The notes under the pieces are model-generated. The model worked only from the letters and a program-made list of their open reading frames with translations. It was not told the DNA's origin and made no database searches. 64,000 bases of DNA from Alphaproteobacteria bacterium (GTDB lineage Bacteria > Pseudomonadota > Alphaproteobacteria > MPNO01), in contig OZ219866.1 in assembly GCA_964291675.2 (NCBI GenBank), positions 3,488,001 through 3,552,000 on the forward strand, read 5' to 3'. Below, in pieces: positions 1 through 64,000 of this stretch. The position numbers were made by a program, and so were the translations under genes. How positions within the stretch are numbered: position 1 is the first letter of the stretch; each line of letters begins with the position of its first letter.

Positions 1-17
1 CCGGTGCGGCGCCCCCG

Positions 18-944
18 CTACCGCCAGGAAGGCTCTTCCGGGTCCGGGTTGTCGGGATGGGTCGAGTCCGGGCCCATATAGACGCCGCGTTTCCAGCTCC
101 GCTTGAGGGGATCGGCGACGCCCACCTCCATGCGCCCGATGCCGGCGATCTCGATCTCCGCGCGGTCGCCGTCCTGCAGCGGCCCCAGCCCCTCGTGATT
201 GGTGCCGCAGCCGATGACGTCGCCCGAGTTGAGGGTCATGATTGCGCTCGCCCACGCGACGAGCTCGGGCACCGGGTGCTCCATGTCGGCGGTGTTGTAG
301 TCGTGGCGCAGCTCGCCCGAGACCCGGAACCGGACGTCGAGGTCGTTGGGGTCGGCGATCTCGTCCGCCGTGACGATGCACGGGCCGAGCGGGGCGAAGG
401 TGTCGAAGGACTTGCCCATCCAGCTCCGCGCCCGCCAGGTCGAACGCCCCTCGCCGCGCGCGGAGACGTCGATCAGGCAGGTGTAGCCGAACACCGCCTC
501 GCGCCAGTGCTCCCGCCGCACGCGCCTGGCCGGGCCCTTGACGACCAGGGCGAGCTCCGCCTCGTGGTGAAACGCCCAGGGCTCGGTCGTCTCGGGCAGC
601 ATGACGGTGTCTCCCGGTCCGATCACCGCATCGTGGTTTTTCAGGAACATGTTGAGCGGGCGCGGATCGCGCTCCCGGTGCTCCCGGTAATTGCCGATGC
701 AGCAGAGCATCTTGCCGGGCCGCGGCAGCGGCGCGCGCAGCCGGACCCGGTCGAGCGGGATCGCGTCTCCTTCGGCGTCCAGGCGGGCAAGGTCTCCCCG
801 CATCGCATCGAAGCCGTCGACGATGCCGTTCATCGTCCGCGCCGGGCCCCCGACCGCCTCGGCCATGTCGACGATACCGCGCGGCGTCAGCAGGCCGGGC
901 CGGACCTCGCCGCCTTCCCGATCCTGAAACTGGACGAGCTTCAA
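18..944 (-). CDS. Fumarylacetoacetate hydrolase family protein
   Basis: Motifs GKMLCCIGNY, HHEAELALVV, DVSAR, GKSFDTFAPLGP; TTG start at 944 after a GGAGG RBS. Confidence 0.85.
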   Translation of the reverse strand: MKLVQFQDREGGEVRPGLLTPRGIVDMAEAVGGPARTMNGIVDGFDAMRGDLARLDAEGDAIPLDRVRLRAPLPRPGKMLCCIGNYREHRERDPRPLNMFLKNHDAVIGPGDTVMLPETTEPWAFHHEAELALVVKGPARRVRREHWREAVFGYTCLIDVSARGEGRSTWRARSWMGKSFDTFAPLGPCIVTADEIADPNDLDVRFRVSGELRHDYNTADMEHPVPELVAWASAIMTLNSGDVIGCGTNHEGLGPLQDGDRAEIEIAGIGRMEVGVADPLKRSWKRGVYMGPDSTHPDNPDPEEPSWR

Positions 945-990
945 GTGCTTCCCTCCATCGGCCGGCCTCCCCTGCGCCGCGGATCGTCCC

Positions 991-1734
991 TCAGGGCCCG
1001 TCGACCATCGCGAAGACGCGCGCCGGCGAGCCGTCGAGCCCTTCGAGCCGCAGCGGGATCGCCGCCAGCACGAACGGTTCGGCGCCGATGGCGCCGACAT
1101 TGGTGACCATCTGGACGATCGTCGTGCCGTTGCCGAGCAGCGCGCGGTGGTTCGGCCCGGGCGGCAGGCCCGGCGCCGGCGGCATGCGCCAGAACGGGAT
1201 CTCCGGATGGAAGTCGATGGCGACCGCGCTGACGCCGCGTTCGACCAGCAGCCGGCTGACGCTCACGTCCATGTAGATGACGTCGTTCCAGTAGGCGTCG
1301 GTGCCCCATGCCCGGTCGGTCCAGGCGGTATGCAGGATCGGGATCACCGTTTCGTCGAACGCCACGCCGGTCTCCAGGATCGCGTCCGCGGTGACGCTCC
1401 CGCCGGGCTCGATATGCGTCAGCGGAATCACGCGTCCCGGCTTCACCAGGCTCTCCAGCGGGATCTCGTCGACCGCCCTGCCGCCATCGATGAAGTGGCG
1501 CGGCGCGTCGATATGAGTGCCGATATGGGTCAGGATCTCGACCTTGCTGGTCATGTGATGGGCGATCTCGATTCCGTCAGCCAGCTCGATGCGTTCCTCC
1601 GCGAGCGTCGCGGCCTGGGCCTCGCTGAGCGCGGTCAGGGCGATGCAGCGCGTCGGGTTGTCCCGGTACTGCGCGAGCCGCGGCATCGGGCGCATGTCGC
1701 GGTTGATCGGCAGCGTCAGGTCGACGATTCGCAT
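991..1734 (-). CDS. Cyclase family (kynurenine formamidase-like) metal hydrolase
   Basis: HIGTHIDAPRH metal motif and C-terminal DGSPARVFA; ATG at 1734 with GAGGAG RBS. Confidence 0.85.
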   Translation of the reverse strand: MRIVDLTLPINRDMRPMPRLAQYRDNPTRCIALTALSEAQAATLAEERIELADGIEIAHHMTSKVEILTHIGTHIDAPRHFIDGGRAVDEIPLESLVKPGRVIPLTHIEPGGSVTADAILETGVAFDETVIPILHTAWTDRAWGTDAYWNDVIYMDVSVSRLLVERGVSAVAIDFHPEIPFWRMPPAPGLPPGPNHRALLGNGTTIVQMVTNVGAIGAEPFVLAAIPLRLEGLDGSPARVFAMVDGP

Positions 1735-1788
1735 AACTCTCCTCGCTCGGTTCACGGGGGACGAGGGCGCCAGGGAGTCGGACCCCGG

Positions 1789-2196
1789 TCAGTTCAGGGT
1801 CTCGGGCTCTCCCGGCGGCTCGTCGGTCGGCGGGCGGCCCTGGGTGGGGCCGGAATGGTGGTGGCAGATTCTCCAGAGGCTGCCCTCGCGCACGAACAGG
1901 TTGGTGGCGAGCAGGAACTGCCCCTCCAGCTCCTCGTAGCAGGTCACCACGCCGATATCGCCGTTGGCGTAGGCGATGGCGGCATGGCACGAGATGTCGG
2001 GCGAGTTGGGATTGCCGATGATCGCCGCCCAGCTCCGCATCACCGCCTCGCGGCCGATCAGCACGTCCCAGCCCGGGTGCATGCAGACGATGGGCTCGCG
2101 TTCCGCCCACATCGCCTCCATCGCCTCGGCGTCACGGTCGGCGAAGGCGCGGTAGAACGCCTCGTTGGCAAACAGCAGCGTGTCGATATCGGACAT
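1789..2196 (-). CDS. SnoaL/NTF2-like protein
   Basis: ANEAFYRAFA...HPGW...ATNLF...WRICHHH pattern. Confidence 0.8.
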   Translation of the reverse strand: MSDIDTLLFANEAFYRAFADRDAEAMEAMWAEREPIVCMHPGWDVLIGREAVMRSWAAIIGNPNSPDISCHAAIAYANGDIGVVTCYEELEGQFLLATNLFVREGSLWRICHHHSGPTQGRPPTDEPPGEPETLN

Positions 2197-2318
2197 CCGG
2201 TGTCCCCCGGCCGAACAGCAGCACATGCGCCGCGCTTTGGCAATCCGGGGACCGCCTCCGCCTTGTCCGGTCCCCGGCCCTGTGGTCAAATCCGCTGCCG
2301 CGGATTCGGGAGACCGCC

Positions 2319-3384
2319 ATGTTCCTGCGCAATTGCTGGTATGTCGCCGCCTACGACCACGAGGTCGGCGAGGCGCCCTTCGCCCGCACGCTCCTCGGCG
2401 AGCCCGTCGTGCTCTACCGCAAGAGCGACGGCACCGCCGCGGCGCTCGCCGATTCGTGCTGCCACCGGGCGCTGCCGCTGTCGATGGGGACGGTCGTCGG
2501 CGACCACCTGCGCTGCGGCTATCACGGCCTCGTCTTCGCCGCCGACGGCGCCTGCGTCTCGGTCCCCGGCCAGACCGCGGTGCCGCCCGGCGCCGCCGTG
2601 CAATCCTACCCGGCGACCGAGCGCTATGGCTGGATCTGGGTGTGGATGGGCGATCCCGCGCTCGCCGATCCGGCGCTGCTGCCGGACTGGCACTGGCTCG
2701 AATCGCCCGACTGGGAGATGGTGGAGGGCAATGGCGGGAAGCCGCTGCCGATGGCCTGCAACTACGAGCTGATCTCGGACAACCTGTTCGACCTCACCCA
2801 CCTGTCCTATGTGCATGCCCACCTCGACCTCCATCGGCACCGACGCGATCGTCGATTTTCCCTGCAAGACCGAGCGCCTGGAGCGGTCGGTGCGCATGTC
2901 GCGGCTGGTGATCGACCGCCCCGCGGCGCCGTTCTACCAGTGGTGCGGCAACTTCGCGGGCAATGTCGACCGCTGGCTGATCACGACGATCGACATGCCG
3001 TGCTTCCTGGTCAACCACGCGGGCTGCGTCGATACCGGGACCGGGATCGACATGCATGACGGCCGCCGCGACGGCGGGGTGGAGCTCAAGGTGCTGAACG
3101 CGCTCACCCCGGAGACCGCGACGACGACGCACTATTTCTACGGGCACACGCGCAATTTCCGCCTCGGAGAGGAAGAGGTGACCGAGAAGTTCCGCACCAA
3201 CTTCACCCAGGTCTTCCTGGAGGACAAGGCGATCCTGGAGGCCCAGCAGGCGATGATGTCGAGCGATCCCGATGCGCCGCAGATCGACATCAACGCGGAC
3301 GGCCCCGGCATCCAGGTCCGCCGGCTGCTGCGCGAGCTGATCGCCGCCGAGCGGCGCGACCCCGCGTCGATCGCCGCGGAATAG
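2319..3384 (+). pseudogene. Rieske non-heme iron oxygenase (VanA-like), frameshifted near 2820
   Basis: CCHR...CGYHG Rieske motif and DNLFDLTHLSYVH in the first frame; catalytic C-terminal part (FLEDKAILEAQQ) continues in another frame (ORF 2809..3384). Confidence 0.75.
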
Positions 3385-3395
3385 GCGAAGCGGCA

Positions 3396-4571
3396 ATGGC
3401 GGCGCTCGACGGGATCCGCATCCTCGAACTCACCACGATGATCACCGGCCCGCTCGGCGGGCAGATGCTCGCCGATCTCGGGGCCGATGTCGTCAAAATC
3501 GAGAACCCCGCCGGCGGCGACATGTTCCGCAGCTGGCGGGGCGGCACCTACAGCGCCCATTTCCTCGCCTATAACCGCAACAAGCGCTCGATGACCCTCA
3601 ATTTGCGGTCGGAGGAGGGGAGGGAGATCCTGCTCCGCCTGGTCGAGACCGCCGACGTGCTGCTGGAGAACTTCCGGCCGGGGGTGATGGACCGGCTCGG
3701 CCTCGGGCTGGACGCGCTGAGAGCGCGCAATCCGGGGCTGATCTATTGCTCGATCACCGGTTTCGGCGAGGACGGACCCTACCGGGACCGCCCGGCCTAC
3801 GATGCCGTCGCGCAGTCGCTGTCGGGCGTCTCCTCGATGTTCATCGAGCCCGAGGACCCGCAGATCACCGGACCCACGATCGCCGACAACATGACCGGAA
3901 TCAACGCCTGCTACGGCATTCTCGGCGCCCTGTTCGAGCGCGAACGGACCGGCAAGGCGCGCCGGGTCGACGTCAACATGCTCGAATCGACCATCACCTT
4001 CATGCCCGACCCGTGGTCCAACCTGATCCAGGGCGGGTTCCCGCAGGGGCCGCATGCGAGGGTCCGGGCGTCGCAGTCCTACTCGCTGCGCTGCTCGGAC
4101 GGCAAGCTGCTGGCGCTCCATCTGTCGTCGCCGCAGAAATTCTGGCAGGGGGTGCAGAACGCGTTCGAGCGGCCCGATCTCGGCGCCGACGAGCGCTTCG
4201 CCCTGCGAGAGTCGCGAATCGAGAACTATTTCGCGCTCAAGGCCGAGTTCCAGAAGACGGTCGGAACCAGGCCGCGGGCGCACTGGATGGCCAGGCTGGA
4301 GGCCGAGGACGTGCCGTTCGCGCCGATCCTCACCCTGCCCGAGGTGCGCGAGGACCCGCAGGTCCGCCATCTGGAGAGCTTTTTCGAGACCGCGCACCCG
4401 GAGGAGGGGACGATGACGCTGCTGCGCCGGCCGGTGCGCTTCGACGGCGCGCGCGACGACCAGCCGACGGCGCCGCCGCCCCAGCTCGGCGAGCATACCG
4501 ACGACATTCTGGGCGAGCTCGGCTACGACGCGGCCGGGATCGGCCGCCTGCGCCAGGACGCGGTGGTCTGA
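3396..4571 (+). CDS. CaiB/BaiF family III CoA transferase
   Basis: LADLGADVVKIE, NRNKRS, ENFRPG, YDAVAQ motifs. Confidence 0.9.
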   Translation: MAALDGIRILELTTMITGPLGGQMLADLGADVVKIENPAGGDMFRSWRGGTYSAHFLAYNRNKRSMTLNLRSEEGREILLRLVETADVLLENFRPGVMDRLGLGLDALRARNPGLIYCSITGFGEDGPYRDRPAYDAVAQSLSGVSSMFIEPEDPQITGPTIADNMTGINACYGILGALFERERTGKARRVDVNMLESTITFMPDPWSNLIQGGFPQGPHARVRASQSYSLRCSDGKLLALHLSSPQKFWQGVQNAFERPDLGADERFALRESRIENYFALKAEFQKTVGTRPRAHWMARLEAEDVPFAPILTLPEVREDPQVRHLESFFETAHPEEGTMTLLRRPVRFDGARDDQPTAPPPQLGEHTDDILGELGYDAAGIGRLRQDAVV

Positions 4572-4647
4572 CCGGCGGCGTGCGGTTGACCGCGCCTTGC
4601 CGCGCTGCGAAAAGGGCGGGGGCGGCAGGGCGAGCGGGGCGCGCCGG

Positions 4648-5064
4648 ATGAAGGTCAGGATCACCGAGTATCTCGACATCGAGCTCGAAGCCGAGCGCTG
4701 GTGCTGCAATCGCTGCGGCCACGATCTGGGCGATGCGCGCGAATCCTACAAGCGGGGGTGCCTGGTACGCGAGCGCGACCCCCGCGAGATCCATTTCCCG
4801 ATCGGCCCGAGCAAGGAGTTCAACTTCTCCTTCGATCCCGACTGGATGCGCATCGTCGAGTTCTACTGCCCGGGCTGCGCGGTCATGGTGGAGAACGAAT
4901 ACCTGCCGCCCGGCCACCCGCTGACCTGGGACATCCAGCTCGACATCGACAAGCTCAAGAAGAAGCACGGGGTGAAATCCCGCAGGCGGTCCCGCAAGCC
5001 CGCGTCCGGCGCAAAGCGCGCCGCCGGCCGCTCCCGGGCCGGGACCGGGGCGCCGGCGCGCTAG
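4648..5064 (+). CDS. Acetone carboxylase gamma subunit-like Zn protein
   Basis: CNRCGH...YKRGCL...EFYCPGC...ENEYLPPGHP pattern; basic C-terminal tail. Confidence 0.7.
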   Translation: MKVRITEYLDIELEAERWCCNRCGHDLGDARESYKRGCLVRERDPREIHFPIGPSKEFNFSFDPDWMRIVEFYCPGCAVMVENEYLPPGHPLTWDIQLDIDKLKKKHGVKSRRRSRKPASGAKRAAGRSRAGTGAPAR

Positions 5065-5147
5065 CCGAGCCGCTTGCGCCAGGCCGGCAAATGCGGAAAC
5101 CTGTCCGTCCGACACGTCCGGGAAACGAAACCACAGGGAGCTCGACC

Positions 5148-6143
5148 ATGAGGAAATCACTGCTCACGATCGCCGCCGCGGCGGTGGCCGGAGCGCTGCT
5201 CGCCGCGCCGGCGGTGCAGGCCGCGGAGGTCGCACTCAAGGGCATTTCCGCCTGGCCCAAGAACTTCCCGCTCACCCCCGATTTCCTGCGCTTCATCGAA
5301 CACGCCAACAAGGAAGCGGCGGGGCAGTTCAAGATCAAGTTCATCGGCGGGCCGGAGATCGCCAAGGCGCCGGCCCAGGCCAAGGGGTTCAAGTCGGGTC
5401 TCTACGACCTGATGTTCACCGCCGCCAGCTACCACCGCGGCGTGGCCCCCGAGGTCGACGCGCTGTCGGCGACGATGATCCGGCCGTGGGATGCCCGCAA
5501 GTCCGGCGCGATGGACGCCCTCAACCGGGCGATGACCAAGCGACTCGACGGGATCATCCTGTCGCAGACCGCGACCAGCGTCTCCTTCGTGCTCTATCTC
5601 AGCCGCGAGCCCAAGCGGCACGCCGACGGCATGATCTCGCTCGAAGGCTTCAAGATGCGCTCGGTGCCGATCTATGACGCGTTCCTGAGGGCGCTGGGCG
5701 CGACCACCATCACCGTCCAGGTGCCGGAGATCTACAACGCGCTGGAGCGCGGGCTGGTCGACGGCTTCGCCTTCCCCGAGCTGTTCACCCGGCCTATGGG
5801 CTGGCCGAAATTCGTCAAGTACCGGGTCTATCCGAGGTTCTACCAGCTCGAGCCCTGCATCTTCATCTCCAACAAGGCGCTGAAGAAGCTGAGCCCGAAA
5901 GGCCGCGAGCTGATGCTCAAGCTGGGCCGCGACTGGGAGCACATTTCGCACGACTACTGGAAGCCGCTGGTGGAGAAGGAGTCCGAGATCCTCGCCAAGG
6001 AGTTCGGCCACAAGACGATCACCATGTCGGGCGACGCGGCGAAGCGCTATATCGGCCTGGCCAACAACCTGCCCATCGAGCGCCTGAAGAAGGTCGACAC
6101 GCCCGAGGCGAAGACGCTTTCCAAGCTCTATCACGGCCAGTAG
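5148..6143 (+). CDS. dctP: TRAP transporter substrate-binding protein
   Basis: Signal peptide, GGPE, EIYNALERGLVDG; followed by dctQ and dctM. Confidence 0.88.
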   Translation: MRKSLLTIAAAAVAGALLAAPAVQAAEVALKGISAWPKNFPLTPDFLRFIEHANKEAAGQFKIKFIGGPEIAKAPAQAKGFKSGLYDLMFTAASYHRGVAPEVDALSATMIRPWDARKSGAMDALNRAMTKRLDGIILSQTATSVSFVLYLSREPKRHADGMISLEGFKMRSVPIYDAFLRALGATTITVQVPEIYNALERGLVDGFAFPELFTRPMGWPKFVKYRVYPRFYQLEPCIFISNKALKKLSPKGRELMLKLGRDWEHISHDYWKPLVEKESEILAKEFGHKTITMSGDAAKRYIGLANNLPIERLKKVDTPEAKTLSKLYHGQ

Positions 6144-6156
6144 GCCGCAACCCCGC

Positions 6157-6191
6157 CCGCGCGCTCCGGAAGCCGCTTCGGGAGCGCGCGG
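6157..6191 (+). terminator. GC-rich stem-loop between dctP and dctQ (attenuating or mRNA-stabilising)
   Basis: CCGCGCGCTCCGGAAG-ccg-CTTCGGGAGCGCGCGG near-perfect inverted repeat; no U-tract. Confidence 0.5.
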
Positions 6192-6215
6192 CGGTGCCTC
6201 CCTGGCGTCGCCGCG

Positions 6216-6728
6216 ATGAAACTCCTATCCCGCGCCTATGACGGGCTGATCGTCGGCCTCGCCATTCTCGCCGGGCTGATGCTGGTGGTGATCTTCGTCG
6301 GCATCATCGCCGACGTGGCGATCCGCACCGCCGGTTACAACGCGCTCCAGTGGTACAGCGCGATCGCCGAATACTGCCTCCTGTTCTCGACCATGCTGGC
6401 CGCCCCCTGGCTGGTGCGGCTCAGGGGCCACGTGGTCGTCGAGTCGCTGACCATGGCGATGCCGCCGCCGGTGCGATGGGCGATGGCCAAGGCGGTCTAT
6501 GTGCTCTGCATCGTGCTGTCCCTGCTGTTCGTCTATTACGGCTTCGTCGAGCTGGCGCTGACGCTGGAGACCGGCGAGCTCGACCTGCGCTCGATCGACA
6601 TGCCGAAATGGATCCTGTTCCTGCCGTTTCCGCTCGGCTTCACCCTGGTGGCGATCGAGTTCGGCCGCTATTTGCTCGGCTTCGGGTCCTACTACACCGG
6701 CAGGGTCGGCTCCTCGGAGTCGCTGTGA
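6216..6728 (+). CDS. dctQ: TRAP transporter small permease
   Basis: 170 aa, four hydrophobic segments, GHV motif. Confidence 0.85.
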   Translation: MKLLSRAYDGLIVGLAILAGLMLVVIFVGIIADVAIRTAGYNALQWYSAIAEYCLLFSTMLAAPWLVRLRGHVVVESLTMAMPPPVRWAMAKAVYVLCIVLSLLFVYYGFVELALTLETGELDLRSIDMPKWILFLPFPLGFTLVAIEFGRYLLGFGSYYTGRVGSSESL

Positions 6729-8056
6729 TGGCGCTGCTCGGCGAGTGGTACGGCATCGCCGGGTTCCTGGTCGGCATGGTCGTGGTGTTCATGCTGCTCG
6801 GCATCCCGGTCGCCTTCGCCTTCCTGACCGCCAACATCGTCGGCGCGATGATCTATATGGGCGGGCTCGACGCGATGCCGCAGATCGTCGTCAACGCCGT
6901 CGAATCGGTCACCATCTTCGCCCTGATCCCGGTGCCGCTGTTCATCATCATGGGCGAATTGTTCTTCCACACCGGGCTTGCCATCCGGGTGTTCGACGCG
7001 CTCGACCTGTGCTTCGGCCGGCTGCCCGGGCGGCTCTCCTACATCACCGTCGTCGGCGGCACCATCTTCGCCACGCTGTCGGGCTCGACCATGGCGAATA
7101 CCGCGATGATGGGCTCGATGATGGTCCCCGAGATGACCAGCCGGGGCTACAAGAAGCACATGTCGATGGGGCCGATCCTCGGCACCGGCGGGCTGGCGAT
7201 GATCATCCCGCCATCGGCGCTCGCGGTGCTGCTGGCGAGCCTCGCCGAGATCGATATCGGGGCGCTGCTGATCGCCGGCGTGCTCCCCGGGCTGGTGCTG
7301 GCGGCGCTCTACTCGATCCTGATCTACGCCCAGGTCAAGCTCGACAAGGACGCGGCACCGGCCTATGTGGTGGAATCGGCCTCTCTCGGCCGGGTGCTGC
7401 TCGCGCTCGTGGTCAACGTCCTGCCGATGGGCTTCGTGGTGTTCTGCGTGATCGGGCTGATCATCCTGGGCATCGCGACGCCCACCGAATCGGCCGGGTT
7501 CGGTGCGCTCGGCGTGCTCATCCTCGCCGCGCTCTACCGGGTGCTCTCCTGGGACGTGATCGTGAAGTCGGTCGCCGGCTCGGTCCGGGTGACCGCGATG
7601 GTGCTGCTGATCATCCTCGCCTCCTCGACCTTCAGCCAGCTGCTTGCCTTCACCGGCGCCAGCGCCGGGCTGATCGACTGGGCGACCAAGGTCGATCTGG
7701 CGCCGATCGTCATGCTGCTGATCATGTTCGGTGTCCTCCTGGTCCTCGGCATGTTCATGGACCAGGTCTCGATGATGCTGATCACCGTGCCGATCTTCTT
7801 CCCGCTCGCCCAGACGCTGGAGTTCGACCTGGTCTGGTTCGGGCTGGTGATGCTGCTGGCGCTGGAGATCAGCCTCACCACCCCGCCCTTCGGGCTGCTG
7901 CTGTTCGTGATGATCGGCGTCGCGCCGCGCGGGACGACGCTCTGGCAGGTCGCGATGGCGGCCGCCCCCTATATCGGCTGCGCGCTGATCGTTCTGGTGC
8001 TGCTGATCCTGTTCCCCGGGCTCGCGCTCTACCTGCCGGGGCTGATGGTGAGCTGA
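6728..8056 (+). CDS. dctM: TRAP transporter large permease
   Basis: IIPPS and TPPFG motifs; TGATG overlap with dctQ. Confidence 0.9.
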   Translation: MALLGEWYGIAGFLVGMVVVFMLLGIPVAFAFLTANIVGAMIYMGGLDAMPQIVVNAVESVTIFALIPVPLFIIMGELFFHTGLAIRVFDALDLCFGRLPGRLSYITVVGGTIFATLSGSTMANTAMMGSMMVPEMTSRGYKKHMSMGPILGTGGLAMIIPPSALAVLLASLAEIDIGALLIAGVLPGLVLAALYSILIYAQVKLDKDAAPAYVVESASLGRVLLALVVNVLPMGFVVFCVIGLIILGIATPTESAGFGALGVLILAALYRVLSWDVIVKSVAGSVRVTAMVLLIILASSTFSQLLAFTGASAGLIDWATKVDLAPIVMLLIMFGVLLVLGMFMDQVSMMLITVPIFFPLAQTLEFDLVWFGLVMLLALEISLTTPPFGLLLFVMIGVAPRGTTLWQVAMAAAPYIGCALIVLVLLILFPGLALYLPGLMVS

Positions 8057-8063
8057 CCCGCGC

Positions 8064-8098
8064 TTGCTCCAATTTGGGGCTTGGTGTATCTTATACAC
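8064..8098 (+). promoter_or_regulatory. sigma70-type promoter with overlapping palindromic operator for vapBC
   Basis: TTGCTC-17 bp-TATCTT ending 6 nt before the ATG; GTGTAT-ctt-ATACAC inverted repeat at 8084-8098. Confidence 0.55.
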
Positions 8099-8302
8099 AT
8101 GTCACGCACCAATATCGACATCGACGACGAAGCCTGTGCCGAGGTGATGCGCCGCTTCCGCCTGGCGACCAAGCGGGAAGCGGTGAATTTCGCTCTGCGG
8201 ATGCTCGCGGCGGAGCCGCTCGGGATCGATGAGGCCAGGCGGCTTCGCGGATCGGGCTGGGACGGCGATCTCGAAGAGCTGCGCTCCGGCCGCTCGGCTT
8301 GA
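8099..8302 (+). CDS. vapB: VapB antitoxin (ribbon-helix-helix type)
   Basis: [10 protein letters not shown]...[11 protein letters not shown]...[12 protein letters not shown]; overlaps vapC by 4 bp. Confidence 0.85.
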
Positions 8303-8691
8303 TCCTGGTCGATACATCCGCCTGGGTCGAATTCCTGCGCGGTACCGGCTCGGCGACCTGTAACCGCGTCGAGGCCCTGCTCGCGAGCGAGACCGCGACC
8401 TGCGACGTGGTCCGGATGGAGCTGCTGGCCGGCGCGCGCGACGAGCGCCATCTCGAGAATCTCCGACGCCTGCTTGCGCGAGCGGTCTTCATTCCTGTGA
8501 TGCCGGCGGATTACGAGCGCGGCGCCGAACTCTATCGCCGCTGCCGACAGCGCGGCGAGACGGTGCGCAAGCTGGTCGACTGTCTCATCGCCGCCGTCGC
8601 GATTCGCGTCGATGTGGCGGTGCTCCATCGCGACGCCGATTTCGACGTCCTGGCGCGTCACACGGAGCTGCGGATCGACCGCTGCGGCTGA
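8299..8691 (+). CDS. vapC: VapC PIN-domain toxin
   Basis: [23 protein letters not shown] acidic PIN residues. Confidence 0.9.
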
Positions 8692-8703
8692 AGCCGCGCC
8701 CCC

Positions 8704-9729
8704 TCAACCCGGCCGGGCGAGGGCGGTGGCGATGCGTTCCAGGCGGACGGAGCCGACCGGCTTGCCGTCGCGGGTGACCGCGGCGACCTCCGCCCCGCTG
8801 CCGATCAGCGATTGAAGAGCGTCGTCGAGCACCGTCGCGGCGTCGATCTCGGGCGCGCCGTTCGCCGGCCCGGCGTCCATGATCGAGGCGACCTCGATCA
8901 CCCGGCCGCGGTTGATGTCCTTGATGAAGTCGGAGACGTAGTCGTCCGCCGGGCGCAGCACGATGTCCTGCGGGGTCCCGATCTGCACCGCCTCGCCGTC
9001 GCGCAGGATGGCGATGTTGTTGCCGAGCCGCAGCGCCTCTTCGAGGTCGTGGGTGATGAACACGATGGTCTTGTGCAGCTCGGTCTGGAGGTCGAGCAGG
9101 ATGTCCTGCATGTCGGTGCGGATCAGCGGGTCGAGCGCCGAGAACGGCTCGTCCATCAGCAGGATCTCGGCATCGGTGGCGAGCGCCCGCGCCAGCCCCA
9201 CCCGCTGCTGCATGCCGCCCGAGAGCTGCGCGGTGTAGTAGTTCTCGTAGCCGCTGAGCCCGACCCGGTCGATCCAGCGCTGGCTGCGTTCGGCGACCTC
9301 CGCCTTGTCGACCCCCTGGATGTGCAGGCCGTAGGCGACGTTGGCGACGACGGTCCGGTGGGGCAGCAGCGCGAAGCGCTGGAACACCATCGACGCCTTC
9401 GCGCGCCGGAAGTCGCGCAGCGCCGGCGGGCTCATGGCGAGCACGTCCTCGCCGTCGACCAGCACCTCGCCCGAGGTCGGCTCGATCAGCCGGTTGACGT
9501 GGCGGATCAGGGTCGACTTGCCCGACCCCGACAGCCCCATCACCACCTGGATGTGACGCGCCTCGACGTCGAGGTTGATGTCCTTGAGGCCGAGCACGTG
9601 GCCGTGCCGCTCCAGCAGGTCGTCCTTGGACATCCCCGCCCGGACATGGTCCGTCATGGCGGCCGCGCTGGGCCCGAAGATCTTGTAGAGGTCCCTGATC
9701 GCGACCTTGATGTCAGCGTTGGTGCTCAT
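8704..9729 (-). CDS. proV: Glycine betaine/proline-type ABC transporter ATP-binding protein
   Basis: GLSGSGKS, LSGGMQQRVGLARAL, MDEPFSALDPLIR. Confidence 0.88.
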   Translation of the reverse strand: MSTNADIKVAIRDLYKIFGPSAAAMTDHVRAGMSKDDLLERHGHVLGLKDINLDVEARHIQVVMGLSGSGKSTLIRHVNRLIEPTSGEVLVDGEDVLAMSPPALRDFRRAKASMVFQRFALLPHRTVVANVAYGLHIQGVDKAEVAERSQRWIDRVGLSGYENYYTAQLSGGMQQRVGLARALATDAEILLMDEPFSALDPLIRTDMQDILLDLQTELHKTIVFITHDLEEALRLGNNIAILRDGEAVQIGTPQDIVLRPADDYVSDFIKDINRGRVIEVASIMDAGPANGAPEIDAATVLDDALQSLIGSGAEVAAVTRDGKPVGSVRLERIATALARPG

Positions 9730-10603
9730 CCCTCCGGTGCTTTTGCAGGTTCTTGCCGAATCCCTGCGAGATCCGGTCGAAGATGATCGCCAGCACGACG
9801 ATGGCGAGGCCGTTCATCAGCCCGAGCGCGAGATACTGGTTGGAGATCGCCCTGAGCACCGGAACGCCGAGCCCCTTGACCCCGATCATCGAGGCGATGA
9901 CCACCATGGCGAGCGACATCATGATCGTCTGGTTGACGCCGGCGAAGATGTTGGGGAGCGCCAGCGGGATCTGCACCCCCAGCAGCTTCTGGATATAGCT
10001 CGCCCCGAAGGCGTCGGCGGCCTCCAGCACCTCCCGGTCGACCAGCCGGATGCCGAGATTGGTCAGGCGCACGATCGGCGGCAGGGCGTAGATGCACACC
10101 GCGATCAGCCCCGGGACCTTGCCGATGCCGAGCAGCATCACGACGGGGATCAGATAGACGAAGCTCGGGATCGTCTGCATCACGTCGAGCAGCGGGGTGA
10201 TCGCCGCCTGGACGCGGTCCGAGCGCGCCATGGCGATGCCGATCGGAATCCCCACCGCGATGCAGAGCAGCGTGGCGACGGACACGATGGCGAGCGTCGC
10301 CATCGTGTCCTGCCACATGCCGAGATAGCCGATCGCGAGAAACGCCGCGACCGTCCCGCCCACCACCAGCCAGTTCCGGGCGCCGAGCCAGGCGAAGGCG
10401 GCGATGGCCAGGATGACCAGCGGCCACGGGCTGGTCTGCAGCAGCCGCTCGAACCAGACCAGGAACTGGAGCAGCGGCTCGAAGAAGTTCTCGATCGCTT
10501 CCCCGTGGCTGCGCGAGAAATCGCGAAACCCCCGGTCTATGGCATTCTTGAGGTCGCGAAGCGCCTGATCCCCCAGCGTGGGGAATTTGTCCAACAGTTC
10601 CAC
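9713..10603 (-). CDS. proW: Glycine betaine/proline-type ABC transporter permease
   Basis: LDVMQTIPSFVYLIP and GVNQTIMMSLAMVVIASMIG signature. Confidence 0.88.
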   Translation of the reverse strand: MELLDKFPTLGDQALRDLKNAIDRGFRDFSRSHGEAIENFFEPLLQFLVWFERLLQTSPWPLVILAIAAFAWLGARNWLVVGGTVAAFLAIGYLGMWQDTMATLAIVSVATLLCIAVGIPIGIAMARSDRVQAAITPLLDVMQTIPSFVYLIPVVMLLGIGKVPGLIAVCIYALPPIVRLTNLGIRLVDREVLEAADAFGASYIQKLLGVQIPLALPNIFAGVNQTIMMSLAMVVIASMIGVKGLGVPVLRAISNQYLALGLMNGLAIVVLAIIFDRISQGFGKNLQKHRRDEHQR

Positions 10604-10677
10604 GTCCGGAAGCCCTGGCGCAGCGCGGCCGGGTCCGCCGACGACCGGCGGTCAGCGGACCCGTGAGTAACCAGGGC

Positions 10678-11682
10678 CTACAGCGAGGCCTTCACCTTGG
10701 CCGCGGCATCCGCCGACACCCACTTGGTCCAGACGCCCTCGTGCTTGCGCAGGAACTCCACCGCCGCGTCCTCGCCGCTCGCCTGGTTGGCCTGCATGTA
10801 GACCAGCATGCCGTTCATGATGTCGCCGGGAAAGACGCGCTTCTTCAGATAGTCGAGCGCCACCCCGCCGGCCTTCATGAACTTGTCGCTGACCACGGTA
10901 TGCACCTCGGACTTGGTCCAGGACGAGGGTTTCGGATCCGCGCATTCCTGTTCCGGTTTGACGATGCAGCCGTCCCAGTGCTCGCTGCCGACGAACGGCA
11001 CGCCGAACGGCACCTTCACGATGCCGAGCTTGCCGACCAGCGCGGTCGGCGACCAGTAATAGCCGAACCAGTTCTGGCCCCGCTCCACCGCCTTGGCCAT
11101 GGAGCCGTCCAGACCCGCGGCGGAACCGGGATCGACCAGCACCCAGCCCTTCTCCTTCATCTTGAAGCCCCGGAACAGGTTGGCGTTGGTCAACTGGCAG
11201 CCCCAGCCGGCCGGGCAGCCGACGAACGCCCCCTTCGACTTGTCCTCCTGGTAGGGGAACAGGTCGGGGCGTTCCAGGATGTCCAGAACCGTCTTCAGCT
11301 CAGGGTGCTTCTTCGCCGTGTGCGGCGAAATCCACCAGCCCTCGCCGAGCCCGGTGATCGGCCCTTCGTTCAGCGAGTGCAGCCGCCCTTCCTTGGTCGC
11401 CATGCCGAGCGGGTTGCGCACCGCGTTGATCCAGAGCTCGGGCGCAACGTCGGGCGCGCCCTTCTCGTTCATCGAGGTGAAGGTCGGCATCGTGTCACCC
11501 GGAACCAGCGAGGCCTTGCAGCCATAGCCCTTCTCCAGGACGATCTTGTCCACGTTGGCCATCAGCTCGGCCGATGCCCAGTTCATGTTCGCGATCACCA
11601 CCGACCCGCAAGCGGCCAGCGCGCCCGGCGCCGCGGCCAGCCCTACCGCCGCCGCCGCCAGAACCGTCAGAAGCTTCTTCAT
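10678..11682 (-). CDS. proX: Betaine/compatible-solute ABC substrate-binding protein
   Basis: Signal peptide, MNWASA, GCPAGWGC, YYWSPT; exact ligand not determinable from sequence. Confidence 0.8.
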   Translation of the reverse strand: MKKLLTVLAAAAVGLAAAPGALAACGSVVIANMNWASAELMANVDKIVLEKGYGCKASLVPGDTMPTFTSMNEKGAPDVAPELWINAVRNPLGMATKEGRLHSLNEGPITGLGEGWWISPHTAKKHPELKTVLDILERPDLFPYQEDKSKGAFVGCPAGWGCQLTNANLFRGFKMKEKGWVLVDPGSAAGLDGSMAKAVERGQNWFGYYWSPTALVGKLGIVKVPFGVPFVGSEHWDGCIVKPEQECADPKPSSWTKSEVHTVVSDKFMKAGGVALDYLKKRVFPGDIMNGMLVYMQANQASGEDAAVEFLRKHEGVWTKWVSADAAAKVKASL

Positions 11683-11774
11683 GCGTACCTCCCACCTTCT
11701 TTTGCTACTGCGCCCCAGCATAAACACATGGCTGGAGAAGTCACCCCGGGATGTTCCCGGCGGTTGCAGGAAAT

Positions 11775-12524
11775 TCAGAAATCGCCGGCAGGAATTGCGC
11801 CGGCTCCCCGTCGCGCCGGCAGGACGGCATCGAGCAGGGCGGGCGCGGCGCGCCACACCTCGCCCGCTGCGCGAATGCGCGGCAGGGGGAGGACGGGCGT
11901 CGTCGGCAGGAAACCGCGCAGCGTCTCCACGGTCGGCGCGAGGCCGACATCGTTGTCCTCCGACTCGCTGATCGCCGCCGCCGCGATGGCGATGCCCGCG
12001 CTCTCCAGGGCGCGCGCGGCGGTGAGCGTGTGGCTGAGCGCCCCCAGATAGCTGCCGCCGACGAGGACCGCGGGAAGGCCGAGCGCGGCGATCCAGTCGA
12101 GCACGGTCCGGCGCGTCGTCACCGGCACCATCGCGCCGCCCACCCCCTCGATCAGCAGGGTCTCGCCGGCGGCGGCGCACGCCTTCATCTCGGCCCGGCA
12201 GAACCCGACCAGGGCGTCGAAGTCGATCTCCCGCCCTTCGGCGGCGGCGGCCATGTGGGGGGAGAGCGGCGCACCGAAGCGCCAGGGCGAGATCCCGGCG
12301 ATCCCGTCCGCGTCCACCGGCCGGCCGAGCGCGGCGAGGAGCCGGCCCGAATCCGAATCCGCGGGGGCAACCTCGTCGAGCCCGCTGATCACCGGCTTGA
12401 GCGCGCGCACCGGACGCCCCGCCTCGCGGAGCTGGTGGACCAGGGCCGCGGTCACCAGCGTCTTGCCGATTTCCGTGCCGGCGGCGGTGACGAACAGCGC
12501 GCGCGCGTCGGGATCGCGTTCCAT
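11775..12524 (-). CDS. bioD: Dethiobiotin synthase
   Basis: TAAGTEIGKT, LKPVISG, PLSPHMAA, IEGVGG, YLGALSHT. Confidence 0.9.
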   Translation of the reverse strand: MERDPDARALFVTAAGTEIGKTLVTAALVHQLREAGRPVRALKPVISGLDEVAPADSDSGRLLAALGRPVDADGIAGISPWRFGAPLSPHMAAAAEGREIDFDALVGFCRAEMKACAAAGETLLIEGVGGAMVPVTTRRTVLDWIAALGLPAVLVGGSYLGALSHTLTAARALESAGIAIAAAAISESEDNDVGLAPTVETLRGFLPTTPVLPLPRIRAAGEVWRAAPALLDAVLPARRGAGAIPAGDF

Positions 12525-12538
12525 CGGGCAAGCGGCGC

Positions 12539-13522
12539 TCAGGGCACGATCGCGATCTTGCCGAGATGCGAATCGCGGCGCATCTCGGCATAGGCGTCGG
12601 CCACCCGTTCGAGCGGATAGGCGGCGTGCAGCGGCAGCTCGATCTTCCCGCCCTCGATCGACGGGCCGAGATCGGCCCAGGCGCGCTCGACGATGGCGGC
12701 GATCTCGTCGTCCGAGCGGGTGCGGAAGGTCACCCCGATATAGTCGATCCGCTTGAGCGCGTGCAGGTCGAAGTCGAACTCCCCCGTCATCCCGCCGAGC
12801 CGCCCGACATTGACGATCCGGCCGCGAACCGCCGCCGCCTGCATGCCGGCGTTCACCGCCGGGCCCGACACCATGTCGACGATCAGATCGACCCCCTTGC
12901 CACCGGTCGCCGCGCGCACCCGGTCGGGCCAGAGGGGGTCGGATATGTCGATCCCCTCGTCCATGCCGAACGCGGCCAGGCGTTCCAGCCGGTCGCGCGA
13001 GCGCGAGGCGCCGAGCACCGGGGACGCCCCCTTGGCCCTGGCGATCTGCATGCCGACGATGCCGACGCCCGAACCGGCGCCGAGGAAGAGCACGCTCTCG
13101 CCCGCCGCGAGCCGGCCGTTGGTGACGATGGCATCGTGCATGGTCTCGACGGCGACGGGGAAGGCGGCCGCGCGCTCCCACGCCATGCCGTCGGGCACCG
13201 GGAAGACGTGGCGCTGGTCGACCGTGGTCAGTTCGGCGAAGGCGGAAGCGCCGAACCCCATCACCCGGTCGCCCGCCGCGAACCGGTCGGTGCCCGGGCC
13301 GAGGGCGGCGACCGTGCCGGCGAACTCGTTGCCGGCGATCGCCGGGCCCGATGCGCCGGTGCCGTGGCGGTGCCGGAGCGGCATCACCAGATCGGCGCGG
13401 TTGAGCCCCGCCGCCCCCACCCGCACCAGGAGCTCGCCCTCGCCGGGCGACGGTTCGGGCAGGTCGCCCGCGACCTCCAGCCGCCGCCTTCCGCCGTCTT
13501 CGACAATCACCGCCGCGCGCAT
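12539..13522 (-). CDS. NADPH:quinone oxidoreductase (MDR superfamily)
   Basis: GLNRAD, GAGSGVG, HLGKIAI. Confidence 0.85.
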   Translation of the reverse strand: MRAAVIVEDGGRRRLEVAGDLPEPSPGEGELLVRVGAAGLNRADLVMPLRHRHGTGASGPAIAGNEFAGTVAALGPGTDRFAAGDRVMGFGASAFAELTTVDQRHVFPVPDGMAWERAAAFPVAVETMHDAIVTNGRLAAGESVLFLGAGSGVGIVGMQIARAKGASPVLGASRSRDRLERLAAFGMDEGIDISDPLWPDRVRAATGGKGVDLIVDMVSGPAVNAGMQAAAVRGRIVNVGRLGGMTGEFDFDLHALKRIDYIGVTFRTRSDDEIAAIVERAWADLGPSIEGGKIELPLHAAYPLERVADAYAEMRRDSHLGKIAIVP

Positions 13523-13536
13523 CTGTCTCTCCTCGG

Positions 13537-14940
13537 TCAGGGCAGGACTTCCGCCAGGTCGATCTTGTCCAGGTTGAGCGGCATCGCCGGCTCGAAGCGC
13601 TCGCGAACCGAGCTGTCGGCGCCCACCGGGCGCGTCGCGTCGATCAGCCACTTGGTGCCGATCCGGTACATCGGGCTCTGGCCCGGCACGATGTCGGATA
13701 TGTTGTCGAGCGACCAGGTCCGCGCGTTCGGTATTTTTACGACATCGCGCCCGGCGTCGACCCGCGTGGTCAGCGACCAGAAGACCTGGCGCAGATCGGT
13801 GCAGTCGATGTCCTCGTCGACCGCGATGGCGAGCTTGGGGTGCATCTGCGGACCCGAGAGCGCGGCCATCAGGGCGGTCTTCGCCTGGCCTTCCACCCGC
13901 GGCCTCAGCTTGACCACCACCGCCATCAGCCCGGCGATCCCGAGGCAGCGCAGGTCGAGCAGGTCGAGCCCGCCCTCGACGCGCTCCAGATGCTGCCACA
14001 GCAGCATGTCGATGGCGCTCGCGACCAGCGCCTGGGTGTCGGTCATCGGCGCGCCGCACTGCATGGCATAGAAGATCGGGTCGGCGCGGCGCGTCAGCGC
14101 CGCCACCTTGAAGACCTGAATGCGGCCCTCCATCGCATAGCCGCCCGATCCCTCGCCGAACGGACCCTCGGGCGTGGTCTCGTCGGGCGGGATCTCGCCT
14201 TCCAGCACCAGCTCCGCGTCGGCCGGCACCTCCATGTCGACGCTCTCGCAGCGCACCATGCGGACCGGCTCGCCGAGCAGCGCGCCCGCGACGGTGAGCT
14301 CGTCGGTGCCGTAGGGCGCGGTATAGGAGGACGCGAAATAGATCGCCGGATGCGCCCCCACCGCGACCGCCACCGGCATCGGCTCGTTTCGCGCCTGGTA
14401 TTTCTGGTAGATCCTGAGCGCCTGGCGCGGGCAGATCAGGTAGCCCGTCCGGTCGGGGCCGAGCACCTGCATGCGGTGGATCGACATGTTGCGGATGCCG
14501 GTGTCGGGGTCCTTGACGATCGCCATGCCGGCGGCGATGTAGGGGCCGGGATCGGCCTCCGACGTCCAGACCGCGGGGATGCGCGTGAGGTCGACCTCCG
14601 GGCCGCGCAGGACGACCTGCTTGACCGGGGCATCCGCCCGCGGGATCTCCGCCGTCGGCACGGGCTTTCGCAGCCGCGCGTTGAAGCTCGCCACCACGTC
14701 CCGCTCGGCGACGCCGAGCGCGATACCCCATTTGCGCCGGTCGGCGATGATCTGGTTCGCCACCCGCCAGCCCGCAAACCCCACCGGGTCGGTGAACAGG
14801 CTCGCCTTGCCCAGCCGGTCGTATGTCTTCCAGCCGATGGCGGTGAGGTCGGCGAGCGGATCGACCGGCCGGTCGAAGCGGACCAGCTCGCCCGCCGCTT
14901 CCAGCGCATCGAGATAGCCGCGAATCGATTGATCGCCCAC
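13537..14940 (-). CDS. UbiD family (prFMN-dependent) decarboxylase
   Basis: NMSIHR, EGPFGE, VDEDID motifs. Confidence 0.88.
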   Translation of the reverse strand: MGDQSIRGYLDALEAAGELVRFDRPVDPLADLTAIGWKTYDRLGKASLFTDPVGFAGWRVANQIIADRRKWGIALGVAERDVVASFNARLRKPVPTAEIPRADAPVKQVVLRGPEVDLTRIPAVWTSEADPGPYIAAGMAIVKDPDTGIRNMSIHRMQVLGPDRTGYLICPRQALRIYQKYQARNEPMPVAVAVGAHPAIYFASSYTAPYGTDELTVAGALLGEPVRMVRCESVDMEVPADAELVLEGEIPPDETTPEGPFGEGSGGYAMEGRIQVFKVAALTRRADPIFYAMQCGAPMTDTQALVASAIDMLLWQHLERVEGGLDLLDLRCLGIAGLMAVVVKLRPRVEGQAKTALMAALSGPQMHPKLAIAVDEDIDCTDLRQVFWSLTTRVDAGRDVVKIPNARTWSLDNISDIVPGQSPMYRIGTKWLIDATRPVGADSSVRERFEPAMPLNLDKIDLAEVLP

Positions 14941-15018
14941 GCATGCCTCCGGCCGATTGATCCGGCCCCGCGGTGCCGGTAAGGAACGGCCAATCTACCA
15001 CCAGCGGGAGCACGCGGC

Positions 15019-16197
15019 ATGACCGCCCGGTTCGACGATCCGCTCGGCGCGTTCTGCACCCACAGCCGCCCGACCGCGCCGGGGAGCGGGCAGGGACCCC
15101 TCAAGGGTTTCGCCTTCGCGGTCAAGGACGTGTTCGACATCGCCGGCTACAAGACCGGGTTCGGCAGCCCGGAATGGCTCGCCACGCACGAGGCGGCGAC
15201 GGCGACGGCCCCGGCGGTCCGGCGCCTGCTCGATGCCGGCGCGCGGATGGTGGGCAAGACCCTGACCGACGAGCTTGCCTACAGCCTGACCGGGGAGAAC
15301 GTCCATTACGGCACGCCGGTCAACCCGGCGGCTCCCGACCGGGTTCCCGGCGGCTCGTCCAACGGCTCCGCCTCGGCGGTGGCCGGCGGGCTGGCCGATT
15401 TCGCGCTCGGGACCGATTGCGGCGGCTCGGTGCGGCTGCCGGCGAGCTATTGCGGCATCTTCGGCATCCGCCCGACGGTCGACCGGGTACCGCTCGACGG
15501 CGTGATTCCGTTCGGCCCGCCCTTCGACGTGGCCGGCTGGTTCGCCCGCGATGCGGGGCTGCTGGAGGCCGTCGGCCGGGTGTTGCTCGACGACGCCGCG
15601 CCGCCGCCGCGGCGCCTGCTGCGCGGGGTCGATGCCTTCGCGGCGGCCGGGGAGCGGGTCGCCGCGGCGCTCGCCGAGGCGGTCGCCCGGGCGGAGGACG
15701 CGGTCGCCCCGGCGGTCGATTTGTCGCTGGCCGAGGGCGGGCTGGGAGGCTGGTTCGAGACCTTCCGGGTCGTGCAGGCCGCCTCGATCTGGTCCAATCT
15801 CGGCGCCTGGGTGACCGAGACCCGGCCGCGCCTCGGGCCCGGGGCGAAGATGCGGCTCGACTGGGCTTCCGGTCTCGACGCGCGCACCGTCGCCGCGGCG
15901 CGGGCCGAGCACGCGGCGATCCGGGACCGCCTGGACTCGGTCCTCGGGGACGGGGACGTGCTCGTCATCCCCACCTCGCCGCGCGCCGCGCCGCTCAAGA
16001 ACACGCCGCTCGACGACATCGAGATCCGCTTCCGCAACCAGGCGATGCATCTGCTGTGCATCGCCGGGCTCGGCGGGCTGCCGCAGGTCAGCCTGCCGAT
16101 GGCGACGATCGACGGCCTGCCGCTCGGCCTCTCGCTGGTCGGGCCGCGCGGGGCGGACATGCAATTGCTGGCGCTGGCCCGTAAACTGTGCGCCTGA
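15019..16197 (+). CDS. Amidase signature family protein
   Basis: VKD, GGSSNGSA, GTDCGGSVRLPA. Confidence 0.9.
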   Translation: MTARFDDPLGAFCTHSRPTAPGSGQGPLKGFAFAVKDVFDIAGYKTGFGSPEWLATHEAATATAPAVRRLLDAGARMVGKTLTDELAYSLTGENVHYGTPVNPAAPDRVPGGSSNGSASAVAGGLADFALGTDCGGSVRLPASYCGIFGIRPTVDRVPLDGVIPFGPPFDVAGWFARDAGLLEAVGRVLLDDAAPPPRRLLRGVDAFAAAGERVAAALAEAVARAEDAVAPAVDLSLAEGGLGGWFETFRVVQAASIWSNLGAWVTETRPRLGPGAKMRLDWASGLDARTVAAARAEHAAIRDRLDSVLGDGDVLVIPTSPRAAPLKNTPLDDIEIRFRNQAMHLLCIAGLGGLPQVSLPMATIDGLPLGLSLVGPRGADMQLLALARKLCA

Positions 16198-16214
16198 CCG
16201 GAGGGAGGGAGAGG

Positions 16215-16916
16215 ATGCCCCATCAGCTGGAGATCCCGGACTACGTGATCGAACGCATCATGGCCAAGCGGGGCCGTCTTCACGTCTTCGACAGGTTCGA
16301 TCCGACGAAGACCGCCCTGGTGGTGATCGACATGCAGAACTTCTTCGTCGCCGAGGTCGACACCGCGAAAAGCATCTGCCCCAACATCAACCGGCTCGCC
16401 GCTTCGGTCCGGGCGCGCGGCGGCGTGGTCGCCTGGGTGCTGCTGACGGTGGCCGAGGAGATGGACGGCCCGAGCCTGTGGCCGATCTACCACGACCACT
16501 TCTTCACCCCGGCCAAGATGAAGGCGCACAAGGACGGTCTGACCGAGGGCAGCGAGGGCCACCGGCTCTACCACACCCTGGAGGTGGAGGAGACCGACCT
16601 GATCGCCCGCAAGACGCGGTTCTCGACCTTTATCCAGGGGTCTTCCGACCTCGACGAGAGGCTGCGCGCGCGCGGCATCGAGAACCTGCTGATCGCCGGC
16701 ACCGCGACCAATTTCTGCTGCGAGACCAGCGCGCGCGACGCGATGATGATCGGCTACCGCGTGGTCATGGTCTCCGACGCCAACGCGGCGCGCTACGACG
16801 AGGACCACCTGGTCGGGCTGACCTCGGTCTGGCAGAGCTTCGGCGACGTGCGCGGCGTGGACGACTGCATCGACGCGCTGCTGGCGCCCGGGGTCGAAAC
16901 CGCGGCCGCCGAATAG
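16215..16916 (+). CDS. Isochorismatase-like cysteine hydrolase
   Basis: VIDMQN, KTRFS, TNFCCETSARD (Asp-Lys-Cys triad). Confidence 0.87.
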   Translation: MPHQLEIPDYVIERIMAKRGRLHVFDRFDPTKTALVVIDMQNFFVAEVDTAKSICPNINRLAASVRARGGVVAWVLLTVAEEMDGPSLWPIYHDHFFTPAKMKAHKDGLTEGSEGHRLYHTLEVEETDLIARKTRFSTFIQGSSDLDERLRARGIENLLIAGTATNFCCETSARDAMMIGYRVVMVSDANAARYDEDHLVGLTSVWQSFGDVRGVDDCIDALLAPGVETAAAE

Positions 16917-16923
16917 CGGCTCC

Positions 16924-17697
<774 letters not shown>

Positions 17698-17702
17698 GGG
17701 GC

Positions 17703-18179
17703 TCAGCGGAACTCGACGCCCATCACCTCGTAGGACTTGGTGCCCTTGGGGGTGGTCACCTCGACCGAGTCGCCGATGGTCCGCCCGATCACCGCGCGGG
17801 CCAGCGGGGAGGTGACCGACAGCCGTCCGGCGTCGACATCGGACTCGTGCTCGCCCACGATCTGGAACGTGCGCTCCTGCTCGGTGTCCTCGTCGGAGAG
17901 CGTGACGATGGCGCCGAACTTGATCTCCTTGCCCGAGAGCTTGGCCACGTCGATCACCTCGGCGCGCCTGATCACGTCCTCGATATCGGCCACCCTTCCC
18001 TCGACGAAGGCCTGGCGTTCGCGCGCGGCGTGGTATTCCGCGTTCTCGGAGAGGTCGCCATGCTCGCGCGCGGCGGCGATGGCGCGAATGATCTCCGGCC
18101 GCTCGACCGATTTCAGCCGCTTGAGCTCCGCTTCCAGGTGCGAATACCCTTCCGCGGTCATGGGCACTCTGTCCATCAT
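17703..18179 (-). CDS. greA: Transcription elongation factor GreA
   Basis: [16 protein letters not shown] and SPLARA motifs. Confidence 0.95.
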
Positions 18180-18431
18180 CCGACCACCGTACCAAAACCG
18201 CCCCCACGCGGCGCCGGCCACGCGAACCCGATGCCGATGCGAGGGGACTTGTCAGGCCCTTGAATGTAGGATCGCCGGATGTCAAGTTCAAGCGTCGAGC
18301 CCCGTGGGCGCCCCGGCGGGGCCAGCCGCAAGCGGCGGGCCGGAGGCTGCGGCCGGGGTCCCGGCCCGGCGAGACGGCAGCGCGTTCGCGGTCTGTAATC
18401 CGGCGTGGTTGGCATCGAGCAGGGAGCCGAG

Positions 18432-18893
18432 ATGCTTCGCAAGCGCCTGGCCGACCGGCTGAAAGCGGGGATGAAGGAAAAGGACGCCTGCACGGTGTCG
18501 ACGGTTCGCCTGATCCTGGCCGCGATCAAGGACCGCGATATCGCCTCGCGCGGCAGGGGCGAGGGCGAAGCGATCGCCGACCAGGACATACTGGGCGTGT
18601 TGCAGACCATGGTGCGCCAGCGCGAGGAGGCGATCGCGCTCTACCGGCAGGGCGGCCGGGACGAGCTCGCGCGGCAGGAAGAGGAGGAGATCCGCGTCAT
18701 CGAGGGCTTCCTGCCGCGGCAGATGTCGGACGACGAGACCGCCGGCGCGGTTCACGCGCTGATCGCCGAGATCGGCGCGGACAGCATCAAGGACATGGGA
18801 CGCACGATGGCGCTCCTGAAGGAGCGCTATGCCGGGCGGATGAATTTCGGCCGTGCCAGCGCGGTGGTAAAATCCGAGCTGGCCGGAAGCTGA
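18432..18893 (+). CDS. GatB/YqeY domain protein
   Basis: TVRLILAAIKD...FLPRQMS...IKDMGR; upstream of dnaG. Confidence 0.88.
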   Translation: MLRKRLADRLKAGMKEKDACTVSTVRLILAAIKDRDIASRGRGEGEAIADQDILGVLQTMVRQREEAIALYRQGGRDELARQEEEEIRVIEGFLPRQMSDDETAGAVHALIAEIGADSIKDMGRTMALLKERYAGRMNFGRASAVVKSELAGS

Positions 18894-18928
18894 CCGGCCC
18901 GGGCGCATAGCACGCGACGGGGGACGGG

Positions 18929-20731
18929 ATGGCGATAGCGCCGGATTTCCTCGACGAGATCCGCGCCCGTGTCGGGCTTGGCGACGTCATCGCGCGCCAT
19001 GTGTCGCTCAAGCGCGCCGGGCGCGAGCTCAGCGGCCTCTGCCCGTTCCACAACGAGAAGACCCCGTCTTTCACGGTCAGCGAGGAGAAGGGGTTTTTCC
19101 ACTGCTTCGGCTGCGGCGCGCATGGCGACGTGATCGGCTTCGTCATGCGCCAGGAGGGGCTCTCCTTCCCCGAGGCGGTCGAGCGCCTGGCTTCCGAGGC
19201 GGGGCTCGAAATGCCGCGGGCGACCCCGGCGGAGCGCGAGGCGGAACGGCAGAGGGCGAACCTGCACGACGCGATGGAGCGCGCCTGCCGCTTCTTCGAG
19301 GCCGAGCTGCGAAGCCCGAGGGGCGCCCGGGCGCTGGCCTATCTGGCGGAGCGGCAGATCGACGCGGCGACCATCGCCCGGTTCCGGCTGGGCTACGCGC
19401 CGGATTCGCGGACCGCGCTGCGCAACGCGGTGATGGACGCCGACCACCCCGAGGCGCTGCTCGTCGAGGCCGGTCTGCTGATCCGCCCGGACAGCGGCAC
19501 CCCCTATGACCGGTTCCGCGGCCGGGTGATCTTTCCCATCGCCGACCGGCGCGGCCGGGTGATCGCGTTCGGCGGCCGGACGCTCGGCGACGGCACCCCG
19601 AAATACCTCAACTCGCCGGAGACGCCGCTGTTCGACAAGAGCCGCGTGCTGTACGGCATGGCGACCGCGCGCGAGGCGGCGCACCGCAACCGCCGGGTGA
19701 TCGTGACCGAGGGCTACACCGACGTGATCGCGCTCAACCGGGCGGGATATGCGGAGGCGGTGGCGCCGCTCGGCACCGCGCTGACCGAGAGCCATCTGCA
19801 CGCGCTGTGGCGCATGGCGCCCGAGCCGATCCTGTGCTTCGACGGCGACGAGGCCGGAAAGCGGGCGGCCCGGCGCGCCGCCGAGCGGGCGCTGCCGCTG
19901 CTGGAGCCCGGCCGGTCGCTGCAATTCGTGTCCCTGCCGCCGGGCCTGGACCCGGACGGGCTGGTCGCCGAGGGCGGCAGCGGCGCCGTCGATGCCTGTC
20001 TGGCGGGGCGGCGCGGCCTGGTCGAGCTGGTGTGGGAGATGCACGCCGAGGGCCGGAATTTCGATACGCCCGAACGGATCGCCGGTCTCGAACAGGCGCT
20101 GGAGCGCGCCGCCGACAGGATCGACAACCGCAGGGTGCAGTACCAGTACCGGACCCGCTTCCGAAGCCGGCTCGACGACCGGTTCGGCTTCCGGCGCGGC
20201 CCGCGCCGGCGCGGCGGCGGCGAAGGGATCGGCATCCGCCCCGGCATGTCGCCCGAGACGCTGCCGCGCAGCACCGTCCGACATGTCGTCGCGACCCTGC
20301 TGCGCCACCCGCCGCTGATCGAGGAGTTCGACGAACGCCTGGCTTCGCTGGAGGTGGAAGAGCGGCGGGTGGACGGCCTGCTGCGGCGAATCCTGGCCGT
20401 GGTTCACGACGCGCCGGGGCTTGACGAACACGGACTCAAGAGCCACTTGAGCGGGACGGATGCGGAGCTGGCCGAGGCTCTGATCCGCGCCGATGTCTAT
20501 ACGCAATGGCGTTTTGCCGGGCCTGACGCTACAATCGAGTCGGCACGGTCCGGCGTTTCCCATGCCTTGGACGGGCTTGAGTTGTCCAGTGTGAAGGCGG
20601 ATTTGGCAGCGGCGGAAATGGCACTTGCCAACGATCCCAGCGAAGAGAACGTAGAGCGACTGATCCAATTGAAGGCCGAACTCGAACTTTTCGACGGCGA
20701 GGACGCGGTGCCCGCCGGGGAGACGGGCTAG
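18929..20731 (+). CDS. dnaG: DNA primase
   Basis: CPFHNEKTPSF zinc finger, KYLNSPET, EGYTD, CFDGDEAG Toprim. Confidence 0.96.
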   Translation: MAIAPDFLDEIRARVGLGDVIARHVSLKRAGRELSGLCPFHNEKTPSFTVSEEKGFFHCFGCGAHGDVIGFVMRQEGLSFPEAVERLASEAGLEMPRATPAEREAERQRANLHDAMERACRFFEAELRSPRGARALAYLAERQIDAATIARFRLGYAPDSRTALRNAVMDADHPEALLVEAGLLIRPDSGTPYDRFRGRVIFPIADRRGRVIAFGGRTLGDGTPKYLNSPETPLFDKSRVLYGMATAREAAHRNRRVIVTEGYTDVIALNRAGYAEAVAPLGTALTESHLHALWRMAPEPILCFDGDEAGKRAARRAAERALPLLEPGRSLQFVSLPPGLDPDGLVAEGGSGAVDACLAGRRGLVELVWEMHAEGRNFDTPERIAGLEQALERAADRIDNRRVQYQYRTRFRSRLDDRFGFRRGPRRRGGGEGIGIRPGMSPETLPRSTVRHVVATLLRHPPLIEEFDERLASLEVEERRVDGLLRRILAVVHDAPGLDEHGLKSHLSGTDAELAEALIRADVYTQWRFAGPDATIESARSGVSHALDGLELSSVKADLAAAEMALANDPSEENVERLIQLKAELELFDGEDAVPAGETG

Positions 20732-20818
20732 GGCAGGAATTTTCGGCGCCGGGGGCATGCCCCGGTGCCGCGCAGCCGGAGCTCCGGCTGCCCGGGGTAC
20801 ACATCGACAGGGGCGGCG

Positions 20819-22774
<1,956 letters not shown>

Positions 22775-22829
22775 CGCGGACCGGCGCTCCGGCTCCGGTC
22801 CGAACCGTGTAGAGCCGGGAGCGGCCCCT

Positions 22830-24324
<1,495 letters not shown>

Positions 24325-24332
<8 letters not shown>

Positions 24333-26403
24333 CCTGCCGCTGCCCCCTGGGGAGGAGGAAGATCTGACCGGGATAGATCAGGTCCGGATCGCGGATCTGA
24401 TCCCGGTTGGCCTCGTAGATCAGCGTGTACTGGATGCCGCCGCCATAGGTCCGGCGCGCGATGCGCCACAGGCTGTTGCCCGGCTGGACGAACACCACGG
24501 CGTCGCGCGGCAGATCGCTGATCGGACCGGCGGGGAAGAACGGCGACTCGACGCGCGCGACCACCTTCCCGTCCGGGGCGACCTGGTCGACCCGCACCGT
24601 GTAGCGCCGGGACTCCACCCTGTCGCCCAGATCGACCCGCCATACCCCCGACTGCCCGGGATCGGCCCCGCCGACCGGCCGGTCGTCCAGATACAGCAGG
24701 ACCCGCGACCCCTCCGGCGCGCGGCCGCCTATGGCGACCCTGCCCTGCTGGTCGTAATCCACGGTGTCCAGCGAGAGTTGCGATCCCTGCTCTCCCGCCT
24801 GGCCCGGTCGACCGGAAGTCGTCGAGCCGGCAGGCTCCGCGCGTGCGGCCTCGCCCGCGCGTTCCGGGGCGGCGGGCTGCGGGGCCCGGGCGGCGGACGA
24901 CGGTTGCGCCGGACTGGGACCTCCGGTTTCCCCGGCGGACGGCGTCGCGGGAGGTCCGGGCTTCTGCATCACCTCGGAGCCGGCCGATCCGCTGCGCGGA
25001 ACGGTCAGCGCGAGCACGCCCGTCTTGCCCTCGGTCGGCCGCCCGGCGATATCCTTCCCGGGTTCGGGGACGACGACGATGACCTTCTTGTCGGATTGCG
25101 CTTCGGTCTCCGGCTCGTCCGGATCGGTGCGGCTCGTCGCCTCCAACTCGTGATCCCCCGGCTCCAGCGGCCGGTCCGGGATGAGCACCCAGTCTCCGCG
25201 CTTGTCCGCCGTGGTCCGGCCGATCTCCTCGCCCTTGTCCAGAACCGTCACTTCGGCGCCCGGCCGGGCGCGGCCGGCGATCACGGTGTTGCCTTCGGGG
25301 CTGACCCGGACCACGTCGAAGCTCGGCCCCGGCTTCTCTGCCTCCGTCTCGGAGGTCCGGCGTGCCGATCCCGGCTCTGTCCCCGCGGTCTTCTCCGGTG
25401 CCCGTTCATCGGCCGCGGCGGCTTTCGCTGCCGGTTCGGCGGTCGGTCGCCGGGCCTGCGCGGGAAGCCGGCTCGCGGTTGCCGCCGTGCCGCCCGCGGT
25501 ATCGGTCCGGTCGCGCGCGGCGGGCTTCGGTGCAGGGGCCTGGGCGGCGGCGGTCCCGGGCGCGGGCTTGGCCGCCGGCGGTTCGGCCTGCGCGGCGGGT
25601 CGGGTATCGGCTGCCGCCGTGCCCCCCGCTCGTTCGGGCTGGCCGCGCGCGGCTGCCTGCGGCGCAGGGGCTTGAGTGGCGGCGGTCCCGGGCGCGGGCT
25701 TGGCGGCTGGGCGCTCGGCCTGCGCGGGAGGTCGGGTATCGGCTGCCGCCGTGCCGCCCGCTCGTTCGGTCTGGCCGGGCGCGGCTGCCTGCGGCGCAGG
25801 GGCTTGAGTGGCGGCGGTCCCGGGCGCGGGCTTGGCCGCCGGGCGCCCGGCCTGTGCGGCGGGTCGGGTATCGGCTGCCGCCGTGCCGTCCGCTCGTTCG
25901 GTCTGGCCGGGCGCGGCGGGCTTCGGCGCAGGGGCCTGGGTGGCGGCGGTCTCGGGCGCGGGCTTGGCCGCCGGCGGTTCGGCCTGCGCGGCGGGTCGTG
26001 TTTCGGTTGCCGCCGTGCCGCCCGCTCGTTCGGTCTGGCCGCGCGTGGCGGTTTCCTGTACCGGGGCCTGGGTGGCGGCGGTCCCGGGCTCGGCGGCCGG
26101 TCGCCCGGCCTCCACCGGCGCCTCCGTCGCGACCTCGTCGCGCGCAGCGGTCTCCGACAGCCGGGTCTGCGCCCCGCCCGACCCCGGCGCAGGCTCGGCG
26201 GGCGACTCTCCCGTCGCTTCCGGTCGGTCGGGCTGCCGCGGCGCGATCTCCGATTCCGGCTTGGCGGGTGCGGGAATCGTCGACGTGGCGCCGGCCCGCG
26301 CCGTCTCGGCGTCTTCCGTCCCGCGGTCGGCAAACAACAGCAGCAGGATCGCGGCCACGACGATCGCAATCCCGGCGACGCCGAGAACGATGTTCCTGTT
26401 CAA
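24325..26403 (-). CDS. Membrane-anchored LysM peptidoglycan-binding protein with Ala/Pro-rich repeat stalk and Ig-like domains
   Basis: N-terminal hydrophobic anchor, FDVVRV domain, C-terminal [11 protein letters not shown]...IYEAN...PDLIYPGQ LysM; TTG start inferred. Confidence 0.85.
25430..26112. repeat. 132-bp (44-aa) coding tandem repeat, about 5 copies
   Basis: GCCGCCGTGCC recurs at 25481, 25613, 25745, 25877 and 26009; unit [44 protein letters not shown]. Confidence 0.92.
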
Positions 26404-26548
26404 CTGACTACCATCCCGATCGCGACAACACGCCTGTGCTAATATAGGCGCAGTCCGGGCAAAATACATCGCTGCCCTGCACAGCTTGTGTCGCCGTCGA
26501 GCCTAGAGGCGGCCCCGATGCGGGGCTGCGGTCCGCCGGGGAGGTTTC

Positions 26549-27982
26549 GTGGGCGAACTCGTCGCCTTGCCCGTCTGGCTCGTCGTGCTGGTCTCGGCAC
26601 TCGCCCTGCTTTCCCTTTTCGGCCACTTCCTCATGCCGGGCACGCGCTGGGTGCTCCGGCGCCGCGTCTACCGGGTCATCGAGGACGTGAATTCGAGGCT
26701 GCGGATCGACCTGCCGCCGTTCATGCTGACCAAGCGCGACACGCTGATCGACCGCCTGATCTACGACGAGAAAGTGCTCGGGGCGGCTTCCGAGGCGGCT
26801 TCCGAGCGGGACGTGCCGCAGCAGATCGTCGTCGAGGAGATCCGGGGCTACGCCGAAGAGATCGTGCCCGGGTTCAACGCCTATTTCTATTTCCGCCTCG
26901 GCTACCGGCTGGCCCGCCGCTTCATCCGCTTCTTCTATCGCGTGCGGCTCGGCTACGCCGACCAGGAAACGCTCGACAAGATGGACAGCGGCGCCAGCCT
27001 GGTGCTGGTGATGAACCACCGCAGCAATTTCGACTACCTGCTCATCACCTATCTCGCCTCGCGCCGCGCCGCGCTCTCCTATGCGGCGGGCGAGTGGACG
27101 CTGTTCTGGCCGGTGGCGAATCTGCTGCGCGCGATGGGCGCCTATTTCGTGCGGCGCAACTCTAGGAATCCGCTCTACCGGCGCGTGGTGGAGCGCTACG
27201 TCCAGCTCGCGGTGGAGGGCCGCGTGCCCCAGGCGCTGTTCCCCGAGGCCGGGCTGTCGCATGACGGCGGGCTGCGGCCGCCCAAGGCCGGGCTGATCGA
27301 CTACATCATGCGCGGCTTCGACGTCGAGTCCTCGCCCGATGTCCTGTTCGTCCCCGTTGCCATCAACTACGAGCGGGTGGTCGAGGACCGCACCCTGCTG
27401 CGCCATGGCGACGAGGCGATGCTCAGCCAGCGCGGCACCGTCTTCGTCCTGCGCTCCACGGTCGCGTTCTTCCTCCGCACCTCGCTCGAGCTGATCCACG
27501 GGCGACGCCAGCGATTCGGCCGGGCCTGCGCCAATTTCGGGGCTCCGGTCTCCCTCAAGGCGTGGCTTGCCGAGAACGAGGTCGTGCTCGATGGACTCGA
27601 CCGCGAGACCCGCTACGGCGTCTCCATGAAGCTCGTGACCGGGTTGATGGAGGAGGTGGGCAGGCTGATTCCCGTGCTGCCGGTCTCGCTGATCGCGACC
27701 GCGATGGCGGAAAGCCCCGACCGGGTGCTGAGCGAGCTGGAGCTGAAGGCGGGCGTGCACCGGCTCATCGGCGCGTTCGAGAGCACCGGCGCGCATGTGT
27801 ATGTTCCCTTCGGCGAAGAGAGCCTGGCCGTCAGCGACGGGTTGAAGCTGCTGCTGAAGCGCCGAATCCTGCTTGAAGATCCGCCCGGCAGGTACAAGGT
27901 AAACCCCGAAGAACGCAAATTGCTGGATTTCTACGTCAAGCCCGTGAACCACTTGCTGCCAGAGCGGGGCGCCGCGTCTTGA
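26549..27982 (+). CDS. PlsB/PlsC-type glycerolipid acyltransferase
   Basis: NHRSNFD (HX4D), GAYFVRR, FPEAGLS, VPVAINY. Confidence 0.85.
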   Translation: MGELVALPVWLVVLVSALALLSLFGHFLMPGTRWVLRRRVYRVIEDVNSRLRIDLPPFMLTKRDTLIDRLIYDEKVLGAASEAASERDVPQQIVVEEIRGYAEEIVPGFNAYFYFRLGYRLARRFIRFFYRVRLGYADQETLDKMDSGASLVLVMNHRSNFDYLLITYLASRRAALSYAAGEWTLFWPVANLLRAMGAYFVRRNSRNPLYRRVVERYVQLAVEGRVPQALFPEAGLSHDGGLRPPKAGLIDYIMRGFDVESSPDVLFVPVAINYERVVEDRTLLRHGDEAMLSQRGTVFVLRSTVAFFLRTSLELIHGRRQRFGRACANFGAPVSLKAWLAENEVVLDGLDRETRYGVSMKLVTGLMEEVGRLIPVLPVSLIATAMAESPDRVLSELELKAGVHRLIGAFESTGAHVYVPFGEESLAVSDGLKLLLKRRILLEDPPGRYKVNPEERKLLDFYVKPVNHLLPERGAAS

Positions 27983-29406
27983 AGGCTGGCCCGGTCTTTC
28001 CCGAGGGCTGGGAACCGCGTCTCACCGCCGAGGATTTCAGCGAGAGATGGTTGTGCTCGCCCGTCGGCGCGGGGCTGGCGCGGCCGTGGTTCGACCCCGT
28101 GGCGCTGTGGCTTCTGGGGCGCTGGTTCTTCCCGCTGTCGCGGCTGTGGGCGGCGGCGCGGGCCGCCAACGGGTCGCTGCTCAAGTTCTACGAGGAAGTG
28201 CCGATGGACCCGATCCCGGGGATCGGGGCCAGGCTGCGCAAGACGCTCGACCGGTTCGAGACCGCCCGCGAGGCGGTGAACGCGACCGAAGCGCGCTGGC
28301 GACAGGTGTTCTTCGGCGAAGACGGGACCGAGCTCTACCGCCTGGTGGCGATCGAGGCCGCGCGGCGCGACCGGCGCAACGCCTACAACGCCACGCGGCG
28401 GCATTTCTCCTATCTCAGGCGCCGGCGGCGGGTGCCGCCGGTGCGCTGGGATGTGCCGGGCGCGGCGGAGGTCGAGGCCGAGTACGGCGCCTGGCTGGCC
28501 GATCCCGCCGCCGCCTTCGCGCCGGAACCGCCGTTTCCCGAGGTGTTCGAGTCGCAGCGCGTGCCGGGGCCGGTGGGCGAGGAGTACTGGCTCAGGTTCC
28601 GCTCGCCCAGCCCGGTGATGGACGACGACGTGTTCGCCCGGGTCTACGAGCCGGTCGGCGTCGCCGATCCGCCCACGCTGGTGTTCGGCCACGGAATCTG
28701 CGTCGAGTTCGACCACTGGCACGGGCTGGTCGACGAGGTCTTCCTGATGTGCCAGATGGGGATCCGCGTGGTCCGGCCGGAAGCGCCGTGGCACGGCAGG
28801 CGGGTCCCCGACGGGCGCTATGGCGGCGAGATGTTCATCGCCCGCGCGCCGCGCGGCGCGCTGGACACGTTCTCCGCCCAGCTGCTCGAATGGCCGGTGC
28901 TGATCGACTGGAGCCGGCGGACCAGCCGCGGCCCGGTCGCCGTCGGCGGCAGCAGCCTCGGCGCGCTGCTCTCCCAGCTTCTCGCGGTCAGGGCGAGCGC
29001 CTGGCCGGCCGCGGTCCGGCCCGACGCGCTGTTCCTCGTCACCCATTGCGGGCATCACGAGGACGCGGCGCTGCGCGGCAGCATGGCCCGGCTCTGGGGC
29101 GTTGAGGACGCCATCGCCGCGCGCGGCTGGACCCGCGACGAGGCCTTGCGCTGGCTCCCTTTGCTCGACCCCCAGGGCGGCCCCCCGGCGATGGACCCGG
29201 AGAACATCGTCACCGTGCTCGGCAGCCGCGACACCGTGACCCCGTTCGCCACCGGCAAGGCGCTGATCGACGAATGGCGGGTGCCGCCGGAGAACCGCTT
29301 CATCTGGCGGCGCGGCCATTTCTCGGTGCCGATGCAGATGATGCGCGACCGTACCCCGCTGGAGCGCCTCAAACAGCTGCTCGAACGGCTCGGCGCCTCG
29401 GGCTAG
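27979..29406 (+). CDS. Alpha/beta-hydrolase-fold protein with uncharacterised N-terminal extension
   Basis: GSSLG nucleophile elbow, D in RDTVTP, H in RGHFS; 4-bp overlap with the acyltransferase. Confidence 0.6.
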   Translation: MKAGPVFPEGWEPRLTAEDFSERWLCSPVGAGLARPWFDPVALWLLGRWFFPLSRLWAAARAANGSLLKFYEEVPMDPIPGIGARLRKTLDRFETAREAVNATEARWRQVFFGEDGTELYRLVAIEAARRDRRNAYNATRRHFSYLRRRRRVPPVRWDVPGAAEVEAEYGAWLADPAAAFAPEPPFPEVFESQRVPGPVGEEYWLRFRSPSPVMDDDVFARVYEPVGVADPPTLVFGHGICVEFDHWHGLVDEVFLMCQMGIRVVRPEAPWHGRRVPDGRYGGEMFIARAPRGALDTFSAQLLEWPVLIDWSRRTSRGPVAVGGSSLGALLSQLLAVRASAWPAAVRPDALFLVTHCGHHEDAALRGSMARLWGVEDAIAARGWTRDEALRWLPLLDPQGGPPAMDPENIVTVLGSRDTVTPFATGKALIDEWRVPPENRFIWRRGHFSVPMQMMRDRTPLERLKQLLERLGASG

Positions 29407-29576
29407 CGGGTGGTGGGCCCGGCAGGGGCCGGGCGGTCAACTCACGTTCGATCCATTTGACCCTATCGAAACAGCTTATTGATCTATTTTAGAATATCAC
29501 CATTTGATCTGCGTCCGCCGAATTGATACATGAAGATTAATTGTGATGGCTTATCGATAGATATAAGTGCATCAAT

Positions 29577-30179
29577 ATGAACTATGCCACCGAGCCTATC
29601 GCCCGCGCGCTCAGAAACGCCCGCGAAGCCCGCGGGCTGAGCCAGCGCGCGCTCGGCGCCAAAGCCGGGATCGCCCAGGGACACATCTCGAAGATCGAGA
29701 ACGGTGCGGTGGATCTCCGGCTCTCCAGCCTGGTCGAGCTCGCCCGCGTGCTGGATCTGGACCTCGTGCTGGTGCCCCGCAAGGCGCTTCCCGCCGTCGA
29801 CGCCATAGTCGGGCGGCGCGACGCAACGACGCCGGCGCCCGCGCAAGCCTCGCGGCGCTCGCTCGACGCGCTCAACGCGCTTCAGGACCTGGCCGCCCGC
29901 GCGGCGCGGGCCCGCCCGGCCGTGGTCGAGCTGGCCCGGATCCAGCGGCAGGTCCGCGACCTCCGGCACTTCGCGATTCCCGGAGACCGTCTCGGCGCGA
30001 TCCGCGACGTAGCGGCGGCGGTGAAGGCCTTCCACGAGAACGCCGCTGGTGCGGGCGCGCTTCACGACGCGCTCGCGCACCTCGACGGCCTGCGCAACGC
30101 GCTCGCACATGCCCTGCCTGCTGGCGAAGACGCTGCAACCGCCCGGCCCGCCTACAGCCTGGACGACGACGATGGCTGA
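29577..30179 (+). CDS. XRE-family HTH protein (HipB-like antitoxin)
   Basis: GLSQRALGAKAGIAQGHISKIENG HTH; overlaps hipA start. Confidence 0.8.
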   Translation: MNYATEPIARALRNAREARGLSQRALGAKAGIAQGHISKIENGAVDLRLSSLVELARVLDLDLVLVPRKALPAVDAIVGRRDATTPAPAQASRRSLDALNALQDLAARAARARPAVVELARIQRQVRDLRHFAIPGDRLGAIRDVAAAVKAFHENAAGAGALHDALAHLDGLRNALAHALPAGEDAATARPAYSLDDDDG

Positions 30180-31434
30180 CGTCCACACCCTCGACGTCCT
30201 GCTTCACGGAGTTCCCATCGGCACGCTCACGCATGTGGCGGGGGAGCGCACGCTGTTCGCCTTCGCCGAGGACTACGTGGCGGACGAATGCCGGCCTGTC
30301 CTCGGGCTCGCCTTCAAGGACCGGTTCGGGGAGCTCATCGAGGAATTCAGGCCCAGGCGTGTCAGGCTGCCGCCGTTCTTCTCGAACCTTCTGCCCGAAG
30401 GGCGGATGCGCGACTACCTGGCCGCGCGCGCCGGCGTGAATCCGGTGCGCGAGTTCTTCCTGCTGCGGGCGCTCGGGAGCGACCTGCCGGGCGCCGTCAC
30501 CGTCGTGCCGGCCGGGGGCGAGGCACGGTCGCACGACGTCGACGATCGCGACGAGCGGCATCGCCGCGGGCGCGGCAACGCGCTGCGCTTCTCGCTGGCC
30601 GGCGTCCAGCTCAAGTTTTCCGCGATCGAGGCGGCGCGAGGCGGGTTGACGATCCCGGTGCACGGCATGGGCGGATCGTGGATCGTGAAGCTGCCGTCCC
30701 GCGAATTCGAAGGCGTGCCCGAGAACGAATTCGCCATGATGACGCTCGCCCGAACGATCGGCATGGACGTACCGGCCCTGAAGCTCGTCGATCCGGCAGC
30801 CATAGGGAACCTGCCCCGGGATATCGGCGTGCCGGATGGACCTGCCCTCGCCGTCCAGCGCTTCGACCGGCTCGCGGACGGAACCCCCGTTCATGTCGAG
30901 GACTTCGCCCAGATCTTCGGCGTCTATCCCGAGGACAAGTACAAGAAGGCGAGCGCCCGCAGCATCGCCGGCGTCATCGGTGCCGAGGGAAGCGAGGACG
31001 ACACCGCCGAGTTCATTCGCCGGCTCACCTTCAACACCCTGATCGGCAACGCCGACATGCATCTCAAGAACTGGTCGCTGATCTATCCCGACAGGCGGCG
31101 TGCGACGCTCGCGCCGGCCTACGATTTCGTCTCCACGATCCCCTACATCCCGGACGACGGGGCGGCGCTCAATTTCAGCCGAACCAGGCGCTTCGATGGA
31201 TTCTCCGAGGACGAGCTTGCCCATCTCGCGGCCAGGGCGCGGCTGTCCGCCAGGCTGGTGCTCGACACCGCCCGCGAGACGGTCGAGCTCTTCCACCAGC
31301 ACTGGAACGCCGACAAGGCGCATCTGCCGCTCGCCGACAGCGTCGCCGATGCCGTCGAAAGGCAGCTGGAGACCGTGCCCGTTGCCGGGCGGGGCGCGGT
31401 CCGATCGCGCCGGTCGACCGGAAGGGGAGCGTAG
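30172..31434 (+). CDS. hipA: HipA family Ser/Thr kinase toxin
   Basis: FFSNLLPEG, SLAGVQLK, NADMHLKN, LAPAYD. Confidence 0.9.
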   Translation: MADVHTLDVLLHGVPIGTLTHVAGERTLFAFAEDYVADECRPVLGLAFKDRFGELIEEFRPRRVRLPPFFSNLLPEGRMRDYLAARAGVNPVREFFLLRALGSDLPGAVTVVPAGGEARSHDVDDRDERHRRGRGNALRFSLAGVQLKFSAIEAARGGLTIPVHGMGGSWIVKLPSREFEGVPENEFAMMTLARTIGMDVPALKLVDPAAIGNLPRDIGVPDGPALAVQRFDRLADGTPVHVEDFAQIFGVYPEDKYKKASARSIAGVIGAEGSEDDTAEFIRRLTFNTLIGNADMHLKNWSLIYPDRRRATLAPAYDFVSTIPYIPDDGAALNFSRTRRFDGFSEDELAHLAARARLSARLVLDTARETVELFHQHWNADKAHLPLADSVADAVERQLETVPVAGRGAVRSRRSTGRGA

Positions 31435-31464
31435 CCGATCGAAGACGAGGCCGTTGCGTGGGCT

Positions 31465-31541
31465 TGGTGGGCCCGGCAGGACTTGAACCTGCGACAACGC
31501 CGTTATGAGCGGCGCGTTCTAACCAGCTGAACTACGGGCCC
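31465..31541 (-). tRNA. tRNA with CAT anticodon, probably tRNA-Ile2 (lysidine-modified)
   Basis: GGGCCCGTAGTTCAGCTGGTTAGAACGCGCCGCTCATAACGGCGTTGTCGCAGGTTCAAGTCCTGCCGGGCCCACCA folds as a cloverleaf with encoded CCA; G1-C72 excludes fMet and C4-G69 fits Ile. Confidence 0.92.
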
Positions 31542-31688
31542 GGGGCGAAGCTGCCACTTCCCCGGTGCGGTGACAAGCGTGCCGTGCGGGCCCGCCCGCT
31601 CCCGGTTGGATCGCCGGGGCCGGACGGGTAGAGTGTCTGCCGACGCGCCGCGGCCGGAGTCCGGGGGCGGCGCGGGAAAGGGGGATGC

Positions 31689-32216
31689 GTGGACGCCGTC
31701 GCGAAGGCTCATCTGTGGCTGCTGAACCTGTTCAAGGCCGGTTCGGGGCTGATCATATTCGCGGTGTTCGTGGTCATCGTCGCCGATGTCGGGCTGACCA
31801 TCCTCGCCGGGTGGGGCCTCCCCGTACTTCCCTGGGACCGCACCCACGGGCTGGTCGAGTACGGGCTGCTGTGGTTCACCATGCTGGCCGCGCCCTGGCT
31901 CGTGCGCATCAAGGGTCACGTGTTCGTCGACGCCCTCACCCAGCTCCTGCCCCCGCGGGTCAAGCTGGCGACGGCGAAGTTCGCCTATCTCGTGGCGATC
32001 GTCGGATGCCTCGCCTTCGTCTACTACTCGGTGCAGCTCTGGTACGAGGCGTTCGTGTTCCAGGAGCTCGACGATCGCGGCGCCTATTTCCCGCTCTGGA
32101 CGCTCTACTTCCCGATGCCGTTCGGGTTCTTCCTGATGGCTGTCGAGTTCTTCCGCTACCTGATCGGGGTGGACGACATGTACGGCAGCCGGATGGACGT
32201 GCGGGAAGGGGTGTAG
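31689..32216 (+). CDS. dctQ: TRAP transporter small permease
   Basis: TMLAAPWLVRIKGHV; paralog of 6216..6728. Confidence 0.85.
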   Translation: MDAVAKAHLWLLNLFKAGSGLIIFAVFVVIVADVGLTILAGWGLPVLPWDRTHGLVEYGLLWFTMLAAPWLVRIKGHVFVDALTQLLPPRVKLATAKFAYLVAIVGCLAFVYYSVQLWYEAFVFQELDDRGAYFPLWTLYFPMPFGFFLMAVEFFRYLIGVDDMYGSRMDVREGV

Positions 32217-32219
32217 GCC

Positions 32220-33527
32220 ATGGAATGGTACTGGGCCTTCGCCCTGCTGCTCGGCATGGTGATTTCCTTCATGGCGCTCGGCGTTCCGGTCGCGTTCTCG
32301 TTCATCGCCACCAACTTCATCGCCGTCATCATCTTCGCCGGCACCTCGGGGATGATCCAGGTGGCCGACAACTCGACCCAGCTGATCACCCGGTTCATCC
32401 TCGGCCCGGTGCCGATGTTCATCATGATGGGATCGCTGTTCTTCCATACCGGGCTCGCCATCCGGGTGTTCGACGGGCTGGACGCGATCTTCGGGCGGCT
32501 GCCCGGGCGGCTGTGCTATCTCACCGTCGCCGGCGGCTCGATCTTCTCGACGCTGACCGGCTCGTCGATGGCCAACACGGCGATGCTGGGCTCGCTGATG
32601 GTGCCGGAGATGAACCGGCGCGGCTACAGCAAGAAGATGTCGATGGGGCCGATCCTGGGGACCGGCGGGCTGGCGATGATCATCCCGCCCTCGGCGCTCG
32701 GCGTGCTGCTCGCCGCCATCGCCGAGATCGACGTGGGCAGGCTGCTGGTCGCGGGCTTCCTGCCCGGCTTCCTGCTGGCGGGGCTCTACGCGGCGATGAT
32801 CACGCTGCAGCTCGTGCGCAACCCGGGCTCGGCGCCGGCCTACGACGTGCCCTATATGAGCCTCGGCACCCGGCTCAGGATGGTGGCGACCAACATCCTG
32901 CCGATGGGGCTGATCGTCTTCATGGTGGTCGGCTTCATCATCCTCGGCATCGCCACGCCGACCGAGGCGGCGGCCTGCGGCGTGCTCGGGGTGATCATCC
33001 TGGCCGCGCTGTTCCGCTCGCTCTCCTTCGCATCCACGAAGACCGCCGTCGAGGCGACCATCCGGGTCGCCGCGATGGTGTTCCTGATCCTGATGAACTC
33101 CACCGTGTTCAGCCAGATGCTGGCGTATTCGGGGGCGAGCCGGGGGCTGATCGAATGGGTGACCAGCTACGAGCTGCACCGGCTGATCATCCTGTTGATG
33201 ATGTTCTGCGTGCTGATCCTGCTCGGCATGTTCATGGACGCCACGTCGATGATGCTGATCACCGTGCCGATCTTCTTCCCGCTGGCGCATGCGCTCGGCT
33301 TCGACCTGATCTGGTACGGGCTGTTCGTGCTGATAACGATCGAGATGGCGGGGACCACCCCGCCATTCGGATTACTGCTCTACGTCATGCTGGGGGTCGC
33401 GCCCAAGGGCACGACCATCTTGCAGGTTGCCGGCGCCGCGTTTCCCTTCCTGGTCTGCGACGCGATCCTGATCCTGATCCTGGTCGCCTTCCCGGGCGTC
33501 GCGCTCTGGCTGCCCAGCCTGATGTGA
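32220..33527 (+). CDS. dctM: TRAP transporter large permease
   Basis: IIPPS and TPPFG motifs; paralog of 6728..8056. Confidence 0.9.
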   Translation: MEWYWAFALLLGMVISFMALGVPVAFSFIATNFIAVIIFAGTSGMIQVADNSTQLITRFILGPVPMFIMMGSLFFHTGLAIRVFDGLDAIFGRLPGRLCYLTVAGGSIFSTLTGSSMANTAMLGSLMVPEMNRRGYSKKMSMGPILGTGGLAMIIPPSALGVLLAAIAEIDVGRLLVAGFLPGFLLAGLYAAMITLQLVRNPGSAPAYDVPYMSLGTRLRMVATNILPMGLIVFMVVGFIILGIATPTEAAACGVLGVIILAALFRSLSFASTKTAVEATIRVAAMVFLILMNSTVFSQMLAYSGASRGLIEWVTSYELHRLIILLMMFCVLILLGMFMDATSMMLITVPIFFPLAHALGFDLIWYGLFVLITIEMAGTTPPFGLLLYVMLGVAPKGTTILQVAGAAFPFLVCDAILILILVAFPGVALWLPSLM

Positions 33528-33549
33528 GGCGCGGCGGGGAGGCAGGCGA

Positions 33550-34722
33550 ATGAGCGATTCCGGCGGCTCCGGCTACGGCCGCAACGCGATCGTCCCCGAG
33601 GAGGACGCGCGGCTCACCCATGTGAGCTTCGGCACGCCGATGGGCGAGCTGATGCGGCGCTACTGGCACCCGGTCTGCCTGTCGTCCGAGCTCCGGGACC
33701 TGCCGAAATTCGCCAGGATCCTCGGCGAGGAGCTGGTCGCCTGGCGCGACAAGTCGGGGCGCGTCGGCGTGCTGGGCGCGCATTGCGCGCATCGCGGCAC
33801 CTCGCTCGAATACGGCCGCATCGAGGAGGACGGCATCCGCTGCTGCTATCACGGCTGGCTCTACGACCGCGAGGGCCGCTGCCTCGACCAGCCGGGCGAG
33901 CCGGCGCACAGCCGCTACAGGGACGAGGTTCGCCAGCCCTGGTACCCGGCCGAGGAGTACATGGGCCTGGTCTTCGCCTATATGGGGCCGCTCGAGAGGA
34001 AGCCGCTATTGCCGCGCTACGACATCCTGGAGGACGCGGGCGCGGAGTATCTCGCCTACCGCAACTACAGCCGAGGCGAGGTCGCGGCGTGCAACTGGCT
34101 GCAGCTCCAGGAGAACGCCGTCGACCCGGTGCACACCTACATCCTGCATGGCTGGAACCCCGGACTGTTCGAGTTCTCGGAGGTGATGTCGGTGCCGCCG
34201 CGCTTCGACTACGTCAATTCGGACCGCCACGTGTCCTATGTCCGCACCACCGATCTCGACAGCGGCTTCCGGCTGACCCGGATCTCCACCGTCTTCGTGC
34301 CGACCGCGCGGTCGGTGCCGCCGCCCGAGGTGACCGGCACCGACCCCGGGGAGACCGAGCGCGCGCGCATGGTGGGCTGGTGGGTGCCGGTCGACAACGA
34401 GAACACCATCGGCTTCCATGTCGAGCGCATCGACCCCGGCAAGAAGATCTTCCAGCCGCCGGACGCGCCGGTCGTGCGCGACTACGAGGCGACCCAGCGC
34501 GCGCCCGACGACTGGGAGGCACAGGTGAGCCAGCGGGCGATCGCGCGCCACGGGCTCGAGCATCTGGCGACGTCCGATCGCGGCGTCGTCATGTTCCGCC
34601 GCCGCCTGCGCGAGGCGATCGAGGCGATGGAACGCGGCGAGGACCCGCCCGGCATCGCCCGCGATCCGGCCGACCGGGTGGTCGAGGTCCCGTCGCGCAA
34701 CGAGGTGCTGGCGCCGGCGTAG
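33550..34722 (+). CDS. Rieske oxygenase alpha subunit (phthalate 4,5-dioxygenase-like group)
   Basis: GTPMGELMRRYW, CAHRG...CCYHGW, ENAVDPVHTYILH, EHLATSDRG. Confidence 0.87.
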   Translation: MSDSGGSGYGRNAIVPEEDARLTHVSFGTPMGELMRRYWHPVCLSSELRDLPKFARILGEELVAWRDKSGRVGVLGAHCAHRGTSLEYGRIEEDGIRCCYHGWLYDREGRCLDQPGEPAHSRYRDEVRQPWYPAEEYMGLVFAYMGPLERKPLLPRYDILEDAGAEYLAYRNYSRGEVAACNWLQLQENAVDPVHTYILHGWNPGLFEFSEVMSVPPRFDYVNSDRHVSYVRTTDLDSGFRLTRISTVFVPTARSVPPPEVTGTDPGETERARMVGWWVPVDNENTIGFHVERIDPGKKIFQPPDAPVVRDYEATQRAPDDWEAQVSQRAIARHGLEHLATSDRGVVMFRRRLREAIEAMERGEDPPGIARDPADRVVEVPSRNEVLAPA

Positions 34723-34824
34723 CGGGGTCGGCAAGGGCCGGCCCGGCGTCCCTCGATACGCTGCCCCGAGAGCCCGCGAAGCGGCATGTCGAAGGGCGCA
34801 CCGCCGCGAAATCCGCACCAAGAA

Positions 34825-34850
34825 AGACGCCGCCCCGGAGGGCGGCGTCT
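34825..34850 (-). terminator. Intrinsic terminator of the minus-strand dctP
   Basis: AGACGCCGCCC-loop-GGGCGGCGTCT stem followed by TTCTT on the minus strand. Confidence 0.6.
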
Positions 34851-34884
34851 GCCGTTCGGCGTCAAGCCGGGCGCGACGGCGAAA

Positions 34885-35898
34885 TCAGCTTCCCGCCGCC
34901 TTGTACAGCTTGGACTTCAACTCGCTCAAGGGGACCGTGAATTTCTGTTGCTCGGCTTCGGCCCATTTCGCGCCGAGGATCGTCTGGATGTAGATCTTCG
35001 CGTGTTCGGGCGGGAGGTGGAAGTCCTGCACGCCCGCCTTGCGGATCTTCTCGTTGTCGATCTGCGCCTTCTTCTTGAGGAGCTGGCCGGAATTGTTCTC
35101 GTAGTGGAGCCCGGCGGCGAGAATCTGATTCTGGGCCTTCTCCGACAGGCTCTCGAACTTGTCCTTGTTCATCGTCGCCATGGTCGTCGAACGGAAGAAG
35201 CCCGGGAAGATCCGGTATTTGATGAAGCGCTGCCAGCCGCGGAAGGCGACCCCGCCCTCGGGCCAGGCAAGGCCCTGGACCGCGCCGCGTTCCAGCGCCG
35301 TGTAGACCTCGGCCGGATCGATCGTCTTCGGGATCGCGCCCATCGCCTTGAAGAACGCCGTGTAGAGGGCGGTCGAGCGCACCTTGAGGCCCCTGATGTC
35401 GAGCCCCGTCTCCTTGCTGAGCTTGGGCTTGTCGACCAGCCAGATCGAGAACTGCTCGGTGGTGTAGAAATTGCCCCAGCCGAGGATGATCGCGTTCGAC
35501 CGCTTGGCCCATGCCTCGGCGAAGATGTCGTAGCCGCCGTTCTTGCGCCATTCCTGCGGCGGGACGTTGGAGATCCCGGTCAGCTTCGCTTCGGGCTGTG
35601 CGGCGGAGTAGTAGGTCGACGGCGACATGATGATGTCGATGAGACCCCGTTTCAGCGCCGCGCCCTGCTTGCGGGGCGGCGTTACCTCCGGCCCGCCGAG
35701 ATATTTCAGCTTAACCTCGCTCTCGTCCTCCGCCATCTTCTTGACGAAGGTCTCGAGGAAGGCCTGCGACTGGTCGTGCTTCGTCCCCAGCGCCGTCGTC
35801 ACCTTGAGCTCGGTCGCCGCCTGGGCGGGCAGGGCGATCGCCGCCGCCGTCAGCGCCGCGACCCCGGCCGCGGCAAAGGATCCAAGGGTCGGTTTCAT
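34885..35898 (-). CDS. dctP: TRAP transporter substrate-binding protein
   Basis: Signal peptide, GGPEV, EVYTALERGAVQG. Confidence 0.87.
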   Translation of the reverse strand: MKPTLGSFAAAGVAALTAAAIALPAQAATELKVTTALGTKHDQSQAFLETFVKKMAEDESEVKLKYLGGPEVTPPRKQGAALKRGLIDIIMSPSTYYSAAQPEAKLTGISNVPPQEWRKNGGYDIFAEAWAKRSNAIILGWGNFYTTEQFSIWLVDKPKLSKETGLDIRGLKVRSTALYTAFFKAMGAIPKTIDPAEVYTALERGAVQGLAWPEGGVAFRGWQRFIKYRIFPGFFRSTTMATMNKDKFESLSEKAQNQILAAGLHYENNSGQLLKKKAQIDNEKIRKAGVQDFHLPPEHAKIYIQTILGAKWAEAEQQKFTVPLSELKSKLYKAAGS

Positions 35899-36083
35899 CG
35901 GATGGCTGCTCCCTGTCGGTTGTCCTTCGAGACTCCGGCCCGCCCGCGCGACCGGGGGCCCGATTCCACCGCGCATACTAACAGCCGGCCGGCAGAGTGT
36001 AACCCGTCTCGGGAGGCCGCTTTTCGCTTCGCCGCGCGCGCCCGTCTATGATGCCCCGGGCCCCAACGGCGGAGCGAATAGCG

Positions 36084-37037
36084 ATGCAGAACCGGCACGT
36101 CTTCTACCCCGGCGAACCCCTGGAGGAGGGCGCGATGCGGGTCACCCTGCTCGGCACCGGCACGCCGTTCCCGCGCCGCGGGCAGGCGGCGGCCGGCATG
36201 TTCGTCGAGGCGGGGCCGCACAAAATGCTGCTCGACGTGGGTCCCGGGACGCCGGCCAACTTCACCTCGCTGCAGATCCCCTTCGACGAGGTGGACAAGA
36301 TCTTCCTCACCCACCACCACGTCGATCACATCGGCGGGCTCGACCAGTTCTGGATCGGCGGCTGGACCTACGGGCGGCGGCGGCCGCTCAGGGTCTGGGG
36401 CCCGCCCGGCACCGCCGACATCGTCGCCCATCTGCGCGGCATCTACGCATGGGACATCGAGACAAGGCGCCGGGTGTTCGATTCGCTCCAGGGCTCGGAG
36501 ATCGAGGCCGTCGACTACGGCGAGGGCGCGATCTGGGAAGACGACGGCATCCGCGTGACCGCCTTCGAGGTCGTCCACACCCCGCCGCACAACACCTTCG
36601 GCTTGCGCATCGACCATGCCGGACGGTCGATGGTGTTCTCCGGCGACACCAAGAAATGCGAGGCGCTGATCGCCCGGGCGAGCGGCGTCGACCTGCTGAT
36701 CCACGAGGCGTTCCCGCCGGTCGAGGTCTATGCCGACAAGGCGGGCAGGCCGATCGAGCTCGCCCGCATCATCGCCGAGGAGGTCCACACCGCGCCGCGC
36801 GAGGTGGGCGAGGTGCTGGCCGCGTCCCGGCCCCGGCTCGGCGTGATCTACCACATGTACAACAACGACGACGTCATCGGCCCCGCCCTCGCCCAGGTCA
36901 GGGAGGGCTATGACGGGCGGGTCGAGATCGGCTACGACCTGATGGTGATCGACATCGCCGACGAGATACGGGTGCGCCCGGCCGCGGTCTCCGACAAGCC
37001 CTGGCCGGTGCGCCGCGACCGCCCGGCGGGCCATTGA
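36084..37037 (+). CDS. Metallo-beta-lactamase fold hydrolase (RNase Z/arylsulfatase-like)
   Basis: LLGTGTP, THHHVDH, FSGDT, LIHE, VHT. Confidence 0.85.
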   Translation: MQNRHVFYPGEPLEEGAMRVTLLGTGTPFPRRGQAAAGMFVEAGPHKMLLDVGPGTPANFTSLQIPFDEVDKIFLTHHHVDHIGGLDQFWIGGWTYGRRRPLRVWGPPGTADIVAHLRGIYAWDIETRRRVFDSLQGSEIEAVDYGEGAIWEDDGIRVTAFEVVHTPPHNTFGLRIDHAGRSMVFSGDTKKCEALIARASGVDLLIHEAFPPVEVYADKAGRPIELARIIAEEVHTAPREVGEVLAASRPRLGVIYHMYNNDDVIGPALAQVREGYDGRVEIGYDLMVIDIADEIRVRPAAVSDKPWPVRRDRPAGH

Positions 37038-37060
37038 GGCGGCGCGGCGCTCCCCCATCC

Positions 37061-37205
37061 CGTCATGGCCCGACTTGATCCGGCCACCCATGCGGCACCT
37101 CCGCACGCGAGGCGGTCGGGCGGGAGAGGCGGCGGCGCCAGTGGGTGCCCGGATCACCCCCGGACTCGATCCGGGGGCCGGGCATGACGTGGCAGAGGGC
37201 ATGAC
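37061..37205. repeat. REP-like palindrome pair, family A (GTCATGSCCGGACTTGATCCGGSCATCCA)
   Basis: Inverted copies at about 37061-37090 and 37141-37189. Confidence 0.8.
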
Positions 37206-37289
37206 GCGGGGGAAGGGACGCCTACCCGGTACGAGGGAATTCGCCCGGGGCATCCCCGCAGGGCCCCTATCGAAGGACGGCCTCCGGCG

Positions 37290-38105
37290 TCAGCGTCCGG
37301 TGAAGGAGGGCGTGCGCTTGTCGAGGAAGGCGGCGATGCCCTCGGCGAAGTCCTCGCCCGCGGCGCAGTCGGCGAACGCGGCGGCTTCGGCGTCGAGCTG
37401 GTCGTCGAGCGAGCGTCGGGCGGAGGCGTTCAAGAGCGCCTTGGCGTTGGCATAGGCGCGGGTCGGGCCCGCCGCCAGGCATCGCGCGAGCCCGTCGACC
37501 GCGGACTCGAACTCGGCCTCGGCGACGACGCGGTTGACCAGCCCCATCGCCTTCGCCTCCTCGGCGCCGAAGCGCTCGCCGAGATAGGCCATCTCGAAGC
37601 TGCGCTTGAGCCCGACCGAGCGCGGCAGGGTATAGGTCGACGACCCGTCGGGGCTGACCCCGATATGGCAATAGGCGAGGGTGAAGAAGGCGTTCTCGCT
37701 CGCCACCGCGAGGTCGCAGGCGGACATCAGGCTCATCCCGAACCCGGCCACCGCGCCGTGCACCGCCGCGATCGCCGGCTTGGGCATCGACCGGATCGCC
37801 CGGATCGTGGGATGGACGCGGTGGACGAAGGATTCGAAATGCGTGCGCCGGTCCTCCCCCTCGGGAATCTCCGCGAGCCAGGCGCGGAACGCGGCGATGT
37901 CGCCGCCGGCCATGAAGTGGTCGCCCGCGCCGCGGACCAGGACGCAGCGGATTGCCGCGTCCGCCGCCGCCGCTTCGGTCACCGCATGGAGCGCCGCCGC
38001 CATGTCGCCGTCGATCGCGTTCAGGGATTGCGGCCGCGACAGGGTTACGGTGCACACGCCGTCGGCGACGGCGGCCTCGACGGTATCGTTCGGCGAACGG
38101 ATCAT
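37290..38105 (-). CDS. Enoyl-CoA hydratase/isomerase family protein
   Basis: FMAGGDI, GAVAGFG, PDGSST, EGIAAFLDKRTPSFTG. Confidence 0.88.
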   Translation of the reverse strand: MIRSPNDTVEAAVADGVCTVTLSRPQSLNAIDGDMAAALHAVTEAAAADAAIRCVLVRGAGDHFMAGGDIAAFRAWLAEIPEGEDRRTHFESFVHRVHPTIRAIRSMPKPAIAAVHGAVAGFGMSLMSACDLAVASENAFFTLAYCHIGVSPDGSSTYTLPRSVGLKRSFEMAYLGERFGAEEAKAMGLVNRVVAEAEFESAVDGLARCLAAGPTRAYANAKALLNASARRSLDDQLDAEAAAFADCAAGEDFAEGIAAFLDKRTPSFTGR

Positions 38106-38216
38106 CTCCACTCCTGCACGTGGGTCGCGGGAAGGCGGGAGAGCCCGAATCTAGGGAAGCCCCGCCCGGGACGCCAGAGGGCGCACGGGCCGGATCGGCC
38201 CGCGGACGCCCGACCG

Positions 38217-39689
38217 CTACCGGGTGAATTCGGCGAAGCGCTTGCTCTTGATATTGGCGAGCCGCTCTTCGAGCGTACCCCGATAGGCCTCGAACGCGGC
38301 GAGATCCGCGCCCTTGAGACGGATCTGCGGCGGCATGGAGACCGACAGCGGGTTGACCTGCCGCCCGTCGACCAGGATCTCGTAGTGAAGATGCGGGCCG
38401 GTCGACCGTCCGGTCGAGCCGACATAGCCGATCACCTGCCCCTGGCGCACATTCGCGCCCCGGCGAATGCCGCGCCTGAGCGCCCGCATATGCGCGTAAG
38501 CCGTCTGGTAGCGGCTGTTGTGGCGGATGCGGACATAGATCCCGTAGCTGCCGTTGCGCCCGGCATAGGCCACCCGGCCGTCGCCCGCGGCATAGATCGG
38601 CGTGCCGGACCGCGCGGCGAAGTCGACCCCGCGATGCATCCTCGTGTAGCCGAGGATCGGGTGGCGCCGCTTGCCGTATTTCGACGACAGCCGCGCGCCG
38701 TCGATCGGGGTGCGCATCAGGGGCTTGCGCGCGCCGGCCCCGTCGCGGTTGAAATAGTCGGTGCCGTGCCGTCCGGTGAAGCGGAAGAGCTCGAGCTTCC
38801 TGCCGCGCAGGGTGAGCGAGCCGTAGACCATGTCGCCATGGTCGACGAACGCGCCTTCCGGGGTGTGCAGCGTCTCCCAGGCCACGTCGAAGCTGTCGCC
38901 GGCGCGAATCTCGCGCTGAAAGTCGACATCCCAGCTAAAGATCCGAACGAGCTGGAGCAGGACCGGAATCGGCAGGTCCTGCTTTTCCGCCGCGCGGTAG
39001 AGCGAGGACGAGATCTCCCCGCCGGTGCGGGCGAGCCGGGTCTCGGTCCGCACATCGACCTTGCGGGCGGCGAACGCGCTTCCCCGGCGTTCGACGGCGA
39101 TCGCGGTCGTCGGACCGGTGGCGAGCTTCGCCCCGCGCAGCCGGATCCCGCGATCCTCGAAGGCCGGGTCGCTCGCGAGATAGGCGATCGTCAGCTTCTG
39201 CCCGGGCCGGATGCGGCGCGGGTCGTAGACCTTGCGCATGGCCTCGATCGCCGCCGCCGCCTGGTTCCTCGGAATGCCGGCGCGCAGGTAGAGGAGCATC
39301 AGCGTATCGCCGCTGCCCACCTCCAGCGTCCGTTCCTCGACGCTGCGGCTCGCGTCGCGGACGCCGGGGCTCGCCAGCAGGGCGAGATCCACCGCCGCCT
39401 CGGCCTCGCGCTCCCATTCCTCGATCGCGTGTTGGGGGTAGGGGGCCTCTTTCGGGGCCGGTGCCTCCGTCGCGCGCTCCACGACCGACGGAAACGGATC
39501 GACGACGTACACCGCCGCGGCAAGGACTCCGACGATACCACTCACGACCGCCACTCTCGAAACCGCAGACCCCACCCGCCGGCGCCAACGGCGCCGCTTC
39601 GCACGGTCATGCCCTGAAGATGCGCTAGCCACGCGAATCGAACACTGTCGGCTCAGCTTTCTCGCAGTCTCCGAGCATGCCGGACTCAC
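38217..39689 (-). CDS. M23 family peptidoglycan endopeptidase (MepM-like); true start probably downstream of 39689
   Basis: HRGVDF, YAHM, STGPHLHYE; WDVDFQR domain. Confidence 0.85.
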   Translation of the reverse strand: MSPACSETARKLSRQCSIRVASASSGHDRAKRRRWRRRVGSAVSRVAVVSGIVGVLAAAVYVVDPFPSVVERATEAPAPKEAPYPQHAIEEWEREAEAAVDLALLASPGVRDASRSVEERTLEVGSGDTLMLLYLRAGIPRNQAAAAIEAMRKVYDPRRIRPGQKLTIAYLASDPAFEDRGIRLRGAKLATGPTTAIAVERRGSAFAARKVDVRTETRLARTGGEISSSLYRAAEKQDLPIPVLLQLVRIFSWDVDFQREIRAGDSFDVAWETLHTPEGAFVDHGDMVYGSLTLRGRKLELFRFTGRHGTDYFNRDGAGARKPLMRTPIDGARLSSKYGKRRHPILGYTRMHRGVDFAARSGTPIYAAGDGRVAYAGRNGSYGIYVRIRHNSRYQTAYAHMRALRRGIRRGANVRQGQVIGYVGSTGRSTGPHLHYEILVDGRQVNPLSVSMPPQIRLKGADLAAFEAYRGTLEERLANIKSKRFAEFTR

Positions 39690-39785
39690 CTTCCCGTTGT
39701 CAAGCCGAAGCCGGCAAACGGGCGCCGAATCAACGGCCTAGAGTCCTGCTTCGGAGCTTCCATGCCGCGCGGACGGCGGACGGCG

Positions 39786-40114
39786 TGGATGGCCGGAACA
39801 AGTCCGGCCATCACGGGGCGGGGACGCCGGCGTCCGGCGTGCGTCCTTCGGCCCTCCCACGTCGTGGCCGGACTTGCTCCACTGCCGTCCTGTCTGGATT
39901 TTCGACCGGGCTCCGCACCGATGAGCATCGACATCTCCGCCCCCGCTGTCACCCCTGTACCCTCGTCATGCCGGGCCCCCGGATCAAGTCCGGGGGTGAT
40001 CCGGGCACCAACAGGCGCCGCCCGCACAACGCCATGTCGGGAGAGGCGCCAGTGGGTGCCGGCAGGGAGAGGCGGTTGCGGCAGTGGGTGCCCGGATCGA
40101 GTCCGGGCATGACG
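39786..40114. repeat. Cluster of four family A REP-like palindromes
   Basis: GGATCAAGTCC / GGACTTGATCC-type cores at about 39786, 39860, 39964 and 40085. Confidence 0.8.
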
Positions 40115-40214
40115 GGGGGGTGGAGCGGCGGGGAGAAGGAGCGGGGGCCGGGCGTCACGTGGGGGTGGGAGCAGCGGGGGGAAGGACCGGGGCCGGGCAT
40201 CGCGTGGGCGGCCG

Positions 40215-41664
40215 GGTCGTGTCCCCAGACGTGGTGTAGGAGCTCTGGCTTCGGTTTGTAGCTGTGGGTAAGCAGCGCGCCGCCGCGACCGCCGCGAGTC
40301 TGGCGGCGGCGGGCTGCTTATCCACAGCGGAGGCCATCGCGGTTCCGGTTTAGGGTTGGGTCGTGCAACGCCAACCCGAACCTGAGGAGGAACCGCGATG
40401 ACCGACGACATGATGGCCCTGCGCGGGCTTTTGGAGAAGAGTTCCGACGCCGATCTGCTGCGCGAGATGATCGGCTTCTCGGCCGAGCGTCTGATGGCGC
40501 TGGAGGTGGAAGGGCTGACCGGCGCCGCCCATGGCGAGCGCACGCCGGAGCGGATCACGCAGCGCAACGGCTACCGCGAGCGGGCCTGGGAGACCCGCGC
40601 CGGCACGGTGGCGCTGAGGATCCCGAAGCTCAGGACGGGGAGCTACTTCCCCGGCTTCCTGGAACCGCGCCGGATGGCCGAGAAGGCACTCACGGCGGTG
40701 ATCCAGGAGGCCTACATCCAGGGCGTGTCGACGCGCTCGGTCGACGACCTGGTGCAGGCGATGGGCATGTCGGGCATCTCCAAGAGCCAGGTGTCCAGGC
40801 TGTGCGCCGAGATCGACGACAAGATCGAGAGCTTCCTCGACCGGCCGCTGGAGGGCGAGTGGCCCTATCTGTGGCTGGATGCGACCTATATCAAGATGCG
40901 CGAGATCGGGCGCATCGTCTCGGTCGCGGTGACCGTCGCGGTGGCGGTCAACGACCAGGGCCGGCGCGAGGTGCTCGGCATGGCGATCGGCCACTCCGAG
41001 GCCGAGACCTTCTGGACCGCCTTCCTGCGCGCGCTGACCGGCCGCGGGCTCAAGGGCGTCAAGCTGGTGATCTCCGACGACCACAAGGGGTTGAAGGCCG
41101 CCGCGACCCGCATCCTCGGCGCCACCTGGCAGCGCTGCCGCATCCACTTCATGCGCAACCTGCTGGCCCATGCCGGCCGTCAGGGAAGGCGCGTCGTGTC
41201 TGCCTTCGTCGCCACCGCCTTCGCCCAGGACGACGCCCAGGCCGCGAGCGCCCAGTGGCGCCTGGTCGCCGACCAGCTCAGGCCCAAGGCGCCCAAGCTC
41301 GCCACCCTCATGGACGACGCCGAGCACGACGTCCTCGCCTACATGACCTTCCCCAGGGAGCACCGAACCAAGCTCCACTCGACCAACCCCATCGAGCGGG
41401 TCCATGCCGAGATCAAGCGCCGAACCAACGTCGTCGGCATCTTCCCCAACGAAGACGCCGTCACCCGCCTGGTCGGCGCCATCCTGCTCGAGCAGAACGA
41501 CGAGTGGGCCGTCGCAAGGAGATACATGACACTGGAATCCATCGCTCAGACCAGCGACAATCTCACCGTCAAGCCGCCCGCCGTGGCAGCCTGACCCTAC
41601 CGGCCCAACACGCCGGATACCGCGATCGGCGCCGGGCTCTTACACCACGTGGCGGGACACGATC
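40215..41664 (+). mobile_element. IS256 family insertion sequence (~1450 bp)
   Basis: Terminal IRs GGTCGTGTCCCCAGACGTGGTGTAGGAGC and (rc) GATCGTGTCCCGCCACGTGGTGTAAGAGC; 8-bp flanks match only 6/8 (GGCGGCCG vs TGCGGCGG). Confidence 0.88.
40398..41594 (+). CDS. IS256 family DDE transposase
   Basis: [36 protein letters not shown]; GAGGAG RBS. Confidence 0.93.
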
Positions 41665-41735
41665 TGCGGCGGCGCGGCCGGAAGGTCCGACGGCCCCCAC
41701 GCCCCACGCCTCGCCCCCTCATCATTCCCCCCCTC

Positions 41736-41948
41736 GTCATGCCCGGACTTGATCCGGGCATCCACTGGCGCCGCCGCTCCTCCCGACGGGGCGTTGTACC
41801 GGTGGCGCCAGTGGTTGCGCGGATCAAGTCCGCGCATGGGTGGCCGGATCAAGTCCGGCCATGACGGGGTGGGGGTGGCGGTGGAGAAGCACGGGAGCCG
41901 GGTGCGGACCGCCCCGCCCGTGGGTGCCCGGAACGAGGCCGGGGTGAC
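41736..41948. repeat. Family A REP-like palindromes between IS256 and IS110
   Basis: GTCATGCCCGGACTTGATCCGGGCATCCA at ~41737; inverted copies at ~41812-41865; degenerate copy at ~41921. Confidence 0.8.
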
Positions 41949-42064
41949 AACGGAGGGGCAGGGACGGCAAGTGCGGGCGTGCGGCGATCCGTGTCCCGAT
42001 CCGGCGGATGCGCCGATAACCCGCCCGGAACAAGGCTTTGCGCCGGTCCAGCTCACATAAACCG

Positions 42065-42400
42065 TCATGGTCTCGGCGGTGCTGAGCCACCCCGTGGCAT
42101 GAAACTCGGGGCGTTCGGCTGAGGGTTTGCCGATCGTCGCGCGGGTCTGCCGTGGCAGGATGGGAACGGTGGAGGCGGCGACGCGTGAGCGTTCCGTTTA
42201 TCGGTGATGTGGTTCCCGAGATATAAACTGCTTCCGGCGGTCGGCTCCGCACCCCGTACTGTGCCCGGCCCGCGGCCGTGGACGCGCGGCAAATCGAACC
42301 GCACCCGCTCGACGGGTGCGTGTCCTTCCGACCGCTGTCCCCGCCTCCACCGTGGCGATGCCACGGCGCGATCCTACGCCGCCGTGGCGAGAGCGCAACG
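42065..42400. ncRNA. Candidate IS110 bridge/guide RNA region (strand unresolved)
   Basis: Long structured non-coding region upstream of the IS110 recombinase; several hairpins; segments matching the donor junction and target (see findings). Confidence 0.5.
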
Positions 42401-42412
42401 AGGAGGACAGCG

Positions 42413-43663
42413 ATGAAGACGGAAGGCTTGCACGTCGTGCGGCCGCGCGCGGCGGGTCTGGACGTGCACAAGATGGAGATCACCGCGACGGTTCGCCTGT
42501 GCGAGGGCGAGGGCGAGCCGGTGGTGGAGACGCGCTGCTTCAGCTCGCTTCCGAGCGGTCTGGCGGAGATGGTCGCCTGGCTGACCGGTCGCCGCGTCGA
42601 GGCCGCTGTCATGGAAGGGACCGGGATCTACTGGCAGGCGCCCTTCGCGGCGGTGGAGGCGGCGGGGATCGAAGCGATCCTGGTGCACGCGCGTCAGGTC
42701 AAGCAGTTGAAGGGGCGCAAGACCGATGTCGCCGACAGCGTGTGGCTGGCCTGCGTGTGCCAGTTCGGGCTCTGCACGCCTTCCCATGTTCCCCCCGAGC
42801 CGTTCCGGCAGCTGCGCTCGCTGAGCCGCCAGCGACGTACCCTGGTCAGGCAGCGCTCGACCGTGCGCAACCGGGTGCAGAAGATCGTCGACCGCGCCGG
42901 CCTGCGCATCGGCGGCATCCTCTCCGACGTCTTCGGCGTCAACGGCCGCAAGATCCTCGACGGGCTGGCGCAAGCCACGCCGCGCGCGGTCATCCTCGCC
43001 TCGCTCACCGGCCACGTCGCCAACAAGCTGGAGGGGCTCGGCGAGGCGCTCTCCCTGAGCCTGGGCGATAACGACCGCTTCATGCTCGGCGATCTGCTGG
43101 ACGAGCATGACGCGCTCGAGGCGCGCATCGCGTCCTACGGCGAGAAGATCGACCGGCAGATGACGCCGTGGCAGGAACAGCTCCGCCTGCTGACCACCAT
43201 CCCCGGCATCGACCGCATCGCCGCCTCGACCATCCTGATCGAGATCGGCCCGGATATCGAGGCGTTCGCCTCCAAGCAGCACTTCGCCGCCTGGGCCGGG
43301 CTCTGCCCCGGCAACAACGAAAGCGGCGGAAAGCGCCGCAACGCGCGCACCCGAAGGGGCTCCAAGACGCTGCGCGCCAGCCTCGTCGAATGTGCCCACG
43401 GCGCGGCCCGAACCAAGGGGTGCCAGTTCGAGGCCCACCACCGCGCGCTCGCCGCCCGGCGCGGATACAAGCGCGCCATCGTGGCCAGCGCACACAAGAT
43501 GCTGCGCATCGTTTATGTCGTGCTCAAGACCGGCAGGCCCTACTACGACCGCACCGCCGACTACGACGCGCTGATGGTCAAGCGCAACGCCCCGCGCTGG
43601 ATCCGAATGCTCCGCCGCTACGGCTACATCCAACCCCGGCGCGCCGAACCCAAGGCCACCTGA
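42413..43663 (+). CDS. IS110 family DEDD recombinase/transposase
   Basis: GLDVHK, MEGTGIYW, KTDVAD (DEDD); WAGLCPGNNESGG with catalytic Ser; GAGGAGG RBS. Confidence 0.93.
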   Translation: MKTEGLHVVRPRAAGLDVHKMEITATVRLCEGEGEPVVETRCFSSLPSGLAEMVAWLTGRRVEAAVMEGTGIYWQAPFAAVEAAGIEAILVHARQVKQLKGRKTDVADSVWLACVCQFGLCTPSHVPPEPFRQLRSLSRQRRTLVRQRSTVRNRVQKIVDRAGLRIGGILSDVFGVNGRKILDGLAQATPRAVILASLTGHVANKLEGLGEALSLSLGDNDRFMLGDLLDEHDALEARIASYGEKIDRQMTPWQEQLRLLTTIPGIDRIAASTILIEIGPDIEAFASKQHFAAWAGLCPGNNESGGKRRNARTRRGSKTLRASLVECAHGAARTKGCQFEAHHRALAARRGYKRAIVASAHKMLRIVYVVLKTGRPYYDRTADYDALMVKRNAPRWIRMLRRYGYIQPRRAEPKAT

Positions 43664-43982
43664 CCGGCCCGCATAACGCCGGACCGCCGCGCGGGACCGC
43701 TTCGGGCCACATCGGGGAAGTCCACCGCTCGTCTCCGCCGCCCCCTTCCGGCGATCTCAGCCAACTCCCTCCCGGCGTTGGATGGGGCCCTCGCGCGCCC
43801 CCACCGAAACTGTTTCACGGCAAACCGGACAGCAGTGGACTTGATCCGGGGGCCGGGCATGACGGTCGGGAGGAGCCGGGGGCGACGGCGCAACGAGACG
43901 ATGCGACGAGCGCGCCGCGATCCGTGTCCCGCTCCGGCCGCCGCGCCCGGGCCCCGGAACGAGCCCGGAGGCCGCGCCTCTC

Positions 43983-44753
<771 letters not shown>

Positions 44754-44762
44754 GGTGCCCCC

Positions 44763-45875
44763 TCAGCGCCGCGTGGTGTCCAGGCGCTTCTCGAGATTGA
44801 TCGAGTAGCGCGACATGCCGAAGCAGATCACGAAGAAGAACAGCGCCGCCAGCAGGAAGGTCTCGTAATCGACCTTGCCCAGCCAGTCCTGGTTGGTCTG
44901 CAGCAGCCGCGCCTGGCCGAGGATGTCGAACAGGCCGATGATGATGACCAGTGTGGTGTCCTTGAACAGGCCGATGAAGGTGTTGACGATGCCCGGGATG
45001 GAGATCTTCAGCGCCTGCGGCAGGACGATCAGGCGCATCGACTGCCAGTAGCCCAGACCCATCGCCTGGCCCGCCTCGTACTGCCCCTGGGGGATCGCCT
45101 GCAGCCCGCCGCGGATCACCTCCGCCATGTAGGCCGAGGCGAACAGGGTGATGATGACCATGACCCGGATGAGCTGGTCGAGCGAGACCTCGCGGGGCAG
45201 GAAGATCGGCAGCAGGATGATGGCGACGAAAAGCAGCGTGATCAGCGGCACGCCGCGGATGAACTCGATGAACGCGACCGAGAACATGCGCACGATCGGC
45301 ATGCGCGAGCGCCGCCCGAGCGCCAGCAGGACGCCGATGGGCAGCGACAGCACGATCCCGGTCAGCCCGGCGACCAGGTTGAGCACGAAGCCGCCGAACT
45401 GGTCGGTGCGCACGACCTGGAGGCCGAGCCCGCCGACCAGCAGGAACGCCGCGATCGCCGGGTAGGCGAGCGAGAACCAGCGGCCGTAGCGCGCATAGGG
45501 CAGGTCGGCGAACAGGAGATAGCCGACCGCCGGCACCAGCAGGATGACGGCGAGGTTCACCCGCCAATAGGCCTCCTCCGGGTAGAAGCCGTAGACGAAC
45601 TGGGCAATGCGCTGGTCGAGCCAGGCCCAGCACGCGCCCTCGTTGGTGCAGTCCTTGCCCGCCGAGCCCACATAGGTGGCTTCGAGGAACGTCCAGTCGA
45701 TCAGCGGCGGCAGGGCCAGCGCGAGCACGGCGAGCGCCGCCAGGGTGAGCGCCACGTTGAGCCAGGTGGAGAACAGGTTGGCCCGCACCCAGCCGATGGC
45801 GCCGACGCTGGTGATCGGCGCCGGCCGCTCCGCCAGCATCTCCGCCCGGCTGCGATGGAAGGCGCGCCCGCTCAT
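44763..45875 (-). CDS. aapM: General L-amino acid ABC transporter permease
   Basis: LALGRRS, FIRGVPLITLLF, AEVIRGGLQAIP. Confidence 0.9.
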   Translation of the reverse strand: MSGRAFHRSRAEMLAERPAPITSVGAIGWVRANLFSTWLNVALTLAALAVLALALPPLIDWTFLEATYVGSAGKDCTNEGACWAWLDQRIAQFVYGFYPEEAYWRVNLAVILLVPAVGYLLFADLPYARYGRWFSLAYPAIAAFLLVGGLGLQVVRTDQFGGFVLNLVAGLTGIVLSLPIGVLLALGRRSRMPIVRMFSVAFIEFIRGVPLITLLFVAIILLPIFLPREVSLDQLIRVMVIITLFASAYMAEVIRGGLQAIPQGQYEAGQAMGLGYWQSMRLIVLPQALKISIPGIVNTFIGLFKDTTLVIIIGLFDILGQARLLQTNQDWLGKVDYETFLLAALFFFVICFGMSRYSINLEKRLDTTRR

Positions 45876-47062
45876 CTCTCCACCAGGGCGATGCGCTTGT
45901 TGTACCAGTTCATGAAGGACGACGTGATCAGGCTCAGCGCCAGGTAGAACGCCATGTAGATCGAGATCACCTCGATCGCCTGGCCGCTCTGGTTGAGGGT
46001 GGTATCGCCGACCGAGACGATGTCCTGGTAGCCGATGGCGACGGCGAGCGAGGAGTTCTTGGTCAGGTTGAGATACTGGCTGGTCATCGGCGGAACGATC
46101 ACGCGCAGCGCCTGCGGCAGGACGATCTGGCGCATGATCAGGTTGCGCCTGAGCCCGAGCGCGCCGGCGGCCTCGGTCTGCCCCCTGGACACCGCGAGGA
46201 TCCCGCTGCGCACGATCTCGGAGATGAAGGCGCCGGTGTAGGTCGACAGCGCGAGCCACAGCGCCACCAGCTCCGGCGTGATGCTGACGCCGCCTTGCAG
46301 GTTGAACCGCCTCTTTACCGGCATGTCGAAATCGAGCGGCTGGCCGAGGGCGAAGAAGACGACGAGGGGAACGCCCAGCACCAGCCCGAGCCCGGACCAG
46401 CCGACCGGGAAGGTCTGGCCGGTGGCGTCCTGGCGCCGCTTGGCCCAGCGCCTGAGCGCGAACGCCGCAACGGCGCCCACCAGGACCATCGCCAGCACGA
46501 TCGCCGATCCGTCCTCCAGGATGGGCGAGGGCAGGCGCACGCCGCGGTTGTTGAAAAAGACTGTTTCGCCGATCGATATGCTGGCGCGCACCTTGGGCAG
46601 CGCCAGCATGATCAGCCACCAGAAGATGATCTGCAGCAGCACCGGGACGTTGCGGGTGAACTCGACCCAGACCGCGACGATCCGGCTCACCAGGAAATTG
46701 TTCGACAGCCGGAGCACGCCGGTCACGAAGCCGATGGTCGTGGCGAAGACGATGCCCATCACGGCGACCAGGATCGTGTTGAGCGCGCCGACGACCAGCG
46801 CCTGCCCGTAGGTCGAGGTGGACGCGTACTCGGTCAGCCGCTGGTTGATGTCGAAGTTGGCGGTGTCGAACAGAAAGCCGTAGCCGAAGGAGAGGCCGGC
46901 CTCCTCGTAGTTCGCGATGGTGTTGACGACGATGAAGGCGGCGAATGCCGCCAGGCCGAGAACCAGCGCGACCTGGAAGACGACGCCGCGGAAGCGCTCG
47001 TCGGTCCACAGGCGGCTCACGTCGAACCCGCCGGAGCCGACGGGCGGCGCTCTGTCGGTCAC
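45872..47062 (-). CDS. aapQ: General L-amino acid ABC transporter permease
   Basis: RNVPVLLQ, EIVRSGI, YLNLTKNSSLAVAIGY; GTG start inferred. Confidence 0.9.
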   Translation of the reverse strand: MTDRAPPVGSGGFDVSRLWTDERFRGVVFQVALVLGLAAFAAFIVVNTIANYEEAGLSFGYGFLFDTANFDINQRLTEYASTSTYGQALVVGALNTILVAVMGIVFATTIGFVTGVLRLSNNFLVSRIVAVWVEFTRNVPVLLQIIFWWLIMLALPKVRASISIGETVFFNNRGVRLPSPILEDGSAIVLAMVLVGAVAAFALRRWAKRRQDATGQTFPVGWSGLGLVLGVPLVVFFALGQPLDFDMPVKRRFNLQGGVSITPELVALWLALSTYTGAFISEIVRSGILAVSRGQTEAAGALGLRRNLIMRQIVLPQALRVIVPPMTSQYLNLTKNSSLAVAIGYQDIVSVGDTTLNQSGQAIEVISIYMAFYLALSLITSSFMNWYNKRIALVER

Positions 47063-47140
47063 GGCCGTCGCGCTCTCATCGGGTACCCGAACAAGCGCCG
47101 CCCCGCCCGGCAAAGCGGGCAGGGCGGTACGCGGTCAATT

Positions 47141-48169
47141 CTACCGGAACGGAGGCGAATACAGGATGCCGCCGTCCTTGTAGAGGGCGTTGAGCCCCCG
47201 TGCCAGACCGAGCGGGGTCTTGGGGCCGATATAGCGCTCGAACATCTCGGCGTAATTGCCTTCCGCGGCGATCGCGCGGAGCGCCCACTGCGCGTCGAGG
47301 CCGAGCATCTTGCCCATCGAGCCTTCCTTGCCGAGCATCCGGTTGATCTCCGGATTGTCGGTCCCCTCGGCCAGCTTCGCGGCGTTGGCCTGGGTCACCC
47401 CGAGCTCCTCGGCGCTGATCAGCGCGTTCAGCGTCCAGCGCGCGATGTCCGCCCACTGGTCGTCGCCCTGGCGCACCAGCGGCCCGAGCGGCTCCTTGGA
47501 GATGATCTCCGGGAACACCATGTGCTTGCCGGGGTCGGGGAAGGTCGCCTTGGTCGCCGCCAGGCCGGACGCGTCCGTGGTGTAGACGTCGCAGCGCTCG
47601 GCCTCGTAGGCCGCGCGGGCCTCGGCGTTGGTCTCGATCGGCACCGGCTCGTACTTGATCTTGTTGACCCGGAAGAAGTCCGCCAGGTTGAGCTCGGTGG
47701 TGGTGCCGGTCTGGATGCAGACCGAGGCGCCGTCGAGCTCCTTGGCGCTCTTCACGCCGAGCGCCGTGCGGCCGATGAAGCCCTGGCCGTCATAGTAGTT
47801 GACGCCGATGAAGGTGAAGCCGAGGTCGACGTCGCGCGACAGCGTCCAGGTGGTGTTGCGCGACAGCACGTCGATCTCGCCCGCCGCCAGCGCCGGGAAG
47901 CGGGTCTTGCCGGTCAGGTTGACGAAGGTGACCTTGTTGGCGTCGCCCAGAACGGCGGCGGCCAGCGCCCGGCAATAGGCGACGTCGAAGCCGGTCCACT
48001 TGCCCTTGTCGTCGGTATAGGCGAAGCCGGGCAGGCCGGTGTTGATGCCGCATTTGAGCGTTCCGGCAGCTTTCACGTCGTCGAGCGTCGCCGCCTGGCC
48101 GGGCGATGCGCCCATGGCCGCCAGCGCACCGGCAACCGCAACGGCGCCGGCAATTTGCTTAAGGGTCAT
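47141..48169 (-). CDS. aapJ: General L-amino acid ABC transporter substrate-binding protein
   Basis: RNTTWTLSRD, YYDGQGF, GTTTELN, ISKEPLGP. Confidence 0.93.
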   Translation of the reverse strand: MTLKQIAGAVAVAGALAAMGASPGQAATLDDVKAAGTLKCGINTGLPGFAYTDDKGKWTGFDVAYCRALAAAVLGDANKVTFVNLTGKTRFPALAAGEIDVLSRNTTWTLSRDVDLGFTFIGVNYYDGQGFIGRTALGVKSAKELDGASVCIQTGTTTELNLADFFRVNKIKYEPVPIETNAEARAAYEAERCDVYTTDASGLAATKATFPDPGKHMVFPEIISKEPLGPLVRQGDDQWADIARWTLNALISAEELGVTQANAAKLAEGTDNPEINRMLGKEGSMGKMLGLDAQWALRAIAAEGNYAEMFERYIGPKTPLGLARGLNALYKDGGILYSPPFR

Positions 48170-48418
48170 TCCTGTCCTCCAGTTCCAATATGTGGATGCC
48201 GTACATACCTTCCATTCGTGGTATGCGGCGCCACTGGCGCCAGCGATGGTCGTCGATCCGCCCAGCGCACGACGGCAGGTTACTGTAGGGCAGCAGGGCG
48301 GCGGGTAACAAGCGCCGCTTCGTTGCGGACCGCGCTTCGGGTCGACATTTCCGGCGGCCGGACGGCGCCGATGAAAGTCCTATAAGTTGGACCCGCAAGC
48401 GGAGGGGAGAAGGGTGCA

Positions 48419-49201
48419 ATGGAACCAATCAGGATCGCCTATCAGAGCTACACCGACGAGGCGCAGGCCGGCAGCTACTGGGACAATCTGCGGAAATATC
48501 TCGCGGGAATCGTCGACGAGGGCACCACCGTCGACATCTTGGGCATCACCCCGCCCGATTCCTACGCCCATGCGCTGTCCGAGTTCCGCTGCGCGCGCGA
48601 GGCGATCTGCAACGCGGTCAGGGCCGAGCGCGAGGGCTACGACGTCTTCGCCATGGGCCATTTCCAGGATGCCGGGCTGTACGAGGCGCGCGCCGTGGTC
48701 GACATCCCGGTGCTGTCGCTCGGCGAGGTCTCGATGCTGCATGCCTGCCAGCTCGGCCAGAAGATCGGCATCGTCACCATCAACCCGCGCTACATCTCCT
48801 GGTTCCACCACCAGATCGGCAAGTACGGGCTCCGGGAGCGGGTCACCGGCGTGCACGCGATGAGCTTCGAGCCGGGCGCGATCCTCGCCGGCTTCGACGA
48901 CCCGGCCCGGTTCGACGAGACGGTCGCGAGCTTCGCCGCGCAGGGGGCGCCGCTGGTCGAGGGCGGGATCGACGTGCTGATCCCGGGCGGCGGGATCGCC
49001 ATGCTGCTGTTCGCCAGGATCTTCGACCACAATATCGGCGGCGCGCCGGTCATCAACGGCATCCCGATCCTGGTCAAGGCGGCCGAGATGGCGGTCAAGC
49101 TGAAACGGCTGACCGGGCTGTCGGCGAGCCGCACCGGCGAGTTCGAGAAGCCGCCGCCCGAGGTGGTCGAGGAGTTCATGACCAACCCGAAGGGCCTCTG
49201 A
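48419..49201 (+). CDS. Asp/Glu/hydantoin racemase family protein
   Basis: AEREGYD...GHFQDAGLYEAR...DIPV...E pattern; His and Gly (GHF, PGGG) stand where catalytic Cys residues are usual. Confidence 0.7.
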   Translation: MEPIRIAYQSYTDEAQAGSYWDNLRKYLAGIVDEGTTVDILGITPPDSYAHALSEFRCAREAICNAVRAEREGYDVFAMGHFQDAGLYEARAVVDIPVLSLGEVSMLHACQLGQKIGIVTINPRYISWFHHQIGKYGLRERVTGVHAMSFEPGAILAGFDDPARFDETVASFAAQGAPLVEGGIDVLIPGGGIAMLLFARIFDHNIGGAPVINGIPILVKAAEMAVKLKRLTGLSASRTGEFEKPPPEVVEEFMTNPKGL

Positions 49202-49203
49202 GC

Positions 49204-50379
49204 ATGGCGGCCGGGCGCTTCGGCTACGACGGAATCGTCGTCGCGGCGCCGGTCACCGTGCCGTATGCGCGCTACTCGATCCGCAGCGCGCACTGGTTCT
49301 GCGGCCGGGCGCTGGCGGCGCTGATCCGCGAGGCCGGCCTGGACAAGGCCGAGATCGACGGGTTCTGCGTCTCCAGCTTCACCCTCTACCCCGACTCGGC
49401 GGTCGGGCTGATGCAGCATCTCGGCGTCTCGCCGCGCTGGCTCGACCACATCCCGATGGGCGGCGCGTCGGGCGCGGTGGCGCTGCGCCGGGCGGCGCGG
49501 GCGGTGCAGGCGGGCGATGCCGGGATCGTCGCCCTGATCGGCGCCGACACTAACCACGTGGACTCGTTCCGCCGCACCGTGGCGACCTTCAGCCAGTTCG
49601 CCAACGACGCGGTCTACCCCTACGGCGCCGGCGGCCCCAATGCGAGCTTCGCCTTCCTCACCGACCACTACATGAAGGAATTCGGCGCGAGGCGGGAGGA
49701 TTTCGGCCTGCTCTGCATCGCCCAGCGCGACAACGCGCTCCCCGTCGCGCACGCCATGATGAAGCGCCCGCTCACCATGGAGCAGTATCTCGACGCCCGG
49801 CCGATCGCGCTCCCGCTCCGCCTGTTCGACTGCGTCATGCCGTGCGCCGGCGCCGAGGCCTGCCTGGTGACGACCGAGGACCGGGCGCGCTCGCTCGGCC
49901 TGCCCTACGCCTCGGTGCTGGCGACCATCGAGCGCCACAACGCCTTCCCCGACGACCCGATCCAGTATCGCGGCGGCTGGGCGGTCGATGCGCCCGAGCT
50001 CTACGACCAGGCCGGGCTCGGCCCCGCCGACATCGACCTCGTCCAGGCCTATGACGACTACCCGGTGATCTGCTTCATGCAGATCGAGGATCTCGGCTTC
50101 TGCGCCAAGGGCGAGGCGCCCCGATTCGTCCGCCAACGCGATCTGAGGGCGGGCGGCGACTTCCCGTTCAACACCTCGGGCGGCCAGCTCTCTTGCGGGC
50201 AGGCGGGCGCCGGCGGCGGCTTCGTCGGCCTGGTCGAGACGCTGCGCCAGCTCACCGGGCAAACCCACGGCCACGAGGTCGATGGCGCGCGGCACGGGCT
50301 GGTATCCTGTTTCGGGATGATCAACTACGACCGCGGCCTCTGCACCTCGGCGGCGATCTTGGGGCGGGGCGACCGATGA
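49204..50379 (+). CDS. SCP2/Ltp2-type thiolase-fold protein
   Basis: PMGGASG, FDCVMP, YDDYP, NTSGGQLS. Confidence 0.85.
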   Translation: MAAGRFGYDGIVVAAPVTVPYARYSIRSAHWFCGRALAALIREAGLDKAEIDGFCVSSFTLYPDSAVGLMQHLGVSPRWLDHIPMGGASGAVALRRAARAVQAGDAGIVALIGADTNHVDSFRRTVATFSQFANDAVYPYGAGGPNASFAFLTDHYMKEFGARREDFGLLCIAQRDNALPVAHAMMKRPLTMEQYLDARPIALPLRLFDCVMPCAGAEACLVTTEDRARSLGLPYASVLATIERHNAFPDDPIQYRGGWAVDAPELYDQAGLGPADIDLVQAYDDYPVICFMQIEDLGFCAKGEAPRFVRQRDLRAGGDFPFNTSGGQLSCGQAGAGGGFVGLVETLRQLTGQTHGHEVDGARHGLVSCFGMINYDRGLCTSAAILGRGDR

Positions 50380-51617
50380 CGACCAGGCTGCCGCCGCCCG
50401 CCCGCAAGGACCCGACGCGGCGCACCCGGCTGCCGACGCGCCCGCCGGGCAACCGCTCGCGCGAGGCGCACGGGCTGACCGCGATGGCCGCCGCCGGGCG
50501 CTTCGCGCTCCAGACCTGCGCCGATTGCGGCACCGTGCAGTACCCGCCGCGCCAGATCTGCGGGCGCTGCCTCGGCGACGCGCTGGAATGGCGCGACGTG
50601 GCGCGCGGCGGAAGGCTGCTGGCCGAGACCGTGCTCGCCCATTCCAACGACCTGTTCTTCCGTGACCGCCTGCCCTGGCGGCTCGGCGTCGTCCGGGCCG
50701 ATGCCGGGCCGTCGCTGGTCGCCCACCTCGCCGAGGACTGCGTGGCGGGCGAGCGCGTCCGCCTCGCCCTCGCCATCGACCGGGCCGGCAACGCCGCGGT
50801 CACGGCAAGCCCCGAGACCCCCACCCCCAACCCGGAGGACGACCGGCAATTGCGCGAGATGGCATTCGAACCCAGGGACCGCCGCGTGCTGATCGTCGAC
50901 GGCAAGACCGGGCTGGGCGCGGCGCTGGCGCGGGTCTTCGCCGATGCCGGGGCGCGCGCGGTCTATGTCGGCCACGCCCAGCCCTGGCGGCAGAGCGAGC
51001 ACCTCGAGGCGGCGCGCGGTATCGAGCGCGCGCGCCTGTTCCCGCTCGACGTGACCGACACCGAATCGGTCGCCGAGCTCGCCGCCACGATCGGCGACAA
51101 GGTCGAGATCCTGGTCAACAACGCCTACCACCTGCGCATGGGCGGCGCGGTCGGCCGCATGGACCTCAACACCGCGCATGACGAGATGGAGATCCACTAT
51201 CACGGCCTGCTGCGCCTCGCCGGGCATTTCGGACCGGCGATGCGGGGGAGGGGGGCCGACGGGGCGCATGGCGCGGCGGCCTGGGTCAACGTGCTCTCCG
51301 CCTATGCGCTGGTCAACAACCCGTCGCTCGGCACCTATTCGGCGTCGCAGGCGGCGGCGCTCTCGCTGTCCGCGTGCCTGCGCGCCGAGCTCGCCGAGGG
51401 CGGGGTGCGGGTGGTCAACGCCTTTTTGGGCCCGATCGAGGACGAGTGGCACCAGCTCGCCCCGCCGCCCAAGCTCGACCCGGCGGGGGTGGCGCGGCGC
51501 GTCGTCGCCGGGCTCCGGGCGGGCGTCGAGGACCTGGCGATCGGCGCGGTCGCGGAAGAGATCCTCGCGCGCCGGGCGGCGAACCCGAAAGAGATCGAGC
51601 GGGCGATAACGTTGTGA
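50376..51617 (+). CDS. DUF35 (Zn-ribbon/OB-fold)-SDR fusion protein
   Basis: CADCG..QYPPRQICGRC at the N-terminus; GKTGLG, VNNA, YSASQ in the SDR half. Confidence 0.8.
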   Translation: MTTRLPPPARKDPTRRTRLPTRPPGNRSREAHGLTAMAAAGRFALQTCADCGTVQYPPRQICGRCLGDALEWRDVARGGRLLAETVLAHSNDLFFRDRLPWRLGVVRADAGPSLVAHLAEDCVAGERVRLALAIDRAGNAAVTASPETPTPNPEDDRQLREMAFEPRDRRVLIVDGKTGLGAALARVFADAGARAVYVGHAQPWRQSEHLEAARGIERARLFPLDVTDTESVAELAATIGDKVEILVNNAYHLRMGGAVGRMDLNTAHDEMEIHYHGLLRLAGHFGPAMRGRGADGAHGAAAWVNVLSAYALVNNPSLGTYSASQAAALSLSACLRAELAEGGVRVVNAFLGPIEDEWHQLAPPPKLDPAGVARRVVAGLRAGVEDLAIGAVAEEILARRAANPKEIERAITL

Positions 51618-51628
51618 CGGCCCCCTTC

Positions 51629-51710
51629 GTCTTGGCCGGACTTGTTCCGGCCGACCGCTCGATCCCACGGCGAGCGCCCGTGGCTGCCCGGAACGAGTCC
51701 GGCCATGACG
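51629..51710. repeat. Family A REP-like inverted pair inside an operon
   Basis: GTCTTGGCCGGACTTGTTCCGGCC and GGAACGAGTCCGGCCATGACG. Confidence 0.7.
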
Positions 51711-51772
51711 AGGGGGGCGGGGCAGGGAGCGCGCGGGGCGAAGCGACGGTGGGCGAAGCGGGGATGGCTGGA

Positions 51773-52567
51773 ATGGAAACAACCAACGAAACCGGGCTGC
51801 TCGCGGGGCTGCTCGCCGGCATCGCCGGCGGCGGCATCCGGGTGGTCGACCTCACCATGACGCTCGACCGCCGGACGCCGACCATCGTGCTGCCGCCCGA
51901 GATGGGCCAGTCCTGGCCGTTCCGCATGGAGGAGATCTCGCGCTACGACCGAAGGGGGCCTGCGACCTACTGGAACAATTTCTCCTGCGGCGAGCACACC
52001 GGCACCCATTTCGACGCGCCGATCCACTGGATCTCGGGCAAGGACCTGGCCGACAACGCGACCGACACCATCCCGCCGGCGCTGTTCGTGGCGCATGCCT
52101 GCGTCGTCGACTGCTCGGCGGCGGCGGCGGCCGACCCCGACTACCTGCTGACGACCGACCGCGTCGAGGCGTGGGAGGCGGAGCACGGAACGATCCCGCC
52201 GCGCTCCTGGGTGCTGATGCGGACCGACTGGTCGCTCAGGAGCGATCCGGTAAAATATCTCAACATGGACGAGACCGGCTCGCACACCCCCGGCCCCGAT
52301 GTCGACCTGGTGGCCTGGCTGATCGCCGAGCGCGACGTGGTGGGGTTCGGCTGCGAGGCGGTGGGCACCGACGCCGGCCAGGCGCAGCACTTCGCCGTGC
52401 CCTACCCCTGCCACCACATGATGCACGGCAACGGGCGCTTCGGCCTGCCGGCGCTCACCAATCTCGACAAGCTGCCGCCGACGGGGTCGGTGGTGATCGC
52501 CGCGCCGCTAAAAATCCGCCGGGGCTCGGGGAGCCCGGTGCGCGCGCTGGCGCTGGTCGAATCGTGA
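51773..52567 (+). CDS. Cyclase family (isatin hydrolase/KynB-like) hydrolase
   Basis: YWNNFSCGEHTGTHFDAPIHW, GSGSPVRALA. Confidence 0.87.
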   Translation: METTNETGLLAGLLAGIAGGGIRVVDLTMTLDRRTPTIVLPPEMGQSWPFRMEEISRYDRRGPATYWNNFSCGEHTGTHFDAPIHWISGKDLADNATDTIPPALFVAHACVVDCSAAAAADPDYLLTTDRVEAWEAEHGTIPPRSWVLMRTDWSLRSDPVKYLNMDETGSHTPGPDVDLVAWLIAERDVVGFGCEAVGTDAGQAQHFAVPYPCHHMMHGNGRFGLPALTNLDKLPPTGSVVIAAPLKIRRGSGSPVRALALVES

Positions 52568-54090
52568 GCGACTACGCCCCGCCGCCCGAGGTGGCGCAGG
52601 CCGCCTGTGCCACCGTCGGGCGGCTGTTCGCCGCGACCGCGCGGCTGTTCCCCGCGCGCACCGCGCTGGTCGAGGGCGGGCGCGGCCTGACCTATGCCGA
52701 GCTCGACGCCAGGACGAACCGGCTCGCCAACGTTCTGCTCGGGCGCGGCGTCGGGCGCGGCGACCGGGTGGCGCTGATGGCGCGCAACGCGATCTTCTAT
52801 CTCGAGGTCGAGCTCGCCTGCGCCCGCATCGGCGCCATCTGCGTCGGGCTCAACTGGCGCTTTACCGCCGAGGAGACCGCGCACGGGCTGACCCTCACGG
52901 ACCCCGCGCTCACCGTCGCCTCGGCCGACTACGCGGCGACGGTCGCGGCGGCGGGCTTCCCGGCCGACCTGGTGCCGGGCGAGAGCCTGGAGGCGGCGAT
53001 GGCGGGCGCGTCCGAGCGCGATCCCGGCTGCCATGTCGAGCCCGAGGACGGCATGGTCATCGTCTTCACCAGCGGCACCACCGGGCACCCCAAGGGCGCG
53101 CTGATCTCCCACCGGGCGATGATCGCGCGCACCCTGATCTACGCCGCCGAGCTGGCCGTGCCGGCGGACGACACGTTCGTCGCCTGGACGCCGCTGTTCC
53201 ACATGGGGGCGAACGACTTCGCCTTCGCGACGCTCCTGCGCGGCGGCCGGGTCGCGGTGATGGACGGCTACCGCCCGCGCGAGCTGATCCGCGCCATCGA
53301 GACCTGGCCGGTGCACTACCTCGCCGCCGTCCCCGGCATGGTCGAGGATTTCATCGCCCATCTCAAGGCGTCCAGCCGCGACTTCAGGCCCATCGGCATG
53401 GTGGGCGCGATGGCGGATCTCGTGCCGCGCCAGCAGCTCAGGGAGATCACCGGGCTGTTGGGCGCGCCCTGGCTCAACACCTTCGGCTCGACCGAGACCG
53501 GGATCCCGCCGGCGACCGCGAACTTCGTCCCCATAGGCAGCGCGCCCGAGCGCCTGCCCAAGGCGCAGAACCGGTTCTGCGAGATCCGCCTGGTCGACGA
53601 AGACGGCAACGACGTGGCGGACGGCGAGCCCGGCGAGCTCGCGATCCGCGGGCCCAGCCTGTTCTCCGGCTACTGGGGCAACGACGAAGCCAACCGCGAG
53701 GCGTTCCGCGGCGGCTGGTTCCACATGGGCGATGCGTTCCGCCGCAACCCCGACGGCACGCTCGATTTCGTCGACCGGGTGAAATACATGATCAAGTCGG
53801 GCGGCGAGAACATTTATCCCGCCGAGATCGAGCGCCACATCCTGGCCGACCCCCGCATCTCCGACGCCGCGGTGGTCAGGAAGCCGGACGCGCGCTGGGG
53901 CGAGGTCCCGGTGGTGTTCGCCGCCCGCACCGACGAGACGATGACGGCGGACGACGTGATCGCCGCCTGCCGCGGCCGCATCGCCAATTACAAGCTGCCC
54001 AAGGAGGTGCATTTCGTGGCCATGGACGATCTGCCGCGCAGCACGTCCGGCAAGATCCAGCGCCACGTGCTGGAGGCGCGGCTGGGGTAG
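52564..54090 (+). CDS. AMP-binding acyl-CoA synthetase
   Basis: FTSGTTGHPKG, FGSTE, HMGD, KSGGENIYP, SGKIQR. Confidence 0.9.
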   Translation: MSDYAPPPEVAQAACATVGRLFAATARLFPARTALVEGGRGLTYAELDARTNRLANVLLGRGVGRGDRVALMARNAIFYLEVELACARIGAICVGLNWRFTAEETAHGLTLTDPALTVASADYAATVAAAGFPADLVPGESLEAAMAGASERDPGCHVEPEDGMVIVFTSGTTGHPKGALISHRAMIARTLIYAAELAVPADDTFVAWTPLFHMGANDFAFATLLRGGRVAVMDGYRPRELIRAIETWPVHYLAAVPGMVEDFIAHLKASSRDFRPIGMVGAMADLVPRQQLREITGLLGAPWLNTFGSTETGIPPATANFVPIGSAPERLPKAQNRFCEIRLVDEDGNDVADGEPGELAIRGPSLFSGYWGNDEANREAFRGGWFHMGDAFRRNPDGTLDFVDRVKYMIKSGGENIYPAEIERHILADPRISDAAVVRKPDARWGEVPVVFAARTDETMTADDVIAACRGRIANYKLPKEVHFVAMDDLPRSTSGKIQRHVLEARLG

Positions 54091-54099
54091 GGGCCCGCC

Positions 54100-54298
54100 C
54101 GTCCTTCGATACGCCGCTGACGCGGCTACTCAGGATGAGGGGTGGACGTGGGGCGGCCCCGCTCGCCCTCCCTCATCCTGAGGGGTGGGTGCGGGGCGGC
54201 GCCCATCGCCCTCCTTCATCCTGAGGGGTGGGTGCGGGGCGGCGCCGATCTCCCTCCCCTCATCCTGAGTAGCCGCGTCAGCGGCGTATCGAAGGACG
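54100..54298. repeat. Family B REP-like element: perfect 43-bp inverted pair enclosing two partial direct copies
   Basis: 54100-54142 is the exact reverse complement of 54256-54298 (CCCCTCATCCTGAGTAGCCGCGTCAGCGGCGTATCGAAGGACG). Confidence 0.85.
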
Positions 54299-54302
54299 CC
54301 CC

Positions 54303-56882
54303 CTACCAGCGCAGACCCCCGCGCAGGGTGACGGCGTGGTGGGTGGCGCCGTGGGCGGTGCGGCTGCGGGCGGCCTCCAGGCCGATATGCGCCGCCGTCG
54401 CGAGCTCGAATCGCCCGCCGAGGCTCACCCGCCGGGCGCCCGCCCCGGCGAGCGAGAGCCCGGCATAGGGGGTGAGCAGGCCGGCGCCGCCGGGGCCGGC
54501 GATGCCGTAGGCGATGCGCGCGCGCAGCCGTCCGGCGGCGCGGCTTGGGGCGGCGGCGGGGACGATTCCGGCCTCCCACAGTTGCCGCGCGCCGCTCGCC
54601 GTCCGGCCCCAGCCCGGCGCGACGCCGATGGCGAGCCCGCGCCCCGCCGCGCCGGGGTCGAAGCTGAGCGAGCCGCCCACGCCCCACTCCTCGTGGTCGC
54701 CGCCATGGACCAGCAGGGTGCGGCCGCGCAGCTCGGCGGCGAGCCCCGATGCCGGGTCGGCGTAGCGCATCCCGCCCCCGGCCTCGACGCCGCCGCCGGT
54801 CTCGCCGTCGCCGCCGTCGCTGCGCAGGCCGATCTCGACCGACGGGGTGAACGACGCCCCCGAGGCGAGACGCTGGGCGTGGCTGCCCTCGATGGCGAGC
54901 CGCAGCCGGCTGGCGTCGAGCGTCGCGCTCGCGAGCGCCCCCGACCCGTCGAGCTCGGCCCTGGTGTAGGCGGCCTCGCCCTTGAGCCTGATGCTGGTGG
55001 TGCCGCCCTCCGACAGCCTGGTGCTGGCGAGCAGCTTCCCGCTCGCGCCCGCCGCCGCCATCTGCTGCGTCAAATCGCCGGTCTCCGCCCCCGCCGGGCC
55101 GTCGAGCTCGACCTCGCCCCAGCCATGGCCGGCGGCGGCCCAGAGGCTCAGCCCGCCGGCCGAGTGCCAGCCGGCATAGGGGGCGATGCCGGTCACCGTG
55201 GCCGTGAGCTCGCCGGCCGCCGCGCCGTCGCGGTAGTCGGCCGCGCCGCGCGCCCGGCCGACCGCCACGCCGGCCAGCAGCCCCCCGCCCAGCCTGGCGT
55301 CGAGCCCGAGACGGGCGCCGGTCACGTCGCCGTCGTAGCGCACGCTGCGCCGGCTTCCGCCGGAGAGCTCGCGGTAGTCGCCGCTGCCCCAGAGCGTGAG
55401 CTTGCCGAGCGGCCCGCCCTCGCCGCCCGCAAGCGGCAGGGCGAAGGACGAGCCGGGCAGCAGGCGCCCGGGATCGAAGCCGCCCGCCTCCAGCGCGCCG
55501 CGGTTGGCCAGCAGCGCGCCCGTCAGCGTGGACGCGCCGCCGATCCGCGCCTCCGCGCCCGGCGCGGCGCCCGGGCCCGCCTGCTCCATGCGCGCCGATA
55601 TCGCATCCACCGTGCCCGCGGTCATCGCCCGCATGATTTGCGGCAGCACGGCCGCGACCGCCCGGTTCGCATCGGCGCCCGCCGGCGGCGGCGGCGTCGT
55701 GCCGGTGCCGGGGCTGCCGTAGAAGCCCGAGGCGACGATGAAATCGAGCGGGCGCGCGACCCCGCCGGGTCCCGCGACCGTGCCGGTGAACTCGCGGGCA
55801 TAGCCGGTCTTGGGGATGTCGGCGCTGTCGCTGTCGTCGGCGGGATCGTCGAAGTGATACTCGACGAATCCGCCGTCGGGGCCGCTCTTGGCCGCCGCCA
55901 GGACCCGCGGCAGGATGAACTCGCCGGTCACCGCGTCGCGCACCGTCGGCCGCAGCGGCCGGTACTCGAACCGGTCCGGCTGGGTCGCGTGGAACAGGAT
56001 GATGTCGTTGGCGGTGTCCAGCACGTAGAGATAGACCGAGCCGTGCCGCCACGGCCCGTTCGGATCGCGCAGCGCGATGCGGGCCCGCGACGCGGCGGCG
56101 GCATCGCCGCTCCGCTGGATCTCGAGAAACCAGTTGCCGGCCTGGGTGACGAACGCCTTCAGGGTCTCGCGGTCCACCACGTCGCGCGCGGTGACGCTGG
56201 GCGCGCCGTGGTCGATCGCCTCCGGGGCCAGGTGGGATGCCGCGAGGTCGAACCCGGCGAGCAGCACGATCGGCGCCCGGAACTCGGGCGAGACATAGAC
56301 GCTGGCGTAGCCCGACGCGCCGGGGGCGATGGCGGTCGCGTCGAACGCGGCGTCGGGCTCCGCCGACAGCGTCGCCATGAGCGTCGCCAAGGCGCCGTCG
56401 CGCGCGGCGGGATCGGGCGAGGCGAGGCCGGCCAGAGCGGCCCGGGGGACGCCGAGCGCGGCGAGGATCTCGCCATAGACGAGCGGGTTCAACAGCCCGC
56501 CCGAGAGCGCCATGTCCTTCGCGTGGATGAACACGCGGCCGTCCGGCGTCAGGCTCACCAGATAGGTCGAGCCCGACCGCCAGATGCCGTCCTCCTGGCG
56601 GATCAGGCAGGCGATATAGAGCCCCTGCTCGGTGGTCGTCGCCTGCCGCGCATGCTCGCGCGACCGCTCCCGCGCGGCGAGCGTGAAGTCTTTGAGCGCG
56701 CCGGTGCCGCTCTCCACCTCCGCCGCCGTGACCTCCGGCGGTTCGACGGCGGTGGCGCCGGCGGGGCGGGGGCAGGCCTCCTGCGCCGCCGCGGGGCGGG
56801 GGAGGGCGAGGACGGCGGCGAGGGCGAGCAGGGAGGCGAGGAAAAGCGTGGATGCGCGGGGCGGCGGTGTTGCGGGATTCAT
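54303..56882 (-). CDS. Autotransporter (type Va) with tandem Cache-like passenger domains
   Basis: Signal peptide ending AAA-QE; two repeats of VTAx(E/D)V...LKxF...GxWRxGSxYL...FxH/LFH; C-terminal amphipathic beta-barrel ending LRW. Confidence 0.72.
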   Translation of the reverse strand: MNPATPPPRASTLFLASLLALAAVLALPRPAAAQEACPRPAGATAVEPPEVTAAEVESGTGALKDFTLAARERSREHARQATTTEQGLYIACLIRQEDGIWRSGSTYLVSLTPDGRVFIHAKDMALSGGLLNPLVYGEILAALGVPRAALAGLASPDPAARDGALATLMATLSAEPDAAFDATAIAPGASGYASVYVSPEFRAPIVLLAGFDLAASHLAPEAIDHGAPSVTARDVVDRETLKAFVTQAGNWFLEIQRSGDAAAASRARIALRDPNGPWRHGSVYLYVLDTANDIILFHATQPDRFEYRPLRPTVRDAVTGEFILPRVLAAAKSGPDGGFVEYHFDDPADDSDSADIPKTGYAREFTGTVAGPGGVARPLDFIVASGFYGSPGTGTTPPPPAGADANRAVAAVLPQIMRAMTAGTVDAISARMEQAGPGAAPGAEARIGGASTLTGALLANRGALEAGGFDPGRLLPGSSFALPLAGGEGGPLGKLTLWGSGDYRELSGGSRRSVRYDGDVTGARLGLDARLGGGLLAGVAVGRARGAADYRDGAAAGELTATVTGIAPYAGWHSAGGLSLWAAAGHGWGEVELDGPAGAETGDLTQQMAAAGASGKLLASTRLSEGGTTSIRLKGEAAYTRAELDGSGALASATLDASRLRLAIEGSHAQRLASGASFTPSVEIGLRSDGGDGETGGGVEAGGGMRYADPASGLAAELRGRTLLVHGGDHEEWGVGGSLSFDPGAAGRGLAIGVAPGWGRTASGARQLWEAGIVPAAAPSRAAGRLRARIAYGIAGPGGAGLLTPYAGLSLAGAGARRVSLGGRFELATAAHIGLEAARSRTAHGATHHAVTLRGGLRW

Positions 56883-57037
56883 GCTACCTCCCGGGGAACA
56901 GCGGCAGCGCGGGCGCCGCGGGGAGCGCGGCGTCGACGGTCTCTTGTCACTGTAACAAAATCGTGAGGTCGGAGGCCGAATCGGGTCGCCCGACGGGCCG
57001 CGCGGCGGGGGGAGGCGGTCTCCTCCGTCATGGTCGG

Positions 57038-60000
57038 CTACAGCGCGATCTCCGCGTCCGGGTGGCCGGCGGCCAGCGCGTTCATCCAGGCGAGGCAGAG
57101 CTCGCGGGAGCGGTAGGTGCCGTAGGCGGCGGTTTCCTCGCGCTCGACGATGGGAAACGTGGAATAGACGTAGCGCACGTCGTCCCGGTCGGTGACGCCG
57201 TAGACATGGAAGAACACCGCGTCCAGCTTGGCGCGCAGAAACAGGCGCCGCTCCTCGTCCCACGCGAAGGGCGGCAGGACCTCGCCGTCCTCATCGACAT
57301 ACCCCATGTCGCGGGCGAAGGGGGCCATGTCATGGGCCGTGTAAGTCAATTCCAGCACTGCCTCGCCGACGATTTCACGGACGGCCTTCGGTCCGAAGCG
57401 CTCGGCCTCGTACCGAACGGGAGGGACAACGGGAAGTTGCTCGACGATGAACCAGTTGAGGTGCTGGCCTTGAATTTTCCGGCGCGCGACGTAGTCGAAT
57501 GGCACAGCGTTGAAATTGGCGAGAAGGAGTGCGGTGTGGGCCTCCCGCTCTCCATCTGTCGATACAATGGGCAGTGTGTTCCCTGCGCCGGAACCTGGTA
57601 TCAGGGCAGCGATCATGGATCGTACATTCGTCGGCGCGGTAACGTCTTTGAACCCGAGCAAATACGGGGCCGTCGGGAACGCCGTCTCGCTTCGCAGAAC
57701 CCAATACTGCGGGTCAGGTAGCCACTCTGGATCGCGGTGCTCATCGAGCGTGGCCGGCTCGGGCTGAGCCGGGCGGTGCTGATTTTCCAGGTTGACGACA
57801 ACGCTGGCAGCACGATGATCGAAAGCCTGCACCATCTTGCCTTCGTAGAGCGGCACCCATTCGCCGGCCGGGCTGCCGAAGCGGTTTCCGCCCGTCGGCC
57901 AAGCGCGTTCCCGCTCCTCAAGGTCCGCGCGCGTGCGGAACCGCCCGGAGTCGTTGGTCATGTGGAACATCGTCGCGTATTTCACCGGCCACGACCTCGC
58001 CTCTTCGCCCGACGAGCGGTTCACCAGCACCGGCAGGCGCTGGTAAATCGCCGTGGTCAGTGCCGCGTCGCGGCGGGTCCGGAAGATGGGCGCGGTGCCC
58101 GTGTTCGGGTTGACGCGCGCGAAGGCCTCCGCCGTCAACGGGAAGCAGCGTTCTGCGTCGTCAAGCTCGGCAACATCCTGAACGAAGAACGCGCACCGCG
58201 CGGCGTCGGGGACCCGGGACGGGCTGGCGACGAAGGCGCAAAACTTGAAACGGCTGTCCACGTCGGGGAAGAAGGGCGGAGCGTCGTAGCGCGTGCGCCG
58301 GTTCTCGAAATCGTACAGCGCCTTCAGCCGGCCTTCGGTCGCGATGCCCTTGAAGAAGCGCGCCGCCGTCTTGTCCGACGCGATGCCCGACGGCGTGAGG
58401 AGACCGACCATGCCGTCGGGCTTCGCCAGCGCCATCGCACGCTCGACAAAGAGCGAGTAAAGGTTCACGTCGCCGGAAGAAAGTAGCGGATAGTCGCCGC
58501 CCTTTCGCGCAATGCGGGCGGCCATCGCGGCCCGTTCGCTCGCCACCGCATAGTCCTGCGCCAGCGGGTCGTCTTCCTGCTGGAGCGCCGCGATCAAGCG
58601 CCTTCGGTCGGCGGCGCGCGGCTGAAGCGCAATCTCGCGTCGGCGCGTGGCGAACCATTCGACCTGTTGCAGCTTCATCCGGTCCCAGGGCGGGTTGCCG
58701 ATCACAGCATCGAAACCGCCTTGTGGATTCAGGCTCTGCCAATTCGTCCAGACGCCGGGAAAGGCGGTCTGCCAGTTGAAAAAGCGCTCCTCCCGGACGA
58801 GGCGCTGCGCTTGTCTCAGCAGTTCGACGAAACGCGCACTCTCCGCCGGCTCCATCGAGATCTCGGCCCTGGCCAGCGCGATCTCTATGGGGTCGCCGAA
58901 GAGACCGCCGAAGAAGGATTGCAGCGCGGTCGTGCTTTCCCGGTCCCGCACGTTAAGCCAGTCGATCGCGTGCACCAGGGAGAGGACGGCGTTGAGCGGC
59001 TCGGTGGCCGCCTCCACCTCGGCGAACGCTTCGGCCGAGCGATGCGCCTCCGCGATCTCCGCGTCGGTCAGGTCTTCGATCCGTTGCATCGAGCCCGCGG
59101 ACCGCTCGGCCCGGGTGACGGGGCCGTGCAGCAGAAGCGGGCCGCCATACCGGGCGGCCTTGTCGATCCCGGCCCGCGCCGATGCGCCGAACAGGCTGTC
59201 GCCACAGCGGAGGTGGTGGTCGAGAAAGCTGAGCGGCGCGCCTACCGTGAAGGTGTGCAGCCAGAGAGCAACCTTCGCGAGCTCCACCGCCATCGGGTTC
59301 TTGTCGACGCCGTAGACGCAGCGCTTGAGCACCATGCGCCGGACGATGTGGCGGTCGTCGAGCCGGTCGAGATCGACGGTCCAGCCGCGTTCCGCCGCGT
59401 TTGCCGCGATCCTCTCGCGGATCGCCTCGATGCGGTCCGCGAGCGGCGAGACGTAGCCTTCCACCTCGACTTCCGCTTCGGCCATGGCCGCGATCACCTG
59501 GTCGGCGAGATAGTCCACCAGATTGACCAGGAAGTGACCCGACCCCATGGCCGGGTCGCAGACCTTCAGCTCGAGCAGCCTCTCGGCCGGGTCGTGTCGT
59601 GCCAGGCGAGCGATCGCCCTCTCTCGCGCCGGGCTTGCTTCGGGGACACGTCCGGCTTCCGCCACGAAGGCGTCCATACGCGCTTGCACCAGCGGCCCGA
59701 GCGTCTCCTCCACGATCAGGCCGACCAGATCGTCCGGCGTGTAGTAGCTGCCGGAGCCCTTGCGGGCGAAGATATTGGGGCGGACGGCTATCCCGTCGCC
59801 GTCCTGGACAAGCTCGTGTTCCAGCAGGCGCTCGTAGATCGAGCCGAGCTGGCGCACGCCGAGGTCGCGGTAGTTGATGTAGCGGCGGCCCGCCTCGCCT
59901 TGCTCGAAGGAGAGGGCGTCGATGATATCCGCCATCACGCGGTCGCCGAGCCGAATGCGGTCGAGGAGCGGCACCCGCGTCCGGTCGAACAGACCCCCGT

Positions 60001-61114
60001 TGTACGGGGGCAGCCCGATCGAGGCGTCGCCCCGGTCGACGGCGCGGCAGAGATCGTCGACCGCCGACCAGTAACGCGCCGCGGTCTCGGAGAACACGTC
60101 CCCGAGGTCCTTGCGGCGGCCGACATCGCCGCGCACCCGGTCGCGTAGCGCGTAGTCGTCATAGCGCTCATCGCGGACCGGCAGCAGGTCGCGATCCTCC
60201 GCATAGAGGATGAACAGCAGCCGGTAGAGGAGGATCAGGGCCGCCTCGCGGACCTCGGCCAGGGGCGCCTCCGGCGCGGCAGCCGAGATCGCGCGGGCGA
60301 GCCCGGGGAATACCTGCTCGAAGACGAGTCTCGACAGGTTGTCCGCGACGCGCTCTTCGTAGTACCGGCCTTCCTCGATCGCGCGCCGATGGAAGGTGCG
60401 TTCGTCTGCCGCGCCGGGCAGGAAGGCATCGCGCCCGAAGACCAGCGCGAAGAGCTTGAGGCCGTGGCGCCGTTCCGCCTCGTCGAGCGCGAACAGGCCG
60501 TCGTTGTGGCCGGGAAGGTTCAGGATCGCCGCGAGGTCGATCTCAAAGAACTGTTCGGAGACCGACCGCGCGCCCTGATAATAGAGCCGCCATACGGCGC
60601 CGTTGGTGAGGATGCCCCAGCGGAGGCGGCCCGCGGTCAGATCGTCGATGCGCCGCAAATAACGGAGAACCTGCGTCGAGGGCGCCGTCTCCTCGCCGGC
60701 TCTTCCCGAGCGCCGGTCGAGCGGGCGCTGCCAGCGCTTCGATTCCACGACCGCCAGACCCAACTCGTAACGCATCCACTCCCGGGCGAAACGGTTCGCC
60801 TGATCCTTTGCCCGGTCGTCCGCGAACAGCAGGCCGTCCGGCACGTCCTCGCGGCCGGCCGCGCTCAGGTTTTGCTGCCGCGAGCTCGCCGACCAGCCGA
60901 GCGTTGCGAGGACGGGCCAGATCAGGTCGTCTTCGGTCTGGCTCTCGTTTGGGGACCCGTGGAACGGGAAACGCTCGAAGACCGCCCGCAGCCCGGCTTC
61001 GAGTTGGTCGAGCGCAGCGTCATCGATCGCCTGCCAGTCCGCCGTCCCGGCAACCGTGTCGCACAGGAAGTCGTTGGCGAAGAGGCTTCCCTGGAATGCA
61101 GCGTCGATGCTCAT
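57038..61114 (-). CDS. Single-chain type IIG/IIL-like restriction-modification enzyme (nuclease + N6-adenine MTase + specificity region)
   Basis: PDGLLF...VESKRW (PD-ExK), LGSIYE, GSYYTP, CDPAMGSGHFL (motif I), IGNPPW (motif IV). Confidence 0.85.
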   Translation of the reverse strand: MSIDAAFQGSLFANDFLCDTVAGTADWQAIDDAALDQLEAGLRAVFERFPFHGSPNESQTEDDLIWPVLATLGWSASSRQQNLSAAGREDVPDGLLFADDRAKDQANRFAREWMRYELGLAVVESKRWQRPLDRRSGRAGEETAPSTQVLRYLRRIDDLTAGRLRWGILTNGAVWRLYYQGARSVSEQFFEIDLAAILNLPGHNDGLFALDEAERRHGLKLFALVFGRDAFLPGAADERTFHRRAIEEGRYYEERVADNLSRLVFEQVFPGLARAISAAAPEAPLAEVREAALILLYRLLFILYAEDRDLLPVRDERYDDYALRDRVRGDVGRRKDLGDVFSETAARYWSAVDDLCRAVDRGDASIGLPPYNGGLFDRTRVPLLDRIRLGDRVMADIIDALSFEQGEAGRRYINYRDLGVRQLGSIYERLLEHELVQDGDGIAVRPNIFARKGSGSYYTPDDLVGLIVEETLGPLVQARMDAFVAEAGRVPEASPARERAIARLARHDPAERLLELKVCDPAMGSGHFLVNLVDYLADQVIAAMAEAEVEVEGYVSPLADRIEAIRERIAANAAERGWTVDLDRLDDRHIVRRMVLKRCVYGVDKNPMAVELAKVALWLHTFTVGAPLSFLDHHLRCGDSLFGASARAGIDKAARYGGPLLLHGPVTRAERSAGSMQRIEDLTDAEIAEAHRSAEAFAEVEAATEPLNAVLSLVHAIDWLNVRDRESTTALQSFFGGLFGDPIEIALARAEISMEPAESARFVELLRQAQRLVREERFFNWQTAFPGVWTNWQSLNPQGGFDAVIGNPPWDRMKLQQVEWFATRRREIALQPRAADRRRLIAALQQEDDPLAQDYAVASERAAMAARIARKGGDYPLLSSGDVNLYSLFVERAMALAKPDGMVGLLTPSGIASDKTAARFFKGIATEGRLKALYDFENRRTRYDAPPFFPDVDSRFKFCAFVASPSRVPDAARCAFFVQDVAELDDAERCFPLTAEAFARVNPNTGTAPIFRTRRDAALTTAIYQRLPVLVNRSSGEEARSWPVKYATMFHMTNDSGRFRTRADLEERERAWPTGGNRFGSPAGEWVPLYEGKMVQAFDHRAASVVVNLENQHRPAQPEPATLDEHRDPEWLPDPQYWVLRSETAFPTAPYLLGFKDVTAPTNVRSMIAALIPGSGAGNTLPIVSTDGEREAHTALLLANFNAVPFDYVARRKIQGQHLNWFIVEQLPVVPPVRYEAERFGPKAVREIVGEAVLELTYTAHDMAPFARDMGYVDEDGEVLPPFAWDEERRLFLRAKLDAVFFHVYGVTDRDDVRYVYSTFPIVEREETAAYGTYRSRELCLAWMNALAAGHPDAEIAL

Positions 61115-61208
61115 GCCTCAATGGTCTGCCATCGGCCAGATGCTTCAGCGTGACGGCATAAGCCTTCTTCGGCTTGAAGAGGTCAACAGGGGCCGGCCCT
61201 CCCCGGCC

Positions 61209-61517
61209 CGTCATGCCTGGCCCGCAGATCAAGTCCGAGGGTGATCCGGGCATCCATGGGCGGTGCATGGAGGGCCGGGTGCGGCCCGCCCCATCGCCGT
61301 CCCTCCGGCCTGATCGCGGTGCGTGCGGAGCGGCCGCATGGATGGCCGGATCAAGTCCGGCCATGACGAGAGGAGGTGTCGGTGCTAGCCCTACAACGTC
61401 ATGGCCGGCCCCCGGATCAAGTCCGGGGGTAATCCGGCCATCCATGCAGCCTCCCCGCCCGCGAGGCGGCGCGTCGGGAGGGGGCGGCGCCCGTGGGTGT
61501 CCGGAACAAGCCCGCCC
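61209..61517. repeat. Cluster of family A REP-like palindromes between the RM gene and hicB
   Basis: Copies at about 61209, 61339, 61397 and 61494. Confidence 0.8.
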
Positions 61518-61538
61518 ACAAGGAAGGAGGCCGCCCGC

Positions 61539-61970
61539 TCAGGCGGCCACCCTCACCGTCACCCGCTTCCCCAACTGCCGCAGCGCGCGGTCGATGGCCG
61601 CGGCCCTGGTGCCGTGGTCCGGGTTCAGCATGCGGCGGACCTCGCTCTCGGCGATACCGAGCTCGCGGGCGAGGCGGCGCTGCGAGATGCCGGCCTCGCG
61701 CCAGGCCTCGTAGAGCGCCGCCTTGAGGGCGATCTGCAGAGGCGGGACGATCAGGGGGCGCGGCTTGCCCGCGCGCGAAGGCTGGGGCAGGGCCTCGCCC
61801 GCGCGGATCGTGGCCGCGATCAGCTCGCGCAGCAGGTCCCCGGCCTCTTCCAGCGCCTCGCCACGCGTCGCGCCGTCGGTCGCGCCCCAGCCGAAATCGG
61901 GGAACGAGACGACATGGCGGCCGTCCTCGTCGCGTTCGAGCTCGGCGGGGTAGGCGTAAGTGTCCGGCAT
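61539..61970 (-). CDS. hicB: HicB antitoxin with C-terminal HTH
   Basis: YAYPAEL...VSFPDFG.GATDGAT..EAL; ISQRRLARELG HTH. Confidence 0.88.
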   Translation of the reverse strand: MPDTYAYPAELERDEDGRHVVSFPDFGWGATDGATRGEALEEAGDLLRELIAATIRAGEALPQPSRAGKPRPLIVPPLQIALKAALYEAWREAGISQRRLARELGIAESEVRRMLNPDHGTRAAAIDRALRQLGKRVTVRVAA

Positions 61971-61984
61971 CGGTTCGGCCCCCG

Positions 61985-62197
61985 TCAGAAGTCTTCTCTA
62001 TCGATCCCGAGGTCGGTGAGCATCTTGGCGAGCAGTCCCTTGCCGATCTCCTTCCTGCGGTCCTTGACGGTCGTCTTGCGATCGCCCGCATAAGGCGTCC
62101 CGTGCGAACCGGGGCCTTCGGAAGCCATGAAGCGAACCTCCAGATTCCGGCCCCTCGCCCATCTGCGAACCCGGACGATAAACTCCCGACCGTTCAT
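61985..62197 (-). CDS. hicA: HicA mRNA interferase toxin
   Basis: 70 aa basic protein with GSH motif and EIGKGLL..ML.DLGI; upstream of hicB. Confidence 0.8.
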   Translation of the reverse strand: MNGREFIVRVRRWARGRNLEVRFMASEGPGSHGTPYAGDRKTTVKDRRKEIGKGLLAKMLTDLGIDREDF

Positions 62198-62296
62198 GCC
62201 GCCTTACCGTGCGCCGGCGCCGGTGCTCGCCTGACTATAGATGCGTACATTTGTGAGCGCAATAGGCGAGTCCCATGCCTCCCTTTCCTTCCCCCG

Positions 62297-62346
62297 CGTC
62301 ATATCGACCGGAGCCATCCGAAGGACGGTGGAGCGGAGAAATGACG
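62297..62346. repeat. Possible third REP-like palindrome family copy
   Basis: GTCATATCGACCGGAGCCATCCGAAGGACGGTGGAGCGGAGAAATGAC; single copy in the window. Confidence 0.35.
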
Positions 62347-62382
62347 GGTTGGGTTGGGGTGGGCCCAATCCCCCCTTGCCCC

Positions 62383-62412
62383 TGGCATCTGGTGTGTGGT
62401 ATGCCATATACA
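62383..62412 (+). promoter_or_regulatory. Putative GntR/FadR operator
   Basis: TGGTATGCCA near-palindrome at 62397-62406 inside TGGCAT...ATGCCA, just upstream of the gntR gene. Confidence 0.45.
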
Positions 62413-62434
62413 ACACATTCGACCGGGACCCAGG

Positions 62435-63154
62435 ATGGCCGACACGGGCACCATCGCCGGCGCGGTGACGCTGGAGAGGGTGGGGCGGAGTTTCAGCCTC
62501 ACCGACCACGTCTATGGCGAGCTGCGCCAGGCGATCCTCGATGCGCGGATCTACGACGCGGCGACCGACCTCCGGCTCGACGAGCGCTCGCTCGCCGGCC
62601 AGCTCGGCATCTCCCGCACCCCCGTGCGCGAGGCCGTCGCCCGGCTCGCCCAGGAGGGGCTGGTCGAGGTGGTGCCGCGGAAGGGCGTGTTCATCGTCCG
62701 CAAGACCCGGGGCGAGATCCTGGAGATGATCACCGTCTGGGCGGCGCTGGAGAGCATGGCGGCGAGGCGCGCGGCCGAGCTCGCGACCGACCGCGAGATC
62801 GCCGCGCTCGACCGCCTCGCCGGCGAGTACGAGGGCGGGGACGCGCGCGCCCATGTGGATGCCTATGCCGAGGCCAATATGCGCTTCCACCAGGCGATCC
62901 TGGAGGCCGGGCACTGCGCCATGCTGGGGGACATCGCCGACGGGCTGTTCGTCCATGTCCGGGCGGTCAGGAGCCGCGCCATGCACGAGGCCGACCGCGC
63001 GGTCCGCTCGGTCGCCGACCACCGCGCCATCGTGGACGCGATCGCGCTCCGCGACCCCGGGCTCGCCGGCGAGCGCGTGCTCGCCCACACGATGGGCCTG
63101 CACGACCATGTGAGCGCGCAATGGGACGAGTTCTTGGGCAGCGAAGGAGGCTGA
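62435..63154 (+). CDS. GntR family (FCD) transcriptional regulator
   Basis: LDERSLAGQLGISRTPVREA wHTH; RFH and DH FCD motifs. Confidence 0.9.
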   Translation: MADTGTIAGAVTLERVGRSFSLTDHVYGELRQAILDARIYDAATDLRLDERSLAGQLGISRTPVREAVARLAQEGLVEVVPRKGVFIVRKTRGEILEMITVWAALESMAARRAAELATDREIAALDRLAGEYEGGDARAHVDAYAEANMRFHQAILEAGHCAMLGDIADGLFVHVRAVRSRAMHEADRAVRSVADHRAIVDAIALRDPGLAGERVLAHTMGLHDHVSAQWDEFLGSEGG

Positions 63155-63155
63155 G

Positions 63156-64000
63156 GTGAGCACCGTGATCGACAAGCCGTCGGCGACGGCGCATGACACG
63201 CTGGCGGAGAAGAGCCGCGACGAGGGCATCGTCTCGGGCGGCCATCTGGTGGCGCGGGCGCTGAAGAACGAGGGGGTGGACACCATCTTCACCCTCTGCG
63301 GCGGGCATATCATCGACATCTACGACGGCTGCCTCGATGCCGGCATCCGCATCGTCGACGTGCGCCACGAGCAGACCGCGGCGCATGCCGCCGACGGCTA
63401 TGCGCGCCAGACCGGAAAACTCGGCTGCGTGGTGACCACGGCGGGGCCGGGCTGCACCAACGCGGTCACCGGCGTTGCCACCGCCTTCCGCTCCGAAAGC
63501 CCGATCCTCCATATCGGCGGGCAGAGCTCGCTCACCCAGCACCGCATGGGCTCGCTGCAGGATTTGCCGCATGTCGACATGATGGCGCCGATCACCAAGT
63601 TCGCCTCCGGCGTGTTCTCCACCGAGCGCGTGGCCGACATGGTGGCGATGGCCGCCCGCGAATGTTTCAGCGGCGCCTACGGCCCGGCCTATCTGGAGAT
63701 CCCGCGCGACATCCTGGACGCCGAGATCCCGCTGGAGCGCGCCCGCATCCCGGCGCCCGGCAGCTACCGGGTCTCGACCAGGGCGATCGGCGACCCGGCG
63801 GATATCGAGCGCCTGGCCGACATACTCGTGGCGTCCGAGCGCCCGGCCGTCCTGTTCGGCCAGCAGGTCTGGGCGAGCGGCGGCCACCGGGCGGCGACCG
63901 CCTTCGTGCGCGCGCTCGACATCCCGGCCTATATGAACGGGGCGAGCCGCGGCATGCTGCCCGAGGGCGATCCGCACCATTTCGACCGCACCCGGTCGGA
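63156..64000 (+). CDS. Thiamine diphosphate-dependent enzyme (acetolactate synthase/2-hydroxyacyl-CoA lyase/oxalyl-CoA decarboxylase-like), truncated by window end
   Basis: Frame absent from the ORF track, read manually: SGGHLVARALKNEGVDTIFTLCGGHI...VRHEQTAAHAADGYAR...TAGPGCTN. Confidence 0.88.
   Translation, partial: MSTVIDKPSATAHDTLAEKSRDEGIVSGGHLVARALKNEGVDTIFTLCGGHIIDIYDGCLDAGIRIVDVRHEQTAAHAADGYARQTGKLGCVVTTAGPGCTNAVTGVATAFRSESPILHIGGQSSLTQHRMGSLQDLPHVDMMAPITKFASGVFSTERVADMVAMAARECFSGAYGPAYLEIPRDILDAEIPLERARIPAPGSYRVSTRAIGDPADIERLADILVASERPAVLFGQQVWASGGHRAATAFVRALDIPAYMNGASRGMLPEGDPHHFDRTRS

Follow-up and report, generated by a model that had tools for sequence, protein, structure and literature searches.

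Does the IS110-type element in the window (the whole 64,000-nucleotide stretch of alphaproteobacterial DNA analysed here) encode a guide RNA, and if so, from which strand is that RNA read? Bridge and seek RNAs are, to our knowledge, the only RNAs that program a recombinase for both of its DNA partners, and few branches of the family have been dissected. Such RNAs were described as the bridge RNA of IS621 from E. coli (Durrant et al. 2024, PMC11208160; Hiraizumi et al. 2024, PMC11208158) and as the seekRNAs of the IS1111-type elements ISEc11, ISKpn4, ISPst6 and ISPa11 (Siddiquee et al. 2024, PMC11187229). From our analysis, we consider it likely that positions 42061–43823 form an active-looking IS110-type insertion sequence, with a bridge (seek) RNA encoded in its left end of 352 nt on the recombinase strand.

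Ends and copies of the element

The element is real and intact. It occupies positions 42061..43823 on the plus strand (1763 bp), as defined by eight full copies, their junctions and unoccupied repeats. The genome carries the eight copies at 99.5–100% identity, together with one 147-bp right-end fragment. All eight start with TCATGG and end with CACGGC beside a shared A-run, and every one of them is inserted in the same direction into a single genomic repeat of ≈ 190 bp. The proposal of an intact IS110 with readable ends was thereby borne out, with the same ends in 8/8 copies. Differences among the copies amount to 12 positions in all; the gene is open over its full length in six, and a 1-bp deletion interrupts it in the other two. 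Past the repeat, the flanks of the copies are unlike, and one copy is inserted at a look-alike site within the right end of another.

AAACCG flanks the element on both sides, at 42059–64 and 43822–27, as originally predicted. The boundaries can be slid inside this shared sequence; as written here, the right-hand core AA is counted in. Removal of the element restores the expected target: unoccupied repeats connect 42064 to 43822 with an overlap of 6–7 bp, and ≈ 99 of them join both flanks just as predicted. The element is the sole difference between occupied and empty sites, with no target duplication beyond the shared core. At the right junction, two copies in this genome read CACGGC-AA-CCGG and one reads CACGGC-AA-CGCCGG, and 5 of the 25 unique CAXXVO01 sites read CACGGC-AA-G. 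Left junctions retain AAAC without exception in this genome, in relatives and at the CAXXVO01 sites. From these two sets of junctions we infer that exchange takes place at the first two A, so that the crossover point would be the left core dinucleotide AA at 42059..42060 (plus strand), with its right counterpart at 43822–43823.

The left non-coding end (42061..42412, plus strand) is 352 nt long versus 158 nt for the right one (43664..43821, plus strand), whose terminal letters are ...CTGTTTCACGGC. There are no terminal inverted repeats, and the ends share just a weak 5/6 likeness, CCGTCA/TCACGG. The predicted circle junction reads ...TTTCACGGC-AA-ACCGTCATGG..., and head-to-tail tandem junctions of the form RE-AAA-LE are present in five relatives (L066, L071, L072, L107 and L108).

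The recombinase

The intact gene at 42413..43663 (plus strand) encodes a recombinase/transposase of 416 amino acids; its ATG start codon at 42413 is preceded by GAGGAGG. Searches against Pfam identified the N-terminal DEDD RuvC-like domain PF01548 (E 4.9e-22, 78.8 bits, cut-off 29) and the C-terminal Tnp domain PF02371 (E 3.5e-23, 82.2 bits, cut-off 21.3). Both domains, together with site- and orientation-specific insertion, place the element in the IS110 family; the long upstream non-coding end and the lack of long subterminal inverted repeats place it in the IS110 group rather than IS1111. Residues D17, E68, D105, D108 and S304 are invariant across 29 homologues. Judged by order and spacing, they may correspond to D11, E60, D102, D105 and S241 of IS621; D105 and D108 lie three residues apart, as do D102 and D105 of IS621 (PMC11208158).

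In a plasmid collection, all matches to the recombinase had at most 40% identity and were labelled 'IS110 family transposase'. Relatives were found in just 4 of 20 genomes at family level and 4 of 401 at class level, the own genome counted, and scans of sequence collections were therefore needed.

A conserved RNA fold in the left end

The original prediction had proposed a bridge-type guide RNA in the 5' non-coding region, with conserved structure and guide covariation as its test. The fold was obtained with RNAalifold from an alignment of 35 related left ends, and pairs were counted against shuffled and slid controls. Six helices comprising 39 pairs are conserved. Of all alignment cells in these pairs, 94.5% are paired, compared with 84.6% in shuffled and 35–50% in slid controls. 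Compensatory changes, on both sides of a pair, were found for 24 pairs versus 12.0 ± 1.7 in shuffles, a number reached by none of 500. The proposed RNA is upheld by this fold and by the covariation of two segments with the flanks, described below. An Rfam scan of 41500–44500 at E up to 10 returned eight matches, each well short of its gathering threshold (22 bits against 60 for the best).

The predicted bridge RNA core (42171..42348, plus strand) is closed by helix P1 (42171–77 with 42342–48); these positions delimit the fold. Inside it, a predicted target-binding loop (42187..42233, plus strand) would be formed by an outer helix H2 (42187–91/42229–33) and an inner hairpin H3 (42202–07/42214–18). 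Among the relatives' left ends, H2 pair 75/129 is UA in 14, GC in 10, AU in 8 and CG in 2, and H3 pair 96/112 is GC in 16, AU in 12 and CG in 6. A predicted donor-binding multiloop (42237..42335, plus strand) would follow, made up of P2 (42237–44/42328–35), H4 (42260–68/42276–84) and H5 (42300–05/42315–20). Compensatory changes occur in 6/8 pairs of P2 and 6/6 pairs of H5; H4 is almost invariant. The hairpins GCACCCG/CGGGTGC and GGCGGTCGG/CCGACCGCT, noticed earlier, lie where they had been placed and are helices with compensatory changes.

Guide segments covary with target and donor

The left-target guide (42219..42228, plus strand, AGATATAAAC) forms the 3' strand of the target loop and consists of ATAT (42221–24), the core AA and AC. 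Its sense is that of the top strand, which makes the bottom strand its predicted pairing partner. Among the 21 different guides compared, the flank is matched at –1 and –2 in 21/21, at –3 in 19/21, at –4 in 14/21 and at –5 in 4/20. Altogether, 88 of 147 positions equal the flank versus 42.1 ± 5.0 expected, and none of 10000 permutations reached the observed total. Sister elements of a single genome change in step with their flanks (CACC in L096, ACGC in L098), and relatives with other guides occupy unrelated sites, each fitting its own guide. ATAAAC (42223–28), one of the short matches listed in the original prediction, lies within this segment.

A second such match, CGGCAAA (42287–93), falls within the left-donor guide (42285..42294, plus strand, CGCGGCAAAT), which has the same sense as the right-end terminus CACGGC followed by AA and A. 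Among the 13 different guide/terminus pairs compared, matches occur at –1 to –3 in 13/13, at –4 in 12/13 and at –5 in 10/13; at –5, the other three pairs are wobbles with RNA G opposite top-strand A. Again, none of 10000 permutations reached the observed total. The AC that follows the core in the target loop (42227–28) is invariant and fits the donor, not the target; on the wider, tentative reading given at the end, this would suggest a built-in handshake guide.

A candidate right-target guide lies on the 5' strand of the target loop (42192..42201, plus strand, TTCCGTTTAT) and would address the top strand at the core and right flank. In 19 lineages, its cognate score was 8.82 versus 7.87, a value reached by 31 of 5000 permutations; control segments s1 and s3 gave no right-flank signal. 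For the CAXXVO01 element, with its 25 sites, the candidate does not fit. When eight segments were screened for complementarity window by window, the left-target guide alone was recovered, and the right-flank signal needed a gapped score. The segment may guide the core and right flank, albeit on a weak signal. The earlier target-like match CCGTTTATC (42194–202) coincides with this 5' strand and shows complementarity, weak yet significant, to the core and right flank. For a right-donor guide, two approaches gave no signal beyond phylogeny: mutual information of every left-end column with the variable positions at the start of the left end, and local complementarity of nine RNA segments to the core plus left-end start.

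Other short matches were discarded. The donor complement GGTTTGCCG is present at 42124–32, within a longer match at 42122..42132 (plus strand, GGGTTTGCCG), in a non-conserved stretch: this stretch is deleted in five relatives (L052, L093, L096, L098 and L106), and in the 99%-identical relative L049 a T-to-C change gives GTTCGCCG. It is a chance resemblance, not a conserved feature. Likewise, the target complement CCGCTGTCC is present at 42332–40. In conserved stems it supplies the 3' strand, and relatives whose targets are unrelated carry it without change. CCGCTGTCC/TGTCC is complementary to target GGACAGC, but in P2 and the P1 extension it is base-paired, and relatives without right-flank preference have the identical sequence; this match too is ascribed to chance. 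GACGG in the H5 loop was weighed as a guide and dropped, and ACGGT (42166–70) is polymorphic among the eight copies.

The RNA is most likely read in the recombinase direction

The original prediction suggested that the RNA may run divergently from the recombinase. Its basis was the position of GGTTTGCCG after CCGTTTATC on the minus strand; it is unsupported since GGTTTGCCG is not conserved. In a divergent RNA, the reverse complements of 42219–28 and 42285–94 would recognise the left target and left donor through their top strands. Such an RNA has points in its favour. It would place the long, well-covarying guides 5' in their loops, like the long guides of IS621. The sequence taken from the window itself reaches a lower folding energy on the minus strand (–104.1, z –4.35) than on the plus strand (–96.3, z –2.59), 31 of 35 relatives likewise have their lower minimum free energy (MFE) on the minus strand, and a terminator-like hairpin with a short T-run was called on that strand at 42320–42300.

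The energies do not decide the matter. Raw MFE favours the minus strand, but the shuffle-corrected z-scores are equal between strands (–3.38 versus –3.41, 12 sequences), and folding energy was therefore rejected as a strand test; the alignment fold energy is –44.1 on the plus and –42.1 on the minus strand. The called terminator is accounted for by hairpin H5 together with the AAA complement, AAA being conserved; a promoter for the minus strand would need to be located between helix P1 and the start codon (columns 268–320), where the sequence is not conserved.

The types of base pair argue for the plus strand. The covarying helices contain 132 G·U against 22 A·C combinations; when counting is restricted to the 29 pairs common to the predictions for both strands, G·U leads by just 37 versus 25. 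Pairs 73/131, 77/127, 91/116 and 161/189 alternate between G·U and Watson–Crick, with 0–1 unpaired cells of 35. When the plus-strand structure is mirrored onto the minus strand, it incurs a covariation penalty, and H2 is cut from five to three pairs. The left-donor mismatch at –5 is a wobble only if the RNA is plus-strand; on the minus strand, guide mismatches would be C·A, not G·T. U·G and G·T wobbles at the guide interface are reported for ISPpu10 and IS621 (bioRxiv 10.64898/2026.03.19.712850).

Polarity points the same way. On the plus strand, the covarying segments 42219–28 and 42285–94 follow the order target then donor, as in IS621 (PMC11208160), and the 5'-to-3' direction of each guide leads to the core, which is also the arrangement of the solved IS621 complex (PMC11208158). 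A minus-strand RNA would depart from that complex in both respects, with its donor loop ahead of its target loop and with guides whose 5'-to-3' direction leads away from the core. Taken together, these sequence features make it most likely that the guide RNA is read in the recombinase direction, and we regard divergent transcription as unlikely.

A promoter scan called no sigma-70-type promoter in the window or at two head-to-tail junctions (L107 and L066). The right ends of gammaproteobacterial relatives contain a TGGTATAAT string, which the scan did not call. The element or its relatives are present in metatranscriptome contigs from RNA-library runs X1, X2, X3 and X6, which are unstranded and may include DNA carry-over.

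Could the conserved segments instead work as DNA, as protein-binding or synapsis sites, so that their likeness to the flanks reflects DNA–DNA or protein–DNA recognition? The RNA of the element is known here by prediction only, and the conserved motif CACCCCGT, which occurs twice in the left end (42087–94 and 42250–57), could be a protein site. On the other hand, the six helices keep pairing by compensatory changes well beyond any shuffle and frequently toggle between G·U and G-C, the signature of selection on the single-stranded fold of one strand. In addition, homologous recombinases require such an RNA (PMC11208160, PMC11187229). Recognition as DNA is thus very improbable.

Occupancy of the target repeat

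The left part of the target repeat lies at 41900..42058 (plus strand) and belongs to the ≈ 190-bp genomic repeat, with ≈ 40 BLAST hits on this stretch; the right part lies at 43824–43851, and its right-half motif occurs at ≈ 99 sites. In this genome, occupancy of the repeats follows the match to the 4-nt left-target guide. Repeats without mismatch to ATAT were occupied in five cases and empty in three, and AAA is altered in all three of the empty ones. With one mismatch, three were occupied and 24 empty; with at least two mismatches, none was occupied and 72 were empty (Fisher p 7e-5). A decaying relic, in which guide and occupied repeat match by shared ancestry of duplicated repeat-plus-IS units, is scarcely credible: a single repeat family houses all eight insertions and two copies carry the gene deletion, but sequences outside the repeat differ between copies, six genes are fully open with just the 12 differences among copies, one copy landed inside another, and relatives with other guides sit at unrelated sites matching their own.

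Relation to known systems

In the mechanism that we propose, a closing helix would surround two guide-bearing loops of an RNA that presumably binds the recombinase. By homology with IS621, the DEDD/Ser recombinase would swap strands at AA, and the element would land in a single orientation in those ≈ 190-bp repeats whose four bases ahead of AAA fit the guide.

Much of this resembles IS621 as described in the text of PMC11208160 and PMC11208158: DEDD RuvC-like and Tnp domains, a non-coding RNA encoded ahead of the gene in the left end, the longer of the two, a target loop followed by a donor loop, a 2-nt core inside the guides, duplication-free insertion into a repeated intergenic sequence, and tolerance of wobbles in the left guide. 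The differences lie in the core (AA versus CT), in the recombinase (416 versus 315–330 amino acids for the IS621/IS492 branch in PMC11187229, compared by description), in the reading of just four variable left target bases, in the placement of donor guides in a multiloop, and in the lack of a recognisable sigma-70 junction promoter. Read on the plus strand, the bottom-strand guides (left target and left donor) follow hairpins H3 and H4 and take up the 3' side of the loops, whereas in IS621 they are found on the 5' side; the layout is therefore not of the IS621 type (PMC11208160).

In the order of its target matches, with the top-strand complement 5' of the bottom-strand match, the element resembles IS1111-type elements (PMC11187229), and donor-binding bases in a multiloop are stated for many IS1111 members (PMC11208160). 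As described in PMC11187229, however, IS1111 elements have their RNA in the right end, downstream of the gene rather than upstream as here, transposases of 330–350 rather than 416 amino acids, and 7–17-bp subterminal inverted repeats rather than the weak CCGTCA/TCACGG likeness. ISEc21, of the IS110 type, has its RNA in the upstream non-coding region with short matches to both target strands, but with the bottom-strand match ahead of the top-strand match, the reverse of the order found here (PMC11187229). ISPpu10 and ISPpu9 of Pseudomonas putida, also of the IS110 family, target multiple copies of one repeated intergenic sequence (bioRxiv 10.64898/2026.03.19.712850; PMC12288879); they differ in their CT core and IS621-like pairing logic (bioRxiv 10.64898/2026.03.19.712850).

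Since its bottom-strand guides lie 3' in the loops, in IS1111 order and not in that of IS621 or ISEc21, the element would be a bridge-RNA IS110 with a variant layout. The text of the bridge and seekRNA literature examined, which did not stem from a dedicated search, does not describe this layout; the drawings of ISPpu10, ISAar29 and ISHne5 (Extended Data Fig. 10c, PMC11208160) and the supplementary tables may already show it. A wider reading, which we offer tentatively and would rate somewhat below an even chance, is that the clade of 416-residue recombinases, with at most 40% identity to annotated plasmid IS110 transposases, is an IS110-type lineage with an upstream-encoded bridge RNA that is laid out as in IS1111 types (the top-strand guide comes first, the bottom-strand guide lies 3' of it, and a multiloop holds the donor guides) and reads ≈ 4 variable target bases plus the AAA core. 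It could then be the intermediate so far missing from the proposed relocation of the RNA gene from one end of the element to the other.

The guide-to-target code of an uncharacterised long-recombinase branch could here be read from sequence data alone, and the ≈ 100 near-identical target repeats, occupied according to guide match, provide a natural control inside one genome. Should the element prove ordinary throughout, its family would nonetheless gain a cleanly annotated member, with ends, core and guides defined. If the plus-strand reading is true, an IS110-type position of the RNA gene is combined with an IS1111-type guide order, and this would bear on the divergence of IS110 and IS1111 and on the RNA features that are free to vary in engineering.

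An intact IS110 element with defined ends

The element (window 42061–43823, plus strand) is 1763 bp long, and its left end (352 nt) exceeds its right end (158 nt), the pattern reported for the IS110 group (PMC11208160). Its recombinase gene (42413–43663, plus strand), with GAGGAGG ahead of the ATG, encodes 416 aa carrying both IS110-family recombinase domains in Pfam (PF01548, E 4.9e-22; PF02371, E 3.5e-23). Alignment with 28 homologues (57–92% identity) left D17, E68, D105, D108 and S304 invariant; by order and spacing alone, these fit the DEDD and serine residues of IS621 (PMC11208158). A length of 416 aa fits the branch of 395–455 aa, apart from those of IS621 (315–330 aa) and ISEc21 (345–385 aa), as described in PMC11187229. 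Recombinase homologues number in the thousands (of 8000 candidates scored, at least 6172 have E 1e-60 or lower), and the nearest plasmid-borne ones are no more than 40% identical.

The genome (two contigs, 4.8 Mb) holds eight full copies of 99.5–100% identity, differing at 12 positions, and a 147-bp right-end fragment. Two of the eight have a 1-bp deletion in the gene, and the copy in the window is intact. The two have this deletion in common; one lies at C1:543813-545567, and the other (G000:C1:1046199-1047953) also has a 15-bp tandem duplication of its right-end terminus (AAACTGTTTCACGGC twice).

All copies start with TCATGGTCTCGG and end with CTGTTTCACGGC, as originally predicted, and all sit in the same orientation within one genomic repeat. 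Empty copies of this repeat join 42064 to 43822 with an overlap of 6–7 bp, confirming the ambiguity that the flanking AAACCG had suggested. In two copies the right junction reads CACGGC-AA-CCGG and the left junction retains AAACCG; one copy, inserted in a look-alike site within another copy's right end, reads CACGGC-AA-CGCCGG; and in a 91%-identical relative, CACGGC-AA is followed by A at 20 of the 25 unique sites and by G at the other 5. These junctions place the exchange at the first two A. The nested insertion (G000:C2:1938019-1939921) consists of a full copy with the final 147 bp of another immediately after it; its junction, CACGGC-AA-CGCCGGACC, reflects insertion into the target-like site GCATAACGCCGGAC in the resident right end.

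Relatives of the element

Alignment-based scans of assembled genomes yielded 79 loci, spread over about 20 genomes, and those of metagenomes yielded 80, about 20 of the latter at 53–67% identity. Ends were set by pairwise comparison of copies in multi-copy genomes. Left ends begin AA-AC-NN(N)-[TCA]CATG; right ends finish with CACGGC, CGCAGC, CATAGC or CACAGC, then AA. The donor junction is visible in head-to-tail tandems (L066, L071, L072, L107 and L108). The 91%-identical relative (L055–L089 and L097, from one assembled alphaproteobacterial genome) has at least 35 copies, tandems included, and its 25 unique sites have only (G)ACA-AA-A/G in common; this very short specificity goes along with high copy number. 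Right ends of gammaproteobacterial relatives (L105, L107, L110–L118) contain an extended −10-like TGGTATAAT about 20 bp before the terminus, facing the left end across the junction. Parts of the element or of relatives also occur in RNA libraries (runs X1–X6) labelled as metagenomes of sponge, marine and coral origin. The X2 and X3 contigs belong to a diverged relative (X2, 125 differences over about 1360 bases).

The left end encodes target and donor guides

Using RNAalifold on the recombinase strand of 35 aligned left ends, together with pair counts, we found six conserved helices: P1 (42171–77 with 42342–48), H2 (42187–91 with 42229–33), H3 (42202–07 with 42214–18), P2 (42237–44 with 42328–35), H4 (42260–68 with 42276–84) and H5 (42300–05 with 42315–20). 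The 39 pairs were formed in 94.5% of cells, compared with 84.6 ± 0.5% for shuffles and 34.8–49.9% for slid partners. Both sides had changed in 24 pairs (shuffled, 12.0 ± 1.7; 0 of 500 shuffles attained 24). Two hairpins noted earlier correspond to H5 and P2. The left end has two occurrences of the motif CACCCCGT, one near its start (42087–42094) and one in the donor multiloop (42250–42257); both places are kept across the family, as CC[AG]CCCCG and [CG]NCCCCG.

The left-target guide, AGATATAAAC (42219–28, plus strand), forms the 3′ strand of the internal loop between H2 and H3 and corresponds in sense to the left flank and core. Among 21 distinct guides, it equalled the flank base in 21 at −1 and −2, 19 at −3 and 14 at −4, and in 4 of 20 at −5. 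Altogether, 88 of 147 positions agreed, against 42.1 ± 5.0 with permuted flanks (0 of 10000 permutations attained 88). Sister elements of one genome vary in step with their own flanks (CACC in L096, ACGC in L098). The left-donor guide, CGCGGCAAAT (42285–94, plus strand), lies between H4 and H5 and corresponds in sense to the right-end terminus and core. Over 13 distinct pairs, it matched the terminus in all at −1 to −3, in 12 at −4 and in 10 at −5; in the remaining three, RNA G faces top-strand A. The left end thus holds a target guide followed by a donor guide, which is what defines a bridge RNA. A guide RNA in the 5′ non-coding region had been predicted, with covariation as its check; conserved fold and tracking guides bear it out, and the ATAAAC and CGGCAAA singled out then are true guide cores. 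We conclude that the IS110 element is genuine and intact and that it has a bridge RNA.

A candidate right-target guide, TTCCGTTTAT (42192–201, plus strand), makes up the target loop's 5′ strand, and its 3′ end is U-rich in most relatives. Over 19 lineages (three near-kin removed), it complemented the cognate core and right flank better than non-cognate ones (8.82 versus 7.87; 31 of 5000 permutations reached it); two control segments in the same test gave no signal. Matching of A-runs to U-runs makes up much of this weak signal, and the 25-site element specifies no base past +1. The CCGTTTATC noted earlier as target-like proves to be this 5′ strand, whose complementarity to core and right flank is weak but significant. 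In the target loop an invariant AC comes after the core, identical to the donor's invariant AC, and target position +2 is free at the 25 sites (A 3, C 5, G 7, T 10). This AC resembles the handshake guides described for IS621 (PMC11208158) and may act like one. Neither mutual information over left-end columns nor nine-segment complementarity revealed a guide for the left-end start (right donor).

Two further proposed matches were rejected. GGTTTGCCG, put forward as donor guide, falls where the left end is variable: L052, L093, L096, L098 and L106 lack this stretch, and in L049, which is 99% identical, it is altered. CCGCTGTCC, thought to match the target, is a stem strand of P2 and the P1 extension, identical in relatives with unrelated targets.

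Guide match and occupancy of the target repeat

We sorted copies of the repeat, including about 99 empty sites with its right half, by the number of mismatches between the guide ATAT and their four left-hand bases. With no mismatch, five were occupied and three empty, all three with altered AAA; with one, 3 were occupied and 24 empty; with two or more, 0 and 72 (0–1 versus ≥2, Fisher p 7e-5). The commonest variants, GGCT (31) and ATCC (18), were never occupied. Three ATATAAAC sites beyond the repeat are all empty, which hints that the right flank matters too.

A distinct repeat adjoins the target repeat on its upstream side (window 41720–41900; >100 genome places, 85–129 BLAST hits per position), with a weak, sub-threshold Rfam CcsR1 match at 41736–41816 (17.7 versus 65.3 bits); window 41500–41680 recurs about 12 times. 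Beside one IS copy, the target repeat forms head-to-tail arrays of 330-bp period (G000:C1:545898-546723; L016, L017, L020). The direct repeat GATCCGTGTCCCG(A/C)TCCGGC on both sides of the insertion (~41981–42003 and 43917–43940) falls outside the matched part of the target repeat.

The transcribed strand

The bridge RNA is probably transcribed from the recombinase strand, judging by sequence comparison. Covarying helices contain 132 G·U against 22 A·C, an excess inflated by deriving the structure from that same plus strand; among the 29 pairs that both strands predict, the counts are only 37 and 25. Four pairs switch between G·U and Watson–Crick, and no more than one of the 35 cells is unpaired in any of them. 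The alignment fold reaches −44.1 (plus) versus −42.1 (minus). Guide mismatches count as wobbles only if the RNA is plus-strand, and such wobbles have been reported at this interface (bioRxiv 10.64898/2026.03.19.712850). On the plus strand the target loop comes before the donor loop and both guides point toward the core, an arrangement shared with the IS621 complex (PMC11208160, PMC11208158). The original prediction had the RNA transcribed divergently, from the minus strand, whose fold is more stable for the window's sequence and in 31 of 35 relatives; after correction by shuffling, z-scores in 12 sequences are equal (−3.38 plus, −3.41 minus). However, H2 is there reduced to three pairs, the mirrored plus structure incurs a covariation penalty, and the founding match was the variable GGTTTGCCG, the sole exact one. 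With pair counts, wobbles and guide polarity favouring the plus strand, divergent transcription appears improbable. Scans of the window and two head-to-tail junctions called no sigma-70-type promoter in either direction, and the contigs from RNA libraries are unstranded.

A possible mixed IS110/IS1111 layout

If the RNA is read from the plus strand, the bottom-strand guides occupy the 3′ side of their loops, with the candidate top-strand guide on the 5′ side; in IS621 the bottom-strand guides take the 5′ side (PMC11208160). According to PMC11187229, four IS1111-type seekRNAs have the top-strand complement first, whereas in ISEc21 (IS110-type) the bottom-strand match precedes the top-strand one. 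The element would thus share its guide order with IS1111 types, opposite to ISEc21, but its RNA gene lies upstream of the recombinase gene, as in IS110 types. Its donor guide sits in a multiloop, as reported for many IS1111 members (PMC11208160). After left/right relabelling, the layout would be geometrically equivalent to that of IS621, so that the same chemistry can apply: the target-loop 5′-side arm would join the donor-loop 3′-side arm. Such a mixed layout may already be depicted for other IS110-group members. The value of this element lies in its clean guide code, its in-genome occupancy control and its mixed IS110/IS1111 layout.
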